From Eledone cirrhosa (lineage: Eukaryota): a stretch of 64,000 nucleotides of DNA. Below the pieces are notes generated by a model, which was not told where the DNA came from, made no database searches, and worked only from the letters and a program-made list of their open reading frames with translations. The DNA lies in the NCBI GenBank assembly GCA_964016885.1, contig OZ024747.1:89218001-89282000 (forward strand), written 5' to 3'. Below, one piece after another: positions 1-64,000 of this stretch. The position numbers and the translations under genes are program-made. The number at the start of each line of letters is the position of its first letter. Position 1 is the first letter of the stretch.

Positions 1-200
1 TGGGTTTGTGGCCAAAGTGACGAGGCTGGAGGTGGAGAATGAGTTGTTGCATGACACATCCCAAATTAGGGATTTTCCCACTTCGAAAGGGAAGAGGGTT
101 AATTAGTTGGGGTGCTTGCCATTACTGCCATCGAGGCTAGCTGGCTCCAATTGTGAAGGGAAACTGGCTGTTTTGAGGCTACTTCTGATGATGTCAGTTA
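1..200 (-). pseudogene. CRE-like non-LTR retrotransposon fragment, restriction-like endonuclease (RLE) domain; runs off the window start
   Basis: Minus-strand translation IIRSSLKTASFPSQLEPASLDGSNGKHPN*LTLFPFEVGKSLIWDVS resembles the CRE RLE pattern IIxRAL..IPS.LEP.GL...DGKRPDG.TL.PW..GK.L.WD; contains an in-frame stop. Confidence 0.7.
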
Positions 201-284
201 TAAAAAAACAATTGCCAGCTGTGTTTGTGGCATGGATTTCAAATAACGGTAATAACGGTAATAGTAGCAATGTTATACTGGCAG

Positions 285-497
285 TAATGATGATGATGAT
301 TATGGAAATAGTGGTGACAATAATGATGATGATGTTGTTGACTGTGTCAACGGTGATGACAATAATGATGATGATGATGATGATGACTGTGCCAATGGTG
401 GTGACAATAGTGATGATGTTGATGATGATGATGATGAGTGTGCCAATGATGATGATGATGATGATGATGACATTGATGTTGATTGTAATGCTGCTGA
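285..497. repeat. Degenerate (GAT)n trinucleotide repeat
   Basis: Interrupted gatgatgat runs; explains the poly-Met and poly-His ORFs. Confidence 0.9.
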
Positions 498-1304
498 TAT
501 CTCTGAAATTGTTTATTCCATGAATTCAAATTTGTCTTGGAACCATTCACACTATATCAAAACATCACGGTAGGAGATATTATTTGACACAAGCTATATT
601 TTTGTCATGGAATGAGACAATGTATTCAATTGAATTAAATTTTAGTATAATACATATGTTTATTTATTCAAAACTCATGACAAGAAAGTGTAAACACTGC
701 CCCAGAATGGCCCCAAAAGAAGTTGAACACCAAACTGAGAGCACCAAAATCAAATATTGGCAGGATTTGAACTCAGATCGTAAAGGGCCACAAAACATGT
801 CCGACACTCCATCGATACTGTCAATCCATTGCAGTCATGTATTTAACCCATTCATTACAATATTTCTATTGAAAGACACTGTCTATGATTTTCAATTAAT
901 TTTGAAAATAACCAAGAATTTGAAGGAGTTTAGTAATATAACTAACTTATTCAGTAACAACCCTTTCATTAACAGATCTCTAATGTAAGGCATTATCTAT
1001 GATTTTTAGTTTATTTATAAAATAATCAAACATTGGTAGGGTCTAGTAATAAGTAATATAACTAACTTTCTCATTATTAAGTTGGTATTTAGAACATAAC
1101 TTAAGGATACATATAAAAATGAGAAAACTCATCGCTAGAACAGCCATTAGTTTTTGGTTTGGTCATGTTACTCCTGATGGGTTGTATTGACATACAGTGT
1201 TTCTTGAGCATTTTAAAGCCTGACAGAGGCCACCCCCTCTCCAGGCTTGAGTATAGGAGATTTCTTCCAGGAAAAGATAGAAAGTGAGAAAGAGATATAG
1301 AAGA

Positions 1305-1466
1305 AGAATCGACCCCAGTACTAAACTGATACTTTTTTATCGACATCGAAAGGATGAAAGGCAAGGTTGACCTCAGCGGTATTTGAATTCAGAGAGCAGA
1401 GAGTCAACAGAAATACTATAAAGCATTCTATCTGACATTCTAACATCTCTGCTAATTCGCCACCTT
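1305..1466 (-). mobile_element. tRNA-derived SINE, family A (diverged copy)
   Basis: Reverse complement contains a B-box-like gaattcaaat followed by the family core caaccttgcctttcatcctttcgatgtcgataaaa. Confidence 0.75.
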
Positions 1467-2229
1467 AGAACAGATGTTAAAAGAGCTAAGTGCTGTCAAA
1501 GATAGCGATGGGTAAAAATGCCTCAGAGGACAGAGACCAGTGGCCAGTGGCCAACAGAGAAACAATCCACAAGGTAGGTGACAAGTAGATGAAATAATTC
1601 AGTTCCAAGTCATACTATCTATTCGATAGAGCCTCACTATCAATTCAACAAATCACCCAATAGATAGTTTCTTATCTGACACTGGAATTATATTAATTTG
1701 GTTTTAGAATTGGAAATATCTCTCAATGGATTCCCTGAAACCATACACATGAAAGGGTATGTAAAAAAATGGTTGCTGATACATCCATTCTTTCCTTATG
1801 GTTGCTAACAACAGTCACATGGGTGAAGGAAAGAAGAGAAAGTAAAGAACTATTTGAAACTGGGTCAAGAATTGAACTCAACATGAACTTATTACCAATA
1901 TCATGGTAATTGCCACATGATTTTGAATTAAAATGGGTAAAAGTTTTGGCAGCTAAATTTCTAAGGTGATTTGCTATTTAATAGGAAATTGTCCCATAAA
2001 TTGGTTTTGCTGGTTTCCTATTAAATATTGATTTTTTTTTTCAATTTGCTATAAAAAAAAAACCCTTATTGGAAATAGATGGAGGAGGAGAGGAAAAGAA
2101 GGAGAGGAGGAGGTAAAGAAGAGAAGAAGGCAGAAGAAGAGGAGGAGGGAGAAGGGTGGAGGGAAAGTATGGTCAATTTACTTTAACTCAGTATAATACT
2201 GGTGCTTATTTTATCAATATCAGTAGACT

Positions 2230-2289
2230 GGAGAGAGAGAGAGAGAGAGAGTGAGGTAGAGAGATAGACAGATGGAACTAAACAGTGTA

Positions 2290-2346
<57 letters not shown>

Positions 2347-2407
2347 CAGTGAAACAGAGAGAGAAAGAGAGAAGTAGAGAGATAGACAGATGGAACTAAA
2401 CAGTGTA

Positions 2408-2443
<36 letters not shown>

Positions 2444-2454
2444 AGAGAGAGAGG

Positions 2455-2494
<40 letters not shown>

Positions 2495-2625
2495 CAGATG
2501 GAACTAAACAGTGTATGTGTGAGAGAGAGAGAGAGAGAGAGAGACTGAGAGAGAGAGGTAGACAGTGAGGTAGACAGTGAGAGAGAGAGAGAGAGAGAGA
2601 TAGACAGATGGAACTAAACAGTGTA

Positions 2626-2659
<34 letters not shown>

Positions 2660-2670
2660 AGAGAGAGAGG

Positions 2671-2702
<32 letters not shown>

Positions 2703-2835
2703 TAGACAGATGGAACTAAACAGTGTATGTGTGAGAGAGAGAGAGAGAGAGAGACTGAGAGAGAGAGGTAGACAGTGAGGTAGACAGTGAGAGAGAGAGA
2801 GAGAGAGAGATAGACAGATGGAACTAAACAGTGTA

Positions 2836-2866
<31 letters not shown>

Positions 2867-2932
2867 CTGAGAGAGAGAGGTAGACAGTGAGAGAGAGAGA
2901 GAGAGAGAGATAGACAGATGGAACTAAACAGT
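2230..2932. repeat. Compound minisatellite: (AG)n interleaved with gatagacagatggaactaaacagtgtatgtgt and ggtagacagt
   Basis: About 7 copies of the constant spacer separated by variable-length AG tracts. Confidence 0.9.
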
Positions 2933-3031
2933 CTACCATCCCAGACATCTTCACCAACCTCACAACTGAAATATTGGAATAATTTTTAAAAACTATTATT
3001 CTTTTATTCTCTATTACTCTCTATCTTTTTA

Positions 3032-3087
3032 ACACACACACACACATACATATATATGTATATATATACATATATATATACACACGT

Positions 3088-3136
<49 letters not shown>

Positions 3137-3320
3137 TATATACGTATATATGTATATGTATGTATATATATACATATACACATATATATATGTATATATA
3201 TATACATATATACATGTATATACATATACATATATATATATGAATATGTATATATATACATATATATACATGTATATATATATGTATATAAATATATATA
3301 TATACATATATATATATATG

Positions 3321-3385
<65 letters not shown>

Positions 3386-3610
3386 GTATACATATATATA
3401 TATATGTATACATATATATAATTGTAGAACACTGGTGGGTTATATCCATGGTACTTCTATGTATATATGTATATACGTATATATACACACATATATATAT
3501 ATATACATATATATATTTATATATATATATATGTATGTATATATATATATGTATGTAAAATGATGATGATGAATGATGATACACACACATATATATATAT
3601 ATATATTATT
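3032..3610. repeat. (TA)n/(CA)n compound microsatellite
   Basis: Directly visible; source of the YIYI ORFs. Confidence 0.95.
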
Positions 3611-4772
3611 TATATTTTTAATATAATGAATGAGTTTGTATTATTCTTTCTCCTTCATTGATTGAAAATACTTGCTTTGCAGAAAGATTCTGAAGGAAAT
3701 ATGGTTTACAACATATTTCGCCCCCTACACATCTCTCCTCCTCATCCCCACTCACGCTCTTAACACAAATCAAATTCTCAATTTAAAAGAAAATTATTCA
3801 TTATGATATGATTTTAATTTTTGTTTCTACTTTTATGTTGACAATCTAGAAAGCCAGGAGCTCTATGAAGAGAGTGAGTTAGCAACAATTCCATTATTCA
3901 TATCTGCATTTTATTTTGTATAGAATTTCTCTTTGATTTTTTGGGGGGGATTTTTTTTTTTTTTTCATTTTAATTTACGAAATTTTATTTTCCTCTTGAT
4001 CTAATAAAAAGAAATCTGTGCTCTTATTTCACTGTTATTTAAATTCAAGAAGAAATTGTAAATTGTCCATACATCAAGTAACTGAGCTAGCAACCAATAT
4101 GCTATAAAATCTTGATTTTTACAAAATAATACTATTAGGTTTAGTTTCCTAGTAAATATTTATAATACCAAATAAGGACATTTTCATAGTTTAAAAAAAA
4201 TTATTCTCTGCTATATTGAATTCTTATAATTCATTTCTTTGTAATCCAATCCACACAGAGCTAAGGTGCAGAGTGTCTAACATAGTGATAAGAAGACATA
4301 GAGGGTGGTGAGCTGTTGTGTTTTGGGGGGTGAGTGAGGTGGGGAAGGAAGCTAGCTTGACCAGTGGTCTTTTGCTATAGATTATAACATGTTATCTGCC
4401 CTTGAGATGTATCCAGTAAAGGGTCATTAGAAAAATGTTCTAAGCCTTGTGGCTAATTAGGCTATAGCTTATTTCAGTTCCCTTGGTGTTAAGTAACTGG
4501 GACTAAAAACTCTCCTTTAGCTCTTTAGCCTTTACATTACTCTGTATATACTATTGTATTTTTGCAGTAAAGGCTTTACCTCACATAATATCAAATCTAA
4601 ACATACTAGAAATAGCTGCCAAATTTCCTTAAATCACACAAATTAATGTAGTCATTTAAGTTGCTAGAAATAGTAACCAAATCTCCCTATATTCATAAGG
4701 CCACCACTCTAATCACCAGGCCATCTTCTTGTAGTGCACCTGAGCACTGTACACAATAATTTCATTATTATT

Positions 4773-4970
4773 GGTGGATTGGCAGTATCGGTAGAGGGTC
4801 AGACGCCATGCTTTGGTGCATAGAGTTATGGCCCTTGCCATTCTGAGTTCAAATCCTGCCGAGGTTAACTTTGCCTTTCATCCTTACGTGGTCGATAAAA
4901 TAAAGTACGAGTAATGTACTGGGATAATTGCTGGCCTTGTGCCAAAAGTAGAAATAATAATAATAATAAT
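4773..4970 (+). mobile_element. tRNA-derived SINE family A, near full length. Other copies ~7395-7530, 7532-7740, 13445-13597, 27170-27385(-), 28272-28378(-), 30247-30360, 31880-32085(-), 38080-38265, 38267-38452, 46080-46280, 49295-49410, 62128-62302
   Basis: A-box-like tggcagtatcgg, B-box gagttcaaatcc, core actttgcctttcatcctt..ggtcgataaaataaagtaccag (recalled as resembling the Meta/MESC SINE core; not searched) and a simple-repeat tail; more than 12 copies in the window. Confidence 0.85.
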
Positions 4971-4971
4971 A

Positions 4972-7260
4972 ATTATTATTATTATTATTTGCATTTATCT
5001 TGCTTTATGTTTATACGAGTTATCACCAAGTCACAACCAGTGACCTCAAGAGACAACAAGGTCCGCCATGTTCAAGAAAGAACACACATATTCACACATG
5101 CATCCTTAGTGTTTAGACTTGTGATGTACTTATATTGACAGGATCTTCCTTAGTATATGGGCAGTTCCCATTAGTACTATCTTTTGTATTTCTCCTATAC
5201 GCGGGTTTCCTGGGATTTGCGATAAGTAGTCGTTAGACCCCTTAGGTATCATTCCCAGAGCGCCTACAACCACTGGTATTGTTTTAGTTCTCAATTTCCA
5301 CATTTTTCCAATTTCTATCTCCAGGTCCTTATACTTGCTCAATTTTTCAAATGTTTTTATAGATACATTCTTGTCTATTGGAACAGACATATCAATTAGC
5401 AGGCATACCCTCCTTTGAAAGTCCTTCAATATTATATCAGGTCTATTTGCATCTATTTTTCGGTCTGTTTGGATGCTAAAGTTCCACAAGATTGAGATGT
5501 GATCTTTTTCAAGTATGGGAGGTGGTTGATGCTCCCACCAATTCTTTTGATGGGGCAGGTCAAAATGCTTACACATTATCCAATGTATGTATTGTGCAGC
5601 TCTGTCATGCCTGTTTAGGTATTCGGTTGGAGCTATAGGACTGCACATTGAAATTATATGGTCAATGGTCTCTGGTTGTTTTTTGCATACACGGCATAAT
5701 GGGCTGCACCCATTTTTTATTATGTTGGCTTGGTAATTTTTTGTTGGCAGACACTGATCTTGTGCGGAGATAATCAGTCCTTCAGTCTCCGATTTCAGTC
5801 CAGAGGATGCCAACCACTGATGGGTTAAAGTTTTGTCAACATCAGGATTGTTAGCTCGCTCTGGGTATTTTCCATACAGAGGTTTTTCTTGCCATTTCTT
5901 AGCCAGTTTCTGTAGCAGTTCTTTCTTTGCAGTTACTTTTACCTGCTTTGCTTTTTCTGTGTTTTCCATTTCAGCAGTAAATGGGACTTCTGAAATTTGT
6001 AGTCCATTACTGTATCTTTGTGCATCTTTTGTAATGGAATATGATCTTTTGGTGCTTTCGTGTTTCAAAACGAGTTTGATCATCCAATCATGTGATTCCC
6101 TTAGATATGTGGATAATCCAATTGTTGCAGTTTTCAACGCAATGTCTAACTGGATTAACCCACGTCCTCCTTCTTTCCTAGGGAGATATATTCTATCTAT
6201 GTCTGCCTTAGGGTGATGCATTCTGTGCATGGTTAAGAATTTTCGGATTTTTGTATCGAGCCTACGGATCTCTGTGCTTGACCAGTTGATGACATTGTAA
6301 CTGTAGGTTACTACTGGTATGGCAAGCGTGTTTATGGCATCGATCCTATTCCTTGCATTCAATTCCGTTCTTAAGATTGCTCTGACTCTGCGGTAACATT
6401 CCTTCCTTATCCTTTCCCTCATTGTCGAGTGCTTGATTCCGTCTCCTTCACAAACACCTAGATATTTGTAAGTTTGTTCTTGATCAAGCTCTCTTATCAC
6501 GTTCCCCCGATCAAGATTAATGTCTGAACTCTTCAGCAGCTTTCCTCTGGTGAACGTTGCTTTGGCGCATTTATCCAGTCCAAACTCCATTTTAATGTCA
6601 TCACTGAACTGCTTCACAGTGGATAATAGCCCTTGCAATTGTTCATCATTTTTTGCGAATAGTTTCAGGTCATCCATGTAGAACAGGTGATTAATGGTTT
6701 TGTCATAGACTCTATATCCATGTTTTGTTTCACTATTCAAAAGGAGTGTCGTTCTCCATGTCCTCATACTGAATGACAAAAACCTCCTGACAACGGGGGA
6801 TATTTTGAAAATCTCTAAACATTTTTCAATCCAACTGTGTGGCAAACTATCAAATGCTTTTTTATAATCTATCCAAGCAATCGATAGATTTTTGTGTCTA
6901 TTATGACAATCTTCCAGTATCATTTTGTTAACCAGAAGCTGATCCTTACAGCCATATGAGCCTCGTTTACACCCTTTCTGCTCAATGGGAAATAGGTCAT
7001 TTGTTATCAGGTGGTCATATGTGTATTCAGTTAGGACTGATGTTAAAATTTTATACATTGTGGTCAAGCAGGTTATCGGTCTGTAATTTTTGGGATTGTT
7101 TGTCTCATCATTCTTCGGTAGCAGGAATGTAATGCCGTTAACTAGCCATGATGGTATCTTTTCTGGCTCCTTAACTATTTCATTGTAAAGTTGGGCCAAC
7201 AGCTCATGAGACTCTGTGAAGGCATTTATCCAAAAGTTTTGTATTTTGTCTTTTCAGGCT
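4972..7260 (-). mobile_element. R4/Dong-clade RLE non-LTR retrotransposon, 5'-truncated, with (TAA)n tail
   Basis: RT plus CCHC plus RLE ORF, a ~140-nt 3' UTR, then (TAA)n; ends in the TAA/TTA tail of a SINE. Confidence 0.85.
5130..7253 (-). pseudogene. Reverse transcriptase / zinc knuckle / restriction-like endonuclease of the R4/Dong element; frame open but RT internally deleted
   Basis: NYRPITCL, WIDYKKAFDS, HLFYMDDLKL, YKYLG, CRVC..ETIDHIISMC, RHD, RPDII, LLIDMSVP, KLSKY present; the QGDSLSP motif is missing. Confidence 0.9.
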
Positions 7261-8234
7261 GGATATATTCCAGCATACAAGTTCGGAAGATTCTTCAGTT
7301 CAAATTCATATAAATCCATACAAGATGTCGTCTTCTTCTATATGTTTCAATTGGTTTTGAAAATAATCATGTATTTGGAAGGATTTAGGAATATAAATAA
7401 CTTTGGCATTCATCCTTATAGGATTGATAAAATAAAGTACCAGTGACAAACTTGGTGATTTAATTGACCCCTGCCACCACAAAAAAAAAAAAAAAAAGAA
7501 CTGGCTTTGTGCCTGAAGTAGAAATCATTAAGGATTGGCTGTATCGGTAGAATGGCAGACACCATGCTTTGCAGCATAGAGTTGCGGCCCTTTATGTTCT
7601 GAGTTTAAATCCTGTCGAGGTTAACTTTGCCTTTCATCCTTACAGGTTTGATAAAATAAAGTACCAGTTTGATTTAATTGACTCTTCCCCAACCAAAAAG
7701 AAATGACTGGCCTTGTGCTTAACATAGAATTCATTATTAAGATAGTCTTTGGAACTTAAAGTTTTTACTTAAAATTATGAGGGAAGGGTTTTAAACACTT
7801 TAAAATAAACGGCTTTGTATCAGTTTAATATCAAAAGGATAAGAAAAGCTTTAGTACTTGAGTGTATTTTACTCTTTACCGGATTTACCATTGTGCTTGG
7901 GTGTGCTTAAGCACAAGTCCTTATTAGCCCCATCTTCCTGCCAAAAAATGTTTACCTCCTTCAGGGCCCAAGTAAGGGGCCTCATAACTTAACTAGCACA
8001 GGGCCTCATTTTTCTTAAATCTGGCACTGTATTTACCCAATAGCATTTTGGCCATCTTATATATAGGTACAGCACCAATTTTGTGGTACCTTTTATTCCA
8101 GACCCATGCCAAATGATCTGTTTTGCCATACTAACAGATGTCATTTAAACTTTTGTTAGTAACGTTTTTGCTACCAAACCTTTAAAATATACTTTTTTTT
8201 TATTCCCTAAAAACACATTATGAAGGCTTGAAGA

Positions 8235-8455
8235 CATGAGGTTAAGTTGTCATACTGCTTATCTCACAATTGTAAGATCATCAATTTAATCTCTTGCAGT
8301 ATGTTGTGACAAGACACTTTATTTCATGCTGCTCCAATCCATTGAACTGGCAAAAGTCAGTTGTACCACAGTAATTCAAAGTGCTAACCAGCCTTGTTAC
8401 ATACTATGTCACTCTGAATCTCCCTGAGAATTACGTTAAGATTACGTGTCATTGG
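8235..8455 (+). mobile_element. tRNA-derived CORE-like SINE family B. Other copies 10388-10530(-), 39160-39390(-), 39630-40170, 51855-52240, 61575-61680(-), 63190-63495
   Basis: Shared core caagacactttatttcac.ttgctccagt..actcagctg..aaatgag downstream of a tRNA-like head. Confidence 0.75.
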
Positions 8456-8605
8456 AACCAATCAAGGTAGAATTACTTTCTCTCTAAAGGGTAATTAACT
8501 GCACTATATTTTAATTAACTAATGAAGAAATTTGAGAGATTCACTAAAATTATTAATTATTTCATTCCTTTGACTAGTAACTTAATGTAAGATTCTTATA
8601 TAAAA

Positions 8606-9076
8606 CTAGCAGAAAAACCACCCTTTGGGTGGTTTTCTGCTAACATGTGTAGTGTGCATATTGATATTATACACAAGTATATATGCATTTAGATATGATA
8701 CATCAAATAAAATCGTAATTGACAATATCCACAGAAATTGAACGAAGACTGCGTTACACTGACTTGTGTAATCAGTAATGTAATTTATGATACATTAAAA
8801 AAACACGATATTATATATAAACTACATTAGGAGAAAATTAGTGCCCGAAATATATGAATGTTTATTTAAGCGATCGCTAACCGGAAGTGTTGACATTTGA
8901 AAATTTTAAAGAAGTGAATCTTTAAATAAACAATAAAATATATTTAATCAACAGCTACGGAATTTAGTAGATACATTATGTAATATTCATTCATTATTTA
9001 TTCAAAGTAATCCAACTTATTTTACTAATTATAAACCGTACTCAACCCCGCGCTCTTTACTTTATTATAGTTTAGA
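8606..9076 (-). mobile_element. Non-autonomous Helitron A
   Basis: Minus strand starts TC (tctaaactataataaa) and ends with the hairpin agcagaaaaccaccc-aaa-gggtggtttttctgct running into a terminal CTAG, followed by T. Confidence 0.75.
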
Positions 9077-9692
9077 CTAGCAGAATGGCTCGGCGTTGCT
9101 CGGGATTTGCTCTAGGGTTCTTATATATTTGATATATATTTATCCTTATCGAGCCTCGTGAAATAAATACGTTTGTTTATATTTTGTTATTGTGTATGCA
9201 AAAATATCTGTACACGAATATATAGTTATATATATATATATATATAGTTATGTAATAAACAACATAAGGCAATTATTTCATTTACCAGTGGTTTCTTAAA
9301 AGCAAAAAAATTTTGCTTTCAATCATCAGAATGAAAAAATCCTGGTGTATTTATTGGCGTTGGATTTTAAAAACAAAAATATAATCTATATGAAAGTGAG
9401 GCTGGAAAAGGAAGAAGGAAAGGAAAAATAAAAAAAATATAAAAACATACATGCAAACACACACACACACACACAATTATATACATACACACATATATAT
9501 ATACATACACACATACATACACACACACATATACACACACACACATATATGTGTATATATATACATACACATACATACAAATACACAAACGTGCATACAC
9601 ACACACACACACACATATACGTGCATATCTCTCTATATATATATACATAAACATATATATACACATACATACATACACATACATATATATAT

Positions 9693-9735
<43 letters not shown>

Positions 9736-10182
9736 CATACGTATACATATACATACATATATACATACGCATACATATACATACATATATACATACACAT
9801 ACATACATACACACAATCATACGTATATACACACGTACATACATACACATACATACACACATATATACACGCATACATACGCATGCACAAATATAGAAAT
9901 ATATACACACACCTACATACTCACACACACAAATAAATATAATAAAAAATAATAAAAGCATAAAAATGAATATAAAGATTATTATAGTGTTAACAGCGAT
10001 ACAGGCAACACATAAATGAACAAACACACGTGGTAAGCAATACACACAAATGCACGTACACATACATACGTAAAAATAAATACATACACACACTCTCACA
10101 CATACACATACATATACATAAACACATACATACGCATACACATATACATAGACATACACACACACATATACATATATATATA

Positions 10183-10530
10183 TCATCATCATCATCATCA
10201 TCATTTCATTTTACGTCCACTTTTCCCTGCTTGCAAGGGTGGGACGGTAACTGATTCTGGCTTGATTTCTACAGCTGGATGCCCTTCCTAACACCAACCT
10301 CATTTACAGTGAGTGCTGGGTGCTTTTTTGCCGTGGCACCTCCACGACCACTTTGCAGTGGAATGATAGGGACCCCAGTCCCTATCATCTCATTTCTACA
10401 GCTGAGTAAACTGGAGCAATGTGAAATAAAGTGTCTTGCTCAAGGAAACAACACATCACCCGGTCTGAGAATTGAACTCACAACCTTTCGATTGCAAGGC
10501 CAATGCTCTAACCACTAAGCCATGTGCCTC
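10183..10530 (-). mobile_element. Chimeric retroposon: SINE-B tRNA head and core fused to an RTE 3' UTR with (GAT)n tail
   Basis: 10388-10530 matches SINE B; 10183-10360 matches the RTE 3' UTRs at 43160-43310 and 26618-26668. Confidence 0.8.
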
Positions 10531-10840
10531 TATACATATATATACATACATACATATACATACATATCACAAACACATACATACAAATTCAAACACACAC
10601 ATACATATGTGTGTAAAACTCATTCTTAGATAATTCATATGAACCTTGTTTAACTCTAAAATATATATATATATATACACACATATATACATATACATAT
10701 ACATATATATATATATACATACATATACCCACACACACATATACATACACATACGTATGCATACATACACACACACACACATATAATTATATATATATGA
10801 GAAAGAACATAAATATATATATAAAAAAACCTAAATATTA

Positions 10841-11020
10841 TAAAAATAAAAATAAAAATAAAAATAAAAATAAAAATAAAAATAAAAATAAAAATAAAAA
10901 TAAAAATAAAAATAAAAATAAAAATAAAAATAAAAATAAAAATAAAAATAAAAATAAAAATAAAAATAAAAATAAAAATAAAAATAAAAATAAAAATAAA
11001 AATAAAAATGAAAATAAAAA
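10841..11020. repeat. (AAAAAT)n hexanucleotide array, ~29 units
   Basis: Nearly pure array; explains the KNKN and FIFI ORFs. Confidence 0.95.
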
Positions 11021-11566
11021 GTTGGGAATACGACAAATAATAAATAAAAAAAATATATTTAGAAAAGGGTATATGTGTGTGTGTGTTGTGTGTGTATGCA
11101 CGTTTGTGTATTTGTATGTATGTGTATGTATGGATATGTTGATATTTATGTGTGTATGTATGTATGTGTATATGTATGTGTATGTATATATATACACATA
11201 TATATACGTGTGTGTGTGTGTATGTGTGTGTGTATGTATGTGTGTATGTATATATATATGTGTATGTATATAATTGTGTGTGTGTGTGTGTTTGCATGTG
11301 TGTTTTTATATTTTTTTAATATTTTTCCTTTCCTGCTTCCTTTTCCAGCCTCACTTTCATATAGATTATATTTTTGTTTTTAAAATCCAACGCCAATAAA
11401 TACACCAGGATTTTTTTCATTCTGATGATTGAAAGCAAATTTTTTTGCTTTTAAGAAACCACTGGTAAATGAAATAATTGCCTTATGTTGTTTATTACAT
11501 AACTATTAAGCTCTGTTACCTACATAGAGCACTCTTTTTCCCTGGACTTTTCCGACGGAATTACTT

Positions 11567-11700
<134 letters not shown>

Positions 11701-12158
11701 TAACAGATTAAAGTTTAGGCAAAGAATCGCTGCTTTCACCCTTAACGGGATCTTCTGAAACTAAAAAATCAATCTGTGAACGCAGAAGTAAATATTTTGA
11801 AAAAAGTTACACACTATATATATATACATATATACACACTATATATATACATATATACATACACACACACATATAGCGTCATATTGTCGTAATGCAGACA
11901 GCCAGACATACAGACAGATATTATAAAGGCGCAACGTTGTAGTTATGTATCTATCTAAAAAGAAAGACTAAGAATTATAGCGAGATCGCTAAATTGCCTA
12001 ATGCGGTCCCTGGGGCATTGAAAATTTGAAATTCTTTTTGCTCAAAACTCTCACACGACCATAAGTATTACACGTGTAAAGTTTGACAAAAATCGGCTGA
12101 GTGGTTCTCGAGTTTTAGGTAGACAGACAGACATTCTCTGTTTTAGATATATAGATTA

Positions 12159-13061
12159 CTAGCAGTAAAGCCCGGCGTTGCTCGGGGTCGCTCAGTAGCT
12201 GTGTTAAAGTTACAATGTTAAGTTTCTTTCTTGGCTTAAAAACTGTAGTGTCTACTGTGCAGACTTGCATGTGGTGTTTTTGATTAATATTCCCTCAACC
12301 AACAATATGCCTTATGAAGTTAAGAAAACATAACGATAACCCGAATGTTATAACAAAAGAGGATGCTGGGGATAGAAACTGCACTGGTTATTTATTAACA
12401 AAGATCGAAAATGTAAACACTGCAACGCAGAGAAAAACATTAGCGTAACCAAATTATCAGTTATGTCTGTCTGCACGCCTATATCACCTCTCTGCACGAC
12501 TGTCTGTCTGCGCGCCTATATCACCTCTCTGCACGCCTATATCACCTCTCTGCACGACTGTCTGTCTGCACGCCTATATCACCTCTCTGCACGCGTATAT
12601 CACCTCTCTGCACGACTGTCTGTCTGCACGCCTAACGACGAAATATTTGCTTGTTTTACGTAGTCTTTAAATAGACTTGTTTTCAAGTAAAAATATTGTT
12701 TTAAAATGCTTTTAAATGGAAATGAAGCAAAACGGAAGCTTAGTGTTCGAACTGATGAATTTTGCAGGTCAATATTTTGCTGGCTCGACAACTGTTAAAG
12801 CCAGCGTAATTTTTTACGTAAGACGCTCAATGTAAACAGAACAAAGGGAAATAACTGATAACTTACGCTCAAAAATCGATACATTATATCGATTTCGTCA
12901 CATAGGGTGGGTCAATTTGAAATATTTTTTTTTCCGATGTCTTCGCTAGGGCTCAATGTACAAGTATAGCAATTTCGGTGCAATTCCGTGAGAGATTCTA
13001 AGAGGAGATGTGTGCCAAAAATCGATAGACAGACAGACAACCACAGTTTTATATATATAGA
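12159..13061 (-). mobile_element. Non-autonomous Helitron C
   Basis: 5' A|TCTATATATATAAAA followed by (TGTC)n; 3' hairpin cccgagcaacgccggg then ctttactgCTAG|T. Confidence 0.85.
12464..12632. repeat. Minisatellite inside Helitron C (tctgcacgcctatatcacctc and tctgcacgactgtctg units)
   Basis: Tandem alternating subunits visible directly. Confidence 0.9.
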
Positions 13062-13162
13062 TGTCAGAACATTTTTATTTAAATTGGAAAGCTTTAAAAT
13101 TGGTAATTTTATTTCATAGAACCAGAGTTGTTTTTTTGCCAGGTTAGTAACTAAAGGGTTAA

Positions 13163-13385
13163 CCCTTTCATAACTGCATTTCTAATGATATACAGTCTAT
13201 TTCAATTAATTAATGAAGAATTTTGAAGGATTTACTTAAATTATTCATTATTTCATTACTAAAACAATAACTTAATGTAAAATTCTTATATAGAATTATG
13301 TTGGAAGATCTTTACTTAAATTGAAAACCTTTCAAATGAATGGTTTTATTTCATAGAACCAGAGCTGTTTTGGCTGGATTGAAGA
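13163..13385 (+). mobile_element. TTAA-flanked piggyBac-like MITE family B. Other copies 8490-13158 (split by Helitrons), 28697-29135 (internal triplication), 45258-45695; related copy 843-1090
   Basis: ttaaCCCTTT..AAAGGGttaa ends; conserved body aattaattaatgaagaa..ggatttactaaaatt..atttcatagaaccag. Confidence 0.7.
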
Positions 13386-13759
13386 GCTGCCAGACTATCA
13401 GTTGCTGGAAAATTGGTGTTATACCAGTACTATATATAAGTCTGGGGTGGATTGGCAGTATCGGGAGAGGGTTGGATGCCATCCTTTGCAGTATAGAGTT
13501 ACGGCCCTTTATGGTCTGAGTTCAAATCCCGCCTTTCATCCTTATGGGATCGATCTGAGATAATTGCTGGTCTTGTGCCAAAAGTAGAAACAATTATATA
13601 TAAGTCTGGAATGATGGTAGATGGACCTGAGGGTAATTCCTGGATAAATTGAATCAGTTACTTATCATGCAGTAAGAAATTTGTCTCATTTGAAATGACG
13701 AAGGATGATAGGTGGATAGGAGAAATACACATCATATTAGCAACCATCTTCTTTGTTAA

Positions 13760-14080
13760 CGTCATCATCATCGTTATCATCGCCATCATCATCATCATCA
13801 TCATCTTTATCATTATCACTTTCCTCATCATCATCATCATTACCAGAAGTATCAAACCGCTCTTCCTCACTCACTAGCACCAGCACCACCAGTAGCAACA
13901 ATTTCCCCACCATCACTGCAACCACTATTGCAACCATCATTAGCACCAGCACCAGCACTGCCACCACCACCACCACCACCACCACCACCACTACCAGCAC
14001 CACCACCACCATCAGACCCATCACTGTAAACATCATCACGAGAACCAGCACTGTGAGAACCAGCACCACTACCATTACTG
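13760..14080. repeat. (CAT)n/(CAC)n degenerate trinucleotide repeat
   Basis: Directly visible. Confidence 0.9.
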
Positions 14081-14114
14081 TGGCTAAATAATGTTTACCT
14101 ATTAAACTTCTGTA

Positions 14115-14146
<32 letters not shown>

Positions 14147-14176
14147 AGATCAAAAGATGGTTAAAGGAGTTCCATG

Positions 14177-14247
14177 TATTTTATTATGCGCATTTCAAAA
14201 ACAAACATCATCATGCAATAATATTTGTGTTTTCATCAGATAAAACA
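14177..14247 (-). ncRNA. Minimal type I hammerhead ribozyme (P1, mirror copy)
   Basis: Exact reverse complement of 14345-14415. Confidence 0.8.
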
Positions 14248-14344
14248 GGAGAACATGATATGAAGGCTAAAAAACACTTGTGGATATGTTGATTTAAAAC
14301 TGCACTATCCACAAGTGTTTTTTAGCCTTCATATCATGTTCTCC

Positions 14345-14415
14345 TGTTTTATCTGATGAAAACACAAATATTATTGCATGATGATGTTTGTTTTTGAAAT
14401 GCGCATAATAAAATA
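14345..14415 (+). ncRNA. Minimal type I hammerhead ribozyme (P1)
   Basis: Stem I tgttttat/ataaaata; CUGAUGA 14353-14359; long stem II; GAAA 14396-14399; palindromic stem III tgcgca; UA, predicted cut after 14407. Confidence 0.85.
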
Positions 14416-14694
14416 CATGGAACTCCTTTAACCATCTTTTGATCTTATATTATGTATACTCCAGTCCTACAAACTGTAGAGTGCTTCTTATCCGATATCT
14501 GCATTGCTTTATTGTACTACAATAAAACTCACCTCCTACATATATATATATATATATATATATGCAAAAGTTTTATTTAAATTGTTGGGATACAACAAGC
14601 AAATATTTTTATAACTGATATAAAGCACTCGACAAATATTTGGAGTAGATATACGATATTAATAAATGGAAACTATATTTTATAAAACCATATT

Positions 14695-14759
14695 TATTTC
14701 ATTATATATATTTCAAGGATACCAAGTTACATTATGGTATGCCTTCATCAGACAAAATA
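14695..14759 (-). ncRNA. Minimal type I hammerhead ribozyme (family P2)
   Basis: Minus strand: tattttgt CUGAUGA aggcatacca..tggtatcctt GAAA tatata UA atgaaata. Confidence 0.8.
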
Positions 14760-15383
14760 CAATATATAACAGTTTTATAATTAGACATTGACGTACCCCT
14801 TTAAAAATTGACCGTTGCTTTTGGAGGCCATCAGGATAGTGATTTGTTTACTTTAGTAAGTCATAGTGTTAAGAGTAAGTAAAAAGATGGAGAGAGAGAG
14901 AGAAATGTGGAGAAAAGAAAGGGAGAGATAGATAAAGAAAAAGAAGAAAGCAAAAAGAAAAGAGAACAGAGGAAAAATAACGGGGAGATATCAAACCATC
15001 AGACAGAGAAAAAATCCAGAGAGAGATATATAGAGATAGAGAGAGCGGGGAGAGAACGAAAACCTTAAGTTATGTCATATTAAGTTGAGTTAACAATTGG
15101 GATGAAAAGCATAGATAAAATTAGAAATATTAATATTCATGAATCGAATATAGATATATATAATATGAGAAATTACACATTGTTTAATTATGATTAGATA
15201 TTTAGTTTAAAATTGAGATCAATATATTAAAAATTGATATGATGAGTTAGCAAAGCACTCGATAAGATAGGGCCTTAGAGTAATAACATACGTTTAAATA
15301 GCTTGACAAATCGAACATTGTGGTAGGCGAAACCAACACACAAACATACCAAAGCAACGATAGAACTAATCAGGTTGAGAAAA

Positions 15384-15422
<39 letters not shown>

Positions 15423-15560
15423 AACAAGATAAAAATAAAAGTATTGTCAAGATATTGACAGAGATGAAACTAATATAGTTTAATGTCTACTTTATGTAAA
15501 CCCTTGTGGTTAATAAAGAAATCATTATATATATATATATATATATATATATGATATCAC

Positions 15561-15646
<86 letters not shown>

Positions 15647-15701
15647 AGTATATAAATATAAATATATACATACATATACATCTCCATATATATATATACA
15701 T

Positions 15702-18700
15702 ATGACAAATTCACCTCATGCTGCCGGACGAAAGGGCAAGGCCCCCTCCTCTTTGTTGCGGCCGCGGATGGCCAACATAACCCCAACCCCATCCCCCTCA
15801 CGCCTCCCTGCGCCCCACCCACCAAACGCAATCCCAAACTTCAGAGTTGGTACCATGAATGTAGGCACCTTAAAAGGCCGCTCTAACGAGGTTGTAGAAA
15901 TGCTTGAACGTAAGGAGGTTGATGTTTGCTGTATCCAAGAGACCAGGTGGAGAGGCGGGTCTGCTAGATTCATTGTGGGTAAAAAACGATGCTATAAGCT
16001 TTTCTGAATGACAATGGGCTGGGTGGGGCATGAATCATGTTAGCAGAAAAATGGGTGGATAAGATAATAGACGTAAATAGAGTGAATGACAGAATAATTA
16101 AAATAAGACTTGTTCTAAATAGAACTACTGTGACAGTAATATCTGCGTACGCGCCCCAATCCGGACTGCCTGGCGCTATAAAAGACAGATTCTATGAGAC
16201 ACTGATGCTCACTACCTCACAAATAACCGACAGTGACTATATAATTATTGCTGGCGACCTAAATGGTCACGTTGGACAACATTGTGACGGCTATGACGGA
16301 ATCCACGGAGGCTATGGGTTTGGTACTAGAAAGGCTCCAGAATCCTGGAATTGTGTGACGCAAATAACCTAACTATCTGTAACACTAACTTCAAAAAACG
16401 AGACAACCACTTGATCACCTACAGATCAGGGGAACATACCAGCCAGGTAGATTATATCCTTACCAGAAGACGTGACAGAGTGTCTGTTGTAAACACTAAA
16501 TCCCTCCCCCATGAAGAATGCACCTCCCAACATAGACTGATAATTAGCGACCTCATAGTCAGGACGAGACGTACTCGACAGCAGAAGAGGATTATCCTCA
16601 GGAGAAAAATATGGAAGCTAAAGGACCCCACAGCCAGAAATAAATTTAAAAGCATATTACTTGATGCTTTCGACAGTAAGGAAGAGCATTTAGAGTCGTA
16701 CAATATAGATGAACAGTGGGAATTCCTGAAAGCAAACCTGTTGATGGCGGCAGACGAAGTCTGTGGCTGGAGCAGGCCTATAGGCAGGAGGAGAGTAACA
16801 TGGTGGTGGAACAGTAAGGTGGAGGAGTCAATTAAGGCCAAAAAGCAGGCTTGGAAAGTATGGCGGGATGGGGGAAGTAGAGAAGACTATCAAGTGGCCA
16901 GGAGGGAAGCTAGGAGACAAGTGTACTTGGCATGAAGGGAAGCAGAGGAAAGAAAGTTCAAGCATGTTCTACAACGCGAGGACCAAAAACGTGAGGTGTT
17001 CAGGATTGCTAGGCAATGTGTCAAGGAAAACCGTGATATTGTCGGGGAGAAGTGTGTACTTAATGATGATGGTGTACTTGCCATCACTGACGCTGATAAG
17101 AGGGTAGCTTGGAAGTGTCACTACGAAAGGCTACTAAATGAGGAGAATAAATGGGAGAAAGACAGTCTCCCCCACATCGACCCAATAGAGGGACCAGTAG
17201 TGTTAGTCGAAGGTAGTATAATAAGTAAGGCAATCTAAGATATGAAGACGGGTAAGGCGGCTGGGCCTTCGGAAATAGTTGCTGAAATGCTGAAAGCTTC
17301 TGGTACGGTGGGACACACCATGGTCACCCGGATAGTAAACCAAGTTATACAGAATGGGGTTGTTCCGAAGGACTGGCGTAGCATCATCATCATTAACTGC
17401 TACAAGGGTAAAGGAGATGCCCTAGATAGGAGTAACTATAGAGGTATTAAATTAATCGACCAGGTCATGAAGGTCACAGAAAAAGTAATAGCGCAATTAA
17501 TCAGAGAGAGAATTGATCTAGATGAAATGCAGTTCGGGTTTGTGTCAGGCAAAAGTACCACAGACGCTCTTTTCATTGTACGACAACTACAGGAGACGTA
17601 CCTAGCTAAAAGTAAACCCATATACTTAGCTTTTGTCGACTTGGAGAAAGCCTTCGACAGAGTCCCCCGTTCCATTATCTAGTGGGCTCTTAGAAAACTA
17701 GGTGTTGATGAATGGCTTGTGAGAGCTATACAAGCCATGTATAAAGAAACAGTCAGCAAGGTTAGAATTAACAACGAATATAGTGAAGAGTTTAGCGTAA
17801 AAGTTGGTGTTCATCAGGGCTCCGTACTTAGCCCCCTACTATTTATTATTGCCCTTCAGGCTATAACAGTGGAGTTCAAGACCGGCTGCCCATGGGAACT
17901 CCTATACGCAGATGATCTAACGCTCATAGCTGAATCAATGGCCGAACTAGAGAAGAAATTCCAAACATGGAAGCATGGCCTAGAATCAAAAGGCCTTAAA
18001 ATTAACCTGTCTAAGACTAAAGTTCTAGTTTGTAAGAAGGAAAATAGGGTGCCGGTCCCATCCGTGAAATGGCCATGCTCAGTGTGTAGGAAAGGAATAG
18101 GTAGAAACTCCATTTTATGTCCCAAATGCAAAGTATGGGTGCATAAAAGATGTAGTGGGATCACAGGTAAGCTAACTAAGAACATAGATTTTATGTGGCC
18201 GGTGCTCTGGTGCAATAAGTAGCAGCAAGTGCCCACAGAATACTAGCTCATTCCATTGCACAGATGGTTCTATAGAAATAGTGGACAGCTTCCGTTACCT
18301 GGGTGACAAAATCAGCAGTGGGGGAGATGCTCTGAAAGTACAGTAGCTAGAGTCAGAACTGGATGGAAAAAGTTCAGAGAGCTTATACCACTATTAGCCG
18401 CTAAAGGGTTCTCCCTAAAAATGAAAGGCAGGCTGTATGATGCCTGCATACGAACAGCAATGTTGCATGGCAGTGAGACCTGGGCATTGTGTGCAGAGGA
18501 TATACGCAGACTGGAGAGGAACGAAGCTTGCATGCTCCGCTGGATGTGTAATAGTAATATACGTGAACGGCAAAGCATAAACGAACTAAGGGAAAATTAC
18601 GAATAAGAGGGATCAGATGTTGTTTATTCGAGAGAAGGCTACGTTGGTATGGTCACGTGATGCGCATGAAAGACGACAACTGTATAAAAAAAGTGCAGGG

Positions 18701-19240
18701 CAATAAAAATAGACGGTAGCCACGGAGTAGGCAAACCCAGAAAAACCTGGGACGACTTGATAAATTCCGACCTCACACACTTACACCTCTCCAAGACAAT
18801 GTCACTGGACCGAGATCTTTGGCGCTACACAGTAATACAGAAGACCCGCCTTACCTAAGTACAAAGTGAAACCTACTACAGTCAGTAGGCTCCTCTAACA
18901 AAATACACCCCCATCCCACTACCCCCACCCCATCCACACCACCCCTTTCAATGTAAAGTTATGTTGGTACCACAACATCCAGCCCGAAACAAATGAGATC
19001 GTGTAAGTGTCACGACAAAAAACACACAATAACGCTGTAATGTGGTCGTGTAGGTAACACGGTAAAAACCTCCCAATCCCACACTGTAAATGTGGTTGGT
19101 GTTACGAAGGGCATCCAGCCGTAGAAAACCTGCCAGACAGTCCTATGCGAGCAAGACAACCACTCTTGCCTCAAGTGGGAAAACTCCCGTCCAAACCCAT
19201 GCAAGCGTGGAATATGGACGTTAAACGATGATGATGACGA
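15702..19240 (+). mobile_element. Near full-length RTE-clade LINE (APE endonuclease, RT, PHD-like finger), disabled
   Basis: GTMNVGTL, CCIQETRW, SAYAPQ, AGDLNGHVG, SQVDYIL (APE); NYRGIKL, QFGF, FVDLEKAFDRV, HQGSVLSP, YADD (RT); multiple stops and frameshifts; 3' UTR ending ggacgttaaac(gat)n; flanked by (TA)n. Confidence 0.93.
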
Positions 19241-19386
19241 CATGTATATGAATATACATATAAATATATATATATATATATATATGATAAATATATTCAT
19301 ATATATATATGTAGCGGTTGTCTCCCTTGTTTTGATTGGGATCTAGACGGGAGGTGGAACCCTTTCTGCGACTTCCGGTCAGAGCC

Positions 19387-19394
19387 CTATAAAA
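19387..19394 (+). promoter_or_regulatory. Candidate TATA box in the 5' LTR (repeated in the 3' LTR at ~21191)
   Basis: ctataaaa about 80 bp into the LTR, followed by a pyrimidine-rich tract; ATTAAA later in the LTR. Confidence 0.45.
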
Positions 19395-19676
19395 CTAACA
19401 ACTTTAAGCTTCCTCTCTCTCTTTGCCTTTTCGGCACCAGGTCAAGAGTCTTCTCATTTGGCTATGCCATTAATTTGGCCAACAGGCGCCTGGCCTTAGC
19501 CAGGCGCCCTCTGCCAGCCGCGTTTGCCTGGCAATCAAAACGGTAACTACTAACTTTGTTTCATTCTAACATCTATCTTTGACATGTCAAGTATTCTATC
19601 TACCGTTAATTAAATATTATATACACAAACAATGTCTCGTTTTGTTACATTCATACACCCAGTATCCTCGCTATAT

Positions 19677-19694
19677 TGGTGACCCCGACGTGAT
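19677..19694 (+). promoter_or_regulatory. Primer binding site complementary to tRNA-Trp
   Basis: TGGTGACCCCGACGTGAT, separated from the LTR by 1 nt, is the reverse complement of the metazoan tRNA-Trp 3' end ATCACGTCGGGGTCA-CCA. Confidence 0.9.
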
Positions 19695-21519
19695 ACGAAC
19701 ACGCAGACGTTCATCGCTATAAGGGTCACCCCCCAAAAAAAGAAAAAAATAGCACATCTGGTTTTGTGAGTAACATTACGAATACACAGCAAATTTAGCG
19801 ACAAACTATGAAAATACTCAAGGACACGCACACACGCACATGTGGAATTCGCACAGACATACTTTTTCTCTCACGCATCAATTAACTGTCGCATTTCACC
19901 AATATATATATATATGTTTCTCGTTTCTTACAACGAACACTTTCAAAACAAAAAAAAACATTTCACGATATATATATATGTTTCTCGTTTCTTACAACGA
20001 ACACTTTCAAAACAAAAAAAAACATTTCACGATATATATATATGTTTCTCGTTTCTTACAACGAACTCTTTCAAAACACAAAAAAAAAAAAAGAAATTTG
20101 ATGTTCTTTAAGAAACATTTCAACAGGAACATTTGTTTTCGATGAACCATTGCCTTTTGTTCATCGTTTTCTTCATCGTTCGGGTTTTTTGTTTTTTTCC
20201 AAAGTTCACACCTGTAATTGTGCTGATTGAGGCCTTTCTTTTTCATCATTGTCACTTTCAGGGTTGCACTATCATTTTCTCGCGCGTTGGAGATATTTTT
20301 TTTCAACCTTGTGTTGGCACGTGTGGGCAGCATAAGTTCTCGATTCGCTGAGATGTCTCTGCTCACGGACAGCCGCGCGCCAGAGATGGCATTTCTCCCC
20401 CAAGGATTCTTCAGCCTTGGGCTATATTCTTCTGTTTGCCGGTTTATAGGTTTGCAGTGTGAATTTACCGTTGATGGCCGCGCATTTATTGGGAGTGCTT
20501 GTTTCTCTGGTCGCTGGCCTCTTGACCCTTCCAGGTCAACGCATTCTCAACATCGACCATCAGCTTCGGCTGCTGTTTCTAGCACTTTGCGCAACTCATT
20601 TTTTTCTAAAAAAAAATTTTTTTACTGTGAATTTAAACACCGAATGCGCTCGCTCGGCGAGACAACAGCAGCAGCAACAGCAATATAACAGCAACAGCAA
20701 TACATCAGTGCAGCTTCACCAAAGCCAGAGAATTCATTTTTGCAGCACTCTTCCTGTGAGAGAATCCATTCGGAGGTTGGAAATTTCACGATATACCACA
20801 GAACAGAAACCACCTGCATTCATTCTCTGGAACACACTTTCTTTCCTGCTGTCATGTGATTGCACACCTGTGAACTATATTTTGAACTTTGAGCTCTTCT
20901 ATTACTTTTACTTTATTACATTGTATCTTTGGGTGATGGATAGATGGATGTCCAGTCGTTCTCTGGCCAAGAGCGGTTGGCTACCTTGATATCTATCATT
21001 GATTTTTCCAAACATTCTTTTGTCGTAATTTTCATGCCTGTTACAACATTCTCGCCAACTTGCTACATATTTTCATTTCGATTTTTATACACTAAAATTC
21101 TGGCGGGAGGTTATGTAGCGGTTGTCTCCCTTGTTTTGATTGGGATCTAGACGGGAGGTGGAACCCTTTCTGCGACTTCCGGTCAGAGCCCTATAAAACT
21201 AACAACTTTAAGCTTCCTCTCTCTCTTTGCCTTTTCGGCACCAGGTCAAGAGTCTTCTCATTTGGCTCTGCCATTAATTTGGCCAACAGGCGCCTGGCCT
21301 TAGCCAGGCGCCCTCTGCCAGCCGCGTTTGCCTGGCAATCAAAACGGTAACTACTAACTTTGTTTCATTCTAACATCTATCTTTGGCATGTCAAGTATTC
21401 TATCTACCGTTAATTAAATATTATATACACAAACAATGTCTCGTTTTGTTACATTCATACACCCAGTATCCTCGCTATATATACATACATATATATATAT
21501 ATACATACATATATATATG

Positions 21520-21569
<50 letters not shown>

Positions 21570-21594
21570 TATATAAACATAAATATATACACAT

Positions 21595-21633
<39 letters not shown>

Positions 21634-21645
21634 CACACACACACG

Positions 21646-21713
<68 letters not shown>

Positions 21714-21738
21714 TATATAAACATAAATATATACACAT

Positions 21739-21771
<33 letters not shown>

Positions 21772-22044
21772 CACACACACACGTATGTATATATATATAT
21801 ATATATTATCGTCAAAGTCTACTGTAGCCATTTGTAGCCTTTTCTCTTTGAAGCATCACCTAGGTACACTATCAAAATCTGATTTGATTTAGCATTTTGT
21901 AAACAATATAGTTTATCAGCAGCACTAATATCCTGTCTTGGCTACAGATATTTTCACCTCTTATCTAACACCTTCCCTACTATACACTATTTTTATTCTT
22001 TCAAAATATACTTTTTTTTTTATTGTATTTTAAGTTACACAAAT

Positions 22045-22622
22045 CTGTGTGTATATTTGTGTATATTTGTGTGTGTATATTTGTGTGTGTATATTTGTGT
22101 GTATATTTGTGTGTATATTTGTGTGTATATTTGTGTGTATGTTTGTGTGTATATTTGTGTGTGTATATTTGTGTGTATATTTGTGTGTATTTGTGTGTAT
22201 ATTTGTGTGTGTATATTTGTGTGTATATTTGTGTGTATATTTGTGTGTATTTGTGTGTATATTTGTGTGTGTATATTTGTGTGTATATTTGTGTGTGTAT
22301 ATTTGTGTGTATATTTGTGTGTATATTTGTGTGTATTTGTGTGTATATTTGTGTGTGTATATTTGTGTGTATATTTGTGTGTATATTTGTGTGTGTATAT
22401 TTGTGTGTATATTTGTGTGTGTATATTTGTGTGTATATTTGTGTGTGTATTTATGTGTATATTTGTGTGTATATTTGTGTGTATATTTGTGTGTATATTT
22501 GTGTGTATTTGTGTGTATATTTGTGTGTGTATATTTGTGTATATATGTGTGTATTTATGTGTATTTTTTTTATTTTTATTTTATTTTTATTTTATTTTTA
22601 TTTTATTTTTATTTATTTATTA

Positions 22623-22654
<32 letters not shown>

Positions 22655-23530
22655 TTTTTTTTCTCCTCGTGCAATGGCCATATTCGATAACGAGGGGGCA
22701 GCCATCATTTATGTGTATATATGTGTGTGTATTTGTGTGTATATTTGTGTGTGTATATTTGTGTGTATATTTGAGTGCGTATTTGTGTGTATATTTGTGT
22801 GTGTATTTGTGTGTGTATTTGTGTGTATATTTGTGTGTATATTTGTGTGTTTGTGTGTGTATATTTGTGTGTGTATTTGTGTGTATATTTGTGTGTATAT
22901 TTGTGTGTGTATTTGTGTGTGTGTTTGCGTGTATATTTGTGTGTGTATATTTGTGTGTATATTTATGTGTGTATTTATGTGTGTATTTGTGTGTGTGTTT
23001 GCGTGTATATTTGTGTGTATATTTGTGTGTATATTTATGTGTGTATTTATGTGTGTATTTGTGTGTGTATTTGTGTGTATATTTGTGTGTGTATATTTGT
23101 GTGTATATTTGAGTGCGTATTTGTGTGTATATTTGTGTGTGTATTTGTGTGTATATTTGTGTGTATATTTGTGTGTTTGTGTGTGTATATTTGTGTGTGT
23201 ATTTGGGTGTATATTTGTGTGTATATTTGTGTGTGTATTTGTGTGTGTGTTTGCGTGTATATTTGTGTGTGTATATTTGTGTGTATATTTATGTGTGTAT
23301 TTATGTGTGTATTTGTGTGTATATTTGTGTGTGTATTTGTGTATATATTTGTGTGTATATTTGTGTGTATATTTGTGTGTGTATTTGTGTGTATATTTGT
23401 GTGTATATTTGTGTGTATTTGTGTGTATATTTGTGTGTATATTTGTGTGTGTATTTGTGTGTGTATTTGTATGTATATTTGTGTGTACATTTGTGTGTAC
23501 ATTTGTGTGTGTATTTGTGTTTGCATGAGT
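22045..23530. repeat. (TATATTTGTGTG)-type minisatellite in two blocks split by a T/TTA-rich island at ~22560-22710
   Basis: 10-14-bp variable unit; source of the CVYL ORFs. Confidence 0.92.
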
Positions 23531-23631
23531 GTGTGTTTGTGTGAGTGTGTGTTTGTGTGAGTGTGTATGTGTGTGCATAGTATATAGTTGTTAGGCAGGT
23601 ATATATTTATGTGTGGCTGTATATAAATTTG

Positions 23632-23639
<8 letters not shown>

Positions 23640-23694
<55 letters not shown>

Positions 23695-23718
23695 GAATAC
23701 GTCACGTATTACATTTAT

Positions 23719-23775
<57 letters not shown>

Positions 23776-23950
23776 CACGCGCGCACACACACAGACGTGT
23801 ATGTATATATATTGTATGTGTGTGTATGTATATGTTCATGTTATATATGGATGATATATATACATATTATATATGCATATACAAGTTTATGTATATTGTA
23901 TTATGTGTGCAAATATATATATACATTATATATGTGTATATATATATAGA

Positions 23951-24017
<67 letters not shown>

Positions 24018-24112
24018 TATATGTACTGGTACAGGTTATATATGTACATAATACATATATATACATATATATATGTACTGGTACAGGTTATATATGTACA
24101 TAATACATATAT

Positions 24113-24180
<68 letters not shown>

Positions 24181-24190
24181 TGGTACAGGT

Positions 24191-24257
<67 letters not shown>

Positions 24258-24327
24258 TGGTACAGGTTATATGTGTACATTATACATATATATACATATA
24301 TATATATATGTATAGATGATATATATA

Positions 24328-24368
<41 letters not shown>

Positions 24369-24810
24369 TGATATATCATCATTATTTCCATTTTTCCCTG
24401 CAGGATCACATGTCTAACCTCTTTGTATTGCTTGATCTGGTTCTCCCTTTCTGTCTCTGCTCATTCTCTTTTATTTTCACACTCCACTTCATACATACAT
24501 AAATACATACATACACACACACACACACACATACATACATACATGCACACACATACACACACACATATACATTCACATACATACATACATAAATACGTGC
24601 ACACACACACACGTGTACATACATACACATATACATGCACACACATTCACACACACATACATATATACATTCACATACATACATACATAAATACATACAT
24701 ACACACACATCTATCCACACATACACACACATACATACATAAACACACATACACACACACACATACATACATACATATATATATATATTCATAAATACAT
24801 ACTACATACA
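23640..24810. repeat. (TA)n and (CA/CATA)n microsatellites with four interspersed gtactggtacaggtta motifs
   Basis: Directly visible. Confidence 0.9.
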
Positions 24811-25309
24811 TACTTCATTCTCTTTGCTTTCTTTCCCTCCAGCTCCCTTTCTCTCCTTTTCCTTCTCCTTTCCACCCTCTCTCTTTCTCTCTCTGTGTTC
24901 CCCTTCTCTCCCTCTCTCCCTCCGTACTACCCTTTACCCCTTCTCTCTCTTCCTTCCTAAATTTCCCTTTGTTCTTATCATTTCATGTTAGTTTTTAGTG
25001 TGTAACACTATTATTTGCTGTATGAACTTAGGGACAGACATAATAAAAGCCTCTTGCAATACAAACAACATTTTCCTCCACCCCACCACCACCGTAATAC
25101 CACGTCGCCCGTATACCCCTCCCCTTCCTTCTCCCAACGAATCAAGCACCCACTCCCCTCATCCTTCCATGCTCCATTGCTGCTGCTGCCCTTGAAGTTT
25201 TTTTTTTCCTCTCATAATACTCTTCCATGGATAATACCTTTAGTAGTGTGTTTGGCTTCATAAATATTCCATTAGGTCATAATCTTGGTGAGAACTTTTA
25301 ATAGTCTGC

Positions 25310-25755
25310 CTCTACCACCACTACCCCCCCCCCCCATAGCCGATGCCCCAGCTCCACCACCCCACCACCATCACCATTTCCGTCACCACCACCACCACCA
25401 CTACTATCATCACCAGAATCACCATCTCCGCCACCCCATCTCCACCACCACCACCACCACCATCGCCACCAGCCCCATTTCCACCGCTCCACCGCCACCA
25501 TCTCCACCACCCCGCCACCACAATCTCTACCCCCACCACCTTGACCACCTTCACCATCACCATCACTACCATCACCACCACACCACGACCACCATCACCA
25601 CCACCATCACTATCTTCACTATCTTCACCATCACCTTCATTGCTATCACCTCCCCACCATCATTCCCCCCCCCCGGCAACCATCACCACCACTACCATCA
25701 CCATCACCACCATCACCTTCATTGCTATCACCTCACCACCATCACCACCACATCT
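25310..25755. repeat. (CAC/CAT)n degenerate repeat
   Basis: Directly visible; source of the poly-His/Thr/Pro ORFs. Confidence 0.9.
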
Positions 25756-26079
25756 ATTGCCGTCATATAGAAGCCACGGAATGGGACATTAGAAATTTAT
25801 GTATCTAAGAGGCCCTTCTTATTAACAAGTATAAGCCTATTATTAAAAAGAGGTTTGAATTACATAGGACTGAGTGGCAACTAGACCAGAATGGTTTGCT
25901 CAAGTCACCAAACTGGTCAACCACACAACATAAGAGCTTGTAAGAACAAGATTACAACTTAGGTTCAACATTGTATTTCTTGTTTAAATTGTAGCAGCTT
26001 TTACAAAAGATAAAAATTAATTATTAAAATTAACAAATGCATATATGGAGCTAAGCAAACCATTGCTGATTTTAGTTAA

Positions 26080-26669
26080 TTGTGATCAGATTATCATGGG
26101 AGGGGGGTGTTCCGAGGCCATAGTATCTAGAATAAGGACAGGTTGGAAGAAGTTTAGGGAGCTGCTTCCTCTGTTGACAAAGAAGGGTTTCTCTCTGCGT
26201 ACGAAAGGGCGGTAATATGATGCCTGTGTGAGATGCACGATGCTGCATGGTAGTGAGACATGGGCAGCAACTGCAGAGGATATATGATGGCTGGAGAGAA
26301 ATGAAGCAAGCATGCTCCGTTGGATGTGTAATGTCAATGTATGTGAACGACCGAGCATGGATGTGTTGAGAGAGAAACTGTGTATAAGAGGGATAAGTTG
26401 TAGGGCGCAGGAGAGAAGACTGCGTTGGATGCACATGGAGGATGACCGCTGGGTAAAGAAGTGCCAAGAAATGCCAGTAGAAGGAAGATGCAGTAGAGGT
26501 AGATCACGAAAAACATGAGCGGAGGTGGTGAGAACGGACCTCAGATCGCTGAAGCTCACGGAGGAGATGACAAAGGACCATGACAAGTGGGGAGTGGCTG
26601 TGCTGAATAGGACTTGTCCCACCCTTGGAAGCAGGGAAAAGCGGACGTAAAATGATGATGATGATGATG
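26080..26669 (+). mobile_element. 5'-truncated RTE LINE, 3' end only (different subfamily)
   Basis: RIRTGWKKFRELLPLL, MLHGSETW, MLRWMC, RGRSRKT; short 3' UTR and (GAT)n tail. Confidence 0.9.
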
Positions 26670-27639
26670 TGAATACAGTAATACAAATAGTCTTCAATTA
26701 TCAAAAGGGGATTAGTAGAAATATTATTTTTTTCAGATAAGCGCACTTCTCCCTCACTATCCTTTGGAGCAAAACTTTCTCCATTCTATCCACTAGCATT
26801 CTTTTGCACCATGTGGGCTTATATCATTGGGGTAGCGATGAGTAGTCTTTCTCATATTTTTGTTGTAATTAGAATCAAAATGACATCCCACAATTCTAAT
26901 ATTTATCAGGAGCTCAATTTAGGGACATTACAACTGATCTGGTGGTAAACAAAAGAAATGATACTGAACATCATAAAGAGGCATGCAGGAAACAACATGA
27001 TTGCAAAATAAACATCTTAACTAAACAGTCAAGTCTAAGTCTATTTATATTAGAGAAATAAAGATTCTAATAGGTATTAGTGATATAAGTAAAGAAAGGT
27101 ATCTACAACAAGAAATATAAACTGGGTTCAAGAATTTATGTCTCACAACTTATCTTTAGTCTAATAATATAATAGCTTCTGATTTAGGCTCAAGGCCAAA
27201 AAATTTGGGAGTGGGGAAAGTCGATTAAATTGATCCCAGTATGTTACAGGTAATTTATTTTATCGACCCTGTATGGATAAAAGGCAAAGCTAACCTCGGC
27301 AGGATTTGAACTCAAAATGTAAAGGGCCATAACTGTATGCCTTAAAGAATATGGTCCAATGTTCTACCAATACTGCCACCCCCCCACCCTCATTTCCTTA
27401 ATAATATAATGATAATATATTTTTTCATTGGGATCAAAATTAAATGTCTTAAGCATCTGACTATTAAGCTAAAGTTTGTAAATATTTATTGTATAGCATG
27501 AAAACAAAGCCTCATTTATAGAAGAGAAGAAATCAGATTATGAAATATTAAGATCTTTCTCAAGGGCATTAGTAGCATAACCTAAGTTGAATTGTTTGTA
27601 CCAGAAATGAAAACTTGATCCTGAGCCAACAAGGGTGTC

Positions 27640-27890
27640 TCTATGTGGTCACTCAACATGCTAGAAATAGCAGACATTTTCCTTCAACTCCCATGAGTAA
27701 AGAAGATAGACTTTACATGATCACTAAACATACTAGAAATAGCAGCCAAATTTTCTCAAATCACACAAATTAATGCAGTCATTTAAGTTGCTAGAAATAG
27801 TAATCAAATCTCCCTCAATCAAATAACATCCATTACACAATGTAATCCCAGATACCCATAAAAAAGCATGATGGCCATAGTGAGAATACC
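27640..27890 (+). repeat. Dispersed repeat with tgctagaaatagcagccaaat motif (also ~4600-4690, 52520-52810, 60890-61050)
   Basis: Motif recurs, often in internal tandem copies; class not determined. Confidence 0.6.
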
Positions 27891-27895
27891 TTTAA

Positions 27896-28270
27896 CCCTT
27901 TAGCATTTACATTATTCTATATTTACCTCATAATTATCTAATATAATATCAAATCTAAGAGTTTTTGATATTTATTTTGAGAACAATACCTTAACATCAG
28001 TATGAGTGATCAGTTACAGTTGGTTTGAACAGAAAGAGGTGAGAGAACTCTGGCTGGATACGGCCAGTTTAACCCTTTATTATTTAAACCAGCCATATCC
28101 AGCCAGAATTCTCTCACCTCATCTGTCCAAACCAGCCATAACTGGCTGCTACTACTTATGTTAAGGTATTGTTCTTAAGATAAATAGTATCAGAATCTTG
28201 TAATTTCGATATTTTGTGAGATAATTATTTGAGATAAAGTATTTAACCATGAAAATATAATAGTAAACAT
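27896..28270. mobile_element. Two TTAA MITE family A copies in opposite orientation, the second starting at an internal TTAA (28069-28072) of the first
   Basis: ttaaccctttagcattta start; the second ttaacccttt copy reads as the reverse complement. Confidence 0.75.
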
Positions 28271-29234
28271 AGAATAATTGTTTCTACTTTAGGCACAAGG
28301 CCAGCAGTTACCCAGTACATTACTGGTACTTTATTTTATCGATCCTGTAAGGATGAAAGGCAAAGTCAACCTCGGCTTAGACTGTAATAGAATAATGTTA
28401 ACTAATAACAAATGTCCAGTAAATGATAACTATTGATAAATCATTATGTTAACTAGAGGCCAAGTACTAGATCGTTTGTATATGTACACTACCTACAGTT
28501 CCTCATCCCAGCATAACAACCCTCATGAATTCCTTTCCCTTATATAGTTTTCTTACAGCTATCAGTTTGCAACAGTTGAGATTGGTTAACTGCAATGAAA
28601 TGAAGAATGTTAAGCACCTTGACCTCACTCATCTCAGTCTATAAGACTTCTTCAAGATCAAACCCAAATATATAAAAGAAAAAAGACTTTTGATATTTAA
28701 CCCTTTCATGACCATATTTCTAATGAAATACTCTCTATGTTAATTAATTAACGAAGAACTTATATGGATTTACTAAAATTATTAATTATTTCATTAATAA
28801 CACAGTAACTTAACATGGTTCTTATCCAAAATTTATTCTAATTCATTTATGAAGAATTTTAAAGGATTTACTAGAATTATTAATTATTTCATTACTAAGA
28901 TAGTAACTTAACATATGGTTCTTATCCAAATTATACATTCTAGTTAATTTAACTAAGGAAGAATTTTGAGAAATTTACTGAATTATTAAATTATTTCATT
29001 CTTAAGATAGTAACTTAACATATGATTCTTATCCAAAATTATGTTGGAAAGTTTAATTTATATGTGACCCCTTTATAATGGATGGTTTTATAGAACCAGA
29101 GCAGGTTTGGAAAGGTTGGTACCAACAGGTTTACTGGTCTATTCCAATTAGGGAATTGAAATAATGTAGAAATAGTTTAGCAGATCTTTCAACTAAAATT
29201 AGCAAACATTTTAAAACTTCCAAGAATGTCACTC

Positions 29235-29417
29235 ACCTCATCTCTCTATCTATCTCTTTCTCTCCCTCTCTCCATTTATCTCTTTCTCTCTCACTCTCTC
29301 TCTCTCTTTATCCAACCATCTCTCTCCCTCCCTCCATCTATCTATTTCTTTCTTTCTTTCTCACTCTCTCTCCCTCTATCTCTTTATCCATCTCTCTCTC
29401 TCTATCCATCTATCTCT

Positions 29418-29465
<48 letters not shown>

Positions 29466-30245
29466 CTCTTTCTCCCACAATCCATCTCTCTCTCTCTCTC
29501 TTTCTCTATTCATCTACCTCTCTCACTCTCTATCCACCTCTCTCTCTCTCTATCCATCTACCTCTTTCTCTCTCTATCCACCTCTCTTTCTCTCTCTCTC
29601 TCTCTCTCTCTATCCATCTACCTCTTTATCTCTCTATCCCCCCTCTCTCTCTCCATCTCTCTATCTATCTCCCTCTCACTACTGCCACATTTTCTTTCCC
29701 TTCTCTCTTCTCCTATTTCTCTATTTCACCAACTGCTGTCTTACACCTCTCTCTCTCTCTCTCTCTCTCTCTGCCTATCAGCCTGTTTTTCTTTCTTCTC
29801 ACTCTTTCTCCCCTCTCTCTTTTCTATTTATTTCTTCCTCTTCTATCTATCTGTCTGTCAGTCTTTCTTTCTCTCTCTCTCAATCCCTCTCTCTGCCACT
29901 TTCTCTCTTTCTCTTGATTTCTCTCTGTCTGTCTATAAGCCTTTCTTTCTCCTTCCCCTCTCTCTCTCCATTTTTCTCTCTACCTGCCTGTCTTCCATTT
30001 TTCTCTCTACCTACCTTCTCTCTCTCTTTCTCTTGCTCTCTCTCTCTTACTCTCGCCCTCTCTCTCCTTCTCTTTATCTCTCTCTCTCTTTCTCTTTCTC
30101 TCTCTCTCTCTTGCTCTCTTCCTCTCTCTTTCTGCCTCCACACGGTCAACTTACTTTTTACTTCTTTTGGACCCCCCCCCAACCACCATCACCACCACCA
30201 CCACCACCACCAGTATCATCATCACCATCATCATAATCATTATTA
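29235..30245. repeat. (CT)n-rich low-complexity tract ending in (CAC/CAT)n
   Basis: Directly visible; source of the SLSL ORF. Confidence 0.9.
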
Positions 30246-30629
30246 TCAAATCCCGCCGAGGTTAACTTTGCCTTTCATCCTTACGCGGTCGATAAAATAA
30301 AGTACCAGTAATGTGCTGGGTAATTGCTGGCCTTGTGCCTAAAGTAGAAACAATTATTATCATATCTTCCCACCATCCTCCTATCACACTTCTCATGCCT
30401 TCTCTCTCTCTCTCCCTCTTTCTCTCACCCTCATTCTCTCTTCTATTCTCTCACACACTCTTTTCTCAACCTCTTTACTTTATCACTCTATCACATTCTC
30501 TATTCCAGCATTTGCTGCCACATGTGGAAAACCCATCACCACCCTCATCTTCTTACTCTCTCGTTCTTGCCTCCAGCAACAGAGTTCAACCACCACACAT
30601 TCCACTCTGAATACCGCCCCACCCCCCAC

Positions 30630-31160
<531 letters not shown>

Positions 31161-32774
31161 CATCATCATCGTTAAATGATGATGATGATGATGATATATA
31201 TAAATATGATGACTGCAACTCAATGTCAAGTAATGCCATTGCTTGATACTTGTGCATGAGCATTACAGATGTGGATTTAGTCCTGCTAGGGACTTGCTTA
31301 TGGCCAGAAATACCATGCATCACAAAAAAATGTCACATATCAAGCAATGCCTGTGCTTGAAGCTTTTTTAAGTGAGGAAAGATTTTGCATGGGGCCAATT
31401 CCACTCTCTGAACATCAAATACATTTACCCCAAAAGAAGAACAGGTCTACAGGTTTTACATCAGCGTAACTTTTTCCTAGAGAGATGTCTTAATGAAGAC
31501 AAGGAGTCTTTTGCTCCACAAAAAAATAAAACAAATAAATTTATTGACTTTCCTGAGTTTCTCCATCCTTTGATGGGTTTTGTTTTTCATTCTGCATGGT
31601 GCCAAAATCACCTTACTCACCAAAGCTTGGTGTAGTTGCCAATACGCTTCAGTATTGTTTAATAAAATAAAAGTTCTCTGAACTTATTTTACAAATGTTT
31701 TTATCTTTTTAAAAAATTCATATTAGTCGTCTGCGGGATTTAAAATTATGAATTTAGTGGTCCATGAGATCTGAAAGGTTGGTGACCACTGTTTTAAAGT
31801 GTTTATAATTATCTCAGATCATTCCATGTGATAACCTATGTTTAGTTATGTTTCAAACCCCAACTTAATAATTCTTTTTAATTTTGGCATAAGGCTAGCA
31901 ATTTGGGAAAGGGAAATTTGATTACATCAACCCCAGTACTTAACTGGTATTATTTTATCAACCCTGGAAGGACGAACAGGTAAAGTTGACCTTGATGGGA
32001 TTTGAACTCAGAATGTAGAAAGTTGTAACTAAATACAGCAAAACCGTTTACCCAATGTACTACAAGTTCTGTCAATCCACTGCCCTTAAACACCAATTTA
32101 ATGTGAAAGATAGTTATATCATTAAGATGCACCAAATTCTTAATTATTTTCAAAATGATTTGAACATTATAGGCAGTGATTTTTAATTAGAAATAGAATC
32201 TTAAAAGCGTTAATAACTTGAGCAATGAACAAATTGAAATATTTTGATGTGACAAGACTACACTGAAACTTCGTTATCAAAAATCATAGTAATTATAAGA
32301 ACAGAGTATTCTCACATTAGGTTTATTTCAGTATTATAAAACAAGTCTAAACTTGCAAGAGAAGTTGTATATGAATAACTTGTTCTTGCATCTAAAGTTA
32401 CAAACACTGTTTTATTTAAATGTTGTAGTAAATGAAGTTTTCAGTTAAGAAATTTTACCATAATTATATCAATAGATATCTAAAGTGAAACAGGATTAAA
32501 TTTGTAATACTATATATTATGATTTAACAAAAATATAATGTGACAGGTATCCAAAAAAAGAAGAACAGGCCGACATCATTAGCTGACATTAAGTCACAGG
32601 TTTTACATTAGAGTTCTCCTTCTCCGAGAATGATGTACTAACAAGAACTAGGGGTCTTTCACTCAGCTAACTGTGTACTTGGGCACCAAATCGAGTATAA
32701 CCATATTTCTGCACATACATATATACATAATGCATTCATACATATGTACATACATAAATACATACATACATCAC

Positions 32775-32900
32775 CTCTGGCTGTGTGGTTAAGTTTGATT
32801 TGCAGTCATGTGGTTTAGGATTCAGCCCACTGCATGGCACCTTAAGCAAATCTCATCTACTTTAGCCTCGAGAAGACCAATGCCTTGTCAGTGAATTTGA
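32775..32900 (+). mobile_element. tRNA-derived SINE family C (second copy ~53410-53570)
   Basis: tggctgtgtggttaag head, cccactg..tggcacctt..gcaa, gccttgt.agtg.at shared between the copies. Confidence 0.6.
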
Positions 32901-34134
32901 TAGAGTTACAAACACTCTTTTATCTAAATGTTGTAGTAAATGAAGATTTTGTAATTAAGAAATTGTACCATATTTATAATATAATGAAAATTATTGTGTA
33001 CAGTGCTCAGGTGCATTACAACTCATCAAAGGTGCATGTTTAATACATACAATAATGTACAAATGTCAAAATAAATCAACATATATTTTGTAATACTATA
33101 TACTAGGATTTAAAAAAATATAATCTTTCCATCGTTTTAATTCTTCAACTCTTCAAAATGAAGATGAAAATTAAAATTGAAGAAAATTTAAATGCCAATT
33201 TATTTACAGAAATACTAAGATTTTACAGAGAATTTCAGCATTTCACTAAACTTTATAAAAAAAAAAGGTAATTAATATTACCTTATATCCATCCTAATCT
33301 CAAATTAGTTGAGTTAGATGCTAAGTAATTAATTAGAGAATATATCTTACCACTAGCATGATTTGTGAATTAGATTAACACTTTGCCCAAATCAGGAAAC
33401 AACTACATTGTCAGTTCCTTAATGTTTGTTAAACCTTAATTACCTACTTTGTAGAAAACAAGGATTTCTATAACATTTTAAACACTTTAGTACAATTAGG
33501 TAACTAACATTTTAAAAGGTAATCTAATTAGTTAATTAGCATTTAAAGACCTTAATTTTCTTCTGAGTAAACCATGTTTTAAAAACCTTTAATTAGAAAA
33601 ACTAAGAAAAGAAAAAAAAATTACAAACAAAATAAAACAAACAACTAGGATTTATTTTTCTTAGGTAACTTCATTCTCTTAACACCTAATCATCATCATC
33701 ATCATCAGTTTATATCCACCTGCCACGTTGTCATGAGTTGCATGGGTTGTCATACTCCAAGACCAGACAGGTTTGAGAGACCTTATCTTGCTCATACAAT
33801 ATATATTTAGCAACCACCTTACTGCCTTATATATATATGATAGTATATATATATATATATATATATTATAGTATATATATATATTATAGTATATATATAT
33901 ATATATAGAGAGAGAGAGATATGATAGTATATATATATATATATATGACAATGAATTTCTTCTATATAAACACAATGAATTTCTTCGAGAGAGAGAGAGG
34001 GGGGGGGGAGAGAGGGGAGAGAGTGAGAAGGAGAAGGAGAGAGGGAGAGTGAGGCAGAATCAACCCTAATATCTAACTGGTACTTTGTTAACCAACCTTG
34101 AAAGGATGAACAGCAAAATTGATCTCCTTAGAGG

Positions 34135-34520
34135 AGGGACATAGTTGTCTCGGCTTGGAGATCCAGCTGGATCAGTTGGAGATGGTTGCTTCTGACAGGA
34201 GCTGTAGGAATGAGTGTTTGAGGACTCTGTCCTTCATGACCCTCTCAGGAATAAGCGGGTGAAGAAGAAGAAGAAGGAGGGAGAGGAGGAGGAGGAGAAG
34301 AAGGAGGAGGAGGGGAGAAGAAGTAGAAGAAGGATGATGGTGGTGGTGATGATGATGATGATGGTGATGAAGAGCAAGGGGAGGAGGAGGAGAAGAAGAA
34401 GGAGGATGATGATGATGATGATGATGATGGTGAGGAGGAGGAGGAGAAGGAGAAGAAGAAGAAGAAGAAGAAGAAGAAGAAGAAGAAGAAGAAGAAGAAG
34501 AAGAAGAAGAAAGAGCAACA
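34135..34520 (+). mobile_element. 3' end of a Rex3/Expander-like RTE followed by an expanded (GAA/GAG/GAT)n tail
   Basis: 34150-34260 aligns with 61940-62070 (cagttggagatggttgct.ctgacagga); tail gaagaagaa. Confidence 0.65.
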
Positions 34521-35904
34521 ACCACAGCAACATTTGAACTCAGAACAAAGGGCCAAAATAAAAAAAATTCTAACCAGTTATTTGCCTGTTTACTCTATCT
34601 ATAAAATACACTGCCCTATACTGATGATAATACTAACAAGAAACCTTATGTTGATTAAAGTATTGGTGAGAGCAATGTGTGAAAATTTTACTTGTAAACA
34701 TGTAATTGTAAAAAGTCATAGAAGTAAATAAGCAGAAAACATACCATAGTTGCTTTATTTATTAATTTGATAAATGTTCTGAGGGGGTGATTACCTCTAA
34801 TTGTTCTTTATACTTTAGTATTAGACCTTCATCTATATACCTGTATGTGTATACTCACAGATTCATGTAATTATCAATATACTATAAATCAATCCATGAT
34901 AAAATTGAATGTGCACTGATGAAGGCTTGCACCTGCTGACTTTCATTGCTCAAATAGAATGCTATATTAAAGCTTCACATATGCTACTTTCCAATAAATC
35001 CAATCATATGAAGATAGAGAAGTTAATTAAATCATTTCTCACAAATGATTACATTGTTCAAATTCCCTTCTTATTCTAACTCAGATGCATCTAGTGCACA
35101 ATCTAACAACAGTTGCATTGCACTTGCAAATTAGCTTTGTAAATTTTATTTTCCAGTGGAACATTGAATGTATTTCAAATCTGATGCACTAAGCACAGAA
35201 CATTATAGAATAAAGTGCTTACCTTCATTTACAGCTTCAGTAAAATATAGATGACATCTCTATTGTTTATGGCAAGAATTCTCATGCATGGTTAAATGTA
35301 CTCTTAGTGGTACACAGGAGATTGTTGGGCTACTTGAGGTTTGTAAAAACACAGTGATTCTTAGGTATTGACAATCAACTAAATGCAATTTGTATGTTAT
35401 ATAAACCTGACATGCAGTTGGTAAGCACAATCATTGCACTCTGTAATTTGATTTTATTCATTGTTATTTTGGTGCATACGTTTGAACTTCTGTTCATGTA
35501 TAATTTGATTGAAAAATGTGTTGAATTGATTGAAAGAAGCCTTTTTTTATAAGTTTATTAAGGTATAATGTCATTTTATCACATCAAGATCAGATTGGAG
35601 TACCTACTTGAACTAACTTCTAAAACATTTACTTCTTTACCTGAGATAATTATGGTGCTCTGTAGTAAAAAATAAAGATCATTCAGTGATACACCAAAGG
35701 TTTCACTTGTGTCAATATGTTGTGCGTCATAAAGTTTTATAAAATCTTTCAATAAATTAAAACTTTCTGAATCTAATCATCCTGATGTAGCTGACAAAGA
35801 ACAATCATAATTCAAGCAGAAGGTATCATCATCATATACATCATAATCATCATCACTGTTTAACATCCATTTTTCAAGGTAGCATGGGTTAGACGAGTTG
35901 TCTC

Positions 35905-36130
35905 ATTGTGAAACAAATCAGACCAGATGACCATGTCTTGCTCTCTGATGTGAAATTTATGCTGTCCTGTTGTGAGACAAGTCAGACCAGATGACCTTGT
36001 CTTGCTCTCTGTTGTGAAATTTATGTTGTCCTGTTGTGAAACAAGTCAGACCAGATAACCTTGTCTTGCTCTCTGTTGTGAAACAAGTCAGACCAGATGA
36101 TTGTGTCTTGCTCTCTGATGTGAAATTTGT
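35905..36130. repeat. Minisatellite ~40-62 bp (ttgtgaaacaagtcagaccagatgaccttgtcttgctctctg), ~4 copies, abutting a minus-strand RTE tail
   Basis: Tandem units visible; 35825-35900 is a reverse-complement RTE terminus. Confidence 0.85.
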
Positions 36131-36594
36131 GACTTGACCAGAGTGGATAGATATATCAACAAAATCTAGCAAGCCTGTGAGCCACCTGTACATATATTTG
36201 CACCTGAGAATGGCAACACCTAAGTAACTTCAAATAATCACTGAAACTTTGATCCTGTCCTGCTACAAAAATATTGATAGTTGCATGAAGGAGAAGGTAC
36301 ACAAAGAAACTGAATAGTGTGTGTGTGTGTGTGTGAGTGTGTGTGTGTGTTGTTAGTTACAATGAATAATATAAAAAGCTGTTATCAATATATACACATA
36401 TACATAAATACATATATAAGAACACATTCACTACACACGTATATATCATCTGCAGCATTGTATTTTTACATCCTTTTCTCCATGCTGATGGAAAAAAACA
36501 ATTTATTGATACATATATGTACACACATGTCTGTGTTTATGTGTGTATGTGTATGTTTGTAATGTATGTATATATGTATGTGTGTATACATATG

Positions 36595-36650
<56 letters not shown>

Positions 36651-36787
36651 GATAAATCTACCACTCAATGGTAGGGTCTAAACCGTATGAAGAACTCAAT
36701 GTAATCTGTATGTAGATGTTGTGAAGCAAAGTTTAAAATACAAAAATTTTCAATGATATAATTCAATTGAATACAGAGTCAAAATAA

Positions 36788-37128
36788 AAATATTAAAACA
36801 ATGAAATTAAACACAAAACTGTTAATTCATAGTAAAACTCATTTTTTTATGATCGTTTCTGAGGGGTAGTTCCCTGCATGTTCATTTAATTATTGATCTA
36901 TGTAAAACATATTACAAAATATCATAGTAAGAAAAAAAAACATTATTTCTGAAGATGCGGGTAGTGAAGACGTATGTATTTTTTCTTACTATGATATTTT
37001 GTAATATGTTTTACATAGATCAATAATTAAATGAACATGCAGGGAACTACCCCCCAGAAACGATCGTAAAATAATGAGTTTTACTATGAATTAACAGTTT
37101 TGTGTTTAATTTCATTGTTTTAATATTT
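36788..37128. repeat. Palindrome with ~150-bp arms (36788-36937 and 36979-37128) carrying a hammerhead (family P3)
   Basis: Near-perfect reverse complement with a few substitutions; followed by (TA)n. Confidence 0.9.
36941..37076 (+). ncRNA. Type I hammerhead ribozyme with greatly enlarged stem II loop (P3)
   Basis: Stem I cattattt/aaataatg (8 bp perfect); CUGAAGA 36949-36955; imperfect stem II tgcgggtagt/actacccccca; GAAA 37057-37060; palindromic cgatcg; GUA cleavage triplet. Confidence 0.75.
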
Positions 37129-37194
37129 CTCTATATATATATATAATGACCAATCAGTCACACATCACATCATAAGGGCTAACTAAGCACTTTG

Positions 37195-37330
37195 AAGCAA
37201 TCCAATACGACGGTTGATGGCGAGGCAAAGGCACTGAAATAACCAGACACCCTCATGGGCATCACCTGAAACCTCAGTAAGGCGAGCTGCCAGTGGCCAA
37301 ACTCTACTTAGTATTAAGAATCCTTGCAGT
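37195..37330 (-). pseudogene. CRE-like RLE C-terminal fragment
   Basis: Minus-strand translation TEVSGDAHEGVWLFQCLCLAINRR resembles the CRE terminus (..VTGD.RE..WLFQRLSLAIQRGN). Confidence 0.6.
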
Positions 37331-38744
37331 ATACCTATTTCACCGATTCACAAACAATGTTTCAATTTGTAGAATCTTTCAGCCTAAAGAAAAAACATAT
37401 ATATAAATGTGCATTCGATTTGAAATATATTTCTCTTAAAATATATTTTGTTTTGTTTAAAATGAGTTAACTTGGAAAATATTGCATCTAGTTGATAACA
37501 TTGTGATTTTGTTTATAAAATTTGTTATGTACTGACTAATTTTGAATTAAAAAAAAATGTCTTTTAAGACACATTTTCATATTGTTATCAGAGATATTTT
37601 TTATTATTGTTATTATTTTAATGTAACAAATTGTTATTTTTACTGTAATGTTTTCCTTGTAATACTATAATTGTTAGATATAATTCTGGGAAATATTCTA
37701 TAGTTTTGGTCATGTTTTCTTTAAATATAAAATTTAGTTAAAAAAAAATTGTTTTATATTTACAACACTTTACTAAAGCTGAAAGTTATATTTCAGAAAC
37801 TATACTTAGCTATCAGACTTTATATAAAATATTACTAGCAGAAAACAGGTCTTTTATCAAATTCCATTCACATTTACCGTTTAGCATTTAAACCGGCCTA
37901 TCTGGCCAGAATTCTCTCACCTCTTTCTGTTCAAACCAGCTGCTCATATTGATATTAAGGTATTGTTCTCAAAATAAATAATATCAAAATCTCATAGATT
38001 TGATATTATGTGAGATAAAGCCTTTAACACGAAAACACAATAGTAATGTAAATGCTAAGTAGAGCATCGAACAACATGCTTTATGTAATAGGGTTACGCC
38101 CCTTTACGATCTCATTTCAAATCCCACTGAGGTTAGCTTTGCCTTTCATCTTTACAGTGTTGATAAAATAAAACACCTCTAATACACTGGGGTCGATTTA
38201 ATCGACTTTCCCCTCCGCCAAAATTGCTGGCCTTTTGCCTAAATCAGAAACCATTATTATTATTATTGGCAGTATTGGTAGAGGGTCGGATGCCATGTTT
38301 TGCGGCGTAGAGTTACGGCCCTTTACGTTCTGTGTTCAAATCCTGCCGGTATTAACTTTGCCTTTTATCCTTACAGGGGTCGATAAAATAAAGTACCAGT
38401 AATGCACTGGGGTAATTGCTATCCTTGTGCCAAAAGTAGAAACAATTATTATTTACTAAACATTTCTAAAAAAAAAAAATACAGAAAACTACCCCCAGGC
38501 TCTCTATTCTTTATATCAATTAACAGCAAATTAAAAATAAATGAATTTCATAATTAGAATTGGATTTCATTCTTGGTAAGGTAACTCCATCATTTTTATA
38601 AATTGACTGAATGCTGGTATTTCTGAAGATGGAACATTTGCAGAACTAAGGTACTTGAAATTCCAAGCATTTAAAAAATAACTACTGAATAATAACTAGC
38701 TACACGATTTAGTTTATTAACTCTTAACGTTTTTCATTCTTGAT

Positions 38745-38940
38745 GTGCAACACTCAACAGCTAACCTATCAAGTGCATGTCAGAGATCAGGAATCTTGGC
38801 TAATGACCGAAAGAATACAATCGCAAATACAAGCAGCCGAAATGGGATTTCTTTAAAGGGTCTTTGGAGCTGTTTCTTCGAATTGAGCGATCACCATTTC
38901 AATATTACGAACATATGGTTAGAATGTCTCAGGAAAGATA
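38745..38940 (+). pseudogene. Rex3/Expander-like RTE fragment (post-RT region)
   Basis: ESWLMTERIQSQIQAAEMGFL*RV and LRIERS..HMVRMSQER. Confidence 0.7.
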
Positions 38941-39834
38941 CTATAAATATCTTTCCACTAGTAAAGATATCATAAATATTTATAGTATTTTTACTAGTGG
39001 ACAGATATCTTGGTATCTTTACTAGTGAACAGATATTTTTAGTATCTTTACTAGTGGACAGATATTTTAGTATCTTTACTTTAAAAGATCCCATCAGTCA
39101 CTAATGACCATGTTTTTGCACCAAGAAAGTTCCCCTCCAAGTCACAAGCCTGAGCAAGTTTGATTTATGGAAGACTAGCAGTCACCCATACATACCAGTC
39201 CCCCCTCTTCTCGCCACCAATGATGTCCAAGGGAAAGGCAAAGGGCGATACAGCTTGGCACCAGTGATGTCGCAACTCATTTCTACAGCTGAGTGAACTG
39301 GAGCAATGTGAAATAAAGTGTCTTGTTCAATCTCACATCCTCATGATTGCAAGCCCACCGGTCTAACCACTAAGCCATATGCCTTCATGTGGACAGATAT
39401 TTATAGTCTATATACAGGGGACAGATTGTAGGAAAAATTTGCAGTAAACTAAATTAGTAACTTTAACTTTTAATGTGATGCAGTCATAGTACTAATTCAG
39501 TAGATTTTTATTAATTAATTCAAATATTGTGTATTTTATTAGAATGTTGATAAAGTTACCAGCAGGATCTAAAGATAAAAAACAACATAAAGCAAACCTG
39601 AGAATATTGGAATAATCGCATATGATGAGTGAGGATATGTAGCTTAATGGTTAGGGCATTCAGCTGAAGATTGTAAGGTCATGAGTTTCGCCACCCCTCC
39701 CCTCCTGACAGCATCTTGTGTTCTTGAGGATGATATTTTATAACCTGTTGCTTCAGTCCACTCAGCCAGCAAAAAATGAGATGTAATTCAAAAGGCCACC
39801 TTGTCACACACTGCGTCACATTGAATGACCCTTG

Positions 39835-40080
39835 GATAACCCTTCATACTGAACAACCCTTTATATTGAATAACCTACCATACTGAATAACCCTTTATAT
39901 TGAATAACCCTTCATATTGAATAACCCTTCATATTGAATAACCCTTCATATTGAATAATTCACCATATCGAATAACACACCATATTGAATAACCCTTTAT
40001 ATTGAATAACCCTTCATATTGAATAACCCTTTATATTGAATAACCCTTCATATTGAATAACCCTTCATACTGAATAACTC
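39835..40080. repeat. 17-bp minisatellite (ttgaataacccttcata), ~14 copies, expanded inside a SINE B copy
   Basis: Tandem units; SINE sequence resumes on both sides. Confidence 0.9.
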
Positions 40081-40174
40081 TGTTAAGTATGTTTGTGGCT
40101 GTGGAATACTCGCCATGTTCACATTAATTTCATGAGCATGCGGGTTCTGTTGTTTGAATAACTGGAACCTTTAA

Positions 40175-40393
40175 CCCTTTAGCATTTAAACTGGCCATAT
40201 CCAAGTAGAATTCTCTCACCTCTTTCTGTTTAAACTGTCCACAACTGGCTGCTCATACTTATCTTAAGGTATTTTTCTCAAAATAAATAATATCAAAATC
40301 TCACAGATTCCATATTATGTGAGATAATTATGGGAGATAAAGACTTTACTATGAACATATAGTAGTATAAAGAGTAATGTAAATGGTAAAGGG
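40175..40393. mobile_element. piggyBac-like MITE family A. Complete copies also 45372-45592, 49415-49628, 52010-52202; degraded 37875-38060, 58536-58738
   Basis: TTAA on both sides; TIR CCCTTTAGCATTTA / TAAATGCTAAAGGG; ~200-220-bp non-coding body. Confidence 0.88.
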
Positions 40394-40662
40394 TTAAAGT
40401 TAGAACTGACAGAGGTCCAGCAACAATAACAGAAGGGGAAGGGGATTTAATGAAGAAACAACTGATCCCTATCAGCATATAAACTAATGCTGCTGCCGCT
40501 GCCGTTGCCGCCGCCGCTGATGATGATGATGATGATGATGATGGAAAATAGGAGTGAGAGGATGATGATGAGAATAAAATTGGTGACTTATTTTATTGGC
40601 TCAGGGCTACAAATTTATGAGTGGGTGATGATCTACAAACATACATGCATGCAAACACACGT

Positions 40663-40693
<31 letters not shown>

Positions 40694-40862
40694 TACATAC
40701 ACACAAGCTTACAAACACACTCATTAATACACAAACATACACACTTATACACAAACACACCACACACAGACACAAGCACACACAAACACACACATACTCA
40801 CACACATACACAAGCACACATACACACACTCAGACATACACACACTCACACAGATTTATATA

Positions 40863-40963
40863 CAGGGTGTCCCTCAAAAATGTATACACATTTTGATTAC
40901 CTGTACAGGCAATATTTATTAGAAAGCTGTTGAAGTGTGTATACATTTATTTGGAACACCCTG
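40863..40963. mobile_element. Tc1/mariner-like MITE (second copy 57911-57990)
   Basis: TA flanks; imperfect ~28-bp TIRs beginning CAGGGTGT. Confidence 0.8.
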
Positions 40964-41029
40964 TATATATATTGGCTATGTGTCTATAGGTGTAGTGTTG
41001 GCTATGTGTCCAGGTGTAGTGTTGGCGAA

Positions 41030-41146
41030 TCTCCATGCTTCCTGAGATTCGCCAACACTACACCTAATGTTCGCCCTCCATACACATACACACATGTATA
41101 TCATGACTCATACACTATTCACTTCCCTGAAATTTGTATATTATTC
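41030..41146 (+). mobile_element. LINE-tail-like repeat with (TTA)n end, split by the RTE; remainder at 43418-43492, intact copy 45860-46078, tails at 4728-4772 and 32983-33080(-)
   Basis: Joining 41030-41146 to 43421-43492 reproduces the uninterrupted copy at 45878-46078. Confidence 0.75.
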
Positions 41147-43417
41147 AGGGTACATTACATAGAGACCAAGAGGGAAGCTAGGCGACAAGTATACTTAGCT
41201 AGGAGGGAAGCAGAGGATAGAAAATTCAAGCATGTTTTGCAACGTGAGGACCAGAAACAGGAGGTATTCAAGATTGCGAGGCAGTGTGTCAGAGATAGTT
41301 GTGATGTCATTGGAGAGAAGTGTATCCGGAATGATAAAGGTGAGCTTGCCCTCACAAGTGCTGAGAAGAAAGATGCATGGAAGAGTCATTATGATAGATT
41401 ACTAAATGAGGAGAATGCATGGGAAGAAGAGACCCTACCACAAGTAGACCCTATAGAGGGGCCAGCAGTACAAGTCAGCAGCAACGTAGTAAGTAAGACA
41501 ATAAAAGATATGAAGATGGGGAAGGCAACCGGTCTATCGGGTATAGCTGCCGAGATGCTGAAGGCATCTAGGTCTGTAGGTCACACTATAACCACACGTA
41601 TTGTTAACCAGGTAATACTAGAAGGTGTCATACCAAAAGATTGGTGCAGTAGCATCATTGTCAACTGCTACAAAGGTAAAGGCGATGCACTAGATAGAGG
41701 AAACTATAGAGGTATAAAGTTGATGGACCAGGTCATGAAAGTAACAGAAAGAGTTATAGCACAGTTGATTAGGGACCGGGTGAAAATAGACGAGATGCAA
41801 TTTGGGTTTGTACCAGGAAGAGGCACCACTGATGCCCTCTTCCTTGTGAGGCAGTTACAGGAAAAGTACCTAGCTAAAAGTAAGCCACTCTATTTGGCAT
41901 TTGTCGACCTTGAGAAAGCCTTTGACAGAGTTCCACGTGCTGTAATCTGGTGGGCTCTTAGAAAACTAGGAGTAGATGAATGACTTGTGAAAGCAGTACA
42001 AGCCATGTATAGGGGAGCAGTCAGCAAAGTTAGGATTAGCAATGAGTATAGCGAGGAATTTAGCGCACAGGTTGGGGTCCACCAGGGCTCTGTTCTTAGC
42101 CCCCTCCTGTTCATCATAGTCCTGCAGGCAATAACGGAGGAGTTTAAGACCGGATGACCATGGGAACTCCTGTATGCTGATGACCTTGCACTCATAGCTG
42201 AATCTATGGTAGAACTAGAGAATAAATTCCAAACTTGGAAGCAGGGACTAGAAAGAAAGGGTCTCAAAGTCAACATGACAAAGACTAAGGTCCTTGTAAG
42301 TAGACGAGAAAACAGAACCCAGATCCCCTCAGGGAAATGGCCTTGCTCAGTATGTAGGAAAGGTGTAGGTAGGAACTCCATTCTCTGCCCCAAATGCAAA
42401 CAATGGGTAAACAAGAGATGTAGCGGGATCTCAGGAAGCTTAATTAAGAATGTAGGCTTCACATGCAGCAGCTGTGCTGAGACAGCAAGCAGCAAACAGC
42501 CACAGGAAACAAGTACCACCAATCTCTGGGAGGGCTCTGTAGAAAGAGTAGACAGCTTCTGCTACCTAGGTGACCGAATTAGCAGCGGAGGTGGGTGTTC
42601 AGAAAGTACAATAACTAGGGTAAGAACGGGATGGAAGAAGTTTAGGGAACTACTACCACTGCTAGCTGCAAAAGGCTTCTCCCTCAGAATGAAAGGCAGA
42701 CTGTATGATGCGTGTATCCGAACAGCAATGTTGCATGGTAGTGAGACCTGGGCGCTGAAGGTGGAAGACTTACGTAGATTAGAGAGAAACGAAGCCTGCA
42801 TGCTCCGATGGATGTGTAACAGTAATATACGTGAACGACATAAGAGACTGAGCATAAGAGGAATCAAATGCTGTGTGAAGGAGAGGCGGTTGCGCTGGTA
42901 TGGACATGTGATGCGTATGAAGGATGACAGCTGCATAAAAAGGTGCAGAGCACTAGAAGTTGATGGAAACCGCAGAGTGGGGAGACCCAAGATGACCTGG
43001 GATGAGGTGATAAAAGCCGACCTTACCCAATTACACCTCTCAAAGGCAATGGCACACGACCGTGACCTCTGGCGTCACGCAGTAATACAGAGTACCCGAC
43101 CTCCCATGGGTACAAGCTGAAGCATATAGACAATATGCCCCCCACCCCCCACCGCAAGGTGGTCGTGGAGGTGCCACGGCAAAAAAGCACCCAGCCCACA
43201 CTGTAAAGTGGACGTGTAGGCGCCACGAAAAAGCACCCAGCACTCACTGTAAATGAGGTTGGTGTTAGGAAGGGCATCCAGCTGTAGAAATCAAGCCAAA
43301 TCAGTTCCTGTATGAGCAAGGCATGGTCAGCCGACCAGACACTGCCCACAACAGGACAACCTGTCTAACCCATGCTAGCGTGGAAGAACGGACGTAAAAC
43401 GGTGATGATGATGATGA
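41147..43417 (+). mobile_element. 5'-truncated RTE LINE related to 15702-19240 (RT plus PHD-like finger), with premature stops
   Basis: NYRGIKL, QFGFVPGRGTTDA, FVDLEKAFDRVP, HQGSVLSP, YADD, CSVC..CPKC..NKRC..CSSC; TGA stops at 41981 and ~42156; 3' UTR and (GAT)n tail. Confidence 0.93.
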
Positions 43418-44679
43418 TTCTATGTACTATACATGCACCTTTGACGAGTTGTAGTGCACCTGAGCACTTTACACAATAATTTCATTATTATTTTAAATAT
43501 AAGTGTGCATATTTATATTTATGAATAAATGTACTTGTTGTTGTTAATGTAGATATTAGTGTATCTCGGGGAAAACAACATGGAAATAGAACTAAGAAAT
43601 CGTTAGACTTGTTAGTATAAGATGCTATCAAACTGCTAATATGTTTATATCAATAACATCTAATTGCTGTTGTTATCTTTAACAAGCACTTCCTACTCTT
43701 TGAAGTGGCAGTCTTTGTTTTATGATAAACTTCTTTATACATTGGTTATCAGGAGATTTTAGATACCGATTGTCTACTATACTACTTTAGATGATATAAA
43801 CCATTCTTTATTCTATATCCCATATTGTTATTCGCTAGAAAAGTCAGTGGAACAGATATTGTCCATTCAGCTGGAGTAGTATTCAGTCATTTTCCTTGAT
43901 CAACAAACAAAATCAATATTTTGTTGCACCATGTCCTTGGAGGCTCTTTGATATCAGCTCAGACTATAACAAGTGAAATGAGATTATGTAGCTTAAATTC
44001 CAGGAATATTCCTGACAGCAAAAATCTTTTACATGTTTTAGGCAACTATTCACACTGAATAATATTCTTCCTATTATGATAAGCTTCTCTTATATGGTCT
44101 CATTCTTGTTCAGTTTCAGAATTTTCCATTCAGTGAAATTCTTTCTCCTCTGGAAAAGCTAACATGCTTTTACTCAAAGCGACAAAATGATTTTGTATTA
44201 ACACTTTACATTTAGTGTGAGATAAAACCATATTTTTTAAAAATTGCTAATTGGATGATTTATCCAAAGATCTTTAGCTTTTTCTCTTAAGGCCATCTCT
44301 TCTTTTCATTATCAAGATTAGTTTAACACAAAAAAAAAAAAAAATTAATATGGTTTATTTTCTCAAAACTCATTTTCTTGTTTCCCTCCAATGATTCAGA
44401 TTGATTGCTTTAGTTAGACATTTTTATTCTTAATATTCTCAATATCATCTCTTGCTGCTGTTCTTCTTTATATTATATTTTGTTTATGAAAATGTTCATG
44501 CATTTCATTCCTATTTGTACAATTAACAAGATAATTTCCCTCAATTATCATTGTATTAATTTTAGACCTTTCTTTACCAACTTTTCCTCTACAGAGAACA
44601 CGTATTCAAATTTCAATTATTTTGTATTTTATTTACTTTTTAATATAGCACAGATTATTTATGAAAGAAACACCTTTAC

Positions 44680-45035
44680 TATCTCACTCTCTCATACACA
44701 CATTTTCTCACACACATACTCACACTCTCTCACACACATTTTCACACACACACTCTCACATATACATTCTCACATAGACACTCTCACACACACACACTCT
44801 CACACACACACTCACACACACTCAAACACACACTCTCTCTCTCACACACACACACACATACACACTCTCACACACACGCACTCAAACACACACTCTCTCA
44901 CACACACACACACTCACACACACACACACTCAAACACACTCTCTCTCACACACACACACTCTCACACACACTCTCACACACACACACACTCTCTCATACA
45001 CACTCTCACCTACTCACACTCTCTTTCTTTCACAC
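44680..45035. repeat. (CA/CT)n compound microsatellite
   Basis: Directly visible. Confidence 0.9.
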
Positions 45036-47146
45036 TTTTCAATTAGTTCATTAAAAACCTTGGCTCCTGACTTGATTTTTGATTTTTTTAATTAACTGTC
45101 TTTTAATTAATTATAGCCTTGTAGTTTTCCATAACTTATTTTAAACATAGTTCTCTATCAAATGTAAATGTGTTAAAAGGTATGTAACCCCTTAAAAGTG
45201 ACATACGTTGAAGTAGGTATCCGCCATCATTAGTTGTTATCTGTTAACAAGTGTTTCACCCTTTCCTGACTGTGTTTCTAATGAAATACACACTATTTCA
45301 ATTAATTAATGAAGAACTTTGAAGGATTTACTAAAATTGTTTATTATTTCATTACCAAAATAATAATTTAACCCTTTAGCATTTAGAATACTCAATATTT
45401 ACTATTATATTTTCACGGTAAAGGCTTTACCTCACATGAATACCTCACATAATGTTGAATCTATGAGATTTTGATATTATTTATTTTGAGAACAATACCT
45501 TAACATTAGTATGAGTGGCCTGTTACAGCTGGTTTGAACAGAAAGTGGTAAGAGAATTCCTGCCGGATATGGCCGGTTTAAATGCTAAAGGGTTAACATG
45601 TGATTCTTATATATCTTATTGGGAGATTTTAATTTAAATAGGAGGAACCCTTTAAATGAGTGCTTTTGTTTCATAGAACCAGAACAGGTTTTGCCCCAAA
45701 TCATGTCTTGCTTATATGGCTCTGTATTTGGGGCTGGTTTCTACGTTGGATACTCTTCCTAACACCAGCCACATTACAGTATGGACTGGGTGCTTTTTGT
45801 CGAGTCACTGGCACAACCACCTTACAGTGTTGACTGGGAACTTTATATATCTACTCACACACACATGTCCTTTAAAACCTCCATGCTTCCTGAAATTTGC
45901 CAACACTACACCTGATATCCCCCACTCCATACACACGCATACATGTATATCATGACTCACTTTCCTGACATTTGTACATTTTTCTATGTACTATACTGCA
46001 CCTTTGATGAGTTGTAGTGCACCTTTGATGAGTTGTAGTGCATCTGAGCACTGTACACAATAATTTTATCATTATTATTGGTGATTGGCAGTATCGGTAG
46101 AGTGTCAGATGCCATGCTTTATAGCAAAGAATTACGGCCCTTTATGGTCTGAGTTCAAATCCCGCTTAACTTTGCCTTTCATCCTTTCATCCTTATGGGG
46201 TCGATAAAATAAAGTACCAGTAATACACTGGGATAATTGGTGGCCTTGTGCCAAAAGTAGAAACAATTATTATTATTATTATATATATGTATGAGTGTGT
46301 GTGTGTGCATGTATGTGTGACAATGTTTGTATATTTGTATGTATGTGTGTAAATATGTATGTATATATGAATAGGAGAGATGACCCCTTAGCCTTTGTCA
46401 AGGCAGAATTCTAGGAGAAGGAAAACTCTGATATAACACCTGCAACCTTGATGGTATCCAATGATGTTGACTTGTTCTTCTTTTTGGTAAATATCATCTT
46501 GGTTAAGAGAGTAGGACTGGCTTTGTGCCGTGCCTTTGCTCACTATAAAAGCTTCACGGCACAGGCATTGCTTTATATCTAGAGATCTCTCTGCACTTGT
46601 CGTCACATGGTACCATGGGCCCAGCACTATGTGTCAGTAATTGTCACAAGTGTAGTGTTTGTACCAGAGTTTTCAAGTCGCTGGCTGGACTAAAAAGTCA
46701 CACTCGTTCAGCGCATCAGTAGGGGTCCTCTTACATGGATATAAAGTAGTGGCCGTACTCGAAAACGAGTTGGCAGCCACCATATATGAATAACATTCTG
46801 ACATTAAAATGCAGAAACAGTGAGACATTCTGGAGAATATGGTTTTTGAATAAGAATTAAGTGGTTACATATTTAGAACCTTCTATTTGGCTATATCATT
46901 AAGCTTTTTTTTTTCTAATTATAATCCTTCCCTCTCAAACACAATCTTAATTTTTAAAAGACTAATTGCAGCCATATAAGCACACACACACACACACACA
47001 CACACACCACACACACACACACACACCACACACACACACACAGATACATGCATAATACATACATATGTACACACACACACACACACACAGATATATATTT
47101 GTATTTGTTTTGCAATATCTATCTATCTATATATATATATATATAG

Positions 47147-48222
47147 GAACACGTATGACGCCGACGGCAGAGCTCAAGCCGTTTCGATGGCTAATTCTGG
47201 ACTAAATAAGAATTTTTAGCCTGGTAAATAAATAGCTGAACTTCTCAGAAGGTAATTCCATATATGGGAAGATAGTAATTGTCAAAAGGATTAGTAAAAA
47301 ATTTGTTGCAAAGACAGATGATTCTATCATGGCATTTAGTGGGAGGTAGGGGTAGCTGAACTTGCCGGTAGAACAAAGAGGGAGTGGGGGAAACCCAGTC
47401 AAGCGTTGAAAGTGAAATCTATACAGCAGATTCTAAGGATAGTGTATAGAAGGTCGAAATAAGTGTACTGGAGAAGGGGAGGGGGGGGGGGGGTTTGAAA
47501 AAATAGGTAAATCGAAAGGGAGTAAACAAAAAAGCCATTATCTGGGGTCTAACACATCTGCTATAAAAAGCGTAATCGGCCAATTCTATCTTAAAATTAG
47601 GGGGGTGCTGAGGCTACAGAGGACTGATGGGCTGCCTCAAGGTGGGCGAAAAGGTGAAAAAAAAAAAGATGACAAGGAAGGAGATCTGGGGTGGAAGGAC
47701 TAGGAAGAGATGGGGGGAAGAAGGAAATATAGGGGAAAGATAAAAAAAATATAAAAAAGTTACGTCTACTTTTGTAAGCAGTGGTTTCCCCTTACAAAGT
47801 TTTCAAGTGGGGTGTTTCAGCTCTTGTCTACCCTCCCCCCGGGTCATTATGGGGTTGAGGGTGAGGTAAGTCCTACGCAATCTGTGTTTGCATGCAGTTA
47901 CCAGTTCGTCTTTCTTGTTTAGGAGTTGGTCCTTCGAAAACAGTATTTGTAATGTTTCCTCCGAGCATAAGTTACACGGATGGCATCCTCCCGTGTAAGA
48001 GTTAGCTCTGGACAGTAAGCTCCAACTGAGATTGTAGGTTATATTATTATCTTTGAGGTCCCAGATGTGGCCCGAAAGTGTAGTGGCGTGACGCCGGGCC
48101 GGGTTTTGGAAAGTATGTCTGTGTAGGTAGAGCTGGGTCTTGAAGTCAGATTGCGTAGGACTTACCTCGCCCTCAACCCCCATAATGACCCGGGGGGGGG
48201 GGGGATAGACAAGGGTAGACAT
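47147..48222 (-). mobile_element. 5'-truncated Penelope-like element: GIY-YIG endonuclease C-terminus, 3' region and an inverted terminal segment
   Basis: FKTQLYLHRHTF..TTLSGHIWDLKDNNITYNLSWSLL..CNLCSEE..LLNKKDELVTACKHR matches the PLE endonuclease tail; 48147-48221 is an inverted copy of 47823-47884; ends at (TA)n. Confidence 0.85.
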
Positions 48223-49734
48223 GTATTTGTTTTATTTTGCATTCCACATTATTTCTTGTTCCAAAACTATTCTGGTAATCTATCTTAGTTAAACCTAAGA
48301 TCTAATGACCCTAACAACAACACGTAAGTATCACCAATGCAATAGTAGACACAAAAAAATCTATTTCAGCAGTGAATAATGATATATACATTTTATTCTA
48401 CCCAGCAATTGACTGAAGAAGATCTTGTTTTATAAACTGTAGGAAATAAAACAAGAAAAACTCACAAAACACCACAAAAAAAAAATGCACATATACCCCT
48501 CAAAAAAAAAATCAAATCAATCCAATTAATTCCCTTCCTCACCTCCTCCTATCTCTCAGAAGAAACATTTCTGAATATTAGAATGGTCATCATGAAGAAC
48601 TCTATCCCTAATCTTGACAAGAGAAATTCAATATGTCTGCTGTAGTCTATATAATACATTTATTTTAAGGAAAGTATATAACCACTATCAGTTCGACTGC
48701 AGGGTTAATGTTTCTTAGAGATTCACAAAACAATTGTACAAACAATTTTACAGAAACACACATATTTTGCTTCATATCAAGTAACCCCGATAATCATATT
48801 TATTCTTATTGCTTACTCACACTTCTCCTCCATTGCTAAATTTTAAATTTTATTCATTTTTCAGCTCTCTTTCTTTACATCCTTTTTTCTCATTACTAGG
48901 ATTTTTTCAACACGCTGCCACGTATGTGTATATATCTGTGTAAGTGCATATGCATACATTTATATGTATGAGTATATAAATATAAATGCACAAACACAGA
49001 GACACTTACAAAATATACACTCACATACATACATTCACACAAACACACACATACACACACACTCACACACAGCATAGCAAATGGAACACCAGCCACTGTT
49101 TTGCTATAATGTTTTCACCATCCCCTTCCTTCCTTTTACAAACGCATACATTCACATAAACAGACATACACACACATTGTGTGACGGATGGACGGAAGTC
49201 ACTCAAATTTATATATAGATACTCTTCTACTCTCTCTCCCACATATTTTCTCTTTCTATCTTTCCTGTCCTCTACCTGTCTTATGTTTATTATTATGGAT
49301 TGGCAGTATTGGTAGAGGGTTGGACACCATACTTTGACGCATAGAGTTACGGCCCTTGCCATTCTGAGTTCAAATCCCGTACTGAGTTCAAATTAAGTAC
49401 TGAGGTTGATTTAACCCTTTAGCATTTACATTACTCTATATTTACTATTGTATTTTCACAGTAAAGGCTTTAGCCCATATAATATCTCACATAATATATT
49501 AAATTTTGATATTATTTATTTTCAGAACAATACCTTAACATCAGTATGAGTGGCCGGTTACAACCAGTTTGAGCAGAAAAAGGTGAGAGAATTCTGGCCG
49601 GATATAGCTTGGTTTAAATACTGAAGGGTTAATTACCCCTTGCCACCACCGCAACTACCACCACCGCCACCCCAACTGCTGACCTTGTGCTTAAAATTAG
49701 AAACCAACCAATATTTCACTGTCCTGTCTTGAAT

Positions 49735-50433
49735 CTCTCTCTTTACAACCCCCCCTCTCTCTCTCTTTTCAATCCCCCCTCTCTCTCTTTCCAATCCTCC
49801 CCCTCTCACTCTTTCCAATTCTCCCTCTCTCTCTCATTCCAATCCTCTCCCCTCTCTCCATTTCCAATCCTCCCCCTCTCTCTCTTTCCAATCCCCCACC
49901 CCCTCTCTCTTTCCAATCCCCCCTCTCTCTCTTTCCAATCCTCCCCCTCTCTCTCTTTCCAAACCCCACCTCTCTCTTTCCTATCCCCCCTCTCTCTTTA
50001 CAATCCTCCCCCTTTCTCTCCCCTTTCGTATCTTTCTCTTCTTTCCTTTTCTACTCTTAATCTCTCCTCCTCTCTCTTACACACACACTCTCTCTCTCTC
50101 CTTCTCTTTTTCTCACTCCTCCTCTCTCTTACTCTCTATATTTCTCACCTCCTCCCCCTTACTCTTTCTCTCATACACTCTCTCTCACATAACCTCTCTC
50201 ACTCTTTATGTCTTGAGTCTCTATTCATTTGTCTCTTTCTGTCCTCTCCTATAACTTTCTCTCTCTCTCCCTTCTATCTCTCAATCTCTTTCAGTCTCTA
50301 TTTTACTCTCTCTCTTTCTCACTCCCCCTCTCTCTTTTACTCACTCCCCCTCTCTCTCTTACTCCCCCCCCTCGCTCTCACACACACTATGTTTTGAGTG
50401 TTTATTCATTTGTCTCTTTCAGTCCTCCCCTAC

Positions 50434-50474
<41 letters not shown>

Positions 50475-50870
50475 ATCTTTCTGTCCTTCCCTATAACTCT
50501 CTATCTCTCTTCCTCTCTCTCTCCTCCCCTACAACTCTCTCTCTTTCTCTCCTCCCCTATAACTCTATTTCTCTTCCTCTGTCTTTCCTTCTGTCTTCCC
50601 CTATAATTCTCTCTCTTTCTCTCTCCTTCTCTCTCTTTCTCCCTCCTCTCTCTCTCTCTTCCTCTCCTCCCCTACAACTCTCTCTCTCTCTCTTTCTGCC
50701 TTCCCTATAACTATCTCTCTTCCTCTCTCTTTCCTTCTGTCTTCCCCTATAACTCTCTCTCTTTCTCTCCTTCTCTCTCCCCCCTCTCTCTCTTCTCTCC
50801 TCTTTCTGTCTTCCCCTATCCTTCTCTCTGTATATTTCTTTTTCTATTATTTTTCTCCTTTTCTTACTTT
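49735..50870. repeat. (CT)-rich tract with tttccaatcctcccc and ccctataactctct subrepeats
   Basis: Directly visible. Confidence 0.88.
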
Positions 50871-52444
50871 TCTTCCCTGCATATTTCCATTTATAACCCT
50901 CCAAGTCACAGCATTTCCAACATTTTTTCCCCTTTCAAATCTTCAAAGATATCATATCTCTTTTATTTACTTGTTTATTTATCTATTCGATTATTTTTTG
51001 ATAATTTACATATCAGAATTCATCCTAGAGGCTTCTATAATAGTTGTTTACAATAATCTTTGAATAATCTCACTGCTTCAATTTAACTCTTTAATTTATA
51101 TCACTGAAACCTTTGGCTAATTTAAAATATTTCAACTTGATATCAACTAAGCTAAAGAACAATGGCTCCTATGCTTTCTAAAAATTTAACATTTCTATTC
51201 ATTGCAAAAGAAAACAATACAAAAAACACATTAAAAAACAATAACAATGAACAGATAATCATTTTTTTAGTGTGGGGAAGAAGGGGGAGCAATTATATTC
51301 AAACATAATATTTCTGAGGAAAATTTGTTTATGATCTATAGTTTACTAGTATCATTTCTCTCAAATGTTTTATTCAATATGTTTAAATATTCACATATTA
51401 AATTATAAAAATTATGACTGAACAGATTACAATTATGGAGCAGTGTATATTTTTCTCTTAAGCAATCACTAATTATCCACTCAGCATGATATGAAATGCA
51501 ATAGATATATCAAATCTTTATGAAGATATTCTATATCATAGGAAACATAACATAAATAATGTATTGTATATGATATGAATAATACAACAGTCTGGTTCAC
51601 ATTTGTTTTATAGAACATTAGAAATTGGGTAAGTGGTTTTGTTTGTATGGTGAACGGGTGTATGTAACAAGCAAAATGGAAGGTCTAGAGGCATACATCT
51701 GATGTATACAGTTAAAATTTTGTTTGCATACAACAATATATCAGAAAATGCTAGATGTATTTATTTAATAATCTACTGGAAGGTCTAACTAAATACATAT
51801 AGCAATGCTAAAGAATCTTGGAATTTATGTAACTGGATTGAGGCAAATGAAGATAGATGGCATAGTGGTGAGCCAGCTGTGTTTATGATCATAAAGTTGT
51901 GAGTTCTGTTACTGAACCAGGCAGTGGATTGTGTCCTTGAGCAAAACTTTTTATTCCATGTCACATTAGTTCACTTAACTGGCAAAAATAAGTAGTATCT
52001 GATATTTAACCCTTTAATGTTCAAACCGGCCAGAATTCTCTACCCCTTTCTGTTGAAACTGGCTGTAACTGGTCGCTCAAACTGATGTTAAGGTAATTTT
52101 TTCAAAATAAATACTTTCAAAATCTCATAGATTCGATATTATGTGAGATAATTTACTGTGAAAATATAATGGTAAATATAGAGTAATGTAAATGCTAAAG
52201 GGTTAAAGGTGCATGTGACTGAATACTCAGCCACTTACATATAGCACACTAAATGTGGTTTCTCTATAACTAAACTTTACTAGATGCAAATATTATACAA
52301 TATATTATACTGTGATCTCTCAATTCAGAGAAGTAGTGGCTCTACCTGGAGGGACTTGGAGATCAGAGGAGATCAGAGAGTTACTCCAGGTAGATATATC
52401 TACTAAATCTATTTAATAGATATAATTACTCTATAACTGGAAGG

Positions 52445-52685
52445 TTATAAAATAATCACATTAACATATATATGATATGATATCACTGTCACACCCACAA
52501 TACAGAACAAAGCTGCTACTATGAGGTCCCTAGACCTGCTAGAGATAGTAACCAAATTCCTTCAAAATTATAAAATAATCACATTAACAAATACAATATG
52601 ATATCACTGTCACACTCACTATATAGAACAAAGGTGCTACTATGAGGTCCTTAAACCTGCTAAAAATAGCAACCAAATCTCTTTG
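52445..52685. repeat. Tandem duplication of ~123 bp
   Basis: ttataaaataatcacattaaca..gatatcactgtcacac..tgctactatgaggtcc occurs twice. Confidence 0.85.
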
Positions 52686-53929
52686 AAATTGCACCCCTAC
52701 TGTCTTAAAAGAAAGGAAGAACACATTACACAATATAGTCCCATGTTGATTACAGATGAAGTGCTCTTGGTGATAGGGTTACTCATTAGAAGCTGACCTA
52801 GAACTATACATCAACAAAATACATAACAACTAACTAGTAGGTTTGAAGTTATAAAACAATTAATATAAATAGCTGTGGCCCTATGTAATTAACTGGAATA
52901 ATATGTGGCAATTAATGTTATAAATAAATAAACATAAACTGAGTGAGTGTAATGAGGATACACAATCCGGCTCATCCTTCTCCTCAAACCCTTCCTCCCC
53001 TACCCCTCCTCCTCCTCATCATCATCATCATCATCATCATCATCAGGGTTCCCTGATAGCAAAGGTTGGATAAGTTATCAAGGACACTGACCCCTCAAAT
53101 GACCCAGGTTGAATCTCATTTATGTATATTTTGACATTTTACAGTTTATTAGGTGTATTTTATCATGACACCAGTCAAGAGAGGTTATCATGCCATTGAC
53201 ACAACTAAAGAGTCTTCTTGATCTTTTGTTTTGCAAGTTTTTGTTATGGTTGGATGATCTTCCTATCAACAACGACTTTACAGAATGTATTGGTCCAATT
53301 TATTATGTCACCAACATTAAAGAGGTTGTTATGACCTTGATATGGCTGAAAAGCCTGGCTGACTCTTCATTTGACAAGTTTTCAATCTACTGCATATATA
53401 GGTTAAATGGAGGTAGTTAAGTTTGCTTCACAATCATGACTACCTAGTTTCAAACCCACTGTGTGGTATCATGGGCAGCAAGTATTTTTTTTTACAATAG
53501 AATTAATTGGACTTAAGCTTTGTGAGTGGAACTGTGTCAACAGAAACTGTTTGAAAGCTTGTCAGATAGACTGTGTATATACATAGATTCAGCCTTGTCA
53601 TACAATGTCTTTCAAGCCTATCAGATGGACTGTGACTATAATTCAAAGGTCCAGTTGTAATGGAAGATGTATAAATGCAGTGACCTCTCTTGACCTAATA
53701 GAGAGCATGTGCATTCTCAGTCATGATGGATGCCATTTTGTTTTGGTGATGTTTTATCACTGATTTCAGACTTATTTTAGACTAAAATTGGAAAAATAGT
53801 TTCTTTGAATCAGGTAACTAGCTGGTCATTCATGTCACCAGCCTTGTCATATAAAGGTCTTACCTTATCATACAATATGTCTAAAGCCTGTCTAATGGAC
53901 TATATTTATAATTCAAAAGTCCAGTGTTG

Positions 53930-56123
53930 TCATACAATATGTCTATAGCCTGTCTGATGGACTGTGTCTTTACAAAGATCTTACCTTATCATACAGTATG
54001 TCCATAGCCTATCTGATATAGTGCATCTATACAAAAGTCCAACCTTCTCATACAATATGTCTATAGCCTGTCTGATGTAGTGCATCTATACAAAAGTCCA
54101 GTCTTGTCATACAATATGTCTATAGCCTGTCTGATATAGTGCATCTATACAAAAGTACAACCTTGTCATACAATATGTCTATAGCCTGTCTGATATAGTG
54201 CATCTATACAAAAGTACAACCTTGTCATACAATATGTCTATAGCCTGTCTGATATAGTGCATCTATACAAAAGTCCAGTCTTGTCATACAATATGTCTAT
54301 AGCCTGTCAGATAGACTACATCTATACAAAAGTACAACCTTGTCATACAATATGTCTATAGCCTGTCAGATAGACTACATCTATACAAAAGTACAACCTT
54401 GTCATACAATATGTCTATAGCCTGTCTGATATAGTGCATCTATACAAAAGTCCAGTCTTGTCATTCAATATGTCTATAGCCTGTCTGATATAGTGCATCT
54501 ATACAAAAGTCCAGTCTTGTCATACAATAAGTCTATAGCCTGTCTGATATAGTGCATCTATACAAAAGTCCAGTCTTGTCATACAATATGTCTATAGCCT
54601 GTCTGATATAGTGCATCTATACAAAAGTACAACCTTGTCATACAATATGTCTATAGCCTGTCTGATGTAGTGCATCTATACAAAAGTCCAGTATTGTCAT
54701 TCAATATGTCTATAGCCTGTCTGATATAGTGCATCTATACAAAAGTACAACCTTGTCATACAATATGTCTATAGCCTGTCTGATATAGTGCATCTATACA
54801 AAAGTCCAGTCTTGTCATTCAATATGTCTATAGCCTGTCTGATATAGTGCATCTATACAAAAGTACAACCTTGTCATACAATATGTCTATAGCCTGTCTG
54901 ATATAGTGCATCTATACAAAAGTACAACCTTGTCATACAATGTCTATAGCCTGTCTGATATAGTGCATCTATACAAAAGTCCAGTCTTGTCATTCAATAT
55001 GTCTATAGCCTGTCTGATATAGTGCATCTATACAAAAGTACAACCTTGTCATACAATATGTCTATAGCCTGTCTGATATAGTGCATCTATACAAAAGTCC
55101 AGTATTGTCATTCAATATGTCTATAGCCTGTCTGATATAGTGCATCTATACAAAAGTCCAGTCTTGTCATTCAATATGTCTATAGCCTGTCTGATATAGT
55201 GCATCTATACAAAAGTCCAGTCTTGTCATTCAATATGTCTATAGCCTGTCTGATATAGTGCATCTATACAAAAGTCCAGTCTTGTCATACAATATGTCTA
55301 TAGCCTGTCTGATGTAGTGCATCTATACAAAAGTCCAGTCTTGTCATACAATATGTCTATAGCCTGTCTGATGTAGTGCATCTATACAAAAGTCCAGTCT
55401 TGTCATACAATATGTCTATAGCCTGTCTGATATAGTGCATCTATACAAAAGTCCAGTCTTGTCATTCAATATGTCTATAGCCTGTCTGATATAGTGCATC
55501 TATACAAAAGTCCAGTCTTGTCATTCAATATGTCTATAGCCTGTCTGATATAGTGCATCTATACAAAAGTCCAGTCTTGTCATTCAATATGTCTATAGCC
55601 TGTCTGATATAGTGCATCTATACAAAAGTCCAGTCTTGTCATTCAATATGTCTATAGCCTGTCTGATATAGTGCATCTATACAAAAGTCCAGTCTTGTCA
55701 TACAATATGTCTATAGCCTGTCTGATATAGTGCATCTATACAAAAGTCCAGTCTTGTCATACAATATGTCTATAGCCTGTCTGATGTAGTGCATCTATAC
55801 AAAAGTCCAGTCTTGTCATTCAATATGTCTATAGCCTGTCTGATATAGTGCATCTATACAAAAGTACAACCTTGTCATACAATATGTCTATAGCCTGTCT
55901 GATATAGTGCATCTATACAAAAGTCCAGTCTTGTCATTCAATATGTCTATAGCCTGTCTGATATAGTGCATCTATACAAAAGTACAACCTTGTCATACAA
56001 TATGTCTATAGCCTGTCTGATATAGTGCATCTATACAAAAGTACAACCTTGTCATACAATATGTCTATAGCCTGTCTGATGTAGTGCATCTATACAAAAG
56101 TACAACCTTGTCATACAATATGT
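53930..56123. repeat. 59-bp satellite, ~37 copies (caatatgtctatagcctgtctgatatagtgcatctatacaaaagtccagtcttgtcata)
   Basis: Highly homogeneous tandem array; degenerate precursor units from ~53555. Confidence 0.97.
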
Positions 56124-56393
56124 CACATAGACTATCACTGAGAAACTGTGTTAAGGACACACATATCCGTGGATTACTCAGTGAATTACATGTTAAGTTA
56201 ATGAGTTGGTCATCCCATCCCATTCATTGAACATCTCTAATAGTCATCATTAAAAGCAATAAAGGTCCATTTACTTAGAGATTTAAAAAAAATATAAATC
56301 ATTTGCTGTCACTAAGGAAGAAACAAACATTGGATTATCAATAATAATAATATTGATTTCTTACTTAAGTATAAGGATACACATTTACTGAGT

Positions 56394-56820
56394 TTGTGTG
56401 TGTGTATATTGCTGTGTGTGTGTGTGTTGGTGTGTGTGTGTGTTGATGTATGTGTGTTAGTGTGTGTCTGTGTTGGTGTGTGTGTGTTGGTGTGTGTCTG
56501 TGTTGGTGTGTGTCTGTGCTGGAGCATGTGTGTGTGTGGTGTGTGTGTGTGTGTGTGGTGTGTGTGGTGGTGTGTGTTGGTGCATGTGTGAGTGGTGTGT
56601 GTCTGTGTTAGTGCATGTCTGTGTTGGTGCATGTGTGTGTGTTTGAGTGTGTGTGTGTTGGTGTGTGTCTGTGTTGATGCATGTATGTGTGTCCATATGA
56701 GTCTGTGTGTATGTGTTGGTGTGTGTGTGTTGGTCTATGTATGTGTGTGTATGTGAGTCTGTGAGCATGTGTTGGTGTGTGTGTGTGTGTGTTTGTCTAT
56801 GTATGTGTTTGTCCATGTGA
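56394..56820. repeat. (TG)n-rich degenerate microsatellite
   Basis: Directly visible. Confidence 0.9.
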
Positions 56821-57399
56821 ACCTGTGCTGTGGTCAGGTAATAAAACTCCTTAAGGGGAATGACATTACATATAATAATAGAAATATGAATTGCCTGGGA
56901 AAAGTCTAGTGAAGCTTTTGTGGATATATTTAAGAGATTCAATAAATATGCTTCCAGTATTTTTGTTGGTAATTATTTTACAAGACCTGGAGGTATCTAC
57001 AAGATAAAAGATGACCCTGGTGGGATTTGAACTGTGAATTGAACAGGATGAAGTTAGATATTGTAAACCATTTAGTCTTTCTAATATTCATTCTTCTCAG
57101 TCATTTTTACAATCCTTAATGCACTATGCATTATGAAAGCATTGCTCCTATATAGGCCAGTAGAGAAAAGTAATGGCTTTGATATTGATTTAACTGTGTT
57201 TATTTGATTTTCTTCTCGTCATAAGTATAAAATGTTTTGTAATATCTCACATGGGTATTCACTTTGATCTACCACACCAAAGATCTATCGAATTACAATA
57301 GAGATCCTAGGAAAAAAAAAAATATTGTCTTGCTTATTTATGAAAATTTTATAAAGTGTATAATATACGCAAACATACTTACAGATTATGCATGTATAC

Positions 57400-57626
57400 A
57401 AATATATATATATATATAATTTATATATATATATATATCATTTATATATATATATCATTTATATATATATATATATATATCATTTATATATATATATATA
57501 TCATTTATATATATATATATCATTTATATATATATATATCATTTATATATATATATATCATTTATATATATATATATCATTTATATATATATATATATAT
57601 ATATATCATTTATATATATATATATC

Positions 57627-57663
<37 letters not shown>

Positions 57664-57720
57664 TATATATATATTATTTATATATATTTATATTATATTA
57701 TATATATATATATATATAAA
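57400..57720. repeat. (TA)n punctuated periodically by CATT
   Basis: About 10 units of catt(ta)n. Confidence 0.9.
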
Positions 57721-58163
57721 TAGATATGTACATGCGCATTCACATACACACATACACATATATAATACTAGCAGGGAAAATGGACGTTAAATAATGATGA
57801 TATATGATATATTTTATATATATACATGTTTATATATACAAATATATATATACATTTCTATACAGGAATATTAATGTATATATTTTGGTGTTTGTATATA
57901 TATATATATACAGGGTGTCCCCCAAAAAATACATACACACTTTGATTAGAATGTTGTTGAAGTATGTATACAATTTTTGGGGACACCCTGTATATAAATG
58001 TATGTGTATATGTATATATATTCATTAAAATATATTAGTTTCTGCCATTTGCTTAATTCCCCACTCCATTCAGACAGAGGGAGATAGAGAGAGAGCGGGA
58101 GAGAGAGGAAGAAAAAGGGAGAGAGAGTATGTGAGGGAGAGAGAAAGCGAGGAGAGAGTGAGT

Positions 58164-58195
<32 letters not shown>

Positions 58196-59129
58196 GAGAG
58201 TGTGTGTCAGAGTGAGTAAATAAATCAATACAGCTTCACTACAGGGTGGTATATGAATATTATCTATTACTGGTGGCTGTATTCAATATATCCTATATTA
58301 TGGCCATACATTCAAACCATCTTGTACATTTGCTCAGAATTGAGGTTTATTTAGTCATACACTGAATGGACTCTAACAGTAGATGTACTCATTTATCTTA
58401 AACCCTCAACCCACCCCACCATGTGTTCCCTTTTTTTACTTCTTTTGTTATATCTTTGTGTCTTTTTATGTTACAATATTAGAGCTGTGATCTCTCAATG
58501 TTTCTATTCCTTTTAAATTCTACGCAACATTTAAAAACCTTTAGCAGTTACATTACTCTATATTTACTATTGTATTTTCACGGTAAATGCTTTACCTCAC
58601 ATAATTATCTCACATAATATCGAATCTATGAGATTTTGATATTATTTATTTTGAGAAAAATACATCAGCATCAGTATGAGTCGCCCGTTACAGCCAGTTT
58701 GAACAGAATGAGGTGAGAGAATTCTGGCTAAAGGGTTAGGTATAGCACACTGTCATCTAAACACCATTTATATTTTCAAAATGATGGTCAATATTATGAT
58801 TGGTTTAGAATCATCAACATTTTGTATCTGTTTTCCATGCTGGTATGGGTTGGATGGATTTTCATGGTCCAAGACAAGATAGATTGGAATAACCTCATCT
58901 TGTTCATGCATGATTTATACTGTTGGATGCCCTTCCTAATATGAACCACTTTACAGGGAGCACTGGATGCATTTTATTGAGGTACAAGCACTAGAGAAAG
59001 TGTTACAAGCACTATAAAGGTTGTCATCTGCTTGGTCAGACTGAATGATCCTCTTAAGCCTTATATGTCGCCTCCAGGCTCTCATTACATTCACTTTTAG
59101 TGTCACAGTGCTTATAGTCCTACATACTT

Positions 59130-59740
59130 CTACAAAGATAGGATGATCCCAGCTGGAATGCCTGCTTGATGAAGATTGATCTGGGTTAAATAATAGTTAA
59201 GTTGAAAGAAAATCACTTCTCCTATATAGTCCAACATAATTCTAAAAGGACAGGATGAACTCCGCTGGAATGCCAGCTTGAAGAAAGTTTATCTGGGATT
59301 AAATAATAACTCACTGTTCCCATACAATCATACATACCTCTAAAAAGATGAGATGATCCCAACTGGAATGTTTGCTTGATGAAAGTTGATCTGGGGTTAA
59401 ATAATATCTAAGAAGAAAAAAACTGACTGCTCCCATATAATCCTACATAACACTAAAAAGATGAGATGATCCCAGCTAGAATGCCTGCTTGATGGAAGTT
59501 GATCTGGGGTTAAATAATAACTCACTGTCTTCATATAACCATACATACCTCTAAAAAGATGAGATGATCCCAGCTGGAATGCTTGCTTGATGAAAGTTGA
59601 TCTGGGGTTAAATAAAAGTTAAGTTGAATGAAACTCACTTCTCCTATATAGTCCAACATAATTCTAAAAAGACAGGAGGAACTCACCTGGAATGCCTGCT
59701 TGATGAAAGTTGAACTAAGTTGAAAGAAACTCACTGCTCC
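59130..59740. repeat. Diverged tandem repeat, ~100-120-bp unit, ~6 copies
   Basis: gatgatcccagctggaatgcctgcttgatgaaagttgatctggggttaaataa recurs. Confidence 0.88.
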
Positions 59741-60299
59741 CAGTGAATGTGCATAACTGCTATTATTCTCAGTACACCATCCTACCTATCATGATAACCT
59801 GTCTCTAGTTGTTAAAACACTCAAGATATATAGCAGTCTAGCCTGGACATGTTTTATGTCTTTTCCACATTATTAGTTTTAATGAAACCCCTAACTTTAA
59901 TAGAATAATTTATTATTGACTTTGTTGTTTCCTGTGATTGATTAATTAATAGATAGATAGAGATAGATAGATTGAAAGAGAAAAGAACAGAGAGAGAGTA
60001 GAGAGAGAAAGAGGGGGAGTAGAGAGAGAGGGAGAGAAAGTGAGAGAGGGAGGGAGATACATAGATTGAAAGAGAAAGGAGAAAGAGAGAGAGAGGTAGA
60101 GACTGACACACAGATAGATAGATGTATGTATGTATGCATGTATGTAAATATGTGTGTGCGCGCACACACACACACACCCTTTCCAACCCCCCTCACTTTT
60201 TTTTCCCAATATCACAGATCAATCTTAAATTACTTTTCATATGTTGATTTAAAACTCCACTATTCACAAGTGTTTTTTAACCTTCATATCATGTATCCC

Positions 60300-60370
60300 T
60301 ATTTTATCTGACGAAAACGCAAATGTCATCTCATGATGATATTTGTTTTTGAAATGCGCATAATAAAATA
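60300..60370 (+). ncRNA. Minimal type I hammerhead ribozyme (second P1 copy; element ~60220-60403, not palindromic)
   Basis: tattttat CUGACGA aaacgcaaatgtcatc-tcat-gatgatatttgttttt GAAA tgcgca UA ataaaata. Confidence 0.85.
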
Positions 60371-60474
60371 CATGGAACTCTTTTAACCATCTTTTGATCT
60401 TATATATATATATTATAATATATATATATTCATTCAAAATATTAACAAAAATAGAACTTCATTGTGATCAAGTA

Positions 60475-60541
60475 TATTTTATTATACATATTTCAGAGGT
60501 ACTGAGCTAACTTCAACAGTACGTCCTCATCAGATAAAATA
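60475..60541 (-). ncRNA. Minimal type I hammerhead ribozyme (second P2-type copy)
   Basis: Minus strand: tattttat CUGAUGA ggacgtactg..cagtacctct GAAA tatgta UA ataaaata. Confidence 0.82.
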
Positions 60542-61821
60542 AGATGATGCATGACATACCCTGACATAGTAGATGGTTAAGATCCAGTCTTGGTAGTGAG
60601 TAAGATATGACAAAACTCAATATTTATATACCTTAAGATTGATACATGAAAAAACTTACATATAATACATAAAAGAGTTTGTTTGCTCTATAAGTTTCCT
60701 CATGTATTCTTCATTGGATGGTATATGTATATCCTTGAGAGATGTCGGGAATGTGAAGAATTCCATTATTTATTAAATTTGCAATCTGATACATATATAA
60801 TACGCGAGTCCTTTGCTCCGTTATTTTTACTATATATATATTATATATATTTATATATATACTAGATGGACAAGATCGTGAAAGAGGCTCTATGAAGCTA
60901 CATAACCTGCTAGAAATAGCAGTAAAATCTTCCTCAAATAACACACCACCATCTTAAAAAGGAAGTTACACATTAACTAATGTAGTTTTAGATACACTAT
61001 GCTTGAAAAGAAAAGAAAAGCAAGTTGACCATGTATGCTAATGCTTTATCTCAACCTTTTCTATTTTTCTATTTTATCTGAGAGGATTTCACATGAACCA
61101 ACACATGATTCCCCTTCATGCCACAAAAATCCAGTAACTTATCTTTTGTTGTAAAAATTTTACAATCGAATTAGTCCTTATCATCATTTTAACGTCCGTT
61201 TTTGTTATGGCTGTAAATTGATTAAATTGTTTAAAGCATCTCCACCTCACAACTATTGATATTCTAGTGCAGATTGATAATACTGATTCTTACTAACACT
61301 GTTCTACATTGTGTTTCATCCATCTGAGATCAATAAAACAGTACTAACCTAGTACTGAAGTCATGGTTAGATTAAGTCCTTTTCAGGCCCTAAGCACTTA
61401 AAAGATTATTGTGCCCTCATGTATAAAATCTGAAAAAAAAAAAATGAATGACAAATACATATAATTTGAATAAAATAAACAGCATAAAAAACAGGAGAAG
61501 AGCCAATTATCAGATCAAAGCAAGGGAACAATGTTTCTATTACTGATACTATCTACTGGTCATAACTCCTGGCAGAAGGAGCAACATGAAATAAAGTATT
61601 TTTCTGAAGAACACAATACACTGCTGAGTCAGGAATCATACCCTTATGATACTGAATCGAACACCATAATACCTAGGCCTTGAGTCCTCCCATCCTAAAA
61701 TTGACCATCATTTTGCAAACATAAATGGTGTTTAGATGACAGTGTGTTATATTTAAAAATGATGTGTAGAATTAAAGTGGAATAGAAATATTGAGAGATC
61801 ACAGCTCTGATACTACTATAG

Positions 61822-62085
61822 ACATGTGGTTAGAATGTCTCAGGAAAGAATCACTGGACAGATTTTATGAGCAAATCCAATTGGTAGGAGACCAAGGAGT
61901 AGACCTCCCAAGAAAGATGGTTGGATTACATCCATGAGCTTGGCTGGTCATGTGTGGGGATCCAGTCGGATCAATTGGAGACGGTTGCTCCTGACAGGAC
62001 CTGCTGAAAGCTGTACTTGAGGAATCTGCCCCCACGACCCTTCCAGAAATAAATAGGCAAAGAAGAAGAAGAAAGAGAAAGAAGA
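61822..62085 (+). pseudogene. Rex3/Expander-like RTE C-terminus with (GAA)n tail
   Basis: HVVRMSQERITGQIL*ANPIGRRPRSRP/RWLDYIHELGWS..LETVAPDR. Confidence 0.75.
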
Positions 62086-62557
62086 TGTGTATTTGCAGCA
62101 ACCATTGAACATTATATTTATACTTAAGGGCGATGAATTTGCAGTATCAGTAGAGGGTCGGGCGCCATGCTTTCTAGCATAGTAACGTCCCTTTACGGTC
62201 TGAGTTCAAATCCCGTTGAGGTTAACTTTGGGGTCGATAAAATAAAGTACCAGTAATGTACTGGGTAATTGCTGGCCTTGTGCCAAAAGTAGAAACAATT
62301 TTATTTATACTTATTTATAGTAAATTTTCCACTTTACAATGGAGATGAAGTTAAGTTCAGAAAATCTGATAACTGAAATGGTGTTTGTAGAAATATTTTT
62401 ACAGCCTGATGTCTTTCTTACTACTTTCCATTTACATGTGAACTGGGATTTGTATTTAAGTAGGTTCAAGATAAGCTTGAACTTTTGTGTATGTTATACA
62501 CTTTCAGACTCATTCAAAATATGCCAAGATGATAAAAAGGATTTTAAAAATGCATCT

Positions 62558-62590
<33 letters not shown>

Positions 62591-63540
62591 AACGAAGAAA
62601 CAAAAGTAAAGAAATTATGAAAATATTCAGGAATAGGAATTTAAATTTAGTTTGGTTGTGGTTGATGTGTATAAAGGAAACTAGCATTTGTATTTTTGTT
62701 ACTGTTTGTGATAAAGTTAAATCTGTTGGTTAAATATTAAAACAGACAGATGTATAATTTTTACTTTGGGCATAAGGCATTTCATAATTTTTGAAGACAA
62801 TTTCCTGATATTTGTTTCAAAATTGAACAACAATACATACGGAATTCATAAAGTTTTGTTTATAAATTCTTTGAAATATCAAAATATTTCTTCTTTTCAT
62901 TGAAAAGTGAATTATATTTGTTTACATGATTAATTGAAAGGATGTTGAACACAATATGATATTTCCACAGGTGATACAATGTTCTCCATGTAAACAACAA
63001 TAACATTATTATTTTCTTTTTGAGATAATTGTTGACTAAATATAATCCAGATATTATTATGTAAAGCAATATTATAATTGTATATTACAGTTCAAATAGA
63101 GAAAGCTCCACTATTAAGTAGCGTTGTCAATACCTTATTCCCGAAGCTTCTGTTTGGATTTCTGCCCATTAGCCTAACAATACCATTAGTAGCTTAGTGG
63201 TAAAGCTGTTCAGCTCACAATTATAAGGTCATGTATTTGAATTCTTGACTGGATAGTGCTTTATGTCCTTCAGCAAGACACCTTACTTTTACATTGAACC
63301 AGACCAAACAGCTGGAAAAAAAATGAGTTGTGATGCCACTAATGTCAAGCTGTATTGACCTTTGACTTTCTCTTAGTCAACATAAGTGATGTGGAGAAGG
63401 GAGACTAACATATTTGGGTAACTTGGAGGTCTTCCAGAAAACCCCTTGTCCAGGCTTGTGCCATGGAGAATAATTTTCCAGTCATAATCCCATGATCTGT
63501 CATGACCAAAGGGGTATTACTAGTACTGCTGCTGCTGCTG

Positions 63541-63581
<41 letters not shown>

Positions 63582-64000
63582 GTTGCTGATGTTCCTCCTA
63601 CTACTACTACTCACGTTAAAAGATGTAGGAAATTGCTAGTGTTTTGTCTTCTGTATGTGTAGATTGTTATTGAATGTGAGGGATGGTTGGTTGTATTTAA
63701 TGGTTTTAATGTTAGTAGTGAGAAGAAAGTTGATGGGTTTGATAGTTCCTAAATTCTGAGTAGTTAATATATTGTTGAAGTAGTTTAGTTGTCTGGGGAG
63801 TTGGTGGAAGAAGTTAAGAGTAATGTCATTTTGGTATCATGTATATGTTGTTGATTAGCCCAACAGCTGCCAAGACCAAACTGCCCTAAAATGAAAGGCA
63901 TTCTATCTGGGATTGTCCCATCTTTTTATGAGCATAGTGTACCTTTAAAAATAGTTATCCATTAATTATTTTTTCCAGCCTGTAGCGTTCGAGACATTTG

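Follow-up and report, generated by a model that had tools for sequence, protein, structure and literature searches.

The window, which is the whole stretch of DNA analysed here (64,000 nucleotides of contig OZ024747.1 from Eledone cirrhosa, positions 89,218,001 to 89,282,000), comes from a microsatellite-rich genome of 3.0 Gb. A descriptor scan identified seven minimal type I hammerhead ribozymes (HHRs) across these 64 kb, compared with 0 matches in each of 30 locally shuffled windows. The scan recovered the four hammerheads described in an earlier sequence-only reading, at 14345-14415 (+), 14695-14759 (-), 60300-60370 (+) and 60475-60541 (-), and a fifth one which had been overlooked, at 14177-14247 on the minus strand. 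According to that reading, a hammerhead termed P1 on the plus strand and one termed P2 on the minus strand face each other within 100-300 bp across a (TA)n tract at two loci. This arrangement is indeed present at both of them, with the predicted cut sites 296 nt apart at locus 1 and 121 nt apart at locus 2.

At locus 1, a (TA)n tract (14116-14141) marks the left end of a P1 insertion. It is followed by an inverted P1 arm on the minus strand (14134-14286), a tail-less end carrying the overlooked HHR with a predicted cut 3' of 14185, and by the main arm on the plus strand (14284-14538), the 3' pseudo-LTR end of a Hydra-type Penelope-like element (PLE), which carries the HHR at 14345-14415 with a predicted cut after 14407 and ends in a tail of ~80-90 nt (about 14459-14538). 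With the additional minus-strand hammerhead, P1 at this locus is a palindrome, whose 153-nt arms (14134-14286 and 14306-14458) are 99% complementary. Positions 14288-14538 are 100% identical to a solo copy (L084), and the same end sequence also terminates an ORF-bearing copy (L091) and precedes the ORF in another (L093). A second tract (14539-14563, with the TA repeat at 14541-14562) is common to P1 and to a 5'-truncated copy of family P2a on the minus strand (14564-15236), which consists of a tail (about 14564-14645), the HHR at 14695-14759 with a predicted minus-strand cut 3' of 14703, and then 3' UTR, and which is 98.5% identical to its nearest copies. A short repeat of another family (15237-15384) adjoins the 5' end of this P2a copy; it is 75% identical to a copy in L230 that is itself flanked by TA.

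Locus 2 begins with a 5'-truncated, tail-less P1 copy on the plus strand (60175-60400; HHR 60300-60370, predicted cut after 60362), which represents another subfamily; the two P1 copies of the window are 90% alike over 175 nt. The (TA)n tract at 60401-60429, with the TA repeat at 60401-60428, is common to this P1 copy and the tail-less 3' end of family P2b on the minus strand (60430-60669; HHR 60475-60541, predicted cut 3' of 60483), which is 99.6% identical to its nearest solo copy. Fused directly to this 3' end are the end of the leader and the first ~33 codons of the P2b ORF (60669-60788, minus strand), 95-96% identical to the ORF start in L295. Judging from this fusion, the copy is an internally deleted or template-jumped one. 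The joint skips about 4 kb at a short AT-rich overlap and is absent from the other 39 of 40 scored matches of the P2b search. Because P2b is 99.6% identical to its nearest copy and P1 93.6-98%, P2b was probably the second arrival, having inserted after P1.

The junctions are thus of different types: the P1 and P2a ends that meet at locus 1 are both tailed, and those at locus 2 are both tail-less. P2, which had been treated as one family, comprises two, since P2a and P2b are alike over the 67-nt HHR only (73%) and their ORFs differ. The statement that the copies have diverged and do not represent a recent segmental duplication holds: the flanks of the two loci do not align, which rules out such a duplication.

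The four HHRs of the facing pairs have intact CUGAnGA and GAAA cores, an 8-bp stem I, a hairpin stem II, an AUA cut triplet conforming to NUH and a short stem III that is palindromic or nearly so (in P2b it contains one G-U pair and the palindrome is imperfect), which are the features of minimal type I hammerheads. Stem I pairing is preserved in nearly all common variants, and the sequence of stem II changes. As an Rfam scan of the window returned no hammerhead family at E<=1 and only repeat-driven miRNA matches, the identification rests on the descriptor and on stem pairing preserved across variants. On this basis the four motifs are minimal type I hammerheads for which self-cleavage is predicted. 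RNAfold z-scores were weak for single HHRs except 60300-60370, AU-rich minimal motifs making such folding uninformative. Minimal HHRs of PLEs act as dimers; folding of dimers led to mixed structures.

Outside the window, the hammerhead-bearing ends were found attached to coding elements. The ORF of P1 comprises 800 aa in L091, that of P2a is visible in L207 and L212, and that of P2b was found in broken pieces only (L295, L302 and L306); the P2 proteins are 45-54% alike to that of P1. In tandem copies of all three families the pseudo-LTR has the order HHR, first end, tail, second end, leader and ATG. The reverse transcriptase (RT) motif YRDD and the motifs of a GIY-YIG-type endonuclease (EN) could be aligned in the three families. 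SDKTNNLY, in which DKG is changed to DKT, is present in 3/3 families, and the CxCX5C linker reads CNCRIKNKC, CNCRNKSNC and CNCRNRPDC. Around a conserved E and N, the family ORFs have CNLC or CDLC as CxxC and CLH or CRH as CxH, and no CCHH motif was seen in them. At the N-terminal RWK position RW is found in all three families and K is absent (RWTA or RWIA, RWRA, RWGA). By eye, these motifs match those of Hydra proteins in the supplement to the clade-defining paper (PMC8557442). In addition, Atlas neighbours of the ORFs at 0.96-0.98 carry HTH_animal, GIY-YIG and RVT_1, and 18 homologues were found at 29-38% identity, mostly with PF26215. Pfam gave no RT or GIY-YIG match for the family ORFs, and PDB sequences gave no informative match.

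The single ORF with RT and a GIY-YIG EN at its C-terminus, characteristic of the Hydra clade, is therefore present, the P2b ORF being known in pieces, as are the HHR in the pseudo-LTR and the insertion into (TA)n. Direct pseudo-LTR copies lie 3.7-4.4 kb apart, which exceeds the length of <3 kb given for the clade, a descriptive value qualified by "generally". Taken together, the motifs compared by eye fit the Hydra clade, and P1, P2a and P2b are each the 3' pseudo-LTR of a separate PLE with its own RT/GIY-YIG-type ORF.

These elements are abundant. A P1 30-mer had 14,643 exact matches genome-wide and a degenerate 21-mer for the P2 class 46,004, while backwards (reversed) patterns used as controls gave 0-3 matches; subfamily-specific 27-mers had 369 exact matches for P2a and 493 for P2b. 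The three Hydra-type families thus contribute at least about 60,000 exact-match HHR-bearing ends. TA was found within 230 nt of 208/218 P2-class ends and 43/51 P1 ends. In L007 and L026 (P2a) and in L093 (P1), the ORFs are long and open and pseudo-LTR ends are 98-100% identical to one another, which suggests that both families were recently active.

The end types of two-ended insertions follow a nearly strict rule. Same-family insertions of P1, P2a and P2b were selected by having one leftward and one rightward terminus on (TA)n, and of these 72 two-ended insertions, 71 (22/23, 29/29 and 20/20) had one tail-less and one tailed end, with tails of about 80-100 nt (examples are found at L043, L091, L196, L207 and L230). 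As outward pairs were selected, this number describes the end-type rule and not the share of two-ended insertions. The rule suggests that priming on the two target strands takes place at different sites of the RNA. Within the first 100 P1 matches, P1-P1 neighbours within 6 kb were back-to-back in 28 cases, in tandem in 3 and facing in 0. Since same-family neighbours are mostly back-to-back, neighbours across a tract meet tail-to-tail, and the bias towards facing pairs follows from the outward-pointing ends that each insertion brings along. First neighbours within 500 nt were on opposite strands in 8 cases and on the same strand in 2, and both same-strand cases have a degraded facing arm.

How often the two families face each other was determined in sampled loci, from which the window copies (L001, L031, L263) and eight loci selected by their junction (L193-L200) had been left out. 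Only 1 of 218 distinct P2-class ends (0.46%) faces P1 within 500 nt, and the 1 of 51 P1 ends that faces P2 belongs to the same pair, in L207. Independent targeting of TA predicts 0.26-0.55%, based on 680-948 tracts per Mb in 40 arbitrarily placed 10-kb stretches. The sequence-only reading had proposed to compare the distance and orientation of P1 and P2 with the distribution of TA tracts. In this comparison the frequency corresponds to chance, whereas the orientation is not random but biased to facing. The first 18 Mb of C1 contain 43 exact matches of P1 and 100 of the P2 class, with no P1 match within 500 nt of a P2-class one. Partners are also non-specific, as P1 faces another HHR family in L230 and bare P2b tails in L043 and L103.

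Two P1/P2 pairs in one 64-kb window are nevertheless rare under independence, with 0.15-1.2 such windows expected genome-wide, so that chance together with after-the-fact selection is required. Local enrichment of HHRs was considered as a cause and rejected, as 5 HHRs were found in 200 kb sampled from the same arm of C7. It may alternatively be that the insertions are separate but that TA tracts at earlier Hydra ends, being long, pure and accessible, are preferred, with a 2-4x pile-up over the prediction from TA density. This we regard as a tentative possibility with somewhat less than even chances, and it refines the explanation by independent insertions rather than replacing it. Besides the two pairs in this window, it would account for the 8 short-end P1/P2b junctions found where about 3-6 were expected, with 40 of 3,794 candidates scored, for 5 pairs of P2-class ends facing each other among 218 ends, and for 2 any-family facing pairs in arbitrarily placed stretches totalling 610 kb (about 0.2 per window), compared with about 0.5 expected. 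However, the sole formal test was not significant: in a set of 167 focal ends, smaller than the 218-end sample, 8 faced an HHR of any family by the descriptor compared with 30 of the 758 tract sides that served as background (Fisher p 0.67), and 10 of 167 did so when two degraded arms read by eye were added (p 0.29), the odds ratio of 1.2-1.5 itself pointing towards preference. The other counts are too small to test, and the expected numbers rest on exact matches, so that diverged copies are undercounted. Moreover, local TA density ranges from 0 to 54 tracts per 10 kb, so some excess would arise from density variation alone. As several counts come to roughly double what the simple model predicts, ends may be mildly over-clustered (about 2x), and TA at element ends may be a preferred target of later insertions.

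The first of two explanations offered earlier was that P1/(TA)n/P2 constitutes one composite, retrozyme-like non-coding element between two opposed ribozymes, able to process sense and antisense RNA. Such an element would be non-autonomous and would be copied as a unit. The pairing does recur: besides the two window loci and the junction in L207, at least seven further P1/TA/P2b junctions were found with the whole locus-2 junction as query, 40 of 3,794 candidates being scored. The spacing between the HHR motifs is similar in eight P2b junctions (118-134 nt), but a contiguous BLAST query selects for such spacing. In the eight P1/P2b junctions, however, pairwise identities in one half do not correlate with those in the other (Mantel rho -0.005, p about 0.52, 5,040 permutations, n=8; the P1 half of L199 is truncated in this comparison), and the nearest relative is a solo copy for 15 of 16 junction halves among 53 P1 and 79 P2b sequences. 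The exception is the P2b half of L195, for which L197 is the nearest of 79. L195 and L197 are mutual closest composites in both halves (97%) and have the subfamilies of both halves in common, a resemblance that either activity at the same age or a shared origin would explain.

The outer structures differ among all eight P2b junctions, and several of them have as their P1 or P2b half an entire insertion whose own far end is tailed and lies on TA. Of 1,319 candidates for a second, full-length copy of the locus-1 junction (P1 tail, TA, P2a tail), 39 other places were scored and none was such a copy, in a search in which common P1 words were skipped. Furthermore, P2 family and end type differ between the two loci of the window, each half has a separate ORF in its own family, 217 of 218 P2-class ends have no facing P1, and there is one HHR per strand, while non-LTR retrozymes need tandem same-strand HHRs (PMC7229834; bioRxiv 10.64898/2026.07.22.740005). 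The unlinked halves and the rarity of the pairing largely refute the composite element, which we consider highly improbable. The second explanation offered, that PLE families repeatedly target the same TA tracts tail-to-tail, is supported by separate ORF-bearing families, ends on (TA)n and unlinked halves.

It could also be argued that the pairs are assembly chimeras at TA repeats. Contigs from four public runs break at the TA repeats of locus 1 and none spans the junction, with reads that seem to be cut at 14530-14572, so that this junction is without independent confirmation. On the other hand, the assembly contig reaches chromosome scale (94 Mb), the tracts measure only 22-28 nt, and ten such junctions with distinct flanks occur at the expected frequency, which makes an artefact extremely improbable.

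Very probably, then, each facing pair represents two independent insertions of sister Hydra-clade PLEs into the same (TA)n tract, the ribozymes being the pseudo-LTR hammerheads near their ends. In such a mechanism, the GIY-YIG-type endonuclease would nick (TA)n on both strands, and the RT would start on each strand from one of two internal sites in the RNA, separated by about 90 nt. The latter step is modelled on the Poseidon PLE PAc from the green anole, for which the report describes that in vitro both target strands are cut and extended and that reverse transcription starts at two internal sites bracketing the tail, HHR cleavage being unneeded (Frangieh et al. 2024, PMC11167929); two start sites and extension of both strands would yield two end types as seen here. 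Both ends of an insertion would then be outward-pointing "3' ends" located 40-150 nt past the hammerhead, and the insertion would split the tract such that TA remains at both ends. As a consequence, a later element landing there would usually meet the earlier one tail-to-tail. Because an RNA of either strand across the junction contains one HHR, no monomer or circle could be excised, and the facing pair itself is predicted to be functionless. That a minority of junctions, e.g. of the L195/L197 type, might be copied as a chimeric unit or kept for trimming sense and antisense transcripts around the TA core is very unlikely; if true, it would amount to a bidirectional ribozyme cassette built from two retrotransposon ends.

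The window contains further repeats. A further HHR family, P3, occupies 9244-11570 with back-to-back HHRs at about 9275-9336 (-) and 11415-11474 (+); it has a GUA triplet and arms that are 89% alike, its left end borders on TA, at its right end a probable tail precedes (CA)n(TA)n, and it is built like P1 and P2. A Hydra-type endonuclease-end remnant at 47803-48231 (-) is 37% identical to that of P1 over 99 aa and has a short terminal inverted repeat. RT ORFs of non-LTR retrotransposons lie at 5130-7253 (-), 16330-18870 and 40934-43120. They include a frame of 707 aa that matches RVT_1 (E 5e-20), together with two other copies which are 75% alike and which we take to be RTE-like. A satellite of 59 bp is present at 53864-56124 in 38 copies with 94% matches. 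Retrozyme-like tandem arrays of other families were seen elsewhere, with seven same-strand HHRs at a spacing of about 482 nt in L256 (486-3396; C11) and three at 527 nt in L239.

The pairing itself is of minor importance, being the expected product of a genome crowded with TA-targeting, outward-ended retrotransposons. It does call for caution in ribozyme surveys, as facing hammerheads around a microsatellite can mimic an ambisense or retrozyme unit. To transposon specialists, two results may be of modest value. The first is the number of HHR-bearing ends from three Hydra-type families, given that the clade-defining paper lists a single octopus family, Hydra-1_Obim from Octopus bimaculoides (PMC8557442). 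The second is the near-strict combination of a tail-less with a tailed end, whose suggested basis could be examined with the in vitro assay already available for PLEs. A literature search reaching few subscription papers found no facing HHR pairs of different families, and for cephalopod PLEs with hammerheads only one paper (Craig et al. 2021, PMC8557442).

Several known systems show a partial resemblance to the facing pairs. Like here, viroid-like circular RNAs can have one ribozyme per strand. They are RNA replicons that carry ribozymes on both polarities and are cut from rolling-circle multimers, whereas the pairs described here have no multimer and no conserved unit, and no rod-like complementarity between their halves was detected beyond the HHR core common to both.

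The pairs share with non-LTR retrozymes the type I HHR, low GC, the relation to PLEs and a non-coding region a few hundred bases long (Cervera and de la Pena 2020, PMC7229834; bioRxiv 10.64898/2026.07.22.740005). Retrozymes, however, consist of head-to-tail units, and their same-strand HHRs set free monomers and circles. The HHRs of the pairs are on opposite strands, of the minimal PLE type and from different coding families; neither locus has a tandem unit, and no family of whole dispersed copies was found. PAc offers a model for both-strand priming, but Poseidon is a different clade, and that report indicates no start-site difference between strands (PMC11167929), as opposed to the one site per end in 71/72 insertions here.

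The closest likeness is to the Hydra clade itself, almost all families of which insert into (TA)n and carry HHRs, PLEs often coming with a 5'-truncated copy in inverted orientation and with one tailed end, according to the clade-defining paper (Craig et al. 2021, PMC8557442). The families of Eledone cirrhosa share the single ORF with RT followed by GIY-YIG-type EN, the DKT, CxCX5C, CxxC and CxH motifs without CCHH, the HHR near the 3' end, the (TA)n insertion, the inverted 5'-truncated copy and the one-end tail. Compared with the same paper, they differ in that the elements are longer (about 3.7-4.5 kb, with 3' UTRs of 1-2 kb, instead of generally <3 kb), in that the tails measure about 80-100 nt instead of 30-40 bp, in RW[T/I/R/G]A in place of RWK, in HHRs distinct from that of Hydra-1_Obim, and in the presence of tens of thousands of HHR-bearing ends.
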